Shown: positions 1 through 53,508 of the stretch, one piece after another
How the letters are laid out: each line of letters opens with the position of its first letter
How positions within the stretch are numbered: the first letter of the stretch is position 1
Assembly: GCF_018917145.1 (NCBI RefSeq)
Contig: NZ_JAHLOD010000025.1
Span: 1-53,508 of the forward strand
Reading direction: 5' to 3'
Length of the DNA: 53,508 nucleotides
Origin: Clostridium bornimense
Lineage (GTDB): Bacteria; Bacillota; Clostridia; Clostridiales; Clostridiaceae
Position numbers and translations under genes: made by a program
Notes under the pieces: generated by a model
What the model was told of the DNA's origin: nothing
Databases searched by the model: none
Seen by the model: the letters and a program-made list of their open reading frames with translations, nothing else

Positions 1-129
1 ACCACCGCGAGTATTACCATACTTAATTCCAAGATCTAAACATATTTGACGACAACTTCTAGTTCCTGAAATATAATCTTTTGATGCCTTGATTTTATCT
101 TCAAAAGAATATTTATATTGTCTTCCCAT
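1..129 (-). mobile_element. N-terminal part of an IS3-family (IS150-group) transposase OrfA, truncated by the window edge. The IS left end probably lies within about 130-260.
   Basis: The minus-strand translation MGRQYKYSFEDKIKASKDYISGTRSCRQICLDLGIKYGNTRGG matches the IS150 OrfA N-terminus/HTH pattern (KYxFExxxxxVxxYxxxxxxxxxIxxxxGI). A GGAGGT RBS sits 8 nt upstream of the ATG at 127-129. Confidence 0.45.
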
Positions 130-347
130 AAAAAATACCTCCAAAGTAGATTTTGGTTATTTACCATGTCTACTTTAGAGGTATCATATCAAAGTGTGAC
201 AGCTTTTTATTTAAATAAAATATAAATGTATTCAGACTAGATTTATTAAATTAGAAAACAGAGTAGATTGTATTTTATAACAAATATTATAATTAAAGTA
301 TAATTATTAATTTTATATAAGAAATTGATTAGAGGATGTGGGGGCAT

Positions 348-1124
348 ATGAGAATTGCATTGGCGCAAATGGATATAGCATGGGAAAATTTTAATGTAAA
401 CATAGAAAAAATAAAAAAGTTTACAAAGAAGGGAAAAGATGAGGGAGCTGGTTTAATCCTATTTCCTGAGATGTGTCTAAGTGGGTTTACTAATAATTTA
501 ATAATATTAGATAAAGATCAAGATGAGATAATAGGAAATATTGTAGATATAGCAATTGAAAATGATATAAACATAGGACTAGGATTTGCTATTAAGGTGG
601 AGAACAAAGGAAAGAATAAGTTTGTTTTTATATCAAGAAGGGGAAAGGTTTTAAGTGATTATACTAAGATACATCCTTTTACTTTTTCTGGTGAAGATAA
701 GGTATATCATAAAGGGAATATTATAAATTTTTGTGAAATAGATGGGGTTAAGTTTTCTTCATTTATATGTTATGACTTAAGATTCCCAGAAATTTTTCAA
801 GTGGCTTCTAAAAATGCTGAAGTTATAACTGTTGCTGCTAATTGGCCCAAAGAAAGGGAAGAATACTGGATAACTTTATTAAAAGCTAGAGCTATAGAGA
901 ATCAGTGTTATGTATTAGGAATTAACAGAGTTGGTGTAGGAAATGGATTAAAATATGGTGGGGCATCTTTATTTGTGTCTCCCAATGGTAAAGTATTAAA
1001 TGAAGTAAGTTCAAAGGAAGAAGTTATAGTGAGAGATATAAATATTAATTTGATACAAGTAATACGAAAAAGTTTTGATATAAAAAAAGATAGAAGAGAA
1101 GATTTATATATTAGTTTTTATTAA
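348..1124 (+). CDS. Carbon-nitrogen hydrolase (nitrilase/omega-amidase superfamily).
   Basis: IALAQMDIAWEN...LILFPEMCLSGF...FICYDLRFPE are typical of the CN-hydrolase E-K-C triad regions. I place the start at the ATG at 348, which has a GTGGGGG RBS, rather than the ORF-track start at 336. Confidence 0.8.
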   Translation: MRIALAQMDIAWENFNVNIEKIKKFTKKGKDEGAGLILFPEMCLSGFTNNLIILDKDQDEIIGNIVDIAIENDINIGLGFAIKVENKGKNKFVFISRRGKVLSDYTKIHPFTFSGEDKVYHKGNIINFCEIDGVKFSSFICYDLRFPEIFQVASKNAEVITVAANWPKEREEYWITLLKARAIENQCYVLGINRVGVGNGLKYGGASLFVSPNGKVLNEVSSKEEVIVRDININLIQVIRKSFDIKKDRREDLYISFY

Positions 1125-1167
1125 ATTGAAGTGGGTGAATAATTTTATTTAGTATAGGAGGAGAAAA

Positions 1168-1854
1168 GTGGCAAAGATATTAATTGTTGAAGATGATAAT
1201 GATATAAATTTATTAATTCAAAAGCTATTTAAGAAAGAGAAATTTGAGGTTATTTCAGCATTTTCTGGAACAGAGGGAAAACTATTAATAGATATGCATA
1301 ATGTAGATATTGTTATTTGTGATTTAATGCTTCCAGGGTTAAGTGGTGAGGAGTTAATAAGTTATATTAGAAGTAAATATGATATGCCAATTATTGCATT
1401 AACGGCGAAAGGTAGTCTTGAGGATAAAACGAATATATTTCAACTTGGAGCTGATGATTATATAACAAAACCTTTTGAACCTAAGGAACTTATTTTGAGA
1501 ATAAATGCACAGCTTAGGAGAATGGGAATTATAGCTGAGAATGTATTAAAAAAAGAGAGTATATTGAAATTTAAAGATATTGTTATTCATTTAGATTCAA
1601 TGATAGTAGAAGTAAAGAAGAGTAAAGTAGAATTAACGTTAAAAGAATTTCAAATACTTGAGATAATGATGAGAAATCCTAATAGAGTATATTCAAAAGA
1701 TTTTTTATATGAACAAATTTCAGGTAATGGATATTATGGAGATGACAATACAATATGTGTACATGTAAGTAACATCCGTAAGAAAATAGAAAAGGTAACA
1801 AAAGAAGAATATATAAGTACTGTTTGGGGAATAGGATATAAGCTTAATACTTAG
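1168..1854 (+). CDS. OmpR-family DNA-binding response regulator (GTG start).
   Basis: Receiver domain (KILIVEDD...ICDLMLPGLSG) plus a C-terminal winged-helix domain (VWGIGYKL). An AGGAGGAG RBS precedes the start. Confidence 0.9.
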   Translation: MAKILIVEDDNDINLLIQKLFKKEKFEVISAFSGTEGKLLIDMHNVDIVICDLMLPGLSGEELISYIRSKYDMPIIALTAKGSLEDKTNIFQLGADDYITKPFEPKELILRINAQLRRMGIIAENVLKKESILKFKDIVIHLDSMIVEVKKSKVELTLKEFQILEIMMRNPNRVYSKDFLYEQISGNGYYGDDNTICVHVSNIRKKIEKVTKEEYISTVWGIGYKLNT

Positions 1855-1944
1855 AATCTTTAAACTTTCTTTAGACTTTTTTTAGTATTTATTTAAATGA
1901 AAAGATTAAAATGATGGTAATTAGAGAAGAAAGAAGGTACTAAA

Positions 1945-2856
1945 ATGAGTGAAGTTATATTGTCGATGAAAGATGTTACGAAGATTTACAACGAAACGAA
2001 AGCGCTAGATAAAGTATCTATAGAGATAAATAGAGGAGATATTTACGGTATTATAGGTAATAATGGAGCAGGGAAAACAACAATTATGAGGATAATTTCA
2101 GGACAATCATTTGTTAGTAGTGGAACTATGGAACTTTTCGGAAGCAAAGATGATGATGTAAGAAAACAACGTAAAAGATTAGGCTGTCTAATTGAGAATC
2201 CAGGATTTTGTTATTCAATGACTGCATATGAAAACTTAGAGTATTTTAGAATTCAATTTGGTATACCAGGAAAAGAGAATATAAATAAAGTTTTAGAAGA
2301 AGTTGGACTTAGAGATTGCGGTAAAAAGAAATATAAAGATTTTTCTCTTGGTATGAAGCAGAGGTTAGGCATTGCACTAGCAATTCTTAATAGTCCTGAA
2401 TTATTAATTCTTGATGAACCTACAAATGGTCTTGATCCAGAAGGAATTATTGAAATTAGAAATATATTAATAAATCTTAATAAAAAGAAAAATACTACTA
2501 TACTTATTTCTAGTCATATATTATCTGAGTTATCTAATATAGCTACTAAATATGGATTTTTGAAAAATGGAAAAATAATAGAAGAAATATCAATGGAAGA
2601 TCTTCAAAGAAAATGTGAAAGTTATATAGATATAACTGTAGATAAAGTAGAGGCAATGTGTATAGTGCTAGAAAAGGAACTTAATTATAAAAATTATAAG
2701 GTGTATGCTAACAATCATATTCATTTATATCAAGGAATAGATGATATTAAAAAAATATGTGAAACTGCTGTGTTAAATAATATAGGTATTTTAGAGGTAG
2801 TAAGGAAGGTAAAAAATCTTGAGAATTATTATATGAATATGATGGAGGAAAATTAA
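1945..2856 (+). CDS. ABC transporter ATP-binding protein (BcrA / LanF-like exporter ATPase).
   Basis: Walker A GNNGAGKTT, signature LSLGMKQRL, Walker B LLILDEP and the H-loop SSH. Confidence 0.9.
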   Translation: MSEVILSMKDVTKIYNETKALDKVSIEINRGDIYGIIGNNGAGKTTIMRIISGQSFVSSGTMELFGSKDDDVRKQRKRLGCLIENPGFCYSMTAYENLEYFRIQFGIPGKENINKVLEEVGLRDCGKKKYKDFSLGMKQRLGIALAILNSPELLILDEPTNGLDPEGIIEIRNILINLNKKKNTTILISSHILSELSNIATKYGFLKNGKIIEEISMEDLQRKCESYIDITVDKVEAMCIVLEKELNYKNYKVYANNHIHLYQGIDDIKKICETAVLNNIGILEVVRKVKNLENYYMNMMEEN

Positions 2857-2857
2857 T

Positions 2858-3613
2858 ATGATTAATTATATTAAAAGTGAATTATATAGAAGTATTAAGA
2901 ATTCTAATCTTAAAATAATGTTTATTATTTTTACTGTACTTATTGTAGCATCTGTATTACTGCTTAACTATATGATGAAAGTTGATCCAACATTTAGGTA
3001 TGGTAACACAAGATTTTCATTAGGAAATGTTTACGCACAAATGACTATGATTTTTACCGTTATAGTTGCGTTTTCTGCAATAATGAATGATGGAGAAGGA
3101 AATAATACAACTAAACAATCTATTTCATTTGGTGTTAGTAGAAATAATATATATATATGTGGGTTTGTTGTACAAGCTATAGTTGGGATTTTAATATACA
3201 CAATAATGTCTATTTTACTAATAGTATTATCATTTTTATTATTAGAACATAGTAATGTAAATGAAATTTCCATATTTATTAGAGTTACTATAGGTAGTGC
3301 AACATGTCTTTTAGCTGTACTTGCAGTTACGTATTTCTTCAGTATGAATAGTAAAAGTGTAGTAGGAGCATTAACTTTACCAATAATTATAATGGTTCTT
3401 ATTCCAAGTGTTTTAAATATAATAGGAAGAAAAATAAGTTTAATTAAGTCAATTGCATATTACTTGCCTTATAATCTTGTAGGTTATGATAGTAAGTTAG
3501 TACAATCACAAAGTACTATAGGTATTGTTTTACCTTTGATAATAGGATTAATATGGTTAGTTATATTTATTTTTGGTGGAATATATCTTTTTAATAAGAA
3601 AGAAATCAAATAA
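2858..3613 (+). CDS. ABC-2-type transporter permease.
   Basis: Six predicted TM helices, translationally coupled to the upstream ATPase (the start overlaps the stop). Confidence 0.7.
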   Translation: MINYIKSELYRSIKNSNLKIMFIIFTVLIVASVLLLNYMMKVDPTFRYGNTRFSLGNVYAQMTMIFTVIVAFSAIMNDGEGNNTTKQSISFGVSRNNIYICGFVVQAIVGILIYTIMSILLIVLSFLLLEHSNVNEISIFIRVTIGSATCLLAVLAVTYFFSMNSKSVVGALTLPIIIMVLIPSVLNIIGRKISLIKSIAYYLPYNLVGYDSKLVQSQSTIGIVLPLIIGLIWLVIFIFGGIYLFNKKEIK

Positions 3614-3619
3614 GAAAAG

Positions 3620-4549
3620 ATGGTGTATAAATTGATATTTGTAATAGTATTACTTGTTTTAATAGTGGTGTATTTGTTTATACACCTTATTTTATTAAAG
3701 AAATCTATAAAAGATTTAAAAAATGATTTTATTTCAATAAAAGATACCAAGGAGGTTGAAAGGTATCTTACTATTAATTTTCCTGATAAAAATTTAGAGG
3801 AATTAGCAATGGAAATTAATGATTATATAGATAGTTATTTTAAAAACAATTATCAATTAAAAAATACTATAAGAGAAGTAAGAGGAGAAATAACAAATAT
3901 TTCACATGATTTAAGAACTCCATTAACTTCTATCTTAGGATATTTAGAACTTTTTAATGAAGAAGAATTAACAAATGAACAAAAAGAAATCATATCCGTT
4001 GTAAAAAGAAGGAGTATTGGCCTTAAAGATTTAATAGAACAACTTTATGAATATACTAGGCTAGAAAATAAGGAATATAATATTAAAATTGAAAAGATAG
4101 ACTTATATAAAGTATTACAAGAACATATTCTTGAGTTTTATATGGAATTTGAGAAAAAAAACATAGATTTTAAGTTAAATATGTCTAAAGAAGCAAAGCC
4201 AATATGGATAAATGGAGATATAAAATGTATAAAAAGAATTTTAACTAACTTAACAAATAATGCTTTGAAATATACAAATGGAGAAGCAGAAGTTAACCTT
4301 AAGGTAAAAGGTAATATTGTAAGTTTTACATATATAACGACAAGAGGATCTTTAACAGATTATGATATTAAACATATATTTGATCGATTTTATAAAAAAG
4401 ATTTATCAAGATCAGTAACTAATAGTAGTGGTCTTGGACTTACTATTACTAGAATTTTTACTGAGAGGATGGGTGGAAATATTTATGCCTATGGAGACGA
4501 TGAATATCTGTATATAGTATGCATTTTTCCTATGGTAGATTCTATATAG
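3620..4549 (+). CDS. Sensor histidine kinase of the intramembrane-sensing type (single N-terminal TM, no extracellular domain).
   Basis: HisKA H-box ISHDLRTPLTSILGYLEL, N-box LTNLTNNALKYT, G-box GLGLTITR. Confidence 0.85.
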   Translation: MVYKLIFVIVLLVLIVVYLFIHLILLKKSIKDLKNDFISIKDTKEVERYLTINFPDKNLEELAMEINDYIDSYFKNNYQLKNTIREVRGEITNISHDLRTPLTSILGYLELFNEEELTNEQKEIISVVKRRSIGLKDLIEQLYEYTRLENKEYNIKIEKIDLYKVLQEHILEFYMEFEKKNIDFKLNMSKEAKPIWINGDIKCIKRILTNLTNNALKYTNGEAEVNLKVKGNIVSFTYITTRGSLTDYDIKHIFDRFYKKDLSRSVTNSSGLGLTITRIFTERMGGNIYAYGDDEYLYIVCIFPMVDSI

Positions 4550-4673
4550 TAAACTAGTATAATTAAGTGTTGTTTATTGATAGGTCAGTAAAAACAGCAC
4601 AATTTGATTAATAAATGTGAATATTATTTGTCACTTTATCAGAAGATTGTAAGAAGCTACATGTAAAATATAA

Positions 4674-4784
4674 ACCATAGTAGATGATGAGGTGATAAAA
4701 AAATTTAATCAAACTATAGTAATGATTACTCATAGTGAAGAAATAGCTCAACTAGCAGATAGAATTGAGTATACAAAGCGATGA
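4674..4784 (+). pseudogene. Remnant C-terminus of an ABC ATPase (last ~36 codons), with no N-terminal part.
   Basis: Translates to TIVDDEVIKKFNQTIVMITHSEEIAQLADRIEYTKR*. This is the H-loop (ITHS) and C-terminal tail of a MacB/LolD-type ATPase, and no Walker motifs lie upstream. Confidence 0.5.
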
Positions 4785-5010
4785 GATGTTTGTAAGAATT
4801 GATATTGAAGATAATGGTATAGGAATAAAAGAAGAAGAACTCCCTAAAATATTTGCTAGATTTTATAGAGAAAAAGATGTTGGAGATATAGAAGGAATAG
4901 GAATAGGATTATATTTAACTAGGGAAATAGTATCTAAACATGAAGGATATATAAAGGTAAACTCTAATGATGAGGGATCTAAATTTTCTGTTTATTTGCC
5001 TAATAAATAA
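4765..5010 (+). pseudogene. Remnant HATPase_c C-terminus of a histidine kinase, fused to the ABC fragment by a deletion.
   Basis: RIDIEDNGIGIKEEELPKIFARFYR...GIGIGLYLTREIV gives the G1/G2 boxes only. There is no HisKA domain and it starts with TTG inside the ABC remnant. Confidence 0.55.
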
Positions 5011-5104
5011 GTAAGGAATTAAACATATTAAGTTTGTTAATATTAGTACTCTATGATATTATATAAGCCGATATTAAATTGAAAACATAGGAGGAAATGA
5101 AAAG

Positions 5105-5443
5105 ATGGATCAATTACCAAATTGCCCAAAGTGTAATTCAGAATATACTTATGAAGATGGAAATCTTTTAGTTTGTCCAGAATGTGCATATGAGTGGACA
5201 CCAGGTTCAGAAAGTGAAAATGGAGATGAATTAGTAGTAAAAGATGCTAATGGAAACATATTAAAAGATGGTGATACTGTAACAGTAATAAAAGATCTTA
5301 AAGTTAAAGGAAGTTCATCACCAATTAAAATAGGAACAAAAGTTAAAAATATACGTTTAGTTGATGGTGATCATAATATTGACTGTAAAATAGATGGATT
5401 TGGAGCTATGAGTTTAAAATCTGAATTTGTTAAAAAAGCATAA
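5105..5443 (+). CDS. phnA: PhnA/YjdC-family zinc-ribbon protein.
   Basis: Near-colinear with E. coli PhnA: [56 protein letters not shown]. Confidence 0.8.
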
Positions 5444-5663
5444 TTAAATTTTAAATAAGAAGGGTTGTCGCAATAACGAAGAGATTCGTGAGCGAGGCCT
5501 TTTTTTATTTATATAAAAATTTCATTTAGAGATGAATTTCACGAGGAAGCGAGGATAAAATTTTAATTTAGCTAACTCATCCTAAAATAAGGAAAAATAT
5601 TATAATATATGGTAAAATAAAAGAAAATATAATATTAGTTTTTCAATTTGAAAGGAGGATAAA

Positions 5664-6248
5664 GTGAGTATAGTAAAAAGATTTTCGAATATAATGACAT
5701 CTAATGTGAAGCAATTATTTAATAAATCAAAAGATCCAATGAAGGACATGACAAAATATATGAGGGAACTTGAAGAGGATGTAAGAACAGTAAAAGGTGA
5801 AATGGAGGCATTAGATTCTAATAGGGCAAGACGAAAAAGAGAGATGGATGAATATGAGGAAAAGATAGAGAAGTATGAAAGATATTCTGAAAAATATATG
5901 GAACAAGGTAAATCAAGGGATGCAAAAATATACTTATCTAAAAAAGAAGAATTAATGCCTAAATTTGAAGAATTGAAAAAAGTTTATGATTTAGAAGAAG
6001 ACAATGCTGAGAAGATGAAAAAAATTCATGAAAAGTTATTGATGGATATAGAAGTATTAAAATCAACAATGAATAGAATTACAGTAGATGAAGGAAAGGG
6101 ATTCTCTAAAGTTGAAGAGGTTCAGCAAAATGTAGATAAGATGGTATGTAGAGCTGAAGCTATAGAAGAGATTAATAATTTATCCAATAGTAAAAGTGAT
6201 TTAGATAAGGAATTCGATGAGTTATTAAGACAAGATAGTAATAATTAG
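5664..6248 (+). CDS. pspA: PspA/IM30-family (phage-shock protein A-like) coiled-coil protein.
   Basis: N-terminus MSIVKRFSNIMTSNVKQLFNKSKDPMKDMTKYMRELEEDV follows the PspA pattern (MGIFSRF..NINALLDKAEDP...IQEMED). The sequence is long and coiled-coil. Confidence 0.75.
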   Translation: MSIVKRFSNIMTSNVKQLFNKSKDPMKDMTKYMRELEEDVRTVKGEMEALDSNRARRKREMDEYEEKIEKYERYSEKYMEQGKSRDAKIYLSKKEELMPKFEELKKVYDLEEDNAEKMKKIHEKLLMDIEVLKSTMNRITVDEGKGFSKVEEVQQNVDKMVCRAEAIEEINNLSNSKSDLDKEFDELLRQDSNN

Positions 6249-6262
6249 GGGGATTAATAAGT

Positions 6263-7324
6263 ATGTCAGAGAAAACTAAAGTATATAGATGTGATGCTTG
6301 TGGTGGAATAATGGAATTTGACATAAAGACTCAAGGGTTGAAATGCCCTAATTGCGATAGTACAAGGGTAATTGAAAATGAAAAAGGTACTATAGTTGAA
6401 CATGAATTAACATTAGATGCTAGAAGAAAAGTTACTGTAGAAGAGAAAACTACAAGTACTATGACTTGTAGTGGATGTGGAGCTAATATTGAGCTAGATT
6501 CTAATGATACAGCAGCAAAATGTCCTTATTGTGGTTCTAGTTATGTATTAGCAGAAAAGCAAGTTGAAGCATTAGTTCCAGATGGGGTAATACCTTTCAA
6601 GATTGATAAAAATGAAGTTGTTGTTAAATTTAGAACATGGATAAAAAGAAGATGGCTAGCTCCAAATGAATTGAAAAATTTATATCAACATGGAGGGTTT
6701 CAAGGAATATATATACCATACTGGACATTTGATGCAAATGTAAGTTGTGATTATAGAGGTGAAGGTGGACGAGATAGAGAAGTAGTTGTAAAAGATAAAG
6801 ATGGAAATGATACTACTAAAACTGAAACAGATTGGTATCCTGTATCAGGCCATATAGATAACTTTTTTGATGATATACAAGTAGCAGCTTCATCTAGATA
6901 TAAAAAGGGATTTTTTAATGGTATACAACCATTTAATTTCAAAGAAGTTAAATCATATTCACCGGATTATATATCTGGATATATGTCTGAGAATTACTCT
7001 ATAAGTTTAGAGGAAGGACATGATGATGCCGTTGATAAGATGAAGAGAGAATTAAAAAGTATGGCAGGAAGCGAAATTAGGAGAAGTTATGATCATGCAA
7101 GAAATATAAGTATATATCCTAGATTTTATGATGAGACATATAAGCATTTATTATTGCCTATTTATGCCACATCATATTCGTACAAAAATAAAAATTATAC
7201 AGTAATTATTAATGGACAAACTGGAAAAATTCAAGGAGATTATCCAAAGAGTGTTGCAAAGATCATAATATTAATTATTATAGGCTTAATTATTATAGGT
7301 CTTATTATGCACTTTAGTAATTAG
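6263..7324 (+). CDS. Double zinc-ribbon protein with a C-terminal transmembrane anchor (B. subtilis YdjG-like, PspA-associated).
   Basis: Two CxxC...CxxC pairs (CDACGG..CPNCDS; CSGCGA..CPYCGS), a terminal hydrophobic helix IIILIIIGLIIIGLI, and a position directly after pspA. Confidence 0.5.
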   Translation: MSEKTKVYRCDACGGIMEFDIKTQGLKCPNCDSTRVIENEKGTIVEHELTLDARRKVTVEEKTTSTMTCSGCGANIELDSNDTAAKCPYCGSSYVLAEKQVEALVPDGVIPFKIDKNEVVVKFRTWIKRRWLAPNELKNLYQHGGFQGIYIPYWTFDANVSCDYRGEGGRDREVVVKDKDGNDTTKTETDWYPVSGHIDNFFDDIQVAASSRYKKGFFNGIQPFNFKEVKSYSPDYISGYMSENYSISLEEGHDDAVDKMKRELKSMAGSEIRRSYDHARNISIYPRFYDETYKHLLLPIYATSYSYKNKNYTVIINGQTGKIQGDYPKSVAKIIILIIIGLIIIGLIMHFSN

Positions 7325-7341
7325 ATGTTAGGAGGATTATT

Positions 7342-8355
7342 ATGGGTTTATTTTCAAAACAATTTGCAAATGTAGTAGAATGGGAAGAATATAGAGATGA
7401 TTTATTATTTTGGAAGTGGAGTAATAAAGAAATAAAAAAAGGTTCAAGGCTTATTATACGTCCGGGACAAGATGCAATATTTATGTACAATGGAAAAGTT
7501 GAAGGTGTCTTTAAGGATGATGGTAGTTATGATATAGAATCAGAAATTATTCCTTTTTTATCAACACTTAAAGGATTAAAGTTTGGATTAAATAGTGGAA
7601 TTAGAGCAGAAGTATTATTTATAAATACTAAGGAGTTTACAGTAAAGTGGGGTACTAAACAACCAATAAATATAGCACATCCTAGTTTACCAGGAGGGTT
7701 ACCAATAAGAGCATTAGGAACATTTACATGTAAATTATCAGATTATATGAATTTTATAGATAATATTGCAGGTGTAAAAAAACAATATTCAATAGATGAT
7801 GTAAAAGAAAGAGTTATGTCAATGTTAAATCAACTTCTTATGAAGTGGATTACTAAGGAAGGAAAGGATATCTTTAATCTTCAAGGAAATTCTTTTGATA
7901 TATCTAATGGAATATGTGAAGATCTAGATATGGAAATGGGTAAGATCGGTATTGAAATTACTAGTTTTAGTATTAGTAATTTTTCATATCCAGAAGAAGT
8001 ACAACAAATGATTACTAAAGCTGCATCACAAAGTATGTTAGGTGATGTAGATAAATATCAAAAGATTAGTATGGTAGATGCTATGGCATCAGGAAAAATG
8101 AACAATAATGGATCATCTATGGCAGCAGATATGATGAGCATGCAAATGGGAATGATGATGGGACAACAAATGATGAATAGCATGCAACAAAATCAGCAAC
8201 AAATGCCAGGTACTATGCAACAAAATCAACAACAAGTACAAAATACTCAACCACAAGGTGGAAATAATGGAGCTGTTCCTAAGTTTTGTCCAGAGTGTGG
8301 AACTAAAACTAATGGAGCAAAATTCTGTTCAGAATGTGGAACTAAGTTAGTATAA
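7342..8355 (+). CDS. SPFH/band-7-like protein with a Q/M-rich low-complexity linker and a C-terminal zinc ribbon (YdjI-like).
   Basis: N-terminal MGLFSKQFANVVEWEEYRDD.LFWKW resembles YdjI/YqiK-type SPFH proteins. The C-terminus is KFCPECGTKTNGAKFCSECGTK. Operon position matches B. subtilis ydjFGHI. Confidence 0.55.
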   Translation: MGLFSKQFANVVEWEEYRDDLLFWKWSNKEIKKGSRLIIRPGQDAIFMYNGKVEGVFKDDGSYDIESEIIPFLSTLKGLKFGLNSGIRAEVLFINTKEFTVKWGTKQPINIAHPSLPGGLPIRALGTFTCKLSDYMNFIDNIAGVKKQYSIDDVKERVMSMLNQLLMKWITKEGKDIFNLQGNSFDISNGICEDLDMEMGKIGIEITSFSISNFSYPEEVQQMITKAASQSMLGDVDKYQKISMVDAMASGKMNNNGSSMAADMMSMQMGMMMGQQMMNSMQQNQQQMPGTMQQNQQQVQNTQPQGGNNGAVPKFCPECGTKTNGAKFCSECGTKLV

Positions 8356-8439
8356 ATATAGTATTGCAGTATTATTTTTCACAAGTAGTAAGTAAAACAT
8401 ATACTATAAAGTAAATAATATTGTTAGGGGGAAGTATAG

Positions 8440-8880
8440 TTGGAGCATGAATATAATTATTATAACTTTAGTGAAAGCGATATAGAAAACTTAAAGTTAC
8501 TATATGAGCAGCTTCGTGCTCAAACTATGTTTATATATTCTGATTTTTTATCATATCTAGCTACAATTGAAGGTATACAACTTATTTATAGTAAGTATGA
8601 CCCTAATATTCCTTCCGATATATACAATCCAGATATTACAGCATTACAATCATTATATGTAGCTATTATCGCAAGGTTAATGATTGCCAATGTAGCATTC
8701 ACTAAATATGATATTTTAATAAATAAATTTTATAATGGAGAGATTGATTTTTCACTTCAACCTAATATAGATATTAATATTTCAAATGTATTGTCTACAT
8801 TAGGATATATGTATGCCTTACGTGGTGCTCGAGGAATTTATGAAAGGGATATTACTCAGCCGGTATTTGGTGTTAGATGA
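8440..8880 (+). CDS. Hypothetical protein (TTG start, RBS AGGGGGAAG).
   Basis: The ORF has a good RBS. No family was recognised. Confidence 0.35.
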   Translation: MEHEYNYYNFSESDIENLKLLYEQLRAQTMFIYSDFLSYLATIEGIQLIYSKYDPNIPSDIYNPDITALQSLYVAIIARLMIANVAFTKYDILINKFYNGEIDFSLQPNIDINISNVLSTLGYMYALRGARGIYERDITQPVFGVR

Positions 8881-8885
8881 TGTCA

Positions 8886-9050
8886 AGGTATAGTTTCATG
8901 TACCTTTAATTAAAATATGCTTATGTAATAAATATAGAAACAACGCTTAAGTATAATAGCCAAATATAGCAACTAAAAACATAAATATACAACCATAATT
9001 ATGAAGTGTGAACTGCGAAATTATAATTAATATTTTATGTGTTACAAATA
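8886..9050 (+). repeat. Decayed partial copy (D) of the GC-rich intergenic repeat family. It matches the internal hairpin-'ACTTAAGTATAATAG'-'TGTGAACTG' portion of copy B.
   Basis: AAGGTATAGTTTCATGTACCTT hairpin followed by AAACAACGCTTAAGTATAATAG...TGTGAACTGCGAAATT...TTTTATGTGTTACAAAT, compared with B GAAGGTTGCACCTTC...AAACAACACTTAAGTATAATAG...TGTGAACTGTGAATTG...TTTTATGTGTTAATGCGG. Confidence 0.5.
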
Positions 9051-9320
9051 AAAGAATATATTATATAAAAAAGGAATTTAAAGATAAAAATTCAAATGAA
9101 AACCTTTGTATTTTAACTATATATGTATTAAAAGTAAATATAATGAATAAATTACTAAAAGTTGCATTATAAATGTACAAATAATATTAAAAATATACAA
9201 CATCAACATGAATAAACTTGATAAAATATAATTGTCTTCAGAGGAAGCGATTTCAATATAACGTAACTAACAAATTATAAGTTATATAATAAATATAAAT
9301 TTAAGGTGAGGGAAAGTATT

Positions 9321-11579
9321 ATGTTAGAAAATAACTTAAATGAAATTTTAACAAAAAGATTTAACAAATCAATTAGTGAAGCTAGTAATGAAGAAGTATA
9401 CTTAGCATTATTAGAATTAACAAAATCAAATATTAAGAAAAAGGGAACTAACAAAGGAAAGAAAAAGCTTTACTACATTTCTGCTGAATTCTTAATTGGT
9501 AAGCTATTATCTAACAACTTAATTAACTTAGGTCTTTATGATGAAGTTAAAGAAGTATTAGCTAAAAACGGAAAAGAATTAACTGATATAGAAGAAGTAG
9601 AATTAGAACCTTCTCTAGGAAACGGTGGTCTTGGAAGATTAGCAGCTTGTTTCATAGATTCTATTGCAACTTTAGGATTAAACGGGGACGGTGTTGGATT
9701 AAACTATCACTTTGGATTATTCCAACAAGTATTTAAAGATAACAAACAAACAGCAGTTAAAAATCCATGGATTACAAGTGAAAGCTGGTTAAATAAATCA
9801 GATATTAAATTTGAAGTTCCATTTGGAGGATTTACTTTAAAATCAACATTATATGATATAGATGTAACTGGATACAATGAAGCATCAAACAAACTTCGTT
9901 TATTCGATATTGATACTTTAGATGAATCATTAGTTAAAGATGGAATAAATTTTGATAAGACAGATATTAAAGAAAACTTAACTTTATTCTTATATCCAGA
10001 TGATAGTGATGAAGCTGGTCACTTATTAAGAGTATATCAACAATATTTCATGGTAAGTAATGCTGCTCAATTAATTTTATTAGAAGCAGAAGAAAACGGA
10101 TATGACTTACACAAATTACATGAACATGTAGTTGTTCAAATTAATGATACACACCCATCAATGGTTATTCCTGAATTAATCAGATTATTAGGATTAAAGG
10201 GAATTGGAATGTCAGAAGCTATAGAAATAGTAACAAAGACTTGTGCTTACACAAACCACACTATCTTAGCTGAAGCATTAGAAAAATGGCCAATAAAATA
10301 CTTAGAAAAAGTTGCTCCACAAATTGTGCCAATTATCGTTGAATTAGATAACAGAGTTAAAGCTAAATATGACGATGAAAAAGTTTATATCATAGACAAT
10401 GAAAACCGTGTTCATATGGCTCACATGGACATCCACTATGGATTCAGTGTAAATGGAGTTGCAGCACTTCATACAGAAATATTAGAACAAGAAGAATTAA
10501 AACCATTCTATGATATTTATCCAGAAAAATTCAATAACAAAACTAATGGTATAACTTTCAGAAGATGGTTATTACATTGTAATAATGAGTTAGCTAGCTA
10601 TATTAGCGAACTTATCGGAGATGATTACAAGAAAGAAGCTACTAAGTTAGAAGACTTAATGAAGTTTGTTGATGATAAGAAAGTATTAGCTAAACTTGAT
10701 GAAATAAAGAAACATAACAAATTAGCATTAAAGAAATACTTAAAAGAAACTCAAAACTTAGATTTAAACGAAAACTCTATATTTGATATTCAAATTAAGA
10801 GACTTCATGAATATAAGAGACAACAAATGAATGTGTTATACATCATTAATAAGTACTTAGAAATCAAAGGTGGTAAGAAGCCAGCTACTCCAATTACTGC
10901 AATTTTTGGAGCAAAAGCAGCACCAGCTTATATCATAGCTCAAGATATTATTCATACTATCCTTTGCTTACAAGAAATCATTAACAACGATCCAGATGTT
11001 AACAAGTACTTAAATGTATTTATGGTTGAAAACTATAACGTAACAAAAGCTTCAAAATTAATTCCTGCTTGTGATATTTCAGAACAAATTTCACTTGCAT
11101 CTAAAGAAGCATCTGGTACTGGTAACATGAAGTTCATGTTAAATGGTGCTTTAACTCTTGGAACTGAAGATGGAGCAAACGTTGAAATTCATCAATTAGT
11201 TGGAGATGAAAATATCTACATCTTTGGTGAATCAAGTGAAACAGTTATAGAACACTATAAGAATGCTGATTATGTTGCTAAAGACTTCTACAATAAACCA
11301 GAAATCAAGAAGTTAGTTGACTTTATCGTAAGTGATGAAATGATGAAAGTAGGAGATAAAGAAAACTTAGAAAGACTTCATAATGAATTAATCAATAAAG
11401 ACTGGTTCATGACTTTACTAGATCTTGAAGATTATATTAAGACTAAGGATAAAGTATTTGAAGATTATGCAGATAGAGAAACTTGGATGAAGAAAGTAGT
11501 AGTTAATATTGCTAAAGCTGGATTCTTCTCTTCTGACCGTACAATTGCTCAATACAACGAAGATATTTGGCATCTATAA
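9321..11579 (+). CDS. glgP: Glycogen/maltodextrin phosphorylase.
   Basis: 752-aa GT35 family protein with the PLP-lysine region [28 protein letters not shown]. The AAGGTGAGGG RBS favours the ATG at 9321 over the GTG at 9306. Confidence 0.9.
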
Positions 11580-11590
11580 GATAAATTACA

Positions 11591-11640
11591 AAGGAGTTGT
11601 CGCACAATGTTTGTGCTTCAACTCCTTATTTTTATATTTT
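11591..11640 (+). terminator. Rho-independent terminator of glgP.
   Basis: AAGGAGTTG-TC-GCACAA-TGT-TTGTGC-TTC-AACTCCTT two-tier hairpin followed by ATTTTTATATTTT. Confidence 0.7.
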
Positions 11641-11655
11641 GAAAAGTAGATATTA

Positions 11656-11684
11656 TTGACATATGACAAGTTATCATATAAAAT
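11656..11684 (+). promoter_or_regulatory. Sigma-A-type promoter (TTGACA-17-TAAAAT) overlapping imperfect palindromes. This is a candidate TetR operator for the ABC-tetR operon.
   Basis: Exact -35 hexamer with a 17-nt spacer. The ATGACAAG...GTTGTCAT inverted repeat and a repeated TGACAT/GTCAT lie within and after it. Confidence 0.45.
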
Positions 11685-11728
11685 TTGAATGTGACATGTT
11701 GTCATAAAAATGTTTTTAGGGAGGAAAT

Positions 11729-13702
11729 ATGGGATTACTAAAGTTAAAAAATATTAATAAGAGATATACACTAGATAATAAAGAAACTTTTCATGTATTA
11801 AAAGATATAAATGTTTCTTTTAGTAAAGGTGAATTAGTATCTATTATCGGAGAATCCGGTAGTGGAAAGTCTACTTTGATGAATTTGATAGGTGGATTAG
11901 ATTCAAATTTTGAAGGAGAATTATTTGTAAATGATAAAGATATAAATAAGTTTTCTGAAAAAGAATTAGATAGATATAGAAAAAATACAATTGGATTTGT
12001 ATTTCAAAGTTGCAATCTTATACCGCATCTTTCTATATTAGATAACGTTACTATTGCATTGACTTTATCTAACGTGTCTAAGGAAGAACGTATAGAAAAG
12101 GCAAAAGTTGCATTAAAAGAAGTTGGTCTTGAAAAACATATTTATAAAAAGCCAAATCAATTATCAGGAGGGCAAAGACAAAGAGTTGCAATTGCAAGGG
12201 CATTAATTAATAACCCAGATATAATTCTTGCAGATGAGCCAACGGGAGCTCTTGATTCAGAAACTACAGAGCAAGTTCTAAATATAATCAAGGATATTGC
12301 TAGCAAAGGCAAATTAGTTATAATGGTAACTCATTCAGAGAAAGTAGCAAATCATTCTAGTAGGGTAATAAAAATATTAGATGGTAAAATAATTGAAGAT
12401 GTACAAAAGGATAAGAAGAAAGTACATGAAGTTAAAGATGAACTAGCAAATACTTCTGTAGATAAAAGAAAAGAAGAAAACTTAAGTTTTATATCAGCAA
12501 TAAAGTTAGCGTATAACAATATGAAACAAAAGCTTAAGAGAAATATATTGGTTTCTATTGGCGTTAGTATAGGGATAATGAGTGTTATTGCTATGTTAGC
12601 ATTAGGTAATGGAGTAAAGTCTTATTTTAGTGATATGATTGATAGTTTTATGAATCCTTTAGTTGTTGAAGTAAGTATGAAGCAGGAACAATCAGAACCA
12701 ACAAATCCAGCTGCTGCAATGCAATCAATGATGTCAACAACACCATTTGAAAAAGAAAATATTGATGAACTATCAAAACTTCAAGGAGTAAAGAAGGTAG
12801 AAAATGGTTTTCAATATATAACTATGCCTGGTACAAATAAATTAACATATAAAGATAAGAGTAGCGACTTAATGGTATTAGCTAGTATGTCTTCAGTTCT
12901 TACAAAAGATAATGTTAAGGATGGATCACTTCCAGGAAAGAATGAGCTTATAGTAAATGATTCAGTTATAAAGGATCTTGGTAGCGATGTTGTTGGTAAG
13001 ACTGTTACTTTAAATGCTGTTATAGATGGACAACCTATAAGTGGTGATTTTGTAATTAGTGGTATTTATACTGTAGGGGAAAGTAATCAGTTATCTGATG
13101 GTAGTAACTTAGCTTATATTAATTATTCTGATATTGAGACACTCTTAAGTGATGCAGGTAAGGAATTAAAACCTACTATGGTTTACTTAGTAGCAGATAA
13201 TGAAGAAGATGCCAGTGATCTTAAGTCAACAATTAGAGACTTAGGTTATAGTGGGTCAACTCAAGAAACTATGGGAGATCAAATGTTAACTATGCTAAAC
13301 ATTGTAACAATAGTTTTAGCAGGAATTGCTGGAATTTCACTTTTAGTTTCATCAATTATGATATTAGTAGTTTTATATATAAGTGTTGTAGAAAGAACAA
13401 AAGAAATTGGATTACTTAGAGCTATAGGAGCAAGAAACAAAGATATAAAAAGAATTTTTGTTTCAGAAGCATTCTTGATTGGAATCTCTAGTGGAATATT
13501 AGGAACAATAAGCTCATTTATTATTTCGATTTTAGTTAATAAAGCATCTATGAATGTATTTGATATGAAGGTAATGAATATTACTGGTGGATATGTTATT
13601 ATAGGTATTGGAATTAGTGTGATTGTAAGTATGTTAGCAGGTCTTTCTCCAGCTAATAAAGCATCAAAACTTGATCCAGTAGATTCATTAAGAACAGAAT
13701 AG
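11729..13702 (+). CDS. MacB-type ABC transporter, fused ATPase plus FtsX-like permease (antimicrobial peptide / macrolide exporter family).
   Basis: N-terminal Walker A GESGSGKST, LSGGQRQRVAIARAL, ILADEPTGALD, then an extracytoplasmic domain and a C-terminal 4-TM FtsX domain. Confidence 0.85.
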   Translation: MGLLKLKNINKRYTLDNKETFHVLKDINVSFSKGELVSIIGESGSGKSTLMNLIGGLDSNFEGELFVNDKDINKFSEKELDRYRKNTIGFVFQSCNLIPHLSILDNVTIALTLSNVSKEERIEKAKVALKEVGLEKHIYKKPNQLSGGQRQRVAIARALINNPDIILADEPTGALDSETTEQVLNIIKDIASKGKLVIMVTHSEKVANHSSRVIKILDGKIIEDVQKDKKKVHEVKDELANTSVDKRKEENLSFISAIKLAYNNMKQKLKRNILVSIGVSIGIMSVIAMLALGNGVKSYFSDMIDSFMNPLVVEVSMKQEQSEPTNPAAAMQSMMSTTPFEKENIDELSKLQGVKKVENGFQYITMPGTNKLTYKDKSSDLMVLASMSSVLTKDNVKDGSLPGKNELIVNDSVIKDLGSDVVGKTVTLNAVIDGQPISGDFVISGIYTVGESNQLSDGSNLAYINYSDIETLLSDAGKELKPTMVYLVADNEEDASDLKSTIRDLGYSGSTQETMGDQMLTMLNIVTIVLAGIAGISLLVSSIMILVVLYISVVERTKEIGLLRAIGARNKDIKRIFVSEAFLIGISSGILGTISSFIISILVNKASMNVFDMKVMNITGGYVIIGIGISVIVSMLAGLSPANKASKLDPVDSLRTE

Positions 13703-13724
13703 AAAATATATTGAGGAGATTTAT

Positions 13725-14342
13725 ATGCCTAAAAATACATTTTTTAATTTACCTAAAGATAAAAGAAATAAGATAATAAAATGTGCTAAAAAGGAATTTA
13801 GTAAATATAATTTTTATGATGCATCTATAAATAGAATAATCAAAGAAGCTAATATTTCTAGAGGTAGTTTTTATCAATATTTTGAGAATAAAGAAGATTT
13901 ATTTATATATTTATTAGGTGAATTTAGAGATAGAATTTTATCAGACTTAGAGCATAAAATTATTGATATAGATTGTGATATTTTTCAGTTTCAATTATTA
14001 ATTTTTGATTATATTACAACTGAGGTTGTTAAAAGTAAGGATAAAGATTTTATTATTTCTATTATATGCAATATGGATATTAGGTTAGAAAAACATTTAT
14101 CTCAATTTATTCAGTGTAAGGAGTTTACATCAGTAGATAAGTTACCTCCTCATATAAAATCTACAAAAAATATAAGAATTAATGAAGATAATGAATTAGA
14201 AATATTAAATAACTTATTAATATCATCGTTAATAAATGAATTAGTGGCTTTTTTTACAATATCAAAGTCACTAGAATCATGTAGAGAATCATTAATGGTT
14301 ACAGCAGATATTTTAAAACATGGTGTTATTAATAATAAATAA
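13725..14342 (+). CDS. TetR/AcrR-family transcriptional regulator.
   Basis: N-terminal HTH with FYDASINRIIKEANISRGSFYQYFENKEDLF. Confidence 0.85.
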   Translation: MPKNTFFNLPKDKRNKIIKCAKKEFSKYNFYDASINRIIKEANISRGSFYQYFENKEDLFIYLLGEFRDRILSDLEHKIIDIDCDIFQFQLLIFDYITTEVVKSKDKDFIISIICNMDIRLEKHLSQFIQCKEFTSVDKLPPHIKSTKNIRINEDNELEILNNLLISSLINELVAFFTISKSLESCRESLMVTADILKHGVINNK

Positions 14343-14348
14343 ATAGAA

Positions 14349-14394
14349 GGACTAAGTTACAAAAGTAGGAATTTGTGATTTAGTCCTTTTTTAT
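14349..14394 (+). terminator. Rho-independent terminator after tetR.
   Basis: GGACTAA...TTAGTCC stem followed by TTTTTTAT. Confidence 0.55.
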
Positions 14395-14572
14395 ATATAA
14401 AGTTATATTATTTTATTAAGTTTAAAATGATAAAATTTTATTTTTAATGCTTAAAATTTAATATAATGAAAATAATAGAAGGAAAATTTTAAAATATATC
14501 AATAAAAGTATCACAAACCTTAATTGTTTTATATAATTTAAATATGAAGAATATTAGGGGGAGGGAAGATAG

Positions 14573-16012
14573 ATGGTTAAGCTAATGATTATTTGTGGAT
14601 TAGTATTATTAATTTCTATTACATCTAGTAAGGTACTATATAAGTTTGGTGTACCAATATTATTAGTATTTATAATACTTGGAATGTTATTTGGTTCTGA
14701 TGGAATTGTAGGAATATATTTTGATAATTATCAGCTTACTAGTGAACTGTGTTCAATGGCATTAGTGCTCATAATGTTTTATGGTGGATTTGGTACCAAT
14801 TGGAGTATGGCTAAGTCTTCAGCTATTCCTTCAATACTTATGTCAACAGTAGGTGTAATAATAACGGCAGTATTAACAGGATTATTTTGTGATTTTGTAT
14901 TAGGTACTACTTTATTAGAAGGATTGCTTATTGGAGCGGTGGTAGCATCTACTGATGCAGCAGCTGTTTTTGCTATATTAAGATCGCAAAGGTTAAACTT
15001 GAAAGGATCATTGGCGCCATTGTTAGAGGTGGAAAGTGGCAGTAATGATCCTATTGCATATATGTTTACATTAACAATACTAACTCTTATGAAAAGTAGT
15101 AGTATAGGAAGTATAGTACCTATGCTAATAAAACAAATTGTCTTTGGACTATTAGTTGGTACAATTTTAGCTAAGGGTGCTGTTTACATTATTAGAAAAG
15201 CAAATTTTGAGGTAGAAGGGTTCTATACAATATTTGTAATAGCCATAGCAATTTTATCCTATGCATTAAGCGAATGGTTGGAGGGAAACGGATATTTAAG
15301 CGTATATATGGCGGGAATCTTAATAGGAAATAGCAAGATACCACATAAAAAAAGTATGTTTCGTTTTTTAGATGGAATCTCATGGATTATGCAAATAGCA
15401 TTATTTTTTACATTGGGATTATTATCATTTCCTTCAAAATTCCCTAGGATTTTTGGAACAGCTACATCCATATCACTGTTTATGCTATGTGTTGCAAGAC
15501 CAGTAGCTACATTTTTAACATTGCATCCATTTAAATTTTCGATAAAGGAAAAAATATTTATTTCATGGGTAGGGCTTAGAGGAGCTGCTTCAATAGTTTT
15601 TGCAATATATGCTGTTACTTATGGAGTGCATATAGATGATGATATTTTTCATATAATATTTTTCATAGCATTATTTTCAGTATCAATTCAGGGAACGTTG
15701 ATACCGGTAATAGCAAAGAAACTTGATTTAGTTGATAATACTACGACAGTATTAAAAACTTTTAATGATTATTCAGGAGATATGAGTACAAGGCTAATTG
15801 AACTTAATGTAGACAATAATAACAAGTGGATTAATAAAAGCATTATGGATGCAAATATACCAGAGGAAATATTAATAGTTATGATAAAACGTAAAGGTGA
15901 AGTATTGATTCCTAAAGGTGCAACAATTATAGAAAAAGGAGATATTTTAGTATTAAGTGGAGAAAATATAGAAAAATTAATAGAAAAAGAGCTGCAAAGA
16001 ATTCCAAGTTAG
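14573..16012 (+). CDS. CPA1-family K+(Na+)/H+ antiporter (NhaP2/CvrA-like) with a C-terminal TrkA-C (RCK_C) domain.
   Basis: Twelve or more TM helices, then a soluble C-terminal domain (GDILVLSGENIEKL) typical of TrkA_C. Confidence 0.8.
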   Translation: MVKLMIICGLVLLISITSSKVLYKFGVPILLVFIILGMLFGSDGIVGIYFDNYQLTSELCSMALVLIMFYGGFGTNWSMAKSSAIPSILMSTVGVIITAVLTGLFCDFVLGTTLLEGLLIGAVVASTDAAAVFAILRSQRLNLKGSLAPLLEVESGSNDPIAYMFTLTILTLMKSSSIGSIVPMLIKQIVFGLLVGTILAKGAVYIIRKANFEVEGFYTIFVIAIAILSYALSEWLEGNGYLSVYMAGILIGNSKIPHKKSMFRFLDGISWIMQIALFFTLGLLSFPSKFPRIFGTATSISLFMLCVARPVATFLTLHPFKFSIKEKIFISWVGLRGAASIVFAIYAVTYGVHIDDDIFHIIFFIALFSVSIQGTLIPVIAKKLDLVDNTTTVLKTFNDYSGDMSTRLIELNVDNNNKWINKSIMDANIPEEILIVMIKRKGEVLIPKGATIIEKGDILVLSGENIEKLIEKELQRIPS

Positions 16013-16091
16013 AAAATATCTTGGAGTAGATTTTTTTTATAAACGTAAAGAAGTAGAACTTTTAATATTGATTAAATCGTATAAAATTTTA

Positions 16092-16120
16092 TTGAAATAT
16101 GTCAATATTCATAATATAAT
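16092..16120 (+). promoter_or_regulatory. Sigma-A promoter TTGAAA-17-TATAAT driving the purine riboswitch and pbuX-xpt.
   Basis: Exact -10, 5/6 -35, 17-nt spacer, about 20 nt upstream of the aptamer P1. Confidence 0.6.
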
Positions 16121-16141
16121 ACGAAATATAACATAATGAAT

Positions 16142-16208
16142 CTCGTATATAATCGATAATATGGATCGAAAGTTTCTACCTGCAAACCGTAAAAGTGCAG
16201 ACTACGAG
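16142..16208 (+). promoter_or_regulatory. Purine riboswitch aptamer, guanine/xanthine class (C at the specificity position).
   Basis: CUCGUAUAUAAUCGAUAAUAUGGAUCGAAAGUUUCUACCUGCAAACCGUAAAAGUGCAGACUACGAG. P1 is CUCGUA/UACGAG, the P2 loop is AAUAUGG, J2/3 is AAAGUUUCUACC, the P3 loop is ACCGUAAAA and J3/1 is GACU with C74. It is nearly identical to the B. subtilis xpt G-box. Confidence 0.9.
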
Positions 16209-16254
16209 GAGTTGTATTTCATTTGTATAGCAAAAGAAGATAGCTTTTGAAATA

Positions 16255-16290
16255 GAACACCTCAATTTTTTTATTGAGGTGTTTTTTTAT
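16255..16290 (+). terminator. Riboswitch expression-platform terminator, giving transcription attenuation in the guanine-bound state.
   Basis: ACACCTCAAT-TTTTTT-ATTGAGGTGT followed by TTTTTTT, lying between the aptamer and the pbuX start. Confidence 0.8.
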
Positions 16291-16311
16291 TAAAAGAAAA
16301 AGGAGTTTTAT

Positions 16312-17646
16312 ATGAGTAAGAACAATGAGAATACTATTGGCTTAACTTACCAGGTAGATGATAATCCTTCATTACCGAAGAAAATTTTATTTGGACTTCA
16401 ACATATATTTGCAGCATTTTCAGGAATTGTTGTAGTTCCGTTGGTAATCGCAGGAAGCTTAGGCTTTGATAGTACAATGACAACAGCATTGATTAGTGCC
16501 TCTATTTTGGCATCAGGTATTGCAACTATAGTACAGGCAAGAGGTATTGGAAAAGTAGGATCAAAAGTTGCTTGTATTATGGGTACAGATTTTACATTTG
16601 TATCACCAGCAATTTCAGTAGGACAAACATTAGGAATGGCAGGTATAGTTGGAGCTACAATTTTGGGATCGTTTTTTGAAATTATTTTAAGTTATTTTAT
16701 AAAACCATTAATGAAGTTCTTTCCTCCAATAGTTACTGGAACTGTAGTATGTTTAATTGGCCTAACATTATTGCCAGTGTCAATAGATTGGGCTGCTGGA
16801 GGAAGTGGAGCAGCTGACTATGGAAGTTTAAAAAACTTATCTATTGCAATGATAGTAATGGTAATAACTCTAGTTCTGAATAGTTATGGCAAGGGAATGT
16901 TAAGCAGTGCATCTATTTTAATTGGAATGACTATAGGATATTTAATATGTATTCCTCTTGGAATGGTTGATTTTTCAGCTGTTAAAGAAGCAACATGGTT
17001 TTCAATGCCTAAAATATTTCAATATGGAGTAGTGTTTAATTGGAAAGCATTATTAGCATTTATACCAGCATATTTTGTTACTACAATAGAAACTGTTGGA
17101 TGTTTAAAGGCTATAGGGGAAACTTCTAATATAGAAATGGATGAAAAGAGAGTTGGAGCTGGAGTTTTAGCTGATGGAGTAGGTAGTATTGTTGGTGCTA
17201 CAGTGGGTTCTTTCTCAAATACATCTTTTAGTCAAAATGTAGGATTAATTTCTCTTACAAAAGTTGCAAGTAGGCATGTAGCAGTAATGGCAGGGACACT
17301 TTTAGTGATTTTGGGATTATTTCCTAAGTTAGCAGGTCTGATCAATGGAATTCCACAACCAGTACTTGGTGGTGTTGGAATAGTAATGTTTGGAACTGTA
17401 GCTGCGGCTGGAATTAAAACATTAAGTAGAGTAAAATTAAATGATAGGAATCTTTTAATAATAGCTACATCAATAGCTCTAGGATTAGGCGTAACATTTA
17501 GACCAGAAGTTATATCACAGTTACCAGAAGGATTACAAATGATATTTGCATCAGGAATTTCAACAGGAACAATTGTTTCATTAATACTAAACTTAGTTTT
17601 AAAAGAGAGTAAAGATGAAATTTTAGAAAGTACAGAAGAGGTGTAA
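16312..17646 (+). CDS. pbuX: NCS2-family xanthine permease.
   Basis: 444-aa 12-14 TM protein of the NCS2 (xanthine/uracil permease) family, downstream of a G-riboswitch and upstream of xpt. Confidence 0.85.
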
Positions 17647-17653
17647 GAATAGT

Positions 17654-18223
17654 ATGGAGTTATTAAAGAAACGTATTTTAGATGAAGGTAAAGCATTAAA
17701 TGAAACGGTATTAAAAGTGGATAGCTTTTTAAATCATGGTGTAGATGCAAAACTTATGTATGAGGTAGGAACAGAATTTAAAAATTATTTTGAAAAACAT
17801 AACATAACTAAGATTTTTACAATTGAAAGTTCTGGTATAGCACCAACAGTTATGACAGCAATGCAAATGAATCTTCCTATGGTTACATTAAAAAAACAAA
17901 GTTCAAAGATATTAAATGGTGAAGTATATCAAACTACAGTACACTCATTTACAAAGGCTTTAGATTATCAATTAACATTATCAAAAAAATATATTTCTAA
18001 GGAAGATAATATACTTATTATAGATGATTTTTTAGCTAATGGGGAAGCGGCACTTGGAGCTATAAGATTAGTTGAAGAAGCTGGTGCAAAGGTTGCTGGT
18101 ATTGGAATAGTAATTGAAAAGTCATTCCAACCAGGACGTAAATTGTTAGAAGATAAAGGATATGAAGTTTATTCATTAGCAAGAATAAAAAAACTTGGTA
18201 AAGATTTAATTGAATTTGTTTAA
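17654..18223 (+). CDS. xpt: Xanthine phosphoribosyltransferase.
   Basis: Colinear with B. subtilis Xpt: [48 protein letters not shown]. Confidence 0.9.
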
Positions 18224-18237
18224 AAATATATTGTGTG

Positions 18238-18272
18238 AAAGCTGCTACGCAAGAGCGTGGTAGCTTTTTTTA
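18238..18272 (+). terminator. Rho-independent terminator after xpt.
   Basis: GCTGCTACGC-AAGA-GCGTGGTAGC (with G-U wobbles) followed by TTTTTTTAT. Confidence 0.65.
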
Positions 18273-18429
18273 TTCAGTGTACAGTTATTGATAAAATTAC
18301 TTCACAAGAAGAATTTTTACCTAAATTGTGAAATTCTAATTGTAAATTATAATATATATATTTTAGGGAATTATATTAATATGTAATAAAGATTTTAAAA
18401 TGAAATAAAATTATAGGGGAGAGATTGAG

Positions 18430-19047
18430 ATGAAATATGATAAAATAACTTTGCCGTATAAATTTAATGATTTAGAGCCATATATAGATGGTGAGACCAT
18501 AGAGATACATTATTCAAAGCATTTACAAAGTTATGTTAACAATCTTAATAGTATAGTAGAGAAGAATCAGGATTTTTTCCATGGAAAGGCACTAGAAGAA
18601 ATTTTATCAGATACAAATAATATACCAGAATATATAAAGTTATCAGTAATAAATCAGGGTGGTGGAGTATTTAATCATAATTTATATTTTTCATTATTAT
18701 CACCTAATGCTAAATTATCACCACAAGGTGATTTATTAAAAGATATCAATAATACATTTGGTAGTGTTGAAAACTTAAAAGAGCAAATTTCCAATGCATC
18801 ATTGAGACAATTTGGATCAGGATATGGATGGCTTGTTATAAATAAATATGGTGTTTTACAAGTTATGATGATGCCAAATCAAGACAATCCTTTAAGTATT
18901 GGTGCAAAACCTATATTAACAATAGATGTATGGGAACATGCTTATTATCTTAAATACAAAAATTTAAGAGGCGATTATGTAAAAAATATATGGAACATTA
19001 TTGATTGGTCCGCTGTGGAAAAGTTATATTTAAATTATAAAAAATAA
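18430..19047 (+). CDS. sodA: Mn/Fe superoxide dismutase.
   Basis: LPYKFNDLEPYIDGETIEIHYSKHLQSYVNNLN, DVWEHAYYLKYKN and GSGYGWLV are classic Fe/Mn-SOD motifs. Confidence 0.9.
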   Translation: MKYDKITLPYKFNDLEPYIDGETIEIHYSKHLQSYVNNLNSIVEKNQDFFHGKALEEILSDTNNIPEYIKLSVINQGGGVFNHNLYFSLLSPNAKLSPQGDLLKDINNTFGSVENLKEQISNASLRQFGSGYGWLVINKYGVLQVMMMPNQDNPLSIGAKPILTIDVWEHAYYLKYKNLRGDYVKNIWNIIDWSAVEKLYLNYKK

Positions 19048-19475
19048 GTAATTACAAAACTGTTACACTCTTTTTGGTGCAACAGTTTTTGTAGTATAAG
19101 ATTATCTATTATATCTGATTTTTCACCATTTTCAAGTAGCATAAAAGGATTATGGCATAAATCTGCTACAGTACAATATTCTTTTTTTGATAAAGGATGA
19201 TTTTCTGGTAAAATAGCAAGTAATCTATCTTGTTCTAAAAATATAGTTTCAAGTTCTGCATTAGCAGGCAAATGTAAGAAACCATAATCTACTCTGCCTT
19301 CTAAAATCCATTCTTCTATTTTTTTATAATCACCTAGGAGTAATTCATAATCAATATTAGTATAATCATGCTGAAATTTTTTAATAATATTAGGTAACCA
19401 ATAAGTAGCTACATTAGAAAATGTTCCAATGGGTATTAAGTCAGATTGTAGACCATTTAGTTCATCAACATGCAT
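19035..19475 (-). pseudogene. N-terminally truncated LysR-family regulator. Only the substrate-binding domain remains and the HTH is absent.
   Basis: LIPIGTFSNVATYWLPNIIKKFQHDYTNIDYELLLGDYKKIEEWILEGRVDYGF is a LysR_substrate domain. An in-frame stop lies 2 codons upstream of the first Met, and no HTH is encoded in any frame of 19476-19620. Confidence 0.55.
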
Positions 19476-19631
19476 TTGAAGCTAATGTAGGAACATTGTT
19501 TTTAGGTAAAAGTAATGTTTAGATAAAAATACACTAATTTTAAAATAGTAATAAAGATTCCCACGCCTTAATATTCTAAGTAATTTAAATTACAAGGTAT
19601 GGGGATTTGTCTAAGTTAGTACTTTGAATAT

Positions 19632-20351
19632 TTATTTAATTAAATTTTTATCCCAAATAAAAAGTTGTTCTGCGTTGTTTAATGCACCAAATATATTTCG
19701 TTTAAAACCAGGAATACGTTCATTTAATTCATTTATTAATTCTTTTACATCTTGTCTTTTAGTTTTTCCATCAGCAGGGCATGGATTTTTTATAACAGGC
19801 AAGTTGTATTTTTTTGCAACATTTTTTATAGAACCTTCTGATATGTAAACCATTGGGCGTATTAATGTAATAGTGTTTTTATCCATAAATGTTTTTGGAG
19901 AAAAGCAATTAATGCGACCTTCATAGCTTAATGATAGAATTAATGTTTCTATAGCATCATCTTTATGATGTCCAAGAGCAACTTTGCTACAACCAAGGTT
20001 TTCAGCAGTATTATTAAGTATACCACGTCTAAGTTTTGCACATAAAGAGCAAGGATTCTTTTCTTTTTTTAAATCAAAAACAATTTCTTTTATATCAGTT
20101 TGTATTTCGTAGAAAGGAACTTGAAGTTCTTTACATAAAGAGTGAAGAGGACTATTGTCTACTCCTCCAGGATTAAGAGTTATTGCTATAAGTTCAAATT
20201 TTTCTGGAGAAAATTTTCTATATAAATTTAAAAGATGAAGAAGAGTTAGGCTGTCTTTACCACCAGAGAGTCCTACAGCTATTTTATCGCCATCTTCTAT
20301 TAGATTAAAATCATTTATTGCTTGCCTCATTTTACTAAGAAGTTTTTGCAT
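19632..20351 (-). CDS. ttcA: tRNA 2-thiocytidine(32) synthetase TtcA-like PP-loop ATPase.
   Basis: PP-loop VGLSGGKDS and CxxC motifs (CSLCAKLRRG, NPCPADG). I place the start at the Met preceded by a GAGGTGA RBS (MQKLL) rather than the longer ORF. Confidence 0.75.
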   Translation of the reverse strand: MQKLLSKMRQAINDFNLIEDGDKIAVGLSGGKDSLTLLHLLNLYRKFSPEKFELIAITLNPGGVDNSPLHSLCKELQVPFYEIQTDIKEIVFDLKKEKNPCSLCAKLRRGILNNTAENLGCSKVALGHHKDDAIETLILSLSYEGRINCFSPKTFMDKNTITLIRPMVYISEGSIKNVAKKYNLPVIKNPCPADGKTKRQDVKELINELNERIPGFKRNIFGALNNAEQLFIWDKNLIK

Positions 20352-20523
20352 AGTATCACCTCGTAAATTATTATAATACATATGTTTTACAATTTAAAAT
20401 TAGTATGTAAATAATTTGGTGAATGAATAATTAATATATTTTACATAGGGATAAATTAACTATTCTTATATGCATTGACAATGTGTAATTATAAATTAAT
20501 AATGAATTATAAGGGGTGGTTTT

Positions 20524-22416
20524 ATGGAAAAGTGGTTAGAAAGTATATATAGTGATGGATCAAAATTTTTTGTTAGTAATCCATTACCTAAAAGGGGCGA
20601 GAAGATAAAAATTTTTATAAGAATGTATGATTCGTCACCTGTTAAAGCTGTTATGCTAAGAACTAAGCTGAATGGAATAGAGAATGTATTGAATATGGAT
20701 AAGGAGTTTGTAGAAAATGGATTAGCTTATTATTCTACAGAAGTAACTGTTTATGAAGATGTATTGCATTATCATTTCTATTTAGTAACTGAAGATAAGA
20801 TATATTTTTATAATCAAAAAGAAATCGTAGATTATATGCCAGCAGAAACATATGATTTCAAAATATTAATAGATTATAATCAGCCAAGTTGGGTAAAAAA
20901 ATCTGTATTTTATCAAATATTTCCGGAACGTTTTTGTAATGGTAATACCGAAAATGATGTTAAAACAGGAGAATATTATTTTGATGGATATCCTGCTGTG
21001 AAGATAGAAGATTGGAATGCTGAGCCAAAAGAATATAACGAAAGTCATTGTCTTGATTTTTATGGTGGAGATTTAGAAGGAGTTAAAGATAAAATTCCGT
21101 ATTTAAAAAAGTTAGGTGTAAATGCCATATATATGAATCCGATATTTTATGCAGCTACAGTACATAAATATGATTGCTTAGATTATTTTAATGTTGATCC
21201 TCATTTTGGTGGAAACAAAGCTTTTGCAGAACTAATGGATGAGTTACATAAAAATAATATGAAGTTAATGTTAGATGTATCAATAAATCATACAGGAACT
21301 GCAAATCGTTGGTTTAATAAAGAAGGAATTTTCTTTGATAAAAGTGAAGGTGCATATAATAATAAGAATTCCAAAGAAAGAAAATATTACTTTTTTGATG
21401 ATGATAATAAATATAAGTCTTGGTTTAATGTTGATACATTGCCTACTTTAAATTATACATCAGAAGAACTTAAAGAGATTATCTACAAAGGTGAAAAGTC
21501 ATTAGTAAAGAAGTGGCTTAAACCCCCATATAACATAGATGGTTGGAGATTTGATGTAGCGGATACCATGGCTAGAAATAATGAAATACAATTACATCAT
21601 GAAGTATGGCCAGAAATTAGAAAGAGTATAAAAGAGGAAAATCCTGATGCTTATATTATAGGTGAGGATTGGTGTGATCATAATGAGTTTTTAAATGGTG
21701 ATGAGTGGGATTCGGCGATGAATTATTTTGGCTTTGGAAGACCAGTTAGAAGTTTTTTAGGGGAAACAGACTTCTTTATGAGAGAAAATCCTAATCTTTC
21801 AAATATAAGTTGTAAGATTACATCTAAAAATTTTGCAAATAGAATAAAGGAACATTTATGTAGGTTACCATTTGTAATACAAGAAAATCAGTTTAATTTA
21901 TTTGATAGTCATGATATTTCAAGACTTCATAATAATGAAAAAATAAGTTTTGAAGAATATCGTGGTGCTGTTATTATGCTATTTACGATGATAGGTACTG
22001 CTAATATGTACTATGGTGATGAAGCAGGAATTGATGGTAGATTAAATACAAATGAAGGATGTAGATATCCTATGCCTTGGAATAAAGATATAGAATCAAC
22101 AAAATATTATAAGTTATATTCTAAATTGGCACATTTGAAAACTAGTGAAGAATCACTTCAAGATGGTGGATTCAAGATACTTTCCGATGAAGACTATGTA
22201 TTTTCATATGCTAGATTTACAAGAAATGATTTATTTATAATTATTTTTTCTACTGATGATATGGACAGAAGATTGAAAATACCTGTAAAGATTTTTGGTA
22301 AGGATTCAAAGTCTACTTTAAATGAAGTATTTGGTACAAAGCTAAACTTTATTGTAGAGGGAGAAGAAATAAATTTAGAAGTTAAGGCTCATACTAGTTA
22401 TCTAATAAAATTATAA
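20524..22416 (+). CDS. GH13 alpha-amylase-family enzyme with an N-terminal domain (neopullulanase/cyclomaltodextrinase-like alpha-glycosidase).
   Basis: GH13 conserved regions GVNAIYMNPIF, DGWRFDVAD, IIGEDW and LFDSHD. Confidence 0.8.
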   Translation: MEKWLESIYSDGSKFFVSNPLPKRGEKIKIFIRMYDSSPVKAVMLRTKLNGIENVLNMDKEFVENGLAYYSTEVTVYEDVLHYHFYLVTEDKIYFYNQKEIVDYMPAETYDFKILIDYNQPSWVKKSVFYQIFPERFCNGNTENDVKTGEYYFDGYPAVKIEDWNAEPKEYNESHCLDFYGGDLEGVKDKIPYLKKLGVNAIYMNPIFYAATVHKYDCLDYFNVDPHFGGNKAFAELMDELHKNNMKLMLDVSINHTGTANRWFNKEGIFFDKSEGAYNNKNSKERKYYFFDDDNKYKSWFNVDTLPTLNYTSEELKEIIYKGEKSLVKKWLKPPYNIDGWRFDVADTMARNNEIQLHHEVWPEIRKSIKEENPDAYIIGEDWCDHNEFLNGDEWDSAMNYFGFGRPVRSFLGETDFFMRENPNLSNISCKITSKNFANRIKEHLCRLPFVIQENQFNLFDSHDISRLHNNEKISFEEYRGAVIMLFTMIGTANMYYGDEAGIDGRLNTNEGCRYPMPWNKDIESTKYYKLYSKLAHLKTSEESLQDGGFKILSDEDYVFSYARFTRNDLFIIIFSTDDMDRRLKIPVKIFGKDSKSTLNEVFGTKLNFIVEGEEINLEVKAHTSYLIKL

Positions 22417-22426
22417 TAATACAAAT

Positions 22427-22490
22427 TAGGATACAGTTATAAAGGAATTAGGTGTAAAAACTGTATCCTAGTTTATAATTATTTTATTTT
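22427..22490 (+). terminator. Rho-independent terminator after the GH13 gene.
   Basis: TAGGATACAGTT ... AACTGTATCCTA 12-bp stem followed by a T-rich run. Confidence 0.6.
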
Positions 22491-22618
22491 GTATTAAATA
22501 AAAATTTACAAATTATTAGAAAAAAGAGATTTCAGAACTTTTCAAATATATGTTAAAATAGATATAATACACAATATTTGTTTTATACTGTTTCTATTTA
22601 AAGAAAGGGGAGGGGGCT

Positions 22619-23992
22619 ATGACAACAGTAACAGAAATAAATTTTTCTGAAATCACACCAGCAATTAAAAAATTAAAAGATGTATGCATTAAAAATAGTA
22701 CAATAGAACAAAATCTATATATAGAACATAAGGTTAATAGAGGATTAAGGGACATAAATGGTAAAGGAGTTCTTACTGGATTAACAGAAATCTCAGAAAT
22801 ATGTTCAAAAGAAATTATAGATGGCAAAGAAGTCCCATGTGATGGAAAGCTTTTCTATAGAGGAATAGATATAGAAAGTTTGGTTAGTGGTTTTGTAAAA
22901 GAAAAAAGATTTGGATTCGAGGAAATTGCATATCTACTTATATTGGGAGAATTACCTAATAAGGAACAATTAAAAGATTTTACAGATATATTAGCCGGTT
23001 ATAGAAGTTTACCAACTTCTTTTGTAAGAGATATTATAATGAAAGCACCTAGTTTTGATATGATGAATACCCTTGCAAGAAGTGTATTAACATTATATTC
23101 TTATGATGAAAAAGCTGACGATACTTCAATTGATAATGTATTACGTCAATGTTTACAACTTATAGCAGTATTTCCACTATTATCAGTATACGGTTATCAA
23201 ACTTACGATCATTATTATAATGGCAATAGCTTAATTATCCATACTCCACGAACTGATTTATCTACTGCAGAAAATATTTTATATATGTTAAGACCAGATA
23301 GTAAATATACAGAGTTGGAAGCAAGAATTTTAGATGTAGCATTAGTATTACATGCAGAACATGGTGGGGGAAATAACTCAACTTTTACAACTCATGTAGT
23401 TTCATCATCAGGGACAGATACCTATTCAGCTATTGCCGCTGCATTAGGATCATTAAAAGGGCCTAAGCATGGTGGTGCTAATATAAAAGTAGTAAAAATG
23501 TTTAATGATATGAAAGAAAAGATATCAGATTGGAATGATGAGGATGAAGTTAGAAGTTATTTAAAGGCATTACTTCATAAAGAAGCTTTTGATAAATCAG
23601 GACTTATTTATGGAATGGGACATGCAGTTTATTCTTTATCAGATCCACGTGCTAATATATTTAAAAAATTTGTAAAGAACCTATCAGAGGAAAAAGGTAG
23701 AACAGAAGAATATAATTTATATTCTTTAGTTGAAAAATTAGCACCACAAGTTATTGCAGAAGAAAGAAAAACTTATAAAGGTGTTAGTGCAAATATAGAT
23801 TTTTATAGTGGATTTGTATATAGTATGTTAGATTTACCACTAGAATTATATACTCCTATTTTTGCAATGGCAAGAATTGCTGGATGGAGTGCTCATAGAA
23901 TTGAGGAATTAATAAATACAGATAAAATTATTCGTCCTGCATATATGAATGTAAAGGATCATATGAGATATGTAAATTTGAATAACAGATAA
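22619..23992 (+). CDS. Citrate synthase (classical Si-type family).
   Basis: HAEHGGGNNSTF, GMGHAVY..SDPR and DFYSG are the citrate synthase active-site histidine and aspartate regions. Confidence 0.85.
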   Translation: MTTVTEINFSEITPAIKKLKDVCIKNSTIEQNLYIEHKVNRGLRDINGKGVLTGLTEISEICSKEIIDGKEVPCDGKLFYRGIDIESLVSGFVKEKRFGFEEIAYLLILGELPNKEQLKDFTDILAGYRSLPTSFVRDIIMKAPSFDMMNTLARSVLTLYSYDEKADDTSIDNVLRQCLQLIAVFPLLSVYGYQTYDHYYNGNSLIIHTPRTDLSTAENILYMLRPDSKYTELEARILDVALVLHAEHGGGNNSTFTTHVVSSSGTDTYSAIAAALGSLKGPKHGGANIKVVKMFNDMKEKISDWNDEDEVRSYLKALLHKEAFDKSGLIYGMGHAVYSLSDPRANIFKKFVKNLSEEKGRTEEYNLYSLVEKLAPQVIAEERKTYKGVSANIDFYSGFVYSMLDLPLELYTPIFAMARIAGWSAHRIEELINTDKIIRPAYMNVKDHMRYVNLNNR

Positions 23993-23999
23993 TTTTTAT

Positions 24000-24054
24000 T
24001 TAAGAGAACCACATTATATAGAAATTAATATAATGGTGGCTCTTATTTTATTTT
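24000..24054 (+). terminator. Imperfect hairpin followed by a T-run after citrate synthase.
   Basis: AAGAGAACCACATTATAT...ATATAATGGTGGCTCTT followed by ATTTTATTTTTT. Confidence 0.45.
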
Positions 24055-24101
24055 TTGAAAATAATATAATAAAAATATAATTAAGAAGTGAGGTAGCAAA
24101 A

Positions 24102-24998
24102 ATGAGAATTGGTGTATTAATGGGTGGAATTTCATCTGAAAGAGAAATTTCTTTAAAATCTGGTGAAGAAGTTATAAATAATTTAGATAAAGAAAAATAT
24201 GAAGTAATTCCTATAATAATTGACTCTAAAAAAGATGTTATTGATAAGGTTAAAGATATAGATTTTGCTTTTATAGCATTACATGGTGCATTTGGTGAAG
24301 ATGGTACAGTACAAGGAATATTAGAAACTATGGGTATCCCATATAGTGGATGCGGGGTTCTTTCAAGCTCAATAGCTATGAATAAAGATTTATGTAAAAG
24401 AGTTATGTTATCAGAAAAAATAGATACAGCGCAATGGTTTGTAGCTGGAAGCTTAAAGGAAATTAATTATTATGGAATAAGAAAGATGGGATATCCTGTT
24501 TTTGTTAAGCCTAATAATGGAGGGTCTAGTGTAGCTACAACTCTTGTAGAACGTGAAGAAGATTTAGAAGATGCCGTTAAGGAAGCATTAAAGTATGATA
24601 ATGAAGTTATAATTGAAAAATATATTAATGGAATAGAGATAACATCATTTGTATTAAATGGTGAAGTTATGCCTACAATTTCTATACAAAGTAATGGTAA
24701 AAACTTTTTTGATTATTCATCAAAGTATGATGAAGGTGGCGCAGAGGAAAAAATATTAAGATTAAATAGTCATTTACAAAGAAAAGTTGACAGAATTTCA
24801 CACAAAATATGGAAAGTACTAAGATGCAAGGGATATATAAGAATTGACATGATATTACAAGATAGAATACCATATGTATTAGAAGTAAATACATTACCGG
24901 GATTAACTAGGTCAAGTCTTATCCCTAAGAGCGCTATGGAAAAAGGAATTGATTTTCCTAGTTTATTAGATAAGATGATAGAGTATTCCCTTGATTAA
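24102..24998 (+). CDS. ddl: D-alanine--D-alanine ligase.
   Basis: MRIGVLMGGISSEREISLKSG, HGAFGEDGTVQG and the ATP-grasp C-terminal EVNTLPGLT. Confidence 0.9.
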   Translation: MRIGVLMGGISSEREISLKSGEEVINNLDKEKYEVIPIIIDSKKDVIDKVKDIDFAFIALHGAFGEDGTVQGILETMGIPYSGCGVLSSSIAMNKDLCKRVMLSEKIDTAQWFVAGSLKEINYYGIRKMGYPVFVKPNNGGSSVATTLVEREEDLEDAVKEALKYDNEVIIEKYINGIEITSFVLNGEVMPTISIQSNGKNFFDYSSKYDEGGAEEKILRLNSHLQRKVDRISHKIWKVLRCKGYIRIDMILQDRIPYVLEVNTLPGLTRSSLIPKSAMEKGIDFPSLLDKMIEYSLD

Positions 24999-25016
24999 AA
25001 AGGAGTAAATGAATTA

Positions 25017-26483
25017 ATGTTTCTTTCTAATAAAACTTTTAATGATAATGAGCCTATATATATTCAAATTGAAAATTATATAAAAGGAATTATAGATAAG
25101 AATTTGCTTGCACAAAATTCAAAGTTACCAGCTACAAGAGAAATGGCAAAGTTATTAGGTGTCAGTAGAAATTCAGTAATTACGGCATATGAAAATCTTG
25201 AAGCAGAAGGAATTTTATATACTATAAAAGGGAAAGGAACGTTTATTAGTAATAGAAATACAGATATATCAGTTAAGTGGAATGTATCATGGAACAACTA
25301 TATTAATGAATACGGGACTAAAGCTAGTGAGTTAGATATAGTTAAAAGTGAGATTCCATGGAGTAAAGATCTTATATCATTTAAAAGTATATCACCAGAA
25401 GGAGAACTTTTTAATATAGAAGAAGTTAAAAAGGCATTTTTAAATACAATATCTAAAGAAAATCATAAGATATTAAATTATGGTTATGCAAGAGGGTATA
25501 AACCACTTATGGAATATATTTTAGAATATACTAAAAATAAAGGTATAGATATAAGTAACAAAGATATAATAATTACTAATGGATTTACAGAAGGATTGGA
25601 TATTATTCTGACTTCATGTATTAAAAAAGGAGACAAGATATTATGTGAAAATCCTACACATAATACAGCAATAAAAATGATGAAAGTTCATGGTGCAGAT
25701 ATTGTTCCAGTAAAGGTAAATGAAGATGGCATTGATATAGTAGAGTTAGAGAATGAATTGAAAAAAGGTGGAATTAAATTTGGATATTTAATTCCATCGT
25801 ATCATAATCCTACAGGTATAGTTATTAGTGCAGAAAAGAGATATAGGATATATGAAATTTTTAAGAAGTATAATGTTCCAATAATTGAAGATGGATTTAA
25901 TGAAGAGTTAATGCATAATAGTAGTCATATATCACCATTGGCTGCTTTAGATAAGAATGCAAATGCAGTAGTTTATATATCAAGTTTTTCAAAAATATTA
26001 TTTCCGGGAGTGAGAATCGGATGGATTATAGCTGATAAAGAATTAATTAATATTTTTGAAAGTGTTAAGAGATGTAAAAATATACACACATCTTTTTTAG
26101 ATCAAGGAATATTATATGAATATTTATGTAATGGAATTTTTAAAAAGGATATAAAGAAAATTCGTCGCATATATAAGGAAAAGTATGACTTTGCTTTTAA
26201 ATGTGTAAAAGAATATATAAAGCCTTCATTTATATGGGGAGAAGGGGGACTTCATATTTATATAGGTATAAATAATATAAACTCTAGGGAACTTCTTGAA
26301 AAATGCTATGAGAAGGGAGTTATATTTATGCCAGGAGATATTTTTTCTTTAGATAATAGTTGTGATAATACTTTAAGATTAGGATTATCTAGGTTGTCTT
26401 TAGATGATATAGAAAAAGGTATAAAGGTTATAGGAAAATGTGTTGAGGAGTTAAGAAATAAAGACATAAATATAAAAGTATGA
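25017..26483 (+). CDS. MocR/PdxR-type regulator: an N-terminal GntR winged-helix fused to a fold-type-I aminotransferase-like domain.
   Basis: HTH LPATREMAKLLGVSRNSVITAYENLE followed by an ~380-aa AAT-like domain carrying the PLP-lysine region SFSKILFPGVRIGW. Confidence 0.85.
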   Translation: MFLSNKTFNDNEPIYIQIENYIKGIIDKNLLAQNSKLPATREMAKLLGVSRNSVITAYENLEAEGILYTIKGKGTFISNRNTDISVKWNVSWNNYINEYGTKASELDIVKSEIPWSKDLISFKSISPEGELFNIEEVKKAFLNTISKENHKILNYGYARGYKPLMEYILEYTKNKGIDISNKDIIITNGFTEGLDIILTSCIKKGDKILCENPTHNTAIKMMKVHGADIVPVKVNEDGIDIVELENELKKGGIKFGYLIPSYHNPTGIVISAEKRYRIYEIFKKYNVPIIEDGFNEELMHNSSHISPLAALDKNANAVVYISSFSKILFPGVRIGWIIADKELINIFESVKRCKNIHTSFLDQGILYEYLCNGIFKKDIKKIRRIYKEKYDFAFKCVKEYIKPSFIWGEGGLHIYIGINNINSRELLEKCYEKGVIFMPGDIFSLDNSCDNTLRLGLSRLSLDDIEKGIKVIGKCVEELRNKDINIKV

Positions 26484-26670
26484 TATACTATAATTAATCT
26501 ATTATGAAAGGAAGTGGTTTTTATGTTATTAGTTAGAAGTATTGTTTTAAAAATTAATAGTAAAGAAAAAACCACTTGTCTGTAAAAATATTTATATTGA
26601 TTACATTGTCGTGGCTTTTTAGTTGCGACTTTTTTATTTTTACAGAATCATAATAAGGAGAATATGGTAT

Positions 26671-27738
26671 ATGAACAAAGTAGAAATAATAGCAAATAGT
26701 AAGTGTTGGATAGAAGATAATGCAAAAAATCAACTCAATGCAATAAGTAAGTTAAACGGTGTAGAAAGAATAGTAGGGCTTCCAGATCTACATGCTGGAA
26801 AGATTCCTATTGGTATAGCAGTAGCAACAAAAGGTGTTATATATCCCCATATAATAGGTGGAGACATAGGTTGTGGTATGACGCTTATCAAAACTGGTAT
26901 TAAGAATAAAAAGTTTAAAATTGATAGATGTGTGAAAAAATTAGAAAAGTTAAGAGGATTAGAAAAATTAGAAATTGAAAATCCGTATGAAGACGAATCA
27001 CCAATTTATCCATTAGGAACCATTGGTGGAGGAAATCACTTTGCAGAATTTCAAAGTTTAAATAAAATTTATGATAAAGAAGAATGGGATAAACTTAATA
27101 TATGCGATGATGATATATTTTTATTAATTCATAGCGGATCAAGAGGATATGGTGAAAAAATATTAGATGAATATGATGTTTTTGGAGGATTAAATCCAGA
27201 AAGTGAATTAGGAAAAGCTTATATAGAAAAGCATGAACATGCAGTAGTTTGGGCAGAGAGAAATAGAAAATTAGTTGGAGATAAATTACTAGATTATTTA
27301 GGTTATTCCGTTGAAAGAGAATGTATTATTAGTTGTAATCATAATTTTCTTGAGAAAGATGGAGAATTTTATATTCATAGAAAGGGTGCTACTTCAACTA
27401 AAAGTGGTGCAGTTATAATACCAGGGTCTAGGGGGGATTTAACTTATTTAATTATGCCTAAAGCTAATACAGAGAAATCATTATCATCATTATCACATGG
27501 AGCGGGTAGAAAATGGCCAAGGTCATTATGCAAAGGAAGATTGGAAAAGAATTTTACATTAGAAAATATTAAATCAAACAAATTCAATAGTAGGATTGTA
27601 TGTAAAGATGTAGAACTAATTTATCAAGAGTCACCAAAGGCATATAAAAAAATTGAGGACGTTATAGAATCTTTAGTAGAATTTGAATTAATTACAGTAA
27701 TAGCGACATTTAAGCCAGTACTTACATTTAAAGGGTAG
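26671..27738 (+). CDS. Small RtcB-family RNA ligase-like protein (the size class of release-factor-H-coupled RtcB2).
   Basis: RtcB metal and GMP-histidine motifs GLPDLHAGK, GGNHFAEFQ, IHSGSRG, HNF and SHGAGR. The AAGGAGA RBS selects the ATG at 26671. Confidence 0.75.
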   Translation: MNKVEIIANSKCWIEDNAKNQLNAISKLNGVERIVGLPDLHAGKIPIGIAVATKGVIYPHIIGGDIGCGMTLIKTGIKNKKFKIDRCVKKLEKLRGLEKLEIENPYEDESPIYPLGTIGGGNHFAEFQSLNKIYDKEEWDKLNICDDDIFLLIHSGSRGYGEKILDEYDVFGGLNPESELGKAYIEKHEHAVVWAERNRKLVGDKLLDYLGYSVERECIISCNHNFLEKDGEFYIHRKGATSTKSGAVIIPGSRGDLTYLIMPKANTEKSLSSLSHGAGRKWPRSLCKGRLEKNFTLENIKSNKFNSRIVCKDVELIYQESPKAYKKIEDVIESLVEFELITVIATFKPVLTFKG

Positions 27739-27805
27739 GGGTACAATTGATTTAAGTAGCAGTTTGGATTATAATGTAATAATTAGAAATGAGGTGTTTA
27801 AAGCT

Positions 27806-28636
27806 ATGACTCTAAAAAAACAAAAGAAAATCGCTATAGTAAATGACATGACTGGCTTTGGAAGATGTTCAATAGCAGCACAATTACCAATAATATCGGC
27901 AATGAAAATTCAATGTTGTCCATTACCTACAGCAGTATTATCTGCACATACTGGTTTTCCAAGTTTCTTTTTTGATGATTATACTTCTAAGATGAAGGAG
28001 TATATGAATAATTGGAAGGAACTAAATATTAGTTTTGATGGAATTGCTACAGGTTTTTTAGGATCAAAAGAGCAAATTGATGTTGTTGTTGAATTTATGG
28101 AGAAGTTCAAGGATAATAATACTATAGTTGTTGTTGATCCTGTAATGGGTGACTATGGAAAGTTATATGCAACATATACCAAAGAAATGTGTAATGAAAT
28201 GAAAAAGTTATTAAAATATGCAGATATAATTACTCCAAATTTAACAGAGGCTTGTAGACTTCTAGATATAGAATATCCTAAACGACAATTAAGTGAGAAA
28301 GAGCTAGAGGAAATAGCAAAAGCTCTTTGTAAAAAGGGACCTGATAAAGTTGTTATAACAGGACTTCAATATGATGGAGAAATACAAAACTTTGTTTATG
28401 AAAAAGATAGTGGGTATAATGTTGTTAATGTAAAGAAGATTGGTGAAGATAGATCTGGAACAGGAGATGTTTTTACTTCAATTATAATATCTAGTGTTGT
28501 AAAAGGTACGTCACTTGTAGATGCTGTAAAAAAGGCAACTGAATTTATAAGTAAAACTATTAAGTATACAGCTGAGCTTAATACTCCAGTTACTGATGGA
28601 CTATGTTTTGAAGAATATTTAACAGAATTAAAATAA
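27806..28636 (+). CDS. pdxK: Pyridoxal/pyridoxine/pyridoxamine kinase (ribokinase superfamily).
   Basis: IAIVNDMTGFGRCS, VVDPVMGD and DRSGTGDVFTS (the anion-hole GTGD). I place the start at the Met after the GAGGTG RBS. Confidence 0.8.
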   Translation: MTLKKQKKIAIVNDMTGFGRCSIAAQLPIISAMKIQCCPLPTAVLSAHTGFPSFFFDDYTSKMKEYMNNWKELNISFDGIATGFLGSKEQIDVVVEFMEKFKDNNTIVVVDPVMGDYGKLYATYTKEMCNEMKKLLKYADIITPNLTEACRLLDIEYPKRQLSEKELEEIAKALCKKGPDKVVITGLQYDGEIQNFVYEKDSGYNVVNVKKIGEDRSGTGDVFTSIIISSVVKGTSLVDAVKKATEFISKTIKYTAELNTPVTDGLCFEEYLTELK

Positions 28637-28654
28637 TTTTAGGGGGATATATAT

Positions 28655-29296
28655 ATGGTTATATTATATACAGCTAAAAATGGAGAATATACAAGCCTTC
28701 AAGGGCAAAGTAATATTAAGGATAATGTTTATGTTAATTTAACTAATCGTTGCCCAGCAGCATGTACTTTTTGTTTAAGAAACACAAAAGAAATGGCAGA
28801 GTCAAATAGCTTATGGTTAAAGAAAGAACCAACAAAAGAAGAAATTATATCAGAATTTGATAAATATGATTTAAGCAATGTTAAGGAAGTTATATTTTGT
28901 GGATTCGGTGAACCGATGGAAAGAGTCTACGATATAGTTGAAATTGCTTCATATGTAAAGAAGAAATACAATGGTATGTCTATTCGTATAAATACTAATG
29001 GACTAGCTAATTTAATTCATGAAAAAGATATTACACCATTACTTAAAGGATGTATAGATACAGTTTCAATAAGTTTAAATGCTTCTAATGCAGAAGAGTA
29101 TTATAAAATAACTCGTAATAAGTTTGGAATAAAATCTTATGATGAAATGTTAAAGTTTGCAGTAGAGTGTAAAAAATATGTGCCTAATGTTGTAATGACT
29201 GTAGTGGATTGTATTGGTGAAGAAGAGATAGAAGCTTGCAGGAAAGTATGCAATAAAATAGGATTGCCATTAAGAGTGCGTCCGTTTGAAGAATAG
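28655..29296 (+). CDS. Small radical-SAM protein (Cx3Cx2C), function unknown.
   Basis: NLTNRCPAACTFCLRN cluster and a GFGEP glycine-rich SAM motif, in a 213-aa protein. Confidence 0.7.
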   Translation: MVILYTAKNGEYTSLQGQSNIKDNVYVNLTNRCPAACTFCLRNTKEMAESNSLWLKKEPTKEEIISEFDKYDLSNVKEVIFCGFGEPMERVYDIVEIASYVKKKYNGMSIRINTNGLANLIHEKDITPLLKGCIDTVSISLNASNAEEYYKITRNKFGIKSYDEMLKFAVECKKYVPNVVMTVVDCIGEEEIEACRKVCNKIGLPLRVRPFEE

Positions 29297-29304
29297 AAGA
29301 GTAT

Positions 29305-29360
29305 AAAAGGAGTTATCATTAACAAAAGAAGGTTTGTTAGAGATAGCTCCTTTTATAATT
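29305..29360 (+). terminator. Rho-independent terminator after the radical-SAM gene.
   Basis: AAAAGGAGTTATC...GATAGCTCCTTTT followed by a T-run. Confidence 0.5.
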
Positions 29361-29517
29361 CAATCAATTTGCAATTTAATCAGTTTAGATAATCTGCTAT
29401 ATATACTGATATTTTATGTTATAAACAATTTTATTTTGTTTAAATTATAAAGAAAAATGTATATCTAGGTAATACAGTTTTCATACTAATATTATATAGA
29501 AGTGGAGGAGATATAAA

Positions 29518-30249
29518 ATGAAAAAGTTAGTTTTAATTAGACATGGTGAAAGTCTTTGGAATCTAGAAAATAAGTTCACTGGATGGACTGATGTAGATTT
29601 ATCAGAAAATGGACTTAGAGAAGCAAGAATGGCGGGGAAGATACTTAAGGAGAATGGCTTTCAGTTTGATATAGCATATACATCTGTTTTAAAAAGAGCT
29701 ATAAGAACATTGTGGATAGTATTGCATGAGATGGATTTAATGTGGATACCAGTTTATAAGTCTTGGAAGCTTAATGAGAGACATTATGGTGCACTACAAG
29801 GGTTAAACAAAGCAGAGACTGCAGAAAAATATGGTGAAGAACAAGTTCATAAGTGGAGAAGATTTGTAGATGTAAGACCACCAGAATTAACTAAGGATGA
29901 TCCAAGGTATCCTGGACATGAATTTAAATATCATGATTTAAATGAAAGTGATTTACCACTTACTGAAAATTTAGCTGATACAGAAAAGAGAGTTCTACAA
30001 GAATGGAATGAGAATATAGCACCAAATTTGAAAAAGGATAAAAGAATTATTATAGCAGCTCATGGGAATACATTAAGAGCATTAGTAAGATATTTGGATA
30101 ATATATCTAGTGATGGAATTGCTGATTTGAATATACCTACAGGAACTCCTTTAGTATATGAGTTAGATGATGATTTAAAACCTATAAGAAGTTACTATTT
30201 ATCTTTAGATGGTAAGGTATCTAAAGATGTTATACCAAAACATATATAA
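29518..30249 (+). CDS. gpmA: 2,3-bisphosphoglycerate-dependent phosphoglycerate mutase.
   Basis: [25 protein letters not shown] and [11 protein letters not shown] are histidine phosphatase signatures. Confidence 0.9.
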
Positions 30250-30255
30250 TTTTAA

Positions 30256-30300
30256 TAGGGATATTTATTTTAATAGAATATCCCTACTGTTTTGTAATTT
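30256..30300 (+). terminator. Rho-independent terminator after gpmA.
   Basis: AGGGATATTT-loop-GAATATCCCT followed by a T-rich tail. Confidence 0.55.
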
Positions 30301-30389
30301 TATGTCGAAATAAAACAAAAAGTTGAAAAATTCGTCAAAATACCTTATAATTGTATTTATTTAGAAATACAACCTTATGAGGTGAAGAT

Positions 30390-31355
30390 ATGAGAGAGAG
30401 AAACAAATTTAACTTAACTAAAGAAGACCCTAAAATAGAGATAGATGATACTATTGAACTTTCTGTAACTGGTGTATTAGATGAAATGGAAAAGGGTAAT
30501 AAAGCTTTATTTGAAGAAAGTCATAATGTAGATTTAAAAGAAAATAAGATTTCTAATAAAGCAAAAAAGATATTATTAATTGTAGCAGTATTTATAGTTA
30601 TTATATCTTCTAGTGTAATTGCATTGGCAACGTTAGAAAAAAATAAGTCAGAAGCAAAAAATAACAAAGAAAATAAAGTAGTTAGTAAAGTTAATAAAAA
30701 TAACAAAGAAAATATTAATGATGAAGAAAAAAAAGAAGAGGAAAATAAAGAAGAAAAAGAGGACAATCAAGAAGCTGTAGAAAATAAAGACGAGGATAGC
30801 AATAAAACAGAAGTAAGTAATAATACAGTGCAAGAAAATAATATTCAAGAAAATAAAATACAAGAAGAAAAGAAAATAGAAACTAGAAATGATAATACGA
30901 AAACAGTAGAGACAAAAAATTATACTACAACAGTTATGCCGGTAGGAGAAAATTTCTTGTCAGAAGTTGAAAACATAGTATATCAAAAAATTAATGAAGA
31001 AAGAAGTAAAGCAGGAGTTCAAAGTTTAGTTAATAGTGAAAGAATTAAAAAATATGCAAGGGTAAAAGTAAAAGATATGGCTGATAACGGATATTTAGCA
31101 AGTAAAGATTTAAGTGGAAACTCAATTACAGTATATATGAAAAATGATGGTGTAACTTATGGTAGTTGGGGTGAAAATATAGGTTATGTTACATATAATT
31201 CAGATCCAACAACTTTAGCAGAAAAATTTACGAATAATTTTATGAATTCAACTAGTAGTAAGGATAAAATTTTATCAGGAACTTATTCAGAAGTCGGTAT
31301 AGGAATATATAAATCTGGAGATAGAGTTTATATTGCTGAAGAATTTATTAGATAA
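30390..31355 (+). CDS. CAP/SCP (YkwD-like) domain protein, paralog 1. It has a cytoplasmic N-terminus, one TM and a long K/E/N-rich linker.
   Basis: The C-terminal ~130 aa (VYQKINEERSKAGV...WGENIGY...FMNS...YSEVGIGIY) has CAP/YkwD domain spacing. The TM is ILLIVAVFIVIISSSVIALATL and a low-complexity block covers ~30640-30900. Confidence 0.65.
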   Translation: MRERNKFNLTKEDPKIEIDDTIELSVTGVLDEMEKGNKALFEESHNVDLKENKISNKAKKILLIVAVFIVIISSSVIALATLEKNKSEAKNNKENKVVSKVNKNNKENINDEEKKEEENKEEKEDNQEAVENKDEDSNKTEVSNNTVQENNIQENKIQEEKKIETRNDNTKTVETKNYTTTVMPVGENFLSEVENIVYQKINEERSKAGVQSLVNSERIKKYARVKVKDMADNGYLASKDLSGNSITVYMKNDGVTYGSWGENIGYVTYNSDPTTLAEKFTNNFMNSTSSKDKILSGTYSEVGIGIYKSGDRVYIAEEFIR

Positions 31356-31511
31356 AATATAATAAAATCTTATGAAAATATAAAAAATTACAATATAATG
31401 TATAAAAACGGGAAAAGTTTGATAAAGTAACTACTTTATAAAATAAATTACTGTAGTATAATAGTATATGTAATAAAATTATACATAAGTAAGGTTTTAA
31501 ATGGTGAAAAT

Positions 31512-32357
31512 ATGAAAAAAAAGATTACTACAGTATTAGTTGTATTATCAATTTCTACAATAGCATCGGTATTTTTTGGTGTTATATCAGGAATTACACA
31601 TTTAGCTAAAGAAAAGGTTGCTGTGAAGCCTTTGAAAAGTAAAGAAAAAATAGTAGCATTGCTAGTAGAAGAATATAATGAAAATTCTAAGTTTTATAAT
31701 ATGAAAGTTGTAGATGAGAAAGATAATAATGAAGAAAATAATAATGAAGATACTACAGAGGAAAAATCAGATATAGAAAAAGAGAATAATGTAGTTAATA
31801 ATAATGTAGAAGAAAAACAAGATAATAAAGTAAATGGACAAGCAGTCATTGCTGAATCAAACAATAAAGCAACTAATACAACAGAGGATTCATCGGTAAC
31901 AAATACAGAGGAAGATAATATAATGAATATTTCTCAAGAGCCTATTAGTAATAACTTTTTTTCAAATATAGAAAGTATTATTTTACAAAGAGTAAATGAG
32001 GAGAGAGCTAAAGAAGGACTTGCTGCATTAACATATAGTAGTACAATGAGAAAATATGCAAGAATAAAATCTATGGACATGGGCGACAGAGGATATTTTG
32101 AGCATAGAGATCCAGAAGGTCGTTTAATGAGTGATATAATTAAAAAAGATGGAATTACATATAAAGCATGGGGAGAAAATATAGCATATATAGGTGGAAT
32201 GACAGATGAAGCTGCAATAGCAGAACGTTTTGTGAATAACTGGATGAATTCGCCGAGTCATAAGGCTAACATATTATGTGATAGATTTGGAGAAATTGGT
32301 ATAGGTGTGTATAAAATAGGAAATAGATTTTATGCTACACAAGAATTTTTCAAATAA
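31512..32357 (+). CDS. CAP/SCP (YkwD-like) domain protein, paralog 2. It has an N-terminal signal anchor and an acidic N/E-rich linker.
   Basis: Same C-terminal domain (LQRVNEERAKEGLAAL...WGENIAYIGG...WMNSPSHKANIL...FGEIGIGVY). Confidence 0.65.
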   Translation: MKKKITTVLVVLSISTIASVFFGVISGITHLAKEKVAVKPLKSKEKIVALLVEEYNENSKFYNMKVVDEKDNNEENNNEDTTEEKSDIEKENNVVNNNVEEKQDNKVNGQAVIAESNNKATNTTEDSSVTNTEEDNIMNISQEPISNNFFSNIESIILQRVNEERAKEGLAALTYSSTMRKYARIKSMDMGDRGYFEHRDPEGRLMSDIIKKDGITYKAWGENIAYIGGMTDEAAIAERFVNNWMNSPSHKANILCDRFGEIGIGVYKIGNRFYATQEFFK

Positions 32358-32404
32358 ATGCTGTGGTAATTATACCCAATGAATAAAATGGAATAACTTA
32401 TGTA

Positions 32405-32446
32405 AAGCAAGTGATAGATTAAATATCACTTGCTTTCTTTTATTGC
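32405..32446 (+). terminator. Rho-independent terminator after CAP paralog 2.
   Basis: AAGCAAGTGATA-loop-TATCACTTGCTT followed by TCTTTTATT. Confidence 0.6.
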
Positions 32447-32625
32447 AATATAAGGAATAAAAATCATACAAGGGAATATGTAGCCTATGATGGAAGTAAT
32501 CTTAACTAAGATAACTGGACAATCTATGTTATAACTGTAAGTACGGCGTTAGAAAAAGTAAAAAGTACTTTTACTAATAAGATATTGGATTTCTTTACAA
32601 GAGAAGTTCGAAAAAATAAAAAGGA

Positions 32626-33477
32626 GTGGTACCGATGAAAAATAAACTAATTGCCATAGTATTAACAACATCTATTATAGGGGGAGTAGGAAGTACAGCT
32701 TATGCTGCTGGAATAGGTTCTAATGATACTTCCAATGTAGTAGTACGTAAGTGTAGTTATAAGAAAAGACATGATAGGTTGTTTAAGAAGAGACATCCAT
32801 TCTACAATGGAGGATGCACTAACAGACCTAATAACGGCACAGAAAATGGAGATATCGATGAGATAATTCCACCTATTATAGGAGACAAACCATCAAAGGA
32901 TGATGTAATCCCACCAACAACAGAGGATAAACCATCAATAGATGAAGTAATCCCACCGACAACAGGAGATGAGTCATCAAAGGATGATGTAATTCCACCA
33001 ACAACAGGAGATGAATCATCAAAGGATGATGTAACTCCGCCAACAACAGACAATACACCAAGTGTTAATGATAAGTTTATGGCGCAGGTGGAACAAAAAA
33101 TATTTGAAAAGGTTAATGAAGAGAGAGCAAAAGCTGGAGTTTCAACATTATCATATAATAGTACCATGGAAAAGTATGCAAGAATAAAATCTCAAGATAT
33201 GGGAGATAAAGGATACTTCAATCATACAGATCTAGAAGGTAATCTAATAACTGTCCAAATGCAAAAAGACGGTGTAAGTTATAATGCTTGGGGAGAAAAT
33301 ATTGCATATATAGGCGGAGTATCTGATGCAGATGCTTTAGCAACACAATTTATGAAAAATTGGATGAACTCACAAGGACATAGAGAAAATATTCTATCAA
33401 CTAACTTTGCATCAGTTGGAGTTGGAGTTTATAAATCAGGAAATAGAGTTTACGCAACACAAGAATTTTATAGATAA
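32626..33477 (+). CDS. CAP/SCP (YkwD-like) domain protein, paralog 3. It has a cleavable signal peptide, a Cys/basic segment and a tandem P/T/D-rich repeat linker.
   Basis: Signal peptide MKNKLIAIVLTTSIIGGVGSTAYA, a (IPPTTGDESSKDDV)n linker and a C-terminal CAP domain (FEKVNEERAKAGVSTL...WGENIAYIGG...WMNSQGHRENIL...VGVGVY). Confidence 0.7.
   Translation: MVPMKNKLIAIVLTTSIIGGVGSTAYAAGIGSNDTSNVVVRKCSYKKRHDRLFKKRHPFYNGGCTNRPNNGTENGDIDEIIPPIIGDKPSKDDVIPPTTEDKPSIDEVIPPTTGDESSKDDVIPPTTGDESSKDDVTPPTTDNTPSVNDKFMAQVEQKIFEKVNEERAKAGVSTLSYNSTMEKYARIKSQDMGDKGYFNHTDLEGNLITVQMQKDGVSYNAWGENIAYIGGVSDADALATQFMKNWMNSQGHRENILSTNFASVGVGVYKSGNRVYATQEFYR
32863..33060 (+). repeat. About 4.5 tandem copies of a 42/45-bp repeat encoding the 14/15-aa unit IPPTTGDESSKDDV inside CAP paralog 3.
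   Basis: Direct reading: ATAATTCCACCTATTATAGGAGACAAACCATCAAAGGATGATGTA / ATCCCACCAACAACAGAGGATAAACCATCAATAGATGAAGTA / ATCCCACCGACAACAGGAGATGAGTCATCAAAGGATGATGTA / ATTCCACCAACAACAGGAGATGAATCATCAAAGGATGATGTA / ACTCCGCCAACAACAGAC... Confidence 0.85.
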
Positions 33478-33521
33478 AAAAATAGTACAAGCTATTAAAA
33501 AAAGCTTAGTAAAATAAATAG

Positions 33522-33570
33522 AGGACCATCGAAGTTACAATTTGAATTTGTAATCGATGGTCCTTTTTAA
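33522..33570. terminator. Bidirectional terminator between CAP paralog 3 (+) and uppP (-).
   Basis: AGGACCATCGA-AGTTACAA-TTTGAA-TTGTAAT-CGATGGTCCT is a long perfect hairpin with T-runs on both sides. Confidence 0.7.
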
Positions 33571-34389
33571 TTATTTAATAACAAAGAAATATAGAAGTAC
33601 TAATATACCTAATACTATTCTATAGTATCCAAATACTTTGAAATTGTGTTTCTTTATGTAATCCATAAGGAACTTAATAGCAAAGATTGATACTAAAAAT
33701 GCAACTACTGATCCAGTTAATAATACTATCCATTCAAAAGATGAAAATGCAAAACCAGCTTTAAGTAGCTTTAAAGCACTAGCACCTAACATTGTTGGAA
33801 CAGCTAAGAAAAATGAAAATTCAGCTGCTATAAATCTTGAAGTACCTAAAAGAACAGCACCTATAATTGTTGCGCCAGATCTTGATGTTCCTGGAATTAG
33901 TGCTAATACTTGAAACATACCTATAAAGATAGCAGTTTTGTAAGTTAACTCTGAGAAACTATTTATTGCAGGTTTTTTATTTCTATTTTCGATAAATATA
34001 AATAATATACCATATATAATAAGAGTTATTGAAACTACAGTAGGATTAAAAAATACTTCTTCAATTTTATCATCAAATAGAAGACCAATTATTCCAGATG
34101 GCGCTACTGCTACAATGACTTTTAGCCATAAACTAATAGTATCAGTTCTTTCAGCTACACTTTTTGATGGTGAAAAAGGATTTAGTTTATTAAAAAATAA
34201 AACTAATACTGCTAATATTGAACCAAATTGTATAACTACAAGAAATGTACTTATAAATGTAGAGCTAAAATTTAATTTAATAAATTCATCTACTAAAATC
34301 ATATGACCAGTACTACTTACTGGTAGCCATTCTGTAATTCCTTGAACAATTCCAAGAATAATGGCTTTAAAAATTTCTAAAAAGTCCAT
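33571..34389 (-). CDS. uppP: Undecaprenyl-diphosphate phosphatase.
   Basis: [30 protein letters not shown] and an 8-TM BacA/UppP topology. Confidence 0.9.
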
Positions 34390-34697
34390 TTAATTTACCC
34401 CCGATAAATTTTCTATATTTCTATCATTATTATTATAAAGGTAGTTGTAGAAAATTTAAATGAAAATGTTGAGATTTGTAATGAAAATAATAAATTTTTA
34501 ATAATTTAACATAATATAAAATAACATTTAAAACTAGTAAAAAATTATTAAAAACTATAATATATTAGATACAAATTAGGAAAGAAAAGGTATAATAATA
34601 AGAAGAAGAAAGTACATTATATTTTTTATGACTGATTATAGTATAATAATGAATTATAAAGTTTATTTTTATTGATATTATGAAAGAGAGGGATATA

Positions 34698-35228
34698 ATG
34701 GAGATGATACATAATATGGATGATAACGTTTTAAATTTTATACAAGAACATTTTAAAAGTTCATTCATGGATACTATTATGCCAGTAATAACTTCTTTAG
34801 GAAATAGGGGAATAGTATGGATATTAATAACTATTGTATTAATAGCTGTGAAGAGATATAGAAAGTATGGTTATATGTTAGCTTTGGCACTAATCATTAC
34901 TTTGGTTGTTGGAAATCTAACATTGAAACCGTTGATAGCTAGGACACGTCCTTTTGATGCTAATGATTTAAAGAATATTTTATTAATAGAGGCTCCAACA
35001 GATTATTCATTTCCATCGGGACATACTATGAGTTCTTTTGCAGCGGCAATAGTATTAATTTATATGGATAAGAAAGTTGGAATAATTGCTATGATACTAG
35101 CAGTATTAATAGCTTTCTCAAGACTTTATTTATATGTACATTATCCATCAGATGTTTTTGCAGGAATGATTTTAGGTATTTTATCAGCAATTATATCTAT
35201 AAAATTGTTGTCTAAAATAAAAGTTTAA
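34698..35228 (+). CDS. PAP2-family membrane phosphatase (a candidate second undecaprenyl-PP / PG-phosphate phosphatase).
   Basis: PAP2 motifs KPLIARTRP, PSGHT and SRLYLYVHYPSDV. I prefer the start with the GAGAGGG RBS to the ORF-track start. Confidence 0.75.
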   Translation: MEMIHNMDDNVLNFIQEHFKSSFMDTIMPVITSLGNRGIVWILITIVLIAVKRYRKYGYMLALALIITLVVGNLTLKPLIARTRPFDANDLKNILLIEAPTDYSFPSGHTMSSFAAAIVLIYMDKKVGIIAMILAVLIAFSRLYLYVHYPSDVFAGMILGILSAIISIKLLSKIKV

Positions 35229-35250
35229 TTAACATTAGGGGGTTACATAT

Positions 35251-36054
35251 ATGGAGATTAGTGAAAATTTAAAGAAAATTATTGAGGAGTTTTCAAAACT
35301 AAAAAGCGTTGAGGGAATACTTTTAGCTGGATCTAAGGCAGTAAATACTGATGATAAAAATTCTGATTATGATGTATATGTATATACATCTGAAGAAATT
35401 CCAGTAGAGTACAGAAAGAATATATATGATAAGTATTGCAGCTATATGGAAGTAAATAATACATTTTGGGAAACAGAAGATGATGGTATTTTAAAGGAAG
35501 ATAATGTTCCAGTTGAAATAATATATAGGAGTTTAGACTGGATAAAAGATAGCCTTAATAGAACATTAGTAAAATGTGAGGCTGATGTAGGATATACTAC
35601 TTGTTTTTGGTACAATATAAAGAATTCTATAATTCTTTATGATAAAGAGGGAAAATTAAAAGAAATACAAGATAGCTGTAATGTAGAGTATCCTAAGAAA
35701 TTAAAAGAGAATATCATAAAGAAGAATTATCCTCTTTTAAATAAGCAGATGCCAGCTTATTATTTTCAAATAGAAAAGGCAATAAAGAGAAATGATATTG
35801 TAAGTGTAAATCATAGAGTAGCGGCGCTTTTAGCTAGTTATTTTGATATAATTTTTGCAGTAAATGAGATGCCACATCCAGGAGAAAAGAAGTTAATAAA
35901 GATTATTAAGGATAAAAACTTAACAATACCTTTTGAGATGGAGAAAAATATAAGTAATATTTTAAAATATTCTGCTGAAGATAATGAAAATATTTTAAGT
36001 GAAATAGAAATTCTTGTGGAGAATCTTGATAAATATTTAGATATGAATAATTAG
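35251..36054 (+). CDS. Nucleotidyltransferase-fold protein (Pol-beta-like NTase N-terminus; DUF4037/antibiotic-NTase-like).
   Basis: GILLAGSKAVNTDDKNSDYDVYVY is the GS-x(n)-DxD minimal NTase motif. At 267 aa it is in the size class of lincosamide/aminoglycoside nucleotidyltransferases, but I recognise no specific family signature. Confidence 0.45.
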   Translation: MEISENLKKIIEEFSKLKSVEGILLAGSKAVNTDDKNSDYDVYVYTSEEIPVEYRKNIYDKYCSYMEVNNTFWETEDDGILKEDNVPVEIIYRSLDWIKDSLNRTLVKCEADVGYTTCFWYNIKNSIILYDKEGKLKEIQDSCNVEYPKKLKENIIKKNYPLLNKQMPAYYFQIEKAIKRNDIVSVNHRVAALLASYFDIIFAVNEMPHPGEKKLIKIIKDKNLTIPFEMEKNISNILKYSAEDNENILSEIEILVENLDKYLDMNN

Positions 36055-36089
36055 AAATAAAAATTTTAAAAATTAAATAAAAGTTATAA

Positions 36090-36140
36090 AGAGGCTATAG
36101 TAAAAGAATTTAAAAGACTAAAAAATAGCCTCTTTTTTAT
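36090..36140. terminator. Bidirectional terminator between the NTase gene (+) and the multicopper oxidase (-).
   Basis: AGAGGCTAT-loop-ATAGCCTCT with T-runs on both flanks. Confidence 0.65.
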
Positions 36141-36147
36141 ATAACTT

Positions 36148-37044
36148 TTATATATCATATTGGACTACAGTAAACATGCCACCTACTCCTGGCGCGCCGT
36201 TATTAGTTGTATGGTGAGGCATATGACAATGCATAGGCCAAATTCCAGGATTTTTAGCAAGGAATTCTATGTCCCAAGTCTCACCAGAAGCTACTAATAT
36301 GGTATTTTTATAGATTTGAGTTTCTTTTTTTATAGGAAATCCATCAGCACCTACTACTTTAAATTGATGTCCATGAAGATGTATAGGATGATGATGCATT
36401 TGAATATTCCCAAATCTAACTTTAACTTTATCACCATAAGACACATGAAGAGGTTCTGTTGAAGGATAACATTTTCCATTCATAGTGAAAAAATTAAATT
36501 CTGGCATTTTAAAAGTAAGATTATAAGTGCCAGAATCAATATCACCCCAAGGAAGGCTATTAACAGCCCATTCTTGTAACAAAATAAGATAATCTTTATA
36601 ATGTTTTTTATTGCAATATTTTGGATCTTCTATAATCAATCCACCAAAGAGACCAGCATTATCTTGTACAGCTACATTGACATGAGAATGATACATGTAG
36701 GTTCCAGGGGGATTTTTTATTGTAAATTCATAGTCAAAATATTCTCCAGGATATATGAATGGAGATGGCTCTATTGGGGGAACTCCGTCCATGTTGTTAG
36801 GTACTTCTAATCCATGCCAGTGTACGCTGGTTTTTTCAGGAAGATTATTTATTACTCTTATACAGATTCTATCACCAGGGAAAACTCTAATAGTTGGTCC
36901 TGGGACAGAACCATTATATCCCCAGGCTTTAATGAAAAGTCCTGGAATTAATTCATTTAATACTTCTTCAGCTATTAATGTGAAGTGTTTTACTCCATTT
37001 TTATAAGTAAAAGATAAGTTTTCTATACCAGGCGTTATTACCAT
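36148..37044 (-). CDS. Small (two-cupredoxin-domain) multicopper oxidase.
   Basis: Copper-ligand histidine clusters SVHWHGLEV, YHSHVN, HPIHLHGH and HCHMPHH. Confidence 0.75.
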   Translation of the reverse strand: MVITPGIENLSFTYKNGVKHFTLIAEEVLNELIPGLFIKAWGYNGSVPGPTIRVFPGDRICIRVINNLPEKTSVHWHGLEVPNNMDGVPPIEPSPFIYPGEYFDYEFTIKNPPGTYMYHSHVNVAVQDNAGLFGGLIIEDPKYCNKKHYKDYLILLQEWAVNSLPWGDIDSGTYNLTFKMPEFNFFTMNGKCYPSTEPLHVSYGDKVKVRFGNIQMHHHPIHLHGHQFKVVGADGFPIKKETQIYKNTILVASGETWDIEFLAKNPGIWPMHCHMPHHTTNNGAPGVGGMFTVVQYDI

Positions 37045-37153
37045 AATTTACTCCTATAAATAGTATTTATTATATTAATATTAAGATTAGATAGATTGTG
37101 TGATTATTATTAGTTATAATGAAAATAAAATTAGTGAATATAGGAGAGAAGAT

Positions 37154-37942
37154 ATGCTTATAGTAATTTCACCAGCAAAAAATCTAGATTTTAATAGAGT
37201 AAATGAAACTTTACCAATGAGTGAGCCAAGATTTTTAAAGGAATCTAGAATTATCATGGAAGAATTAAAAAAATATGATAGTTATTCACTAACTAAGTTA
37301 ATGAAAATAAGTGATAAACTAGCTAATTTAAATAGAGATAGATTTGAAAAATGGACAGATTCAATAGAGGATGCTAGACAATGTCTATTAGTTTTTAAAG
37401 GGGAAGCTTTTAGAGGGATGGATGTAGGGGGTTTTAAGGCAGAAGATTTCTTTTATGCTGATAATCATCTTAGAATTTTATCAGGACTTTATGGAATATT
37501 ATCTCCTTTTGATGGAGTGCATCAATATAGATTAGAAATGGGTACAAAGATATCTATTAGAGGAAAGAAGGACTTGTATGATTTTTGGGGAGATACTATT
37601 AGTAAGGTTGTAATAGAAGATATTAAAAATACAGGTGATAATGTATTAGTTAATCTTGCGTCAAAGGAATATTTTAAAGTTATAGAAAAAATAGAAGAAA
37701 TAGATGATGAAATTAAAGTCATAACACCCGTATTTAAGGAATATAGAGATGGAAAGTATAAAATTATTTCAACAAAAGCTAAAAGAGCTAGAGGATTAAT
37801 GACATCATTTATTATAAAAAATAAAATTGAGTCAATAGAGGCTCTGAAGGAATTCAAAGAAGAGGGATATGAGTTTTGTGATGAAATGTCAACAGATAGT
37901 GAACTTACTTTTATTTTGAATGATGCTATATATGTGGAATAG
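37154..37942 (+). CDS. yaaA: Peroxide-stress protein YaaA (UPF0246).
   Basis: MLIVISPAKNLDF, FKGEAFRGMD, LRILSGLYG and YRLEMG are colinear with E. coli YaaA. I place the start at the ATG after the AGGAGAG RBS. Confidence 0.85.
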   Translation: MLIVISPAKNLDFNRVNETLPMSEPRFLKESRIIMEELKKYDSYSLTKLMKISDKLANLNRDRFEKWTDSIEDARQCLLVFKGEAFRGMDVGGFKAEDFFYADNHLRILSGLYGILSPFDGVHQYRLEMGTKISIRGKKDLYDFWGDTISKVVIEDIKNTGDNVLVNLASKEYFKVIEKIEEIDDEIKVITPVFKEYRDGKYKIISTKAKRARGLMTSFIIKNKIESIEALKEFKEEGYEFCDEMSTDSELTFILNDAIYVE

Positions 37943-37963
37943 GAATAGTATCTATAAACTTGC

Positions 37964-38190
37964 AAGGAGCTGTCGTACAAAGGAGTTAGAGATTAGAGTG
38001 CGGCAGTTTTTTCAGCAAAATAGAATATCAGGGCACAAGTACGAGGGCACAAGGCACAGGTATGTATCAGTGCACAGCATCAGAGCTGTGCACTAAATTG
38101 TGCCTTGTTCCATCTAACCTGTGTCATGTCTTTTCTATAATAAAAGGAGGTATCGCTGCTTTTCCTTTCTTAATGCGACACCTCCTTGTA
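37964..38190 (+). repeat. Copy A, the short form (~230 bp), of a GC-rich structured intergenic repeat family. It has a 5' 'AGATTAGAGTGCRGCAGTTTTTTCAGCAAAATAGAATATCAGKGCACAAGTAYGAGGGCACAAGGCACAGG' module, an internal CAGTGCACAG/CTGTGCACT hairpin and a 3' SD/anti-SD hairpin.
   Basis: About 94% identical to copy B over the 88-nt 5' module. The 3' hairpin is AAAAGGAGGTATCGC-loop-GCGACACCTCCTT. Local GC is far above the flanking DNA. It lies between convergent yaaA and the lipase gene, with the hairpin end 20 nt past the lipase stop. Confidence 0.8.
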
Positions 38191-38209
38191 TAAGAAGACT
38201 GAGTAAGTA

Positions 38210-39460
38210 TTAATTTGGTAGAGTTGATAGTGTTTCTGCTAAATCAATAAATTTATTTTGAAGATAACGTTTATAGATAGGTTCACCTTGGCCTACTACT
38301 TCAATATGATCTATGTTATTTATTTTATATAGGTAATTCCAAACACCTTTTTTAGGAGTTCCATCAAAGTTAATGATTTTATCAGTAGAACCTACAGTTG
38401 GACCAATGGCAGATGAAACGCTTACGATACCATCATTTTCCCACCAACTATTATCTATTGTAACTTCATCAGGATTATTACAAGTATATGAACCTAGAAA
38501 TACAGAGCTTTTTTTCAAGAAAGAAATCATATTTATATTTGGGAGTTCATGACCTGTTGTTAAGTTTTTATGGGTGTCTGAACAAGCTATTGATAAGTAG
38601 TAAATATCACTTTGTGCAGATACCCAAGAGTTTAGTTCCTTTGCGCCTTCTGGAGATAGGTCCCAGATGCTTAAATCTTTAGTTTCATTCCAAATATTAC
38701 TTTGAGATATTCTTGTATAGTAGTCTTCATAGGATTCAATGGGTTTTCTTTTTAATCCCCATTGATCTAATTTGAAATCTAATTTAGCATTATCAGGATT
38801 AGATCCATATGTTGCAGCAATAGCAGCAACAAGTTGATGAAATAGTGGTTCTATGGTTAACGGTTTTTTAGTTTCTTGACTACCATTATGAGGAGTAGCT
38901 ATAGTTGTTATACTTTCAATCCAGTGATGATTACCAGTAAATAATGGACTAGTATTCGATCCAGAAGAATTAATTTCATTTTTGTCACCTTGTTCTAATA
39001 GTTGAGCTAGAACTCTAATGGTTTCACCACCCATACTGTGACCAATTAAATGAATTTTTTTTACATCATTTTTTGTATTATCACCAAGTTCAGGATATAT
39101 ACCTGGATAGGTTGCACCATATCTATTATGTCCATATTTTTTTGAGTGGTATTCACCATAATCTACGGTTCCACCTTTAATATAAGCATATAATTCGCAG
39201 GCTCTATCCCAATTGCTAGATACAGGTCCTATTGTTGGGGTATGAACAATATATCCTTTACTTTCTAATAGTTCTCTTAAACTTGACTTACCACCCCAAT
39301 AATTAAGACCCAATTCATCATTACCCCATCCAAATAAGCCATGGACCATTATTATAGGATAATTATTAGTTTTATTTTTTGCATATGTTGGAGCAGGTAT
39401 AGACAATAGAAGTGATAATAATACTAATATAGAAGTGATTTTTTTTAGAAATTTGTTCAT
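38210..39460 (-). CDS. Secreted triacylglycerol lipase (alpha/beta hydrolase; staphylococcal/clostridial lipase family).
   Basis: Signal peptide MNKFLKKITSILVLLSLLLSIPAPTYA, IIMVHGLFGW and the nucleophile elbow GHSMGG. I place the start at the Met with an AAGGAG RBS. Confidence 0.8.
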   Translation of the reverse strand: MNKFLKKITSILVLLSLLLSIPAPTYAKNKTNNYPIIMVHGLFGWGNDELGLNYWGGKSSLRELLESKGYIVHTPTIGPVSSNWDRACELYAYIKGGTVDYGEYHSKKYGHNRYGATYPGIYPELGDNTKNDVKKIHLIGHSMGGETIRVLAQLLEQGDKNEINSSGSNTSPLFTGNHHWIESITTIATPHNGSQETKKPLTIEPLFHQLVAAIAATYGSNPDNAKLDFKLDQWGLKRKPIESYEDYYTRISQSNIWNETKDLSIWDLSPEGAKELNSWVSAQSDIYYLSIACSDTHKNLTTGHELPNINMISFLKKSSVFLGSYTCNNPDEVTIDNSWWENDGIVSVSSAIGPTVGSTDKIINFDGTPKKGVWNYLYKINNIDHIEVVGQGEPIYKRYLQNKFIDLAETLSTLPN

Positions 39461-39672
39461 ATTAAATAACTCCTTTCGTAAATTTAATTTCATTATACAA
39501 GCCAATGGAATAAAATGGAAATAACTTTTAATATGATATAGTTTAATTGGATGAAAATAGTGTCTATTATCTTGTATATACTAGTCAGTATAAAAAGATA
39601 ATAAGTTATTCTATATATATAATTTTTATGAGATAATATAATCAAAAATTATAAAATTGGGGATAAAAAGTT

Positions 39673-40002
39673 ATGATTGATTTAAATAAATTAATTTCAG
39701 GTGATATATCTAATTATAGTGAAGAAGAAGTGTTGTATATAAAGGAATTTAGAAGTATTCTTAGAGATGTATTAATTGATGAAATTGTTAAAAATAAAAT
39801 ATTTAAGTTTGAAAATGAAATAAAAAACAATAAGAATAAGTTTGAAGAAGAGATATCTAGTATTATAATTAATGGTATTAAAGGATTGAATGATATGACT
39901 ACAGAAGTTATATTAAATATATATCTTGAAGATAATAATCAAGAAAACTTTATTGCTTTAATTGAGAAAGTAGAAAAGGATACTATAAGTAAGTTTAGTT
40001 AA
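39673..40002 (+). CDS. Hypothetical small acidic protein.
   Basis: ORF with an upstream GGGGATAAAAAG region. No family recognised. Confidence 0.3.
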   Translation: MIDLNKLISGDISNYSEEEVLYIKEFRSILRDVLIDEIVKNKIFKFENEIKNNKNKFEEEISSIIINGIKGLNDMTTEVILNIYLEDNNQENFIALIEKVEKDTISKFS

Positions 40003-40026
40003 TTTACAAAAGAAGAGGAGAAAAAT

Positions 40027-40380
40027 ATGATTTATATACAATATCCTAAATGTACTACATGTATAAAAGGAAAGAAATTTTTAATAAATAACAATATAGA
40101 ATTTGAAGATAGAAATATAGTGGAAAATAATCCAACTAAGGAAGAACTTTCGTTATGGATAAAAAAGAGTGGATTAGATATAAAAAAGTTTTTTAATACA
40201 TCAGGAAAGTTATATAAAGAGATGGGATTGAAAGATAAGCTTAAGGATATGTCTCATGAGGAAAAGATAGATTTATTATCAACAAATGGTATGTTAGTTA
40301 AGAGACCTATTTTAATAAAAGATGATGTAGTACTTGTAGGATTTAAGGAAGATCAATATAGAGAATTAATAAAATATTAG
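40027..40380 (+). CDS. ArsC/Spx-family thioredoxin-fold protein (YffB/Spx/MgsR-like).
   Basis: N-terminal CxxC (YPKCTTCIKGKKFL) at the position of the Spx/ArsC redox motif. It is 117 aa with a RPIL..D..VLVGF C-terminal pattern. Confidence 0.65.
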   Translation: MIYIQYPKCTTCIKGKKFLINNNIEFEDRNIVENNPTKEELSLWIKKSGLDIKKFFNTSGKLYKEMGLKDKLKDMSHEEKIDLLSTNGMLVKRPILIKDDVVLVGFKEDQYRELIKY

Positions 40381-40536
40381 ACATATTATAAAAGTTATAA
40401 CATCTTATTTAGCACTAGACTATGATATAATAAATACAGTAAAATTAAGTAAAGAGTATATAACGGAAATTCTTTTGATATTGAAATAGATGTGATCAGT
40501 ACATTATTTTTATAAAATTAATGGGGGGAAGTAAAA

Positions 40537-41151
40537 GTGGATAAGTTAAGGTTATATTTGGTAACGGATTCAGAAATATTAAAGGGTAGAGACTTTTATG
40601 CAGAGATAGAAAATGCTTTAAGAGGTGGAGTAACTGCAGTTCAACTTAGAGAAAAGAACTGTGATGGAAAAGAGTTTTTGGAAAAAGCTATTAAGCTTAG
40701 AGAACTTACAAGAAAATATGGTGCATGGTTTATAATTAATGATAGAATTGATATAGCACTTTTATGTGATGCTGATGGTGTACATGTTGGTCAAAGTGAT
40801 ATCCCTGCCATAGAAGCTCGAAAGATTTTAGGGAATAATAGAATAATTGGCGTATCTGCAAGGACAATAGAAGAAGCAAAAGAAGCTGAACTTCAAGGAG
40901 CAGATTATCTAGGAGTTGGTGCTATTTTCCCAACAAGTACTAAGTCTGATGCAAAAATTGTTACTATGGAACAATTAAGAGCTATAAGAGAATCTGTAAG
41001 TATTCCAGTAATAGCTATTGGTGGATTAACCTTAGGAAGGGTAAGATTACTTAAACAATATAATATAGATGGATATGCAGTGATTTCTGCTATATTGAAA
41101 AAAGATGACATATATGAAGAGTGTGTTAAGTGGAGTAATATGGTTAGATAG
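40537..41151 (+). CDS. thiE: Thiamine-phosphate synthase (GTG start).
   Basis: LYLVTD, VQLREK, DGVHVGQSD, GVSA and AIGGL are ThiE TIM-barrel motifs. Confidence 0.85.
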   Translation: MDKLRLYLVTDSEILKGRDFYAEIENALRGGVTAVQLREKNCDGKEFLEKAIKLRELTRKYGAWFIINDRIDIALLCDADGVHVGQSDIPAIEARKILGNNRIIGVSARTIEEAKEAELQGADYLGVGAIFPTSTKSDAKIVTMEQLRAIRESVSIPVIAIGGLTLGRVRLLKQYNIDGYAVISAILKKDDIYEECVKWSNMVR

Positions 41152-41213
41152 ATTTCCAATTAAAATAGACCTGAAGCAAAATATATTAATTTTATGCTTC
41201 AGGTCATTTTATA

Positions 41214-41948
41214 TTATTTATCATTTAAAACAATAGTTGAAATTTTATTTACAGTTCCATCATTATCCATTATTGAATATTTACTTTTTAATTTAGATTC
41301 TATCTTAGGTGATAAATTGGAATCGATATATATAGAATCTATTCCAAAATTATAGGATCCTTCAATATCAGCAATATAGTCATTGCCCACCATAATTGTT
41401 TCATTTTTGTCTAAATTAAGCTTTTCTAGTAATTGATTATAAAATAATGTATCTGGTTTACAAACTTGAAAATCAGAAGAAAATAATATATCATCAAAAT
41501 AATCTTTAATACCTAAAATTTTCATTTCATATAATGTAAATATTCTTTGAGCATTTGATAATAAATAAATCTTTTTACCTTTCTTTTTTAAAAGTTCTAA
41601 TAATTCTATAACGCCATCATAAAGTTTTATATAATTTATAGAAAATATTCTAAATAAATGTGCTGTATCATACAATGTGTCTTTTGATACATGAACATTT
41701 TTATCTTTAAAAAGTTCATCAAACACCTCTTCTATAACGATATCTGGATAATTGGTATTAGTTATGGCATTTTGAGCTTTTTTTACTTTCTTAATATAGG
41801 CTTTTTTTAGAGAGATAGGAGAATAAGCTGCTCCTTTAAATTTATAAAATAAAGATAGTTTTTCCCATAAAAGATCTGAATCTTCATCGGTATCTATATC
41901 TACTAATGTTCCATACAGATCAAATACATAGTTTTTATACATAAGCAA
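41214..41948 (-). CDS. HAD-superfamily hydrolase (subfamily IA).
   Basis: Motif I FDLYGTLVD, motif II LLSNAQ and motif IV GNDYIADIEGSYNFG. Confidence 0.75.
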   Translation of the reverse strand: MLMYKNYVFDLYGTLVDIDTDEDSDLLWEKLSLFYKFKGAAYSPISLKKAYIKKVKKAQNAITNTNYPDIVIEEVFDELFKDKNVHVSKDTLYDTAHLFRIFSINYIKLYDGVIELLELLKKKGKKIYLLSNAQRIFTLYEMKILGIKDYFDDILFSSDFQVCKPDTLFYNQLLEKLNLDKNETIMVGNDYIADIEGSYNFGIDSIYIDSNLSPKIESKLKSKYSIMDNDGTVNKISTIVLNDK

Positions 41949-42026
41949 ATTCCCACTTTCTTTATATAGTATATATAATATTCTATATAAGTTAAAAAAA
42001 ACCTTCCTTAATTGTAAATTAAAAGG

Positions 42027-42560
42027 GCAGGAACTGTGTACAAAGAAGTCAGATTAGAGTGCAGCAGTTTTTTCAGCAAAATAGAATATCAGTGCACAAG
42101 TATGAGGGCACAAGGCACAGGGATATATCAGTGCACAGTGATGGATGAAGTTCCCTTTGGGGAATTTCTGAGATTTTAAGTGCCACAATTTTGTACATAG
42201 AATAAGTTAGTTTTCTTAAGGTACTTGTATTTGATATAGAACTGTTACGGGAGGCTAATGAAGGTTGCACCTTCATATAGCTTGTAGTGGGAACCCATGA
42301 TTAATGAAAACAACACTTAAGTATAATAGTTTTATATATGCACTAAACATATCTATAAACACAATTCTAATTCGCTGTCCGCAGGACTTATAATATTTTC
42401 TCCACAGGGGAAAATTAACCGACATTGTGAACTGTGAATTGAACATAGGATATTTTTCCCATCGAGGAAAATTAACTGAAACTGTGCACTGAATTGTGCC
42501 ATAAGAAAAGGAGGTATCGCTCTAACAACTTTTTATGTGTTAATGCGGCACCTCCATATT
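42027..42560 (+). repeat. Copy B, the long form (~534 bp), of the GC-rich structured repeat family. It has the same 5' and 3' modules as copy A plus a ~340-bp segment inserted in the loop of the CAGTGCACAG/CTGTGCACT hairpin.
   Basis: Direct alignment with A. The internal segment contains a GAAGGTTGCACCTTC hairpin, AAACAACACTTAAGTATAATAG and a tandem sub-repeat (TCTCCACAGGGGAAAATTAACCGACATTGTGAACTGTGAATTG / TCCCATCGAGGAAAATTAACTGAAACTGTGCACTGAATTG). The 3' SD/anti-SD hairpin AAAAGGAGGTATCGC...GCGGCACCTCC ends 5 nt before the stop of the minus-strand gene 42565-42957. Confidence 0.8.
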
Positions 42561-42564
42561 TTTA

Positions 42565-42957
42565 TTAGTTTTCACTAAAGCCAAAAATATTTCTTTTATT
42601 ATAAATAAATATAAACATAAGTACAGGTAGAACAAGTGATATTATTAATCCTAAGAGATTGAATCCATTAAATATTATAGATGAAATAATAGAAAGTATT
42701 TCACCTATAAAGTAACCATAGACTCCTATAGATTTTTTCATGAGAATTAATATTGTAGATATTCCAATAACTATAGATAAAATTAAACTTACTATTAAAA
42801 TAGAGTTTGAGGGCATTTCCATACCCATTGATGTATAAGCTTTCTTTATAGAATCATTGAAAGCAAATATAGCAAAATAGCTAATCAGATTAGAAGCAAA
42901 ACCAATTAGTGTTAACACAGATATTGTAATAATTCCTCCGCCTAGTTTATTTTCCAT
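42565..42957 (-). CDS. Small polytopic membrane protein, hypothetical.
   Basis: Four hydrophobic helices in a 130-aa ORF. Confidence 0.4.
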   Translation of the reverse strand: MENKLGGGIITISVLTLIGFASNLISYFAIFAFNDSIKKAYTSMGMEMPSNSILIVSLILSIVIGISTILILMKKSIGVYGYFIGEILSIISSIIFNGFNLLGLIISLVLPVLMFIFIYNKRNIFGFSEN

Positions 42958-43142
42958 TAGACATCACTCCTTTTGAAATATTATACATTAAAGTAACAAA
43001 ATGTTCAAACATCATATTAATTAATTATATATAATTAAATTACAAATATAATTAAATTACAAATATAATATAATTTTACATAAAAGAATAAAATTGATAT
43101 AATTAGTGAAGTAATTTTAAATAAAGGGGGAAGAAATAAAAA

Positions 43143-44303
43143 ATGCAAAAGAAATATATTAGAATTATAATTATTGTGGCAATAATAGTTGTTTCTACAA
43201 TAGGATTTTGTTTAATTAATGCATTTAGTAACAATTCAAAAGAAGATGGATCAGATAAAATTAAATTTACAACAGTAAAAGGTCCTAAAAAAATATATGT
43301 AAATGGTACTGTTGAAGCAGTGGAAAGCAAAAACATATATTTAAATGCGGAGAAAGGAAAAATTGATACTGTATCAGTTACTGATGGACAAACAGTATCA
43401 AAAGGAGATGTGTTATTTTCATATAAAAATGAAACAATAACATCACAAATCGACGAATATAACAATGAAGTTAATAGCTATAATAAGAAAAAGTCTAGAT
43501 TACAAAGTAAAAGAGAAGAAGCAAAGAAAACTCTTAGTGAAAAGAAAAATCAGCTTTCAAAAATGAAAGATCAATTTGGTTATAATGATGAAGCTAGTAC
43601 TAATATATCTTCATTAGAAGCAGAAGTACAAAGTTCTGAAGCTACTGTAGCTTCACTTGATAGTGAGATAGAAGGTGTTGATGATTTAATATCTCAATCA
43701 AATAGTAAGTTATCCTCTATTAGAGGAAAAGAATATGAAAAGATAACAGCAGATGTTTCAGGGGTTGTAAGGATAGTAGGATCTCAAGATGATTATACAA
43801 ATCCATATATCATTATTGATAGTAAAGATATGCATATAAAAGGTAGTGTAAATGAAAAGTACATAAGAAAGTTGCAAAAAGATCAACAAGCAGATGTATT
43901 AATTATAGCAACAGATAAAACTGTTAAAGGAAAAATAGAAGATGTAAGTGATAAGCCAATGATTAACAAGGATATTGCAAATGCAAGTAGTAGTAGCAGT
44001 AACTTATCAAATTATGAAGTAACACTAATTTTAGATTCACAAGATAATATCTTAGAGGGATATCACATACAAGCTACTATTTATGATGGAAATAATGATA
44101 TAAGTATTTCTAAAAAATCAATACTTACAAAAGAAGGTAAGAGTTATGTATTTATTAATGAGGATGGTATTTTAACTAAAAAGAATGTTACTTACGAGAA
44201 AAAAGATAATAATAATGTAAAGATTTTAAGTGGATTAAAAGAAGGGGACAAAGTAGTTGCTAATCCATCTAGTACTACGAAAGAGGGAATGAAATGTGAG
44301 TAA
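43143..44303 (+). CDS. HlyD/MacA-type periplasmic adaptor (membrane-fusion protein) with an N-terminal signal anchor.
   Basis: TM anchor IIIIVAIIVVSTIGFCLI, a long coiled-coil hairpin region and beta-barrel/lipoyl segments. Operon context with MacB/FtsX. Confidence 0.75.
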   Translation: MQKKYIRIIIIVAIIVVSTIGFCLINAFSNNSKEDGSDKIKFTTVKGPKKIYVNGTVEAVESKNIYLNAEKGKIDTVSVTDGQTVSKGDVLFSYKNETITSQIDEYNNEVNSYNKKKSRLQSKREEAKKTLSEKKNQLSKMKDQFGYNDEASTNISSLEAEVQSSEATVASLDSEIEGVDDLISQSNSKLSSIRGKEYEKITADVSGVVRIVGSQDDYTNPYIIIDSKDMHIKGSVNEKYIRKLQKDQQADVLIIATDKTVKGKIEDVSDKPMINKDIANASSSSSNLSNYEVTLILDSQDNILEGYHIQATIYDGNNDISISKKSILTKEGKSYVFINEDGILTKKNVTYEKKDNNNVKILSGLKEGDKVVANPSSTTKEGMKCE

Positions 44304-44970
44304 TTTAATGGAGTTAAAGAATATTAATAAATATTATGATTTAAATAAAGATAAGTTACATGTATTAAAATCTCTAAATTTCAGCATAGAAAAAGGTGAA
44401 TTTGTAATGATAATGGGTAAGTCTGGGTCAGGAAAGACTACTCTTATGAATTCATTAGGTTTTTTAGATAGATTTGATGATGGTATTTATAATTTTAACG
44501 GTGAAAATGTAACTAATATTAGTGAAAATAAGAAATCTGAATTGAGAAATAGATACATGGGGTTTATTTTTCAACAATTTCATTTAATTGATTCACTAAC
44601 AATCGGAAAGAATGTTGAGTTACCGCTTTTATACAAAGGAGGGGTACCTCATAAGGAAAGAAAAGAATTAGTGGAAAAATATTTAAAACTAGTAGGTTTA
44701 GAAGAGAAAATAAATAGATTTCCCAAAGAACTTTCTGGTGGTCAACAACAAAGGATAGCTATAGCTAGATCTTTAATAAATGACCCATATGTAATTTTTG
44801 CTGATGAACCTACAGGAGCATTAGATAGTGAAACAAGTACACAGATTATGGAGATTTTGAAAAAGTTAAATGAAGAAGGAAAAACCATTATTATGGTTAC
44901 TCATGATGGTGATTTAGTACAATATGCTACTAGAGTAATTAGAATAAAAGATGGTGTAATAGTTGAGTAG
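44296..44970 (+). CDS. MacB/LolD-type ABC ATP-binding protein.
   Basis: GKSGSGKTT, LSGGQQQRIAIARSL, IFADEPTGALD and VTHD. Confidence 0.9.
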   Translation: MSNLMELKNINKYYDLNKDKLHVLKSLNFSIEKGEFVMIMGKSGSGKTTLMNSLGFLDRFDDGIYNFNGENVTNISENKKSELRNRYMGFIFQQFHLIDSLTIGKNVELPLLYKGGVPHKERKELVEKYLKLVGLEEKINRFPKELSGGQQQRIAIARSLINDPYVIFADEPTGALDSETSTQIMEILKKLNEEGKTIIMVTHDGDLVQYATRVIRIKDGVIVE

Positions 44971-44984
44971 AGGAGGGATGGTAT

Positions 44985-46181
44985 ATGTCTATAGTAAATT
45001 TAATAAAAACTTCTCTATATAGTATTAAAGCACATAAACTTAGGGTATTTCTTACGATGATTGGTATAATTATTGGAATAAGTTCTACCGTTGCTATTAA
45101 ATCAATTGGTGATGGATTATCACATTATATAACCTCGTCTATGGAAAGTTCTAATTCTAATAGATATCAAGTATATTTCAATTATGATAATGTGGATATG
45201 AGTTCAGATATGCTTGAACCTTTTGATGAAAATGATATTAATGATATTAGAGAGATAGAAGGAGTTACTGATGTAGCAGCATCTACAGGAATGGGATCTA
45301 CAGATCAAGGATATGGAGAAGCAAGGTTTTTTTCAAATACAAAACAAATATTTTATACTAGTTATGAAAATGTAAAGCCAGATATTCAAAGTGGTAGATG
45401 GTTTTATGAAGGAGAAGATAAAGATAAAACAATTGTAATTAATGAAGATACGGCAAAGACATTGTTTGATAATGTAAATGATGCGGTAGGAAAAGGTATA
45501 ACAATTAATGATGATACATATGAAGTAATAGGCGTTACAAAAAAATCTGAGAGTTTATTTGACTATGAAACATCTTATTATTGTTTTATATCTAAATATA
45601 ATCTTGAGAGTTTTAATAAAGCAGATTATATTTCATCAGTTTATTTCTCCGTTGATCCTAATTATGATACAGAAAATATATTTAGTAAAGTAGAGAACAC
45701 ATTAAGCAAAAATCATAACAATATTGGTGGAAAATATGATGTATACGATCCATCACAAGATGTACAATTGATAACAACAATGGTATCTGCAATAACAACA
45801 TTTGTAACAGCGATTACAGGAATAGCCTTATTTGTAGGTGGTGTTGGTGTTATGAATATAATGTATGTATCTGTAACAGAGAGAAAAAGAGAAATAGGAA
45901 TAAGAAGAGCAATTGGTGCAAAACCAATTACAATATTATTTCAATTTCTATTTGAAGCAATAATTGTAACATTTACTGGTGGCCTAATAGGGATTTTATT
46001 AGGATACTTATTAGGAAAAGGAGTAGGAAGCTTTATCCCAATTGATGGATTTAAAGCAGTGATGACAATGAAGACATTCTTAAGTTCTTCTATTATTTCA
46101 ATTATAGTTGGAATAGTTTTTGGAATAATTCCAGCAAGAAATGCATCAAAGTTAGATCCTATTAAAGCTATTTATCAATAA
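44985..46181 (+). CDS. MacB/FtsX-type ABC permease.
   Basis: N-terminal TM, a large extracytoplasmic domain and a C-terminal 3-TM FtsX domain. Confidence 0.85.
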   Translation: MSIVNLIKTSLYSIKAHKLRVFLTMIGIIIGISSTVAIKSIGDGLSHYITSSMESSNSNRYQVYFNYDNVDMSSDMLEPFDENDINDIREIEGVTDVAASTGMGSTDQGYGEARFFSNTKQIFYTSYENVKPDIQSGRWFYEGEDKDKTIVINEDTAKTLFDNVNDAVGKGITINDDTYEVIGVTKKSESLFDYETSYYCFISKYNLESFNKADYISSVYFSVDPNYDTENIFSKVENTLSKNHNNIGGKYDVYDPSQDVQLITTMVSAITTFVTAITGIALFVGGVGVMNIMYVSVTERKREIGIRRAIGAKPITILFQFLFEAIIVTFTGGLIGILLGYLLGKGVGSFIPIDGFKAVMTMKTFLSSSIISIIVGIVFGIIPARNASKLDPIKAIYQ

Positions 46182-46221
46182 TAGTTTGTAGTGTGTTTTT
46201 TATGTAGGTGGTAAGTATAAG

Positions 46222-46270
46222 AAGGTATCTTATTAGCAGAATTTCATTTGCTAGTAAGATACCTTTAGTT
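46222..46270. terminator. Bidirectional terminator between convergent genes.
   Basis: AAGGTATCTTATTAGCA-GAATTTCATT-TGCTAGTAAGATACCTT is a 14+ bp stem. Confidence 0.65.
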
Positions 46271-46273
46271 TTA

Positions 46274-47044
46274 TTAATAATATTTACTTTTTATTGCATT
46301 AATAATATCTTTAGAATTGTTACCAACTTGCTTTATGGAAAAGCCTAATAAAAGTGGAGAGGTAATAAATCTAGGAGCAATTTTGCAGATTATTTTTCCT
46401 TTCCAATCATAGAAAAATAGATTATAGCTATCACAGGGAGCATAATAGTCATTTAATATATATTTCACTATTCTTTGTATATTGTCAGAAAACTCATTTA
46501 GATAATCTAATGATTCTATAATTACATTAAATTCTGTAAAACAGTTTAGAGGTTCCTGTGATAGTGTTACAGTACAGTTGTTAGTTTTATGAATTATAGC
46601 GCCTTCGAAATATTTATCATCTAGTTTATCTCTATAATTAACATTTTTAAGTGCTACTAATTGCATATGTGAGTGTGATATAGAACCACCAGAGTGAGGC
46701 CCAAAATTTTTAAAGAATAATACAGATTTATAATTATCATCAGATTCTAACTTTAACCAGTGCTCTATTGAAAACTTCATGAGATTGAACATTTCTTCTT
46801 TAGAGTACATAGACATATCTTTATTACACCGATATGTTTCTATGATTACTAGTAAAAGAGCATCTTCTAAAGTTTGATATTTATTTTTTAATAATAATAG
46901 AGGACCTTCAGAATCAATTATATCCACTAAGGTTTCACGATGACAAAAGGGACAAATTGTTTTCGTATTATTCCAACTATTAGGTTTATTTTTGCTTACT
47001 TCTGATATAAATTTTAAATATATATCATTATTCATATTATTCAC
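46274..47044 (-). CDS. GalT-like HIT-superfamily nucleotidyltransferase homolog (DUF4931-like).
   Basis: Zinc-type CPFCHRE near the N-terminus and an HxHxQ motif (SHSHMQLV), as in galactose-1-phosphate uridylyltransferase half-barrels. Confidence 0.5.
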   Translation of the reverse strand: MNNMNNDIYLKFISEVSKNKPNSWNNTKTICPFCHRETLVDIIDSEGPLLLLKNKYQTLEDALLLVIIETYRCNKDMSMYSKEEMFNLMKFSIEHWLKLESDDNYKSVLFFKNFGPHSGGSISHSHMQLVALKNVNYRDKLDDKYFEGAIIHKTNNCTVTLSQEPLNCFTEFNVIIESLDYLNEFSDNIQRIVKYILNDYYAPCDSYNLFFYDWKGKIICKIAPRFITSPLLLGFSIKQVGNNSKDIINAIKSKYY

Positions 47045-47146
47045 CTACTTAAATGAAGTATATGGCCATAAAGATTAAGAAAACGTTATAAAATAATTAT
47101 ATCACTAAGATTAAAAAAATATAAAAATAGTTTTTTAATTTAACTA

Positions 47147-47175
47147 TTGACTTTTTAATATAAAATTAATATAAT
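47147..47175 (+). promoter_or_regulatory. Consensus sigma-A promoter TTGACT-17-TATAAT for the tRNA-Val-tRNA-Asp operon.
   Basis: Read directly. The TSS is predicted about 30 nt upstream of the mature tRNA-Val 5' end. Confidence 0.7.
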
Positions 47176-47213
47176 AGTACTTGCTTGAGATTTATTTTTT
47201 AAGTGACATGTAT

Positions 47214-47289
47214 GGGAGCATAGCTCAGCTGGGAGAGCATCTGCCTTACAAGCAGAGGGTCACAGGTTCGAGCCCTGTTGTTCCCACCA
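47214..47289 (+). tRNA. tRNA-Val (anticodon UAC), CCA encoded.
   Basis: The cloverleaf folds by hand: acceptor GGGAGCA/UGUUCCC, anticodon stem UCUGC/GCAGA with loop CUUACAA, T-loop GGTTCGAGCC, terminal CCA. Confidence 0.9.
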
Positions 47290-47294
47290 TATAT

Positions 47295-47371
47295 GGCTCA
47301 GTAGCTCAGTTGGTTAGAGTGCCAGCCTGTCACGCTGGAAGTCGAGGGTTCGAGCCCCTTCTGAGTCGCCA
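47295..47371 (+). tRNA. tRNA-Asp (anticodon GUC), CCA encoded.
   Basis: Acceptor GGCTCAG/CTGAGTC, anticodon stem CCAGC/GCTGG with loop CUGUCAC, T-loop GGTTCGAGCC, discriminator G plus CCA. Confidence 0.9.
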
Positions 47372-47379
47372 AAGGTAAA

Positions 47380-47418
47380 GTCGTTACACAATAGTGTAGC
47401 GGCTTTTCTTTTTTTATA
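47380..47418 (+). terminator. Rho-independent terminator of the tRNA operon.
   Basis: CGTTACAC-AATA-GTGTAGCGG followed by CTTTTCTTTTTTTAT. Confidence 0.65.
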
Positions 47419-47472
47419 AAAGTATATAGAAAATTAAATATAGGTAAAATATAAATATACTTTTATATTGAG

Positions 47473-48099
47473 GTGAAGATTATGGAAAAACAGTTTTTAG
47501 CCATAGAGAAAATTCTACTACAAGAAGAAAAACCGTCTATATTTATAGAAAAACTACTGAAATCTAATAACTTAAGTAAATATCCTTTTAATATGATAGC
47601 AGACCTTAATAATATACAACAAAATCCTAAATATCACCCAGAAGGAAATGTTTTCAAACACGTTATGATGGTAATAGATGAAGGTGTACCATATAGAGAA
47701 AAAGTTACAAATAAAAGAGCATTTATGTGGGCATTATTATTGCATGATATAGGAAAGACTCCAACTACAAAAATGAGAAAAGGAAGATTAACTTCTTATG
47801 ATCACGATAAAGTAGGGGCAGTTATGGCAAGAGAATTTATGGAGTATTTTAATGAAGATGAAGAATTTACATCATTAGTATCATCATTAGTTAGATGGCA
47901 TATGCAAAGTTTATATGTTAATAAGAACTTGCCATTTAAAGAGATAGATAAAATGGTTAGTGAATTAAATATAAATGATATAGTTCTATTTTCATTAGCA
48001 GATAGATTGGGAAGAGGGGGCGTAGATAAAGAAAAAAGAAAAGAGATATATAATGATATTGAAAAGTTCAGAAGAGTAATAAGTAAAAGTAATGAATAG
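47473..48099 (+). CDS. Stand-alone HD-domain phosphohydrolase.
   Basis: H...HD metal motif: YHPEGNVFKH ... LLHDIGK ... D. Confidence 0.65.
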   Translation: MKIMEKQFLAIEKILLQEEKPSIFIEKLLKSNNLSKYPFNMIADLNNIQQNPKYHPEGNVFKHVMMVIDEGVPYREKVTNKRAFMWALLLHDIGKTPTTKMRKGRLTSYDHDKVGAVMAREFMEYFNEDEEFTSLVSSLVRWHMQSLYVNKNLPFKEIDKMVSELNINDIVLFSLADRLGRGGVDKEKRKEIYNDIEKFRRVISKSNE

Positions 48100-48163
48100 G
48101 AAAAAACATCAATGGGAAAATTAAGAGAATACTATAATTATTTTTGATTGATGAGGTAGAGAT

Positions 48164-49060
48164 ATGATGAAAAAAGTTATATGTTGTGTACTTATTATTT
48201 TTAATATTTTAACTTTTACGGGAAAAGTATATGGAGCGGAAGATGATTATGATATTACGATGAAAAGGGATTTACTTATTTTAAGTATAGCTTATCCAGG
48301 ATATATAGTTGATTTTGAAAAGAATGATAAGGGAAATATATTTGTTATTATGAAGTCTGGACAGAAGCATATTTATGATGATAAACGAGTAAAAACTTTT
48401 GAAGAGAAATTTGCAAATCCAGATATACAAGATGTAATGGAGCAAATATATCCATTAGGATCAATTGATAAGGTTATGGATAAAAATATAGATCCAGGAA
48501 GGATACGACATTATGGGATTCTTAATGAAGTTTATGGAAAAAGTCGTGGTGAAATAGAAAAAAATTTAAAAGCTACTACTGAAGGTGTAACATTTAATAA
48601 TAAAAATGGTGCTGTAGAGCAACTAAATAAAGCTTTTAAAGGAGCTAGGGATTTATGCAAAAGGGACGGAAAAGCAGCAGCATGTTTTTATCCTATAAAT
48701 GGTACATATAATTATAGAGTTATATCTGGTACTGGTATGTTAAGTCCTCATGCTTATGCCATAGCAATAGACCTAAATAGAAATAATAAAGATTATTGGA
48801 AGTGGGCTACATTACAGCAAGGTAATGAAAGAATAAAAGAGTATTCAAAAGAATTACCTAAGGTTTTCGAAGAAAATAATTTTGTTTGGGGAGGAAAATG
48901 GAGTCACTTTGATATACTTCATTATGAATATAGACCAGAAATTATACTTAAAGCAAAATATTTTGGAGATGAATCAGTAAAAAGAGAGCATTGGTATGAT
49001 GGGGTACCAGAAGATATAGAAAACTTACAACAATTTATTGATAAAATAGATAAACTTTAA
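48164..49060 (+). CDS. Secreted M15B (VanY-like) D-alanyl-D-alanine carboxypeptidase family protein.
   Basis: Signal peptide. Zinc-ligand motifs SPHAYAIAIDLN and WGGKWSHFDILHYEY (SxHxxGxAxD / ExxH-type). Confidence 0.7.
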   Translation: MMKKVICCVLIIFNILTFTGKVYGAEDDYDITMKRDLLILSIAYPGYIVDFEKNDKGNIFVIMKSGQKHIYDDKRVKTFEEKFANPDIQDVMEQIYPLGSIDKVMDKNIDPGRIRHYGILNEVYGKSRGEIEKNLKATTEGVTFNNKNGAVEQLNKAFKGARDLCKRDGKAAACFYPINGTYNYRVISGTGMLSPHAYAIAIDLNRNNKDYWKWATLQQGNERIKEYSKELPKVFEENNFVWGGKWSHFDILHYEYRPEIILKAKYFGDESVKREHWYDGVPEDIENLQQFIDKIDKL

Positions 49061-49072
49061 AGGTGGTAACTT

Positions 49073-50203
49073 ATGAAAAATATAAGTAAGATATCAAGAA
49101 TAGTACTAATTATTATAACTATAATGCTATTAATTCAATTAGGTGTAGGAAATTTAGTAAGTGCGCAAGATGGAGGTGAAAACGAAGAAAAAAAGTTACC
49201 GCTTCCTGAAAAAGAAGAGATAACAAAAGTTGTAGAAGAAATTTTTAATGATAGGAATAGGGCAATTTTAGAACATGATTTGAGCCTTGTAAAAGATCAT
49301 TATAACACTGATAGTAAATATGGTATGTGGGCTTATGAGTATGAGGAAAAAAAGGCAAATTATCTTCATAATTGGGAAGAGAAACAAGGTGCTATCTTTG
49401 TAGAAATAAAGCCTAAGGTAGTAATTAAGAGCTTAAAAGGCACAGCAGACAAAGTAAGAGCATATCTTATCTGTTCTACAGAATATCAATATATGTATGA
49501 AGATAATATGGAAGTAACAAATGTATTTAGAATAGGAACTGATCATACATTAACTTTAGCAAGAGATGGTGATAGGTGGATAATTGTTAAGGAGTGGTAT
49601 AAGGATCCTTTTGGTGATTCTTTAGAATTAAAAAATTTAAAAAGTGATGATGTAAAAAGTTTTATAATGTCACAGGAGACAAAGGATTTAGAAGGAATTA
49701 ATGAAAGAAGAAAAGGCATTATAGAATATGGTAAACAATTTTGTGGTGGTGCTACAGAAGAACAATATGGATTTAAATATAATAAAAAGTATAGAAATTA
49801 TAATCCAGAAGGTGGGGATTGTGCAAATTTTGCATCACAGATGTTGCATGAAGGAGGAAAGTTTAAAAAGAATTCTTCGTGGAATTGTGATGGTAGTGGA
49901 GCCACAGGACCTTGGGTTAATGCAGGAGGATTCAAAAATTATATGGTTAACTCAGGAAGAGCATCAGTAATTGCTTATGGAAATTATGAAAAGGTATACA
50001 AACTTGCATATAAGATGCTTCCAGGAGATTTTGTAGCTTATGAAGCTAAAGGAGATGTAAATCATATTTCAATGGTAACAGGAGTAGATTCAAAAGGATA
50101 CCCTTTAGTTACTTGTCATAATACCGATAGATATATGGTACCATGGGATTTAGGATGGAGTAATCCTAAGATAAAGTTTTGGTTAGTGAGAACACATTGC
50201 TAA
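49073..50203 (+). CDS. Secreted or membrane-anchored protein with a C-terminal putative amidase (papain-fold, CHAP/NlpC-like) domain.
   Basis: N-terminal TM/signal. Candidate C-terminal catalytic Cys in GGDCANFASQML and His in VNHISMV. Confidence 0.5.
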   Translation: MKNISKISRIVLIIITIMLLIQLGVGNLVSAQDGGENEEKKLPLPEKEEITKVVEEIFNDRNRAILEHDLSLVKDHYNTDSKYGMWAYEYEEKKANYLHNWEEKQGAIFVEIKPKVVIKSLKGTADKVRAYLICSTEYQYMYEDNMEVTNVFRIGTDHTLTLARDGDRWIIVKEWYKDPFGDSLELKNLKSDDVKSFIMSQETKDLEGINERRKGIIEYGKQFCGGATEEQYGFKYNKKYRNYNPEGGDCANFASQMLHEGGKFKKNSSWNCDGSGATGPWVNAGGFKNYMVNSGRASVIAYGNYEKVYKLAYKMLPGDFVAYEAKGDVNHISMVTGVDSKGYPLVTCHNTDRYMVPWDLGWSNPKIKFWLVRTHC

Positions 50204-50280
50204 TTACAATAAAATGGTATGGACCTAAAAATCCATACCATTTTCATATACAAAAGATATAATTATATGGGGTGATAAAC

Positions 50281-50955
50281 ATGAAAGCAAAAATTTTAGT
50301 GGTTGAGGATGATTTAAATATACAAGAATTAATTTGTGAATTTTTAAAGTCACAAGAATATGAAGTTGATTCTGCAAATGATGGAATAGAGGCTTTAAAT
50401 AAATTTAACAGTAATGAATATGATATGATTATTTTAGATTTAATGCTTCCTAATTTAGATGGACATTCTACTTGCAAAATGATTAGAAGTAAATCTGATG
50501 TACCTATAATAATATTGACAGCTTTAAATGATGAAGATAATCAATTGAAGGCATTTGAATTCCAAATAGATGATTACATAACAAAGCCATTTTCTTTTAA
50601 CATATTAGTAAAAAGGGTAGAGGCTGTTTTAAGAAGACATAATAAGGTAGAAGCTAATAGTATTAGTTATGAAGGGTTGAAAATTAATTGTGATGAATAT
50701 AAAGCATATGAAGATGGAGAGGAAATTCAACTTACAACTCGTGAATTTGAAATACTTAACTTGTTAATTAGTAATATTCATAAAGTATTAACAAGAGAAA
50801 TGCTATTAGATAAGGTATGGGGATATGATTATTATGGAGAAACTAGAATTGTTGATTCGCATATCAAAAATATAAGGAAAAAGTTAAAAAAATCATATAT
50901 TCAAACTGTTAAGGGAGTAGGATATAGATTGGAGCTTAAGGATGAAAAAGAATAG
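50281..50955 (+). CDS. OmpR-family response regulator.
   Basis: KILVVEDD...ILDLMLPNLDG receiver and a C-terminal winged helix VKGVGYRL. A GGGGTGA RBS precedes it. Confidence 0.9.
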   Translation: MKAKILVVEDDLNIQELICEFLKSQEYEVDSANDGIEALNKFNSNEYDMIILDLMLPNLDGHSTCKMIRSKSDVPIIILTALNDEDNQLKAFEFQIDDYITKPFSFNILVKRVEAVLRRHNKVEANSISYEGLKINCDEYKAYEDGEEIQLTTREFEILNLLISNIHKVLTREMLLDKVWGYDYYGETRIVDSHIKNIRKKLKKSYIQTVKGVGYRLELKDEKE

Positions 50956-52441
50956 TATAAGATTTAAGATTTTTTTAACTACAGCAGCATTATTAACTTT
51001 TTGCGCTTTTATAATATATTTATCATTATATTTAGTGTTACCACAATATTATTTTAAGTATAAGAAAAATAGTACAAGTGTATTAGTAAATAAGTTGATA
51101 GAAGAATGTAAAAGCAAAAGTAGTGGTGATGGATTTTTAACTATAGATAAATTTGTTAGAGAAAATAATGTACATGCAAAAATATACCATCCGGATGGAA
51201 GTATATGGATAAATTTCCCTACTTTTTATAAAGAAAATCTTATTCCACCGAATAAAGATATAATAGGAGATGGCAATAATCCCGTAAATAAAAATGATGT
51301 GGATTCTAATTCTGATAATATTATAGAAAAAAATAATAAAAATAATATTAAGGTTCCAATAGGAGATAAAAGAAAAAATAATGAAAAGATTATAAGGATA
51401 ACAGGGAATATTAAATTCACTGATTTAGATGAAAAATATGTATTAGAAGTTAATACTCCGTTACAACCAATAGATGAAGCATCTACAGTCATGGCATACT
51501 TAATGCCTTATATGATGGGAATTATAATTATTGTATCATTGATAGCAGCATTTTTATATTCAAAAACAATAGCACGTCCTCTTATAAAGATAAATAGGAC
51601 AGCAAAAGAAATGTCAAAGTTAGATTTTTCAGTAAAATGTGATGTTAAATCTAATGATGAAATAGGAGAATTGGCAACTAGTCTTAATGAATTATCTTTT
51701 AATCTTAAAGAAACTATGGATAGTTTACATAATGCAAATGAAAAATTGAAAATAGATATACAAAGGCAAAAAGAACAAGAAGAAGAACGCCGAGAGTTTG
51801 TTGCAACTATTTCTCATGAACTAAAATCTCCTATAACAGCTGTAAGTGGGCAAATAGAGGGAATGCTTTATAATATAGGCGCTTACAAGGATAGAGAAAA
51901 GTATTTAAGAAAATCGTTGTATATAATGAAGGATATGGAGAAATTAGTCTATGAATTATTAGATGTATATAGGTTAGATAATAAAAAAACATTAAAAAAT
52001 AAAGTGAAAATAAACTTATTTGATTTGATAGATAAAATAATTTCAGATGTTATGTATTTTATAGAAGAAAAAAACTTTAAATTAACAGTAGATGTAAGTA
52101 AAGAATATTATATTGAGGGAAATTTAGATATGATAAAAAAAGCATTTTCCAATATAATAATTAATGGAATAAAGTATTCAGAAGGAAATGAAGAGTTAAT
52201 TATAAAGCTAGAGGGCAATAGTTTTCAAATTATAAATACTGGAGCTCATATAGATAAATCCGATTTAGATAAGATTTTTGAACCATTTTATAGAGTTGAA
52301 AAATCAAGAAATAGAAAGACCGGAGGAAGTGGCTTAGGATTACATATTGTAAAAAAAGTTTTAGAAGTACATGATTATAAATATACTATAGAGAATATAG
52401 AAAATGCTGTTAAGTTCACAATAGAATTAGTACAAGTATAA
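50942..52441 (+). CDS. Membrane sensor histidine kinase with an extracytoplasmic loop and HAMP domain.
   Basis: Two TM helices flank a ~150-aa extracellular region. It has HAMP, the H-box ISHELKSPIT, the N-box NIIINGIKYS and the G-box GGSGLGLHIV. The start overlaps the response regulator stop. Confidence 0.85.
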   Translation: MKKNSIRFKIFLTTAALLTFCAFIIYLSLYLVLPQYYFKYKKNSTSVLVNKLIEECKSKSSGDGFLTIDKFVRENNVHAKIYHPDGSIWINFPTFYKENLIPPNKDIIGDGNNPVNKNDVDSNSDNIIEKNNKNNIKVPIGDKRKNNEKIIRITGNIKFTDLDEKYVLEVNTPLQPIDEASTVMAYLMPYMMGIIIIVSLIAAFLYSKTIARPLIKINRTAKEMSKLDFSVKCDVKSNDEIGELATSLNELSFNLKETMDSLHNANEKLKIDIQRQKEQEEERREFVATISHELKSPITAVSGQIEGMLYNIGAYKDREKYLRKSLYIMKDMEKLVYELLDVYRLDNKKTLKNKVKINLFDLIDKIISDVMYFIEEKNFKLTVDVSKEYYIEGNLDMIKKAFSNIIINGIKYSEGNEELIIKLEGNSFQIINTGAHIDKSDLDKIFEPFYRVEKSRNRKTGGSGLGLHIVKKVLEVHDYKYTIENIENAVKFTIELVQV

Positions 52442-52465
52442 TAGGATAATTTATATTTCACAATC

Positions 52466-52860
52466 GTTAGAAAAAGAGGTGTCGCATTAACAAATGAAAA
52501 ATTGTTAGCGATACCTCTTTTTCAATTAAGACAATTTAATCAATTTACAATTCACAATTTTAAGGCAAAGGTAAAGGTAATTTACAATTCACTCAATTCA
52601 AGCAATTCGCAATGGTGGTTAATTTTCCCCTGTGGGGGAAATTTTATAGTCCTGCGGACGGCGAATTACAATTGTATTTATAGATGTATTTAGTGCATAT
52701 ATAAAACTATTATACTTAAGTGTTGTTTTTCATAAATTATGAGTTCCTACTACAAGCTACATGAAAGCAAAGCTTTCATTAACTGTGCCCTGATATATAC
52801 CTGTACCTTGTGCCGTCATACTTGTGCCTTGCTAAAAAAGATGCTGCATTTCTTTGTATT
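52466..52860 (-). repeat. Copy C (~395 bp, inverted orientation) of the GC-rich structured repeat family.
   Basis: The reverse complement reads ...TGCAGCATCTTTTTTAGCAAGGCACAAGTATGACGGCACAAGGTACAGGTATATATCAGGGCACAG...ATGAAAGCAAAGCTTTCAT...AACAACACTTAAGTATAATAG...CCCCCACAGGGGAAAATTAACC...AAAAAGAGGTATCGC-loop-GCGACACCTCTTTTT. Its hairpin end lies 25 nt past the histidine kinase stop. Confidence 0.75.
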
Positions 52861-52872
52861 ACAGACCCTTTT

Positions 52873-53262
52873 TTAAATTAATGGATTTCCATCTGAATCA
52901 GTAGTTATTCCTGATCCGCATAAAATTAAAATTCCTTCTATAAATCCCCATAAAGAAGATATACCACAAGTAAATATTGATAAGAATAGTTGAAGAATAC
53001 CGATACCTACGTAACCAAGGTACATTCTATGAATACCTAAGCCTCCAAGTAGTATTCCTAAAATACCGGCAGCAACTTTTGATTTACCATTAACAGCTAG
53101 ATTTTTAAGTTGCATTCCGCAATTTACACAAAAATCAGCATTTGGATTAGTTTCCTTACCGCAGTTTGGACAAAATAAATCACCATTGCCAGTTTTAACC
53201 CCACAATTTAAACAAACATCGGCATTATTATTGATTTCATTACCACAGTTTCTACAATACAT
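52873..53262 (-). CDS. Double zinc-ribbon plus TM2-domain membrane protein.
   Basis: CRNCG..CLNCG and CPNCG..CVNCG ribbons, then GILGILLGGLGIHRMYLG.. is a TM2-domain signature. Confidence 0.6.
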   Translation of the reverse strand: MYCRNCGNEINNNADVCLNCGVKTGNGDLFCPNCGKETNPNADFCVNCGMQLKNLAVNGKSKVAAGILGILLGGLGIHRMYLGYVGIGILQLFLSIFTCGISSLWGFIEGILILCGSGITTDSDGNPLI

Positions 53263-53508
53263 AATAAAAAATCCCCTTTAATATTTTACATTTAAACTAA
53301 TAATATCAAAAAAGAGAGGAGGTTTCAATTACTTTTAAATTACAACTTGAATCCATGTTGAATTCATATTAAAAGTCTAATATAAATTTAAAGACGACTG
53401 GTAATATGTCAAGATAAAAAAACTTTAAAATTGGAAATTTTCTAGTTTGTCTTATTAAAAAAAGGGTAACTTTAATAAAGCTCATTCTGATTCCAAAATT
53501 TTACAGGG

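What the first reader, a model, noticed from the sequence alone, without database searches (positions are those of the whole stretch)
37964..38190. Previously unrecognised family of GC-rich structured intergenic elements (copies A/B/C plus a decayed copy D)
Three well-conserved copies (37964-38190 +, 42027-42560 +, 52466-52860 -) and one decayed copy (8886-9050) share a modular architecture. (1) A 5' module, ~94% identical between A and B, carries iterated GCACAAG / GGCACAGG words. (2) A perfect internal inverted repeat CAGTGCACAG...CTGTGCACT follows. (3) A 3' hairpin pairs a canonical Shine-Dalgarno (AAAAGGAGGT) to its anti-SD (ACCTCC) and is followed by a T-run. All copies are strongly GC-enriched against a ~28% GC background. 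There is no conserved ORF and no transposase. In all three intact copies the SD/anti-SD hairpin end sits 5-25 nt beyond the stop codon of a flanking gene (lipase, a small membrane protein, the histidine kinase). The element therefore either supplies or has inserted into those genes' terminators. The element is one of a structured small RNA or 3'-UTR element, a non-autonomous MITE-like repeat, or a terminator-targeting insertion sequence remnant. I do not recognise it as any catalogued clostridial repeat. This is the signal I find most worth follow-up in the window.
Basis: seen in the sequence. Interest (0 to 1): 0.8.

Follow-up and report, generated by a model that had tools for sequence, protein, structure and literature searches.

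The report
IS1182-family miniature transposon copies at gene ends
The repeated GC-rich intergenic element is a transposase-less miniature derivative (MITE) of an IS1182-family insertion sequence sitting where gene terminators normally are, so it is a new member of a known kind of mobile DNA and not a new RNA or repeat class.

Summary
The repeats are real. Three copies have both ends: A 37966-38185 (+), B 42030-42556 (+) and C 52475-52868 (-). There are also decayed pieces.

The "Shine-Dalgarno/anti-SD hairpin" is the right terminal inverted-repeat hairpin of IS1182-family insertion sequences. A covariance model built only from seven annotated IS1182-family right ends finds the 3' hairpins of C, B and A as its top three window hits (E 9e-12, 3.5e-10, 6e-7). 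The 5' hairpin plus T-run aligns with the left ends of the same ISs. The window holds no transposase remnant.

Five of the six element ends lie 4-33 nt from a stop codon. No target duplication was seen, and B and C are flanked by an A-run and a T-run. This matches the published hairpin- and terminator-targeting, stem-loop-replacing insertion of IS1272/TnSha1, which belong to the same family.

Other assemblies of the species break inside A and B. C is fixed in 14 strain contigs and shows more variable sites than the neighbouring genes.

Rfam, plasmid and phage searches gave nothing for the interior. B and C carry an extra "middle module" that also occurs alone (D, 4544-4575); its origin is unresolved.

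Verdict: a MITE, and a new member of a known kind. Interest is low to moderate.

The parts
37966..38185 (+). MITE copy A (220 bp), lying between the convergent yaaA-like and lipase genes. It consists of the IRL hairpin plus T6, a long central GGCACAAG/CTTGTGCC palindrome, and the IRR hairpin.
37966..38012 (+). Left terminal inverted repeat of A with its inner complementary arm and T6: GGAGCTGTCGTAC..GTGCGGCAGTTTTTT.
   Evidence: It aligns with the IRL of IS1182-family ISs from C. felsineum, E. faecalis, C. difficile and L066. Alignment z is 6.5 against shuffles.
38142..38185 (+). Right terminal inverted-repeat hairpin of A: AAAAGGAGGTATCGC..TTAATGCGACACCTCC.
   Evidence: Model R1, built from 7 annotated IS1182-family IRRs, scores 32.9 bits with E 5.8e-7.
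42030..42556 (+). MITE copy B (527 bp), lying downstream of the 130-aa membrane-protein gene and upstream of the HAD hydrolase gene. It is the longest copy.
42506..42556 (+). IRR hairpin of B.
   Evidence: R1 scores 43.9 bits with E 3.5e-10.
42256..42434 (+). Middle module M in B (AAACAACACTTAAGTATAATAG...). It sits inside the loop of the central palindrome, and its last ~49 nt recur 57 nt downstream (42386-42491).
   Evidence: (families D4, D7; pairs I1, I3, I5)
52475..52868 (-). MITE copy C (394 bp), lying between the convergent histidine-kinase and TM2-domain genes.
   Evidence: It is present at the same site in 14 strain contigs.
52475..52522 (-). IRR hairpin of C.
   Evidence: R1 scores 49.4 bits with E 8.7e-12, the best hit in the window.
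52834..52868 (-). IRL hairpin plus T6 of C: GGGTCTGTAATAC..TGCAGCATCTTTTTT.
   Evidence: It is the second-best hit of the weak IRL model R2, with E 0.09. See also alignment A5.
29302..29393 (-). Decayed right-end fragment (subterminal AATTG words plus an IRR-like hairpin), abutting the stop codon of ORF 28655-29296.
   Evidence: blastn gives 70-74% identity to the right ends of B and C. R1 gives E 0.005. Sequence read.
5455..5506 (-). Solo IRR-like hairpin (AAAAAAAGGCCTCGC..TTGCGACAACCC), 12 nt from the stop of ORF 5105-5443.
   Evidence: R1 scores 28.1 bits with E 1.4e-5.
8886..9050 (+). It is a solitary, diverged copy of middle module M and has no IS1182-type ends.
   Evidence: (D7, I4)
4544..4575 (-). 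A 32-nt fragment of middle module M, lying at the stop codon of the histidine-kinase ORF 3620-4549.
   Evidence: (I11)

Best explanation
A, B and C are non-autonomous miniature derivatives (MITEs) of an IS1182-family insertion sequence, a family with a DDE transposase. They keep the two terminal inverted repeats that a transposase supplied in trans would recognise (left GGAGCTGTCG.., right ..CGACACCTCC), but have no transposase gene.

As in full-length family members, each terminal repeat is followed by an internal complementary arm and a T-run. Each end is therefore a hairpin that looks like an intrinsic terminator facing inward.

IS1182-family elements such as IS1272 and TnSha1 insert into DNA hairpins, mostly transcription terminators just after genes. 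They delete the stem-loop and make no target duplication. The copies here sit in that position. Their own end hairpins then most likely terminate the flanking genes.

What is shown: homology of both ends to IS1182-family ends, absence of coding capacity, repetition, and position at gene 3' ends. What is inferred: mobilisation in trans, stem-loop replacement at these particular sites, and terminator function of the end hairpins.
For: 1. Annotated IS1182-family ISs from seven Firmicutes plasmids, plus a 1890-bp element on a metagenome contig (L066, with DUF772, DDE_Tnp_1 and DDE_Tnp_1_6 domains), end in these sequences: left GGGGCTGTCGCAYTAA..TAGTGCGACAG plus a T-run, right AAAAGGAGCTATCGC..CTAATGCGACAGCCCC.
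2. Model R1, built only from seven of those right ends, ranks the 3' hairpins of C, B and A first, second and third in the 53.5-kb window, in the correct orientation (E 8.7e-12, 3.5e-10, 5.8e-7).
3. The left ends align with IS left ends. A against L066 gives z 6.5, and the right ends give z 3.4-4.4.
4. In copy A, the left end and the reverse-complemented right end match at 12 of 17 positions, as read directly from the sequence.
5. tblastn with five IS1182-family transposases finds no remnant in the window.
6. Contigs from other assemblies of the species stop inside A and B, as expected for a multi-copy repeat.
7. A ~215-bp element with the same ends but an unrelated interior lies in an unrelated Clostridia MAG (L011).
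8. Five of the six ends are 4-33 nt from a stop codon. No direct repeats flank the copies. B, C and the bona fide ISs L036, L017 and L038 have an A-run on the left and a T-run on the right. This fits the published hairpin and terminator targeting and stem-loop replacement without duplication (PMC5678879; PMC4923244).
9. The right-end hairpin is kept through changes on both sides of four pairs across ISs and MITEs: 83.5% of cells are paired, and 0 of 500 shuffles reach the covariation score.
10. The GGGCACA/TGTGCCC palindrome of the interior resembles the hairpin between the transposase stop codon and the right end in L004 and L066.
Against: - No cognate full-length IS with closely matching ends was found in this species. 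Only one 53.5-kb contig was available, and the genome and metagenome pattern scans returned only chance hits plus three distant Firmicutes hairpins.
- No empty site was recovered, so insertion and stem-loop replacement at these loci are inferred.
- Copy C is fixed in all 14 strain contigs, so there is no direct sign of recent mobility.
- The left-end model, built from 4 sequences, is weak. It ranks C's left end second (E 0.09) and does not find A or B.
- Most of the interior, namely the GGCACAAG words and the middle module, matches nothing outside the species.
Confidence: 0.85

Rival explanations
1. The element is a structured non-coding RNA or 3'-UTR element that acts at the RNA level. The hairpins would be RNA helices, and the SD/anti-SD stem would sequester a ribosome-binding site.
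For: All three copies fold far better than shuffles, with z from -5.2 to -6.9. There are compensatory changes in the 3' hairpin: GGAGG/CCTCC becomes AGAGG/CCTCT in C, and GGATGT/ACATCC appears in strain contig L051. In B and C, a TATAAT-like box in the middle module followed by the right-end hairpin plus T-run could delimit a ~230-nt transcript (reading).
Against: No Rfam family matches, even at E up to 10. The good folding follows automatically from inverted-repeat architecture. The same hairpin ends full-length ISs, where no gene follows. The interior differs by large insertions and deletions among A (220 bp), B (527 bp) and C (394 bp). Copy C has 17 variable columns in 410, against 8 in 501 for the adjacent kinase gene. 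No sigma-70-type promoter was predicted inside the element.
Confidence: 0.05
2. The hairpins are ordinary host bidirectional terminators of a type common in clostridia. IS1182-family elements would merely resemble or capture them, and the repeats would arise by duplication or gene conversion, not transposition.
For: Solo hairpins of the same type sit between convergent genes with no other element sequence. Examples are window 5455-5506 and 29302-29354, and the C. butyricum megaplasmid locus L064. On the opposite strand, each right-end hairpin is directly followed by 4-6 T.
Against: The outer arms are conserved in sequence across ISs from Enterococcus, Clostridium, Clostridioides, Butyrivibrio and Subdoligranulum. 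In two copies of one C. felsineum IS at different sites, identity starts exactly at GGGGCTGTCGC, so these are IS ends and not targets. A, B and C share 50-110 nt beyond the hairpins at three unlinked loci. Solo hairpins are more simply explained as remnants of such elements.
Confidence: 0.05
3. The element is a REP/REPIN-type element, or an IS200/IS605-type palindrome-associated element, mobilised by a Y1 (HUH) transposase.
For: In the Pelosinus locus L004, the homologous hairpin lies about 125 nt after an ORF whose N-terminal part matches Y1_Tnp (PF01797, E 1.3e-6).
Against: That ORF is a chimera. The part next to the hairpin is the C-terminus of an IS1182-type DDE transposase (PF13751, E 9.6e-15). 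The intact relative L066 has the same end with a DDE transposase only. The elements have terminal inverted repeats, which IS200/IS605 elements lack. There is no Y1 gene in the window (Pfam on the neighbouring genes).
Confidence: 0.02

Closest known systems
IS1182-family insertion sequences of Firmicutes (IS1272 and IS1182 of staphylococci; ISClbu1 of C. butyricum; annotated copies on C. felsineum, E. faecalis, C. difficile and Butyrivibrio plasmids)
   Same: Both terminal inverted repeats match, along with their inner complementary arms and T-runs. The copies lie just after genes, have no target duplication, and have A-run/T-run flanks, as reported for IS1272/TnSha1 insertion into terminator hairpins (PMC5678879, PMC4923244).
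   Different: There is no transposase gene or remnant. Length is 220-527 bp instead of about 1.9 kb. The inverted-repeat variant is GGAGSTGTCG / CGACACCTCC instead of GGGGCTGTCGCA / TGCGACAGCCCC. The left hairpin loops are longer, and the interior is unrelated apart from a GGGCACA-type palindrome.
IS1182-derived MITEs of Methanosarcina acetivorans (ISMac2-related, 160-169 bp, 7-14 copies; PMC3852290)
   Same: They are short, transposase-less, multi-copy elements bounded by IS1182-family inverted repeats.
   Different: They are in an archaeal host and have different inverted-repeat sequences. One of them has 4-bp direct repeats. No hairpin-ended or terminator-position architecture is reported in the table I read.
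Terminator-like bacterial MITEs such as Correia elements (Neisseria), RUP/BOX (Streptococcus) and REPINs
   Same: They are small intergenic repeats that fold into long hairpins, sit near gene ends and can affect transcript ends. This comparison rests on my own knowledge and was not tested here.
   Different: They derive from other transposase families or are of unknown origin, and there is no sequence relation. REPs are mobilised by Y1 (RAYT) enzymes and lack these inverted repeats.

Membership tests
MITE derived from an IS1182-family IS | The right terminal inverted repeat matches that of bona fide family members. | tested here: met
   Model R1, built from 7 annotated IS1182-family right ends, gives C, B and A as its top three window hits (E 8.7e-12, 3.5e-10, 5.8e-7). 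See also alignment A6.
MITE derived from an IS1182-family IS | The left terminal inverted repeat matches that of family members and is inverted relative to the right one. | tested here: met
   Alignment A5. A's left end against the L066 left end gives z 6.5, and B's gives z 4.8. A's left end and reverse-complemented right end match at 12 of 17 positions (read). The formal 4-sequence model R2 is weak, finding only C at E 0.09.
MITE derived from an IS1182-family IS | No transposase gene, and small size (well under 1 kb). | tested here: met
   tblastn with 5 family transposases gives no hit better than E 0.2 anywhere in the window. Only short unconserved ORFs are present, and none of them is in the protein collection. 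Sizes are 220, 527 and 394 bp.
MITE derived from an IS1182-family IS | Multiple dispersed copies in the genome. | tested here: met
   The 53.5-kb window holds three copies with both ends, plus a right-end fragment. Independent assemblies break inside A and B. The genome-wide copy number could not be counted.
MITE derived from an IS1182-family IS | A cognate autonomous IS in the same or a related genome, with near-identical ends. | not testable with these tools
   Only this one contig of the source genome could be read. The pattern scans of the genome and metagenome collections returned only distant relatives (L004, L006, L011) and chance hits. The closest full-length relative found, L066, is only moderately similar.
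MITE derived from an IS1182-family IS | Insertion behaviour of the family: a hairpin or terminator target, with 0 bp duplication or a duplicated stem-loop. | tested here: inconclusive
   Five of six ends lie 4-33 nt from stop codons. No direct repeats were found. B and C have A-run/T-run flanks, as do the bona fide ISs. However, no empty site was recovered: the sister-species contigs break just after the TM2 gene.
MITE derived from an IS1182-family IS | Evidence of mobility, meaning presence/absence polymorphism. | tested here: inconclusive
   C is fixed in 14 strain contigs. One short-read contig (L050) joins the right half of A to a different left flank, but this could be an assembly chimera.
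Any Rfam RNA family | A score at or near the family's gathering threshold. | tested here: not met
   Across the whole window only a purine riboswitch and two tRNAs pass. On B and C the best hits are 12-24 bits, against thresholds of 40-440.
REP/REPIN (RAYT-mobilised) or IS200/IS605-type PATE | Association with a Y1 (HUH) transposase, and no terminal inverted repeats. | tested here: not met
   The elements have terminal inverted repeats. The only Y1_Tnp match (L004) is the N-terminal part of a chimeric ORF whose hairpin-proximal part is an IS1182-type DDE domain.

The most novel reading that the evidence does not exclude
The copies may be more than inert MITEs. The hairpin-plus-T-run ends of this IS1182 subgroup could work as portable bidirectional terminators that replace the host terminator they destroy, which would make insertion nearly neutral and explain why solo end hairpins persist between convergent genes. 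In addition, the middle module carried by B and C, which also occurs alone at 8886-9050 and 4544-4575, could be a passenger transcription unit: a TATAAT-like box, about 230 nt, then the right-end terminator. That would make it a MITE-borne small RNA antisense to nothing in particular, or a second mobile repeat nested in the palindrome of the first.
Probability: 0.15. Interest if true: 0.45.

Novelty: new member of a known kind. Interest (0 to 1): 0.25.

Why it matters
The result assigns a conspicuous, unannotated repeat of a human-gut Clostridium to a known transposon family. The species is named Clostridium bornimense in the NCBI records that carry the identical kinase protein.

In practice it explains why short-read assemblies of this species break at these intergenic sites. 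It also flags a class of gene-end hairpins in clostridia, both in these MITEs and as solo copies, that are IS1182-type ends and not native terminators.

It adds a bacterial example to the few described IS1182-derived MITEs. It is also circumstantial support, from a different genus, for the hairpin-targeting, stem-loop-replacing insertion proposed for IS1272. It does not reveal a new mechanism.

Tried and rejected
- Rfam at gathering threshold on the whole window and at E up to 10 on B and C: nothing relevant.
- blastn of B, of the middle module and of the left 175 nt of A against plasmids and phages: no match.
- Exact-pattern scans for the 3' hairpin in the genome collection gave 13 hits, about the number I estimate from database size for chance alone. 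Only L004, L006 and L011 have extended stems. The metagenome scan gave chance hits plus the same Blautia locus. Viral contigs gave 0 hits for both the 3' hairpin and the 5' word pattern.
- Consensus promoter/terminator scans on the three loci were uninformative, because the loops are too long for the terminator rule.
- The idea of an IS200/IS605 or RAYT element, prompted by the Y1_Tnp match in L004, was dropped once the ORF proved chimeric and the hairpin proved to belong to the DDE part.
- I searched for empty sites via homologues of the TM2 protein. The only close relative (85% identity) sits on contigs that end 41-128 nt after the gene, and the next relatives are at most 64% identical.
- I looked up nine spurious ORFs of the elements in the protein collection, hoping to find further copies. 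None is present.
- The left-end covariance model built from 4 sequences was too weak to be decisive.

Full report
**Observation**

- A and B share an 88-nt 5' block at 94% identity.
- B and C share an 82-nt block at 94% plus flanking blocks at 80-87%.
- All three share a 3' hairpin.
- The pattern GGTATCGC-N(12-40)-TTAATGCGNCACC occurs three times in the window and never in 100 shuffles.
- GC content is 44% (A), 37% (B) and 33% (C), against 28.1% for the window.
- Each copy folds far better than shuffled sequence, with z from -5.2 to -6.9.

'Copy D' (8886-9050) shares only the middle module of B and C and has neither end. A sensitive blastn and the end model found two further pieces: a decayed right end at 29302-29393 (-) and an IRR-like hairpin at 5455-5506 (-).

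**Searches that gave no match**

Rfam gives nothing at these loci, at the gathering threshold or at E up to 10. blastn against plasmids and phages gives nothing for the whole of B, for the middle module, or for the left part of A.

**The lead**

An exact-pattern scan of one genome per species returned 13 hits. By my estimate from database size, that is about what chance alone would give. Three Firmicutes hits (Pelosinus L004, Blautia L006, a Clostridia MAG L011) had the same extended stem, AAAAGGGGTATCGC..TTAATGCGACACCCC.

In L004 the hairpin follows an ORF whose hairpin-proximal part is the C-terminus of an IS1182-type DDE transposase (PF13751, E 9.6e-15). The ORF's N-terminal Y1_Tnp part belongs to an unrelated disrupted gene.

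**The identification**

I used that C-terminal fragment as a tblastn query against plasmids and retrieved annotated 'IS1182 family transposase' genes. They came from C. felsineum, E. faecalis, C. beijerinckii, C. butyricum (ISClbu1), Clostridioides, C. difficile, Butyrivibrio and Subdoligranulum.

Their flanks show a common architecture:
- The left end is GGGGCTGTCGCAYTAA, followed by a short loop, the complementary arm TAGTGCGACAG, and a T-run.
- The right end is AAAAGGAGCTATCGC, a loop, and CTAATGCGACAGCCCC.
- In two copies of one C. felsineum IS at different sites, identity begins exactly at GGGGCTGTCGC. These sequences are therefore IS ends and not target sequence.

The window element has the same two structures:
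- left: GGAGCTGTCGTAC..GTGCGGCAGTTTTTT
- right: AAAAGGAGGTATCGC..TTAATGCGACACCTCC

**Formal test of the ends**

A covariance model built only from seven bona fide right ends, with no window sequence and without L004, ranks the 3' hairpins of C, B and A first, second and third in the window. All three are in the element orientation, with E 8.7e-12, 3.5e-10 and 5.8e-7.

The left ends align with IS left ends. The four-sequence left-end model is weak, finding only C's left end at E 0.09, probably because A and B have longer loops.

A nearly intact 1890-bp relative of the L004 element was recovered on a metagenome contig (L066). It carries DUF772, DDE_Tnp_1 and DDE_Tnp_1_6 domains with one frameshift. 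Its left end is GGGGCTGTCGCACTAAGAAATTAGTGTGACAGTTTTTTC. Aligned to A's left 70 nt, it scores z 6.5 over shuffles, and the right ends score z 3.4-4.4.

Between its transposase stop codon and its right end, L066 has the hairpin AAGGGCACA..TGTGCCCTTTTTT. L004 has GGCACACAAAATT..AATTTTGTGTGCC at the same place. The MITE interior is built from GGGCACAAG/CTTGTGCC words. This resemblance is short, so I treat it only as a hint that the MITE arose by internal deletion of an IS of this subgroup.

tblastn with five family transposases finds no coding remnant in the window.

**Position and insertion behaviour**

Taking the limits from the IS alignments:
- The right ends lie 24 nt (A), 8 nt (B) and 33 nt (C) from the stop codon of the converging gene.
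- The left ends of A and C lie 23 and 4 nt from a stop codon.
- Only B's left end faces a gene start.

I saw no direct repeats at the boundaries. B and C are flanked by an A-run on the left and a T-run on the right, and so are the bona fide ISs L036, L017 and L038.

This is the signature expected if the stem-loop of a bidirectional terminator was replaced. Published work reports the following:
- IS1272 (IS1182 family) inserts into inverted-repeat structures, several of them immediately downstream of genes, replaces them and makes no target duplication (PMC5678879).
- TnSha1/IS1272 always integrates into hairpins, several of which were confirmed as terminators by RNA-seq, with partial deletion of the target.
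- Some IS1182-family members are known to target palindromes (PMC4923244).

I could not recover an empty site for A, B or C, so this step remains an inference.

**Repetition and population data**

An identical histidine-kinase protein is recorded under Clostridium bornimense (WP_216463191.1). Its longest contig is 53,508 bp, the same length as this window.

Contigs from other assemblies that carry the neighbouring genes stop inside B and inside A, as expected for a multi-copy repeat. One short contig joins the right half of A to a different left flank. This is either a rearrangement or a chimera.

Copy C is present at the same site in 14 strain contigs from several human-gut metagenome studies. 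It has 17 variable columns in 410 nt, against 8 in 501 nt of the adjacent kinase gene. The sequence as a whole is therefore not under stronger constraint than the coding sequence.

The right-end hairpin itself is maintained:
- Across 11 IS and MITE ends, 83.5% of cells pair.
- Four pairs show changes on both sides.
- No shuffle reaches the covariation score.
- C (AGAGG/CCTCT) and strain contig L051 (GGATGT/ACATCC) carry compensatory changes.

This hairpin conservation is a property of the IS family's ends and not evidence for a separate RNA gene.

**Relatives elsewhere**

L011 holds a ~215-bp element with the same two ends and an unrelated interior, downstream of a P-type ATPase gene. Solo right-end-like hairpins lie between convergent genes on a C. 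butyricum megaplasmid (L064) and on a C. saccharoperbutylacetonicum plasmid.

**How it most likely works**

- Shown: the elements are transposase-less, repeated, bounded by IS1182-family inverted-repeat hairpins, and located at gene 3' ends.
- Inferred: they were mobilised in trans by an IS1182-family DDE transposase and inserted into terminator stem-loops, which they replaced. Their own ends now terminate the flanking genes. The left hairpin plus T6 reads inward from the left, and the right hairpin plus T4-6 reads inward from the right on the opposite strand.

The GGAGG in the right end is the local form of the family's GGRGC motif. Nothing indicates that it acts as a ribosome-binding site.

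**Unresolved**

The middle module of B and C (42256-42434 and 52603-52781) lies in the loop of the central palindrome. It also occurs without IS ends at 8886-9050 and as a 32-nt piece at 4544-4575. It may be a second repeat nested in the first, which would be plausible given the family's preference for palindromes, or a passenger. I found no homologue and no convincing promoter.

**Comparison and novelty**

IS1182-derived MITEs are already on record for Methanosarcina acetivorans (PMC3852290), and the family's hairpin targeting is published. This is a new member of a known kind. Interest is low to moderate.

Noticed in passing
window 42256-42434 (+), 52603-52781 (-), 8886-9050 (+), 4544-4575 (-): A separate 'middle module' (AAACAACRCTTAAGTATAATAG...) occurs inside MITE copies B and C. 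It also occurs on its own, without IS1182-type ends, after the stop codons of ORFs 8440-8880 and 3620-4549. It could be a second nested repeat or a passenger unit. No homologue was found outside the species.
   Followed up: partly
window 29302-29393 (-), 5455-5506 (-), 11588-11635 (+): These are gene-end hairpins that resemble IS1182-family ends without the rest of an element. The first is a decayed right end with AATTG words. The second is a solo IRR-like hairpin (R1 E 1.4e-5). The third is a terminator whose 5' arm reads GGAGTTGTCGCAC. Some terminators in this genome may be relics of such elements.
   Followed up: partly
L064 3001-3052 (C. butyricum plasmid NZ_CP039706.1) and L063 3001-3057 (C. 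saccharoperbutylacetonicum plasmid): These are solo hairpins of the IS1182 right-end type (GGAGCTATCGC..CTAATGCGATAGCTCC). The C. butyricum one lies between two convergent genes with no transposase nearby.
   Followed up: no
L011 6194-6408 (uncultured Clostridia MAG CANQUS010000009.1): A ~215-bp element with the same two IS1182-type ends but an unrelated interior that contains its own GC-rich terminator. It lies downstream of a P-type ATPase gene and is an independent MITE of the same subgroup.
   Followed up: partly
L050 1-82 (Logan contig SRR26629449_157271): In this assembly the right half of copy A, next to the lipase gene, is joined to a left flank that is absent from the window. The central part also carries a 7-nt insertion and several substitutions. 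This is either a rearrangement at the repeat or an assembly chimera.
   Followed up: partly
L055-L058 (contigs of a sister species, TM2 protein 85% identical): Downstream of the TM2 gene these contigs carry AATTCACAATTCAC words, the reverse complement of the AATTGTGAATTG words next to the right ends of B and C. All four contigs end within 41-128 nt of the gene, which suggests a related repeat at that locus in the sister species, possibly in the opposite orientation.
   Followed up: partly
window 16123-16224 (+): A purine riboswitch aptamer (RF00167, 80.7 bits), upstream of ORF 16312-17646.
   Followed up: no
window 47214-47286 and 47295-47368 (+): Two adjacent tRNA genes (Rfam tRNA, 69.6 and 66.2 bits).
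   Followed up: no
window 32854-33063 (+), and 31945-32244 / 33065-33364: There are in-frame 42-nt tandem repeats (five units, 75-80% identity between successive copies) inside ORF 32626-33477. A 300-nt block is shared at 72% identity with the neighbouring ORF 31512-32357. These look like paralogous repeat-containing proteins.
   Followed up: no
window 1-129 (-): The contig starts inside a short ORF (MGRQYKYSFEDKIKASKDYISGTRSCRQICLDLGIKYGNTRGG...). Its only plasmid match is annotated as a helix-turn-helix protein in C. sporogenes (57% identity, E 1e-4). By my reading it resembles the N-terminus of an IS3-type OrfA, which would explain the contig break. Pfam gave no hit.
   Followed up: partly
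L004 219-872 (-) (Pelosinus MAG): A chimeric ORF fuses the C-terminal part of a Y1 (IS200-like) transposase domain to the C-terminus of an IS1182-type DDE transposase. It is probably an IS1182-family element recombined with, or inserted into, an IS200-like gene.
   Followed up: partly

What the first reader, a model, noticed from the sequence alone, without database searches (positions are those of the whole stretch)
42133..42500. Copy B equals copy A plus a ~340-bp cargo inserted exactly in the loop of the CAGTGCACAG/CTGTGCACT hairpin
In copy A the two arms CAGTGCACAG and CTGTGCACT are separated by only 8 nt (CATCAGAG). In B the same arms are ~340 nt apart. The intervening sequence has its own features: the GAAGGTTGCACCTTC hairpin, an extended -10-like ACTTAAGTATAATAG, and a tandem ~40-nt sub-repeat (...GGGGAAAATTAACCGACATTGTGAACTGTGAATTG / ...GAGGAAAATTAACTGAAACTGTGCACTGAATTG). 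Copy C carries a related internal segment. The decayed copy D retains only this internal segment. This nested, modular organisation resembles composite MITEs or RNA elements with variable inserts. It suggests the hairpin loop is an insertion or recombination hotspot.
Basis: seen in the sequence. Interest (0 to 1): 0.65.

Follow-up and report, generated by a model that had tools for sequence, protein, structure and literature searches.

The report
Insertion hotspot in palindromic intergenic repeat
An uncultured human-gut Clostridium carries a dispersed family of hairpin-forming intergenic repeats, and the tip motif of the hairpin (CAGTGCACAG) is a landing and exchange site. In this window the site holds a 282-base non-coding module, and in other strains the same nucleotide position holds an IS110-family insertion sequence.

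Summary
Arms CAGTGCACAG/CTGTGCACT are 8 nt apart in copy A and 343 nt apart in copy B. However, B lacks A's loop and 37 nt of A's right arm.

The repeat unit is: a + strand terminator hairpin (T1), a long imperfect palindrome built of GCACAAG/CWGTGCA motifs, and a second hairpin (T2) that terminates the convergent gene.

Metagenome contigs from other strains support the hotspot idea:
- At locus B, at least 9 strains have a degenerate IS110-family element directly after TATCAGTGCACAG instead of the cargo.
- The same IS end follows AGTGCACAG at four distinct loci.
- At locus A, strains carry an 8-nt loop, +21 nt, the full B-type cargo, an IS110 end, or IS256-like insertions.

The cargo (42139-42420) is a separate hairpin-ended non-coding module. 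It has one covarying hairpin and a strongly conserved AAAACAACACTTAAGTATAATAG block. It shares no ends with the IS110 element, so its mobiliser is unknown.

Deletions also occur. The window's copy A is probably a 21-nt deletion allele. At locus F the internal segment is probably ancestral.

The closest known analogue is REP/BIME elements targeted by IS621 and ISPpu9/10, including the ssr9 MITE. I rate it a new variant of a known kind, of moderate interest.

The parts
42034..42073 (+). T1 of copy B: hairpin CTGTGTAC...GTGCAGCAG followed by TTTTTT. It looks like an intrinsic terminator. No co-oriented gene lies upstream here, so it belongs to the repeat.
   Evidence: Sequence. It is homologous to A's T1 at 37970-38012. 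The G.U pairs form only on the + strand. The + strand folds better than the - strand.
42087..42138 (+). Left arm of copy B: GCACAAG/GGCACAGG motifs ending in the near-palindromic tip CAGTGCACAG.
   Evidence: The arm is shared with A (38026-38077) and C (52783-52834, minus strand).
42139..42420 (+). Cargo module, 282 nt, running from TGATGG to TTAACC. Its features are HP1 42147-42168, HP2 42258-42276, the conserved block 42306-42329 with TATAAT at 42322-42327, HP3 42377-42387 and HP4 42396-42414. The stretch 42139-42255 is absent from copy C.
   Evidence: Alignment of independent copies (A2; A3). nhmmer hits in B, C, L026, L031 and L019. In other strains 42139-42423 is replaced by an IS110-like element plus about 60 nt that follow it.
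42424..42500 (+). Right-arm region of copy B: ATTGTGAACTGTGAATTG, then a remnant of an older cargo 3' end (TTTTTCCCATCGAGGAAAATTAAC), then CTGTGCACTGAATTGTGCC.
   Evidence: This stretch is kept in the IS110-bearing allele L020, whereas the first sub-repeat is not. The two sub-repeats are 67% identical.
42510..42555 (.). T2 hairpin GGAGGTATCGC...GCGGCACCTCC. The T-run lies on the minus-strand side, so it would terminate the convergent gene 42565-42957 (minus strand).
   Evidence: T2 hairpins in A, C and F are homologous. In A, B and C, T2 abuts the 3' end of a convergent gene.
37970..38185 (+). Copy A: T1 37970-38012, left arm 38026-38077, loop CATCAGAG 38078-38085, right arm 38086-38128, T2 38146-38185.
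   Evidence: Allelic series at this locus in other strains.
52470..52870 (-). Copy C: weak T1, left arm ending in CAGGGCACAG, a 5'-truncated cargo (52617-52782), a right arm of TGAATTG-type motifs, and T2.
   Evidence: It is 94-100% conserved across 10 other assemblies.
8885..9020 (+). Copy D: a decayed internal segment only (hairpin, AAACAACGCTTAAGTATAATAG, GTGTGAACTGCGAAATT), about 380 nt upstream of the glycogen phosphorylase gene.
   Evidence: The intergenic length is constant across strains.
29302..29400 (-). Copy F: a decayed left-arm tip (ATCAGTATATAT), AAATTG-type right arm and a T2-like hairpin. This is the short allele lacking the internal segment.
   Evidence: A long allele (+136 nt, carrying the promoter-like block) occurs in L003, L030 and L031. 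The sister species L019 has the full element here.
18230..18345 (+). Copy G: terminator, CAGTGTACAG and AAATTGTGAAATT motifs. A decayed fragment.
4544..4582 (-). Copy E: an isolated promoter-like block AACAACACTTAATTATACTAG with 2 mismatches.

Best explanation
The region is one filled copy of a dispersed, mosaic intergenic repeat of an uncultured human-gut Clostridium-like bacterium.

**Base unit.** It is a double-terminator palindrome cassette:
- T1, a + strand intrinsic-terminator-like hairpin.
- A long imperfect palindrome whose arms are arrays of GGCACAAG-type and CWGTGCA-type motifs.
- T2, a hairpin that terminates the convergent neighbouring gene.

**The hotspot (shown).** The tips of the arms approximate the 10-bp palindrome CAGTGCACTG. 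The position just 3' of ...GTGCACAG is a preferred site for DNA gain, loss and exchange.
- An IS110-family insertion sequence (a family that uses an RNA guide and is known to home to REP/BIME hairpins) is inserted there repeatedly.
- A separate 282-nt non-coding module, the 'cargo', also occupies that position in copy B.

**The cargo.**
- It has motif-plus-hairpin ends on both sides.
- It has an internal hairpin kept by compensatory changes.
- It has a strongly conserved AAAACAACACTTAAGTATAATAG block that points toward T2.

**Inferred, not shown.**
- The cargo moves or is exchanged as a unit. This could be conservative recombination at the GTGCAC core by a recombinase supplied in trans, or ectopic gene conversion through the shared arms.
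- The conserved block drives a small RNA that ends at T2.
- In parallel, slippage between the repeated motifs removes sequence. This produced the window's minimal copy A.
For: **Repeat family and modules:**

**Strand asymmetry of folding:** A folds at -91.4 versus -81.9 kcal/mol and B at -152.5 versus -125.1 kcal/mol. G.U pairs in T1 and HP4 form only on the + strand.

**Same-locus polymorphism with matching flanks**
- Locus B: cargo in the window, L001 and L002; an IS110-like element in L020-L029 and L051-L059.
- Locus A: 8-nt loop (window); +21 nt (L007); cargo (L031 on the YaaA side, L026 on the lipase side); IS110 end on the right arm (L029, L025); IS256-like insertions (L003, L030, L020, L062)..

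**IS110 targeting**
- The IS110 left end CATTCCTGTTTTAAGAC directly follows AGTGCACAG at 4 distinct loci.
- The IS ORF matches PF01548 DEDD_Tnp_IS110.

**Cargo as a unit**
- The empty junction GTGCAC^TGTGAACTG occurs in three flank haplogroups and the filled one in a single haplogroup. Parsimony therefore favours gain, or precise loss.
- Both cargo ends abut AGTGCACAG when read inward.
- HP2 covaries: GGT/ACC, GGC/GCC and AGC/GCT.
- The promoter-like block is identical in a sister species and survives in the decayed copies D and F.

**Literature**
- IS110 elements insert into REP elements (PMC11208160).
- ISPpu9 and the ssr9 MITE occupy REP/BIME sites in separable modules (PMC12288879).
- ISPpu10 requires a target hairpin (bioRxiv 10.64898/2026.03.19.712850).
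Against: - No intact IS110 transposase was seen. The locus B copy is frameshifted and lacks the C-terminal domain. L060 and L061 are contig fragments.
- The cargo shares no terminal or internal similarity with the IS110 element, so its mobiliser is unknown.
- There is no clear target-site duplication. The junctions are ambiguous within the repeated GTGCAC.
- At locus F the internal segment looks ancestral.
- The filled locus A allele is reconstructed from two contigs of one metagenome. One of them (L026) has RuvA rather than YaaA beyond T1, so a rearrangement or an assembly join through the repeat cannot be excluded.
- No expression data exist. The TATAAT has no -35 or TG motif.
- Only about 5 independent cargo copies were available.
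Confidence: 0.55

Rival explanations
1. Deletion-only model. The long form (arms plus internal segment) is the ancestral repeat unit. Short forms such as copy A arise only by deletion, through slippage or recombination between the repeated CWGTGCA/GGCACA motifs. There is no targeted insertion of the cargo. IS elements land here simply because the region is neutral.
For: - Locus F: the sister species has the full element, while this species has decayed long and short alleles.
- An 18-nt and a 14-nt deletion lie between direct repeats in the arms.
- The window's copy A equals the L007 allele minus 21 nt.
- The L007 junction is flanked by GTGCAC repeats in the filled allele.
Against: - The same empty junction GTGCAC^TGTGAACTG occurs in three flank haplogroups, which would need repeated identical deletions.
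- The IS110 element sits at the identical nucleotide at four loci, which is not random landing.
- Locus B alleles differ by block replacement, not by deletion.
Confidence: 0.25
2. The cargo is a MITE-like passenger of the resident IS110-family element, as MITEPpu9/ssr9 is of ISPpu9. It would be mobilised in trans by that recombinase and its guide RNA.
For: - The cargo and the IS occupy the same insertion point.
- There is a literature precedent for separable tnp and sRNA modules in REP/BIME sites (PMC12288879).
- The cargo carries a promoter-like block and hairpins consistent with an sRNA gene.
Against: The defining feature, end sequences shared with the IS (A/B boxes), was tested and not met:
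- BLAST found nothing.
- Smith-Waterman scores were at shuffle level.
- The left ends differ: CATTCCTG... in the IS versus TGATGGAT... in the cargo.
- Only one IS right end is known, and it comes from a degenerate copy.
Confidence: 0.12
3. The whole unit is one structured non-coding RNA gene with a long closing stem (the arms) and a variable inserted domain.
For: - The folds are strong: z = -7.3 for A and z = -5.2 for B on the + strand.
- G.U pairs favour the + strand.
- HP2 covaries.
Against: - T1 with its U-run lies upstream of the left arm, and A has no promoter.
- The arms pair through repeated motifs rather than through compensatory changes, and they differ greatly between copies.
- IS insertions and large deletions are tolerated in natural strains.
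- There is no Rfam match.
Confidence: 0.05
4. Assembly artefact. The apparent alleles are mis-joins of a collapsed repeat.
For: - Many contigs end inside the element.
- L026 joins the lipase gene to RuvA through the element.
- The window's 8-nt-loop allele was not seen in any other assembly.
Against: - B is reproduced at 99.8-100% in two independent assemblies.
- C is reproduced in 10 assemblies.
- The IS110 allele of B appears in more than 15 contigs from different samples that span both flanks.
Confidence: 0.03

Closest known systems
REP/BIME (REPIN) elements as targets of IS110-family elements (IS621 in E. coli; ISPpu9 and ISPpu10 in P. putida)
   Same: - Extragenic imperfect palindromes at the 3' ends of genes, dispersed and mosaic.
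- An IS110-family (DEDD) element inserted at one fixed nucleotide of the palindrome at several loci.
- The hairpin context of the target.
- (PMC11208160; PMC12288879; bioRxiv 10.64898/2026.03.19.712850.)
   Different: - The host is a Firmicute (Clostridium-like).
- The unit is much longer (about 220 nt) and includes two terminator hairpins.
- The arms are arrays of 7-9-nt motifs rather than a single 35-nt REP.
- No RAYT was seen, and no intact transposase or guide RNA was identified.
MITEPpu9 / ssr9 module of ISPpu9
   Same: A small promoter-bearing non-coding module found alone at the same kind of palindromic target that the IS uses. The organisation is modular, with transposase-only and sRNA-only forms.
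   Different: MITEPpu9 shares A'/B' end boxes with ISPpu9. Here the cargo shares no ends with the IS110 element.
Modular intergenic repeats with size classes: Neisseria Correia elements (full and internally deleted forms) and pneumococcal BOX (boxA-boxB(n)-boxC). This comparison rests on my own knowledge.
   Same: Dispersed non-coding repeats with inverted ends, long and short forms that differ by an internal block, strong predicted hairpins, and promoter- or terminator-like parts.
   Different: No TA or other target duplication was found. The internal block here is itself a hairpin-ended unit, and it is exchanged with an IS at the same nucleotide.
IS200/IS605-derived PATEs (palindrome-associated transposable elements). 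This comparison rests on my own knowledge and on the abstract of PMC6006769.
   Same: The cargo has subterminal hairpins about 8-9 nt from each end, no target duplication, and always lies 3' of a fixed short sequence (GTGCACAG).
   Different: No TnpA (Y1) or TnpB gene was seen in about 150 kb examined. The two end hairpins are not clearly related in direct orientation. Strand-specific single-strand transposition could not be tested.

Membership tests
REP/BIME (REPIN) | Imperfect palindromes confined to extragenic DNA, often between convergent genes | tested here: met
   Copies A-H are all intergenic. The A hairpin folds at -91.4 kcal/mol, z = -7.3.
REP/BIME (REPIN) | High copy number across the genome | tested here: inconclusive
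   About 10 full or partial copies were found in about 150 kb examined, and contigs often end inside the element. No complete genome was available. The GTDB and JGI scans gave 0 hits.
REP/BIME (REPIN) | An associated RAYT (Y1 transposase) gene flanked by REPs | not testable with these tools
   No Y1_Tnp family appears among the Pfam annotations of genes called in the loci returned, nor among the 10 window ORFs scanned.
IS110-family target site | An IS with a DEDD (PF01548) recombinase inserted at one fixed position of a conserved sequence at several loci, without inverted terminal repeats | tested here: met
   PF01548 hit at E = 7e-10. AGTGCACAG|CATTCCTGTTTTAAGAC occurs at 4 loci.
IS110-family target site | A bridge/seek RNA whose loops match the target and the donor | not tested
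   Only a degenerate right end and about 115 nt of left end were available. Rfam gave nothing.
MITE derived from the resident IS (MITEPpu9-like) | End sequences shared with the autonomous element | tested here: not met
   No BLAST similarity. Local alignment scores are at shuffle level.
Classical MITE | Terminal inverted repeats plus a target-site duplication | tested here: inconclusive
   Both cargo ends read AGTGCACAG plus a hairpin. Because the flanking GTGCAC is itself a palindrome, an inverted repeat, a direct repeat and a duplicated target cannot be told apart. No duplication flanks the whole T1-T2 unit.
IS200/IS605 PATE | Subterminal hairpins, insertion 3' of a fixed tetra- or pentanucleotide, no duplication, and a TnpA(Y1) in the genome | tested here: inconclusive
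   The geometry fits: HP1 lies 8 nt from the left end and HP4 6-9 nt from the right end. No TnpA was seen, and the genome is incomplete.
Known structured RNA family (Rfam 15) | A covariance-model match at or near the gathering score | tested here: not met
   There was no hit on any copy at gathering threshold. At E <= 10 only chance-level hits to eukaryotic snoRNA and miRNA models appeared.
   TATAAT is perfect and conserved, but there is no -35 and no TG. The scan did not call it. Its function as a promoter remains possible but untested.

The most novel reading that the evidence does not exclude
The 282-nt cargo is a self-contained mobile small-RNA gene of a new kind. It would be a hairpin-ended, promoter-bearing module that homes to the tip of a palindromic repeat without sharing ends with any transposase-bearing element. 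One possibility is an orphan guide-like or decoy RNA. Its transcript would run into the CUGUGCAC repeats, which match the very palindrome that the resident IS110 recombinase targets. It could thereby modulate or hijack RNA-guided recombination at these sites.
Probability: 0.1. Interest if true: 0.8.

Novelty: new variant of a known kind. Interest (0 to 1): 0.5.

Why it matters
- **Extends a known pattern to gut Firmicutes.** IS110-family elements homing to palindromic extragenic repeats have been described mainly in Proteobacteria. This case is in an uncultured gut Clostridium-like bacterium, and natural strain-level alleles (empty, scarred, IS-filled, module-filled) are visible in public metagenomes.
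- **Practical effect on assemblies.** The repeat breaks metagenome assemblies. It may also mark a synteny change, though that rests on one contig that could be an assembly join.
- **Possible natural cassette system.** If the cargo is a mobile sRNA gene that shares the IS110 landing site but not its ends, it would be a natural example of cassette exchange at an RNA-guided recombination site. It would also be a candidate regulator of that recombination.
- **Possible effect on neighbouring genes.** The unit supplies terminators, and perhaps a promoter, to neighbouring genes. Its gain and loss may therefore alter their expression.

Tried and rejected
**Searches that found nothing useful**
- Exact-pattern scans of the GTDB species genomes with the left-arm 22-mer and the promoter-block 21-mer: 0 hits each.
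- The same two patterns in JGI metagenomes: 0 hits each.
- Two cargo 18-19-mers in IMG/VR: one chance hit inside a coding region and 0 hits.
- blastn 'distant' against phages and plasmids: no match.
- Rfam at gathering and at E <= 10: nothing meaningful on the cargo or on the IS.
- Recovering further copies through spurious ORFs, using a 779-aa concatenation of stop-free translations: no hit.
- Lookup of the window's lipase protein: not on record.
- Literature search for the motif strings: only unrelated primer sequences.

**Readings considered and rejected**
- The cargo as a deletion derivative of the IS110 element: no similarity.
- A coding function for the cargo: 1-nt indels between copies, and no ORF conserved across copies.
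- The cargo of L003 at locus A as a second cargo family: its end CAATGTCGTC resembles the IS256-like end CAATGTCAGT seen in L030, so it is probably an ordinary IS.
- A dif/Xer site, an integron attC site, and an RSS-like reading of the heptamer (CACAGTG occurs inside the CAGTGCA repeats): considered from memory only, not supported by anything tested, and dropped.
Full report
**1. What is in the window**

The window is about 28% G+C chromosomal DNA with housekeeping genes.

The finding concerns copy B (about 42030-42556) of a repeat that also occurs as copy A (37970-38185, + strand) and copy C (52470-52870, minus strand).

- CAGTGCACAG lies at 38068 and 42129, and CTGTGCACT at 38086 and 42482. 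The arms are therefore 8 nt apart in A and 343 nt apart in B.
- The 10-mer with at most one mismatch occurs 7 times against 0.83 expected.
- A and B share 88 nt at 94% identity ending exactly at CAGTGCACAG.
- They also share CTGTGCACTRAATTGTGCC at 18 of 19 positions and a related terminal hairpin at 68% identity.
- B and C share the internal segment at 79% over 313 nt.
- Partial copies are D (8885-9020), E (4544-4582, minus strand), F (29302-29400, minus strand) and G (18230-18345).

However, 'B = A + insert' is an idealisation:
- B lacks A's loop CATCAGAG and 37 nt of A's right arm.
- C lacks the right-arm tip and the first 117 nt of the cargo.

**2. Anatomy of the repeat**

Reading on the + strand of A and B, the unit has three parts.

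- **T1.** A 9-bp stem (CTGTCGTAC/GTGCGGCAG in A) with two G.U pairs that form only on this strand, followed by T6. In A and C it follows a co-oriented gene. In B no such gene exists, so T1 belongs to the repeat.
- **A long imperfect palindrome.**
  - The left arm carries GGCACAAG-type motifs and ends in CAGTGCACAG.
  - The right arm carries the complementary motifs (CTGTGCA, CTTGTGCC, TGTGAATTG).
  - CAGTGCACTG is itself a 10-bp palindrome.
  - Some copies have tandem heptamers, for example (CAGTGCA)2 ... (CTGTGCA)3 in L026.
- **T2.** This is GGAGGTATCGC...GCGACACCTCC. Its T-run lies on the minus-strand side, and it abuts the 3' end of a convergent gene in A, B and C.

The + strand folds better than the minus strand: A at -91.4 versus -81.9 kcal/mol and B at -152.5 versus -125.1 kcal/mol, with z scores of -7.3 and -5.2 on the + strand. 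Rfam has no match.

**3. Where the sequence comes from**

Pattern scans of GTDB species genomes, JGI metagenomes, IMG/VR, phages and plasmids found nothing.

Exact-protein look-ups placed the window in human-gut metagenome assemblies, including Hadza and others. The best named relatives of its YaaA protein are Clostridium species at about 64% identity. A sister species exists at 81%. NCBI labels the IS110 protein described below 'uncultured Clostridium sp.'.

These look-ups supplied orthologous loci from many strains. That is the decisive evidence.

**4. Locus B in other strains**

In L020-L029 and L051-L059 the flanks match the window, but the 285 nt at 42139-42423 are replaced.

- Directly after TATCAGTGCACAG comes a 1.2-kb element, CATTCCTG...GTTGCACAG.
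- It has a 98-aa ORF that matches PF01548 (DEDD_Tnp_IS110, E = 7e-10) and a second frameshifted ORF. The C-terminal catalytic domain is missing.
- After the element come CATCAGCG (A's loop motif) and about 50 further nt.
- Both alleles rejoin at ATTGTGAACTGTGAATTGAACATAG.

The first sub-repeat belongs to the cargo.

**5. The IS110 element is site-specific for the tip motif**

The same left end follows AGTGCACAG at four loci:
- Locus B.
- The right arm of locus A, read on the other strand, in L029 and L025.
- L060, after a terminator and (CAGTGCA)2CAG.
- L061, after a different T1 and left arm. That contig has 25x coverage against about 5x for single-copy contigs of the same sample.

This matches what is known of the family. 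IS110 elements excise as circles and insert into specific sequences such as REP elements (PMC11208160). ISPpu9 and ISPpu10 insert into REP/BIME sites (PMC12288879). ISPpu10 needs a hairpin in the target (bioRxiv 10.64898/2026.03.19.712850).

**6. Locus A is an allelic series**

| Source | Sequence at the tip |
|---|---|
| Window | ...CAGTGCACAG\|CATCAGAG\|CTGTGCACT |
| L007 | the same, plus 21 nt (GTGTCAGTGCAC TGTGAACTG) after CAGTGCACAG |
| L062 and L020 | TAGTGCAC TGTGAACTG, then a loop (CATCAGAG in L062, CCTTAA in L020) |
| L031 (YaaA side) and L026 (lipase side), one metagenome | the L007 form with the full B-type cargo between GTGCAC and TGTGAACTG |
| L029, L025 | the IS110 end |
| L030, L032, L033, L039, L020, L062 | an IS256-family element in the left arm, flanked by GCRCAAGGC |
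| L003 | another IS256-like end |

- The empty junction GTGCAC^TGTGAACTG occurs in three flank haplogroups and the filled junction in one. This favours gain of the cargo, or precise loss.
- The window's own 8-nt loop equals L007 minus 21 nt and was seen in no other assembly. It is most simply a derived deletion allele.
- Caveat: beyond T1, L026 continues into RuvA and not YaaA. This means either a rearrangement through the repeat or an assembly join.

**7. Deletion also shapes the family**

- At locus F the sister species has a complete B-like element, including the 117 nt that C lacks.
- This species has a decayed 359-nt allele that retains AAAACAACACTTAAATATACTAG, and a 223-nt allele that lacks 136 nt. 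There is no duplication at the junction. Both alleles occur on both flank haplotypes.
- L014 lost 18 nt between GGCACAG repeats.
- L031 lost 14 nt between GGGCACAAG repeats.

**8. The cargo**

Five independent copies align: B, the locus A copy in L026/L031, the locus F copy of the sister species, H in L026, and the truncated C (alignments A2 and A3). In order, the module contains:

- HP1 (GAAATTCC-N-GGAATTTC), 8 nt from the left end.
- ATTTTAAGT.
- A variable stretch.
- HP2, ATGAAGGY-N3-RCCTTCAT, with compensatory changes (GGT/ACC, GGC/GCC, AGC/GCT).
- The most conserved block, AAAAACAACACTTAAGTATAATAG. It is identical in the sister species and still recognisable in the decayed copies D, E and F.
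- HP3 (GTCC-GCA-GGAC).
- HP4 (TTTTCCCC-ACA-GGGGAAAA), with U.G pairs only on the + strand.
- TTAACC.

Read inward from either side, the cargo begins AGTGCACAG plus 8-9 nt plus a TTCCCC/GGGGAA hairpin. Its ends therefore look like about 40-nt imperfect inverted repeats. Because the flanking GTGCAC is palindromic, inverted repeat, direct repeat and duplicated target cannot be told apart.

Other properties:
- Copies differ by 1-nt indels and share no ORF, so the cargo is non-coding.
- It has no similarity to the IS110 element.
- The TATAAT has no -35 and no TG, and the scan did not call it.
- It always points toward T2. In copy D it points toward the glycogen phosphorylase gene.

**9. Mechanism**

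Shown:
- A dispersed palindromic repeat.
- A fixed junction after GTGCACAG, where at least five different sequences follow.
- Repeated IS110 insertion at that junction.
- Presence and absence of the cargo at one locus.
- Slippage deletions.

Inferred:
- The cargo is a unit that is gained, lost or swapped at the GTGCAC core. This could be conservative site-specific recombination by an enzyme acting in trans, or gene conversion through the shared arms. The A and B left halves are 94% identical while their right halves are about 70% identical, which itself suggests conversion.
- The conserved block drives a small RNA that ends at T2.

I put 0.55 on this composite explanation. The rivals are:
- 0.25 on a deletion-only history.
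- 0.12 on the specific idea that the resident IS110 mobilises the cargo.
- 0.05 on a single structured RNA.
- 0.03 on an assembly artefact.

**10. Comparison and novelty**

The system works like REP/BIME elements targeted by IS621 and ISPpu9/10, with an sRNA-type passenger like MITEPpu9. It differs in several ways:
- The host is a Firmicute.
- The unit is about 220 nt and is flanked by two terminators.
- The arms are arrays of short motifs.
- The cargo does not share ends with the IS.

Membership as a MITE derived from this IS was tested and not met. REP/BIME membership is met for palindromy and extragenic location, is inconclusive for copy number, and cannot be tested for RAYT.

I rate it a new variant of a known kind, with interest 0.5.

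Noticed in passing
window 16123-16224: A purine riboswitch aptamer (80.7 bits) lies upstream of a xanthine/uracil permease gene (16312-17646) and a phosphoribosyltransferase gene.
   Followed up: no
window 32854-33063: Four or five tandem 42-nt (14-codon) repeats lie inside the third of three adjacent CAP-domain genes. The length of this gene varies between strains (266-280 aa).
   Followed up: no
window 36148-37044; L003 9260-9480; L030 17475-18089: The multicopper-oxidase gene next to YaaA is intact in the window. In L003 and L004 it is truncated to 143 aa, with a repeat fragment (terminator + TATCAGTGCACAG + TAGTGCAC + GGGGGGATTAAC) at the truncation point. In most other strains it is replaced by a 204-aa HTH/Terminase_5-type transposase-like gene.
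   Followed up: partly
L026 4640-4890 and 7560-7900: In the ERZ27279231 metagenome an A-type T1 and left arm adjoin RuvA rather than YaaA. This is a possible rearrangement through the repeat, or an assembly join. Another cargo-like copy, H, lies between queA and tgt. It keeps HP1, HP3 and HP4 but has lost the promoter-like block.
   Followed up: partly
L020 13890-15029; L030 19170-19772: A degenerate IS256-family element (Transposase_mut fragments, end CAATGTCAGTAAGC) is inserted in the left arm of locus A in many strains. It is flanked by GCACAAGGC/GCGCAAGGC, which looks like a 9-bp target duplication.
   Followed up: partly
window 8939-8959 and 9322: An isolated copy of the conserved promoter-like block lies about 360 nt upstream of the glycogen phosphorylase start. 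The spacing is constant in all strains examined, so it may be a domesticated promoter.
   Followed up: no
window 42129-42145; L026 4500-4545: The tandem CAGTGCA heptamers contain CACAGTG/CACTGTG at both cargo junctions. This is the same heptamer as the V(D)J recombination signal. It is almost certainly a coincidence.
   Followed up: no
window 4600-5100; L040 7435-7665: A 74-76-aa HATPase_c fragment ORF lies downstream of the histidine kinase gene 3620-4549, next to copy E. It is probably a pseudogene remnant.
   Followed up: no
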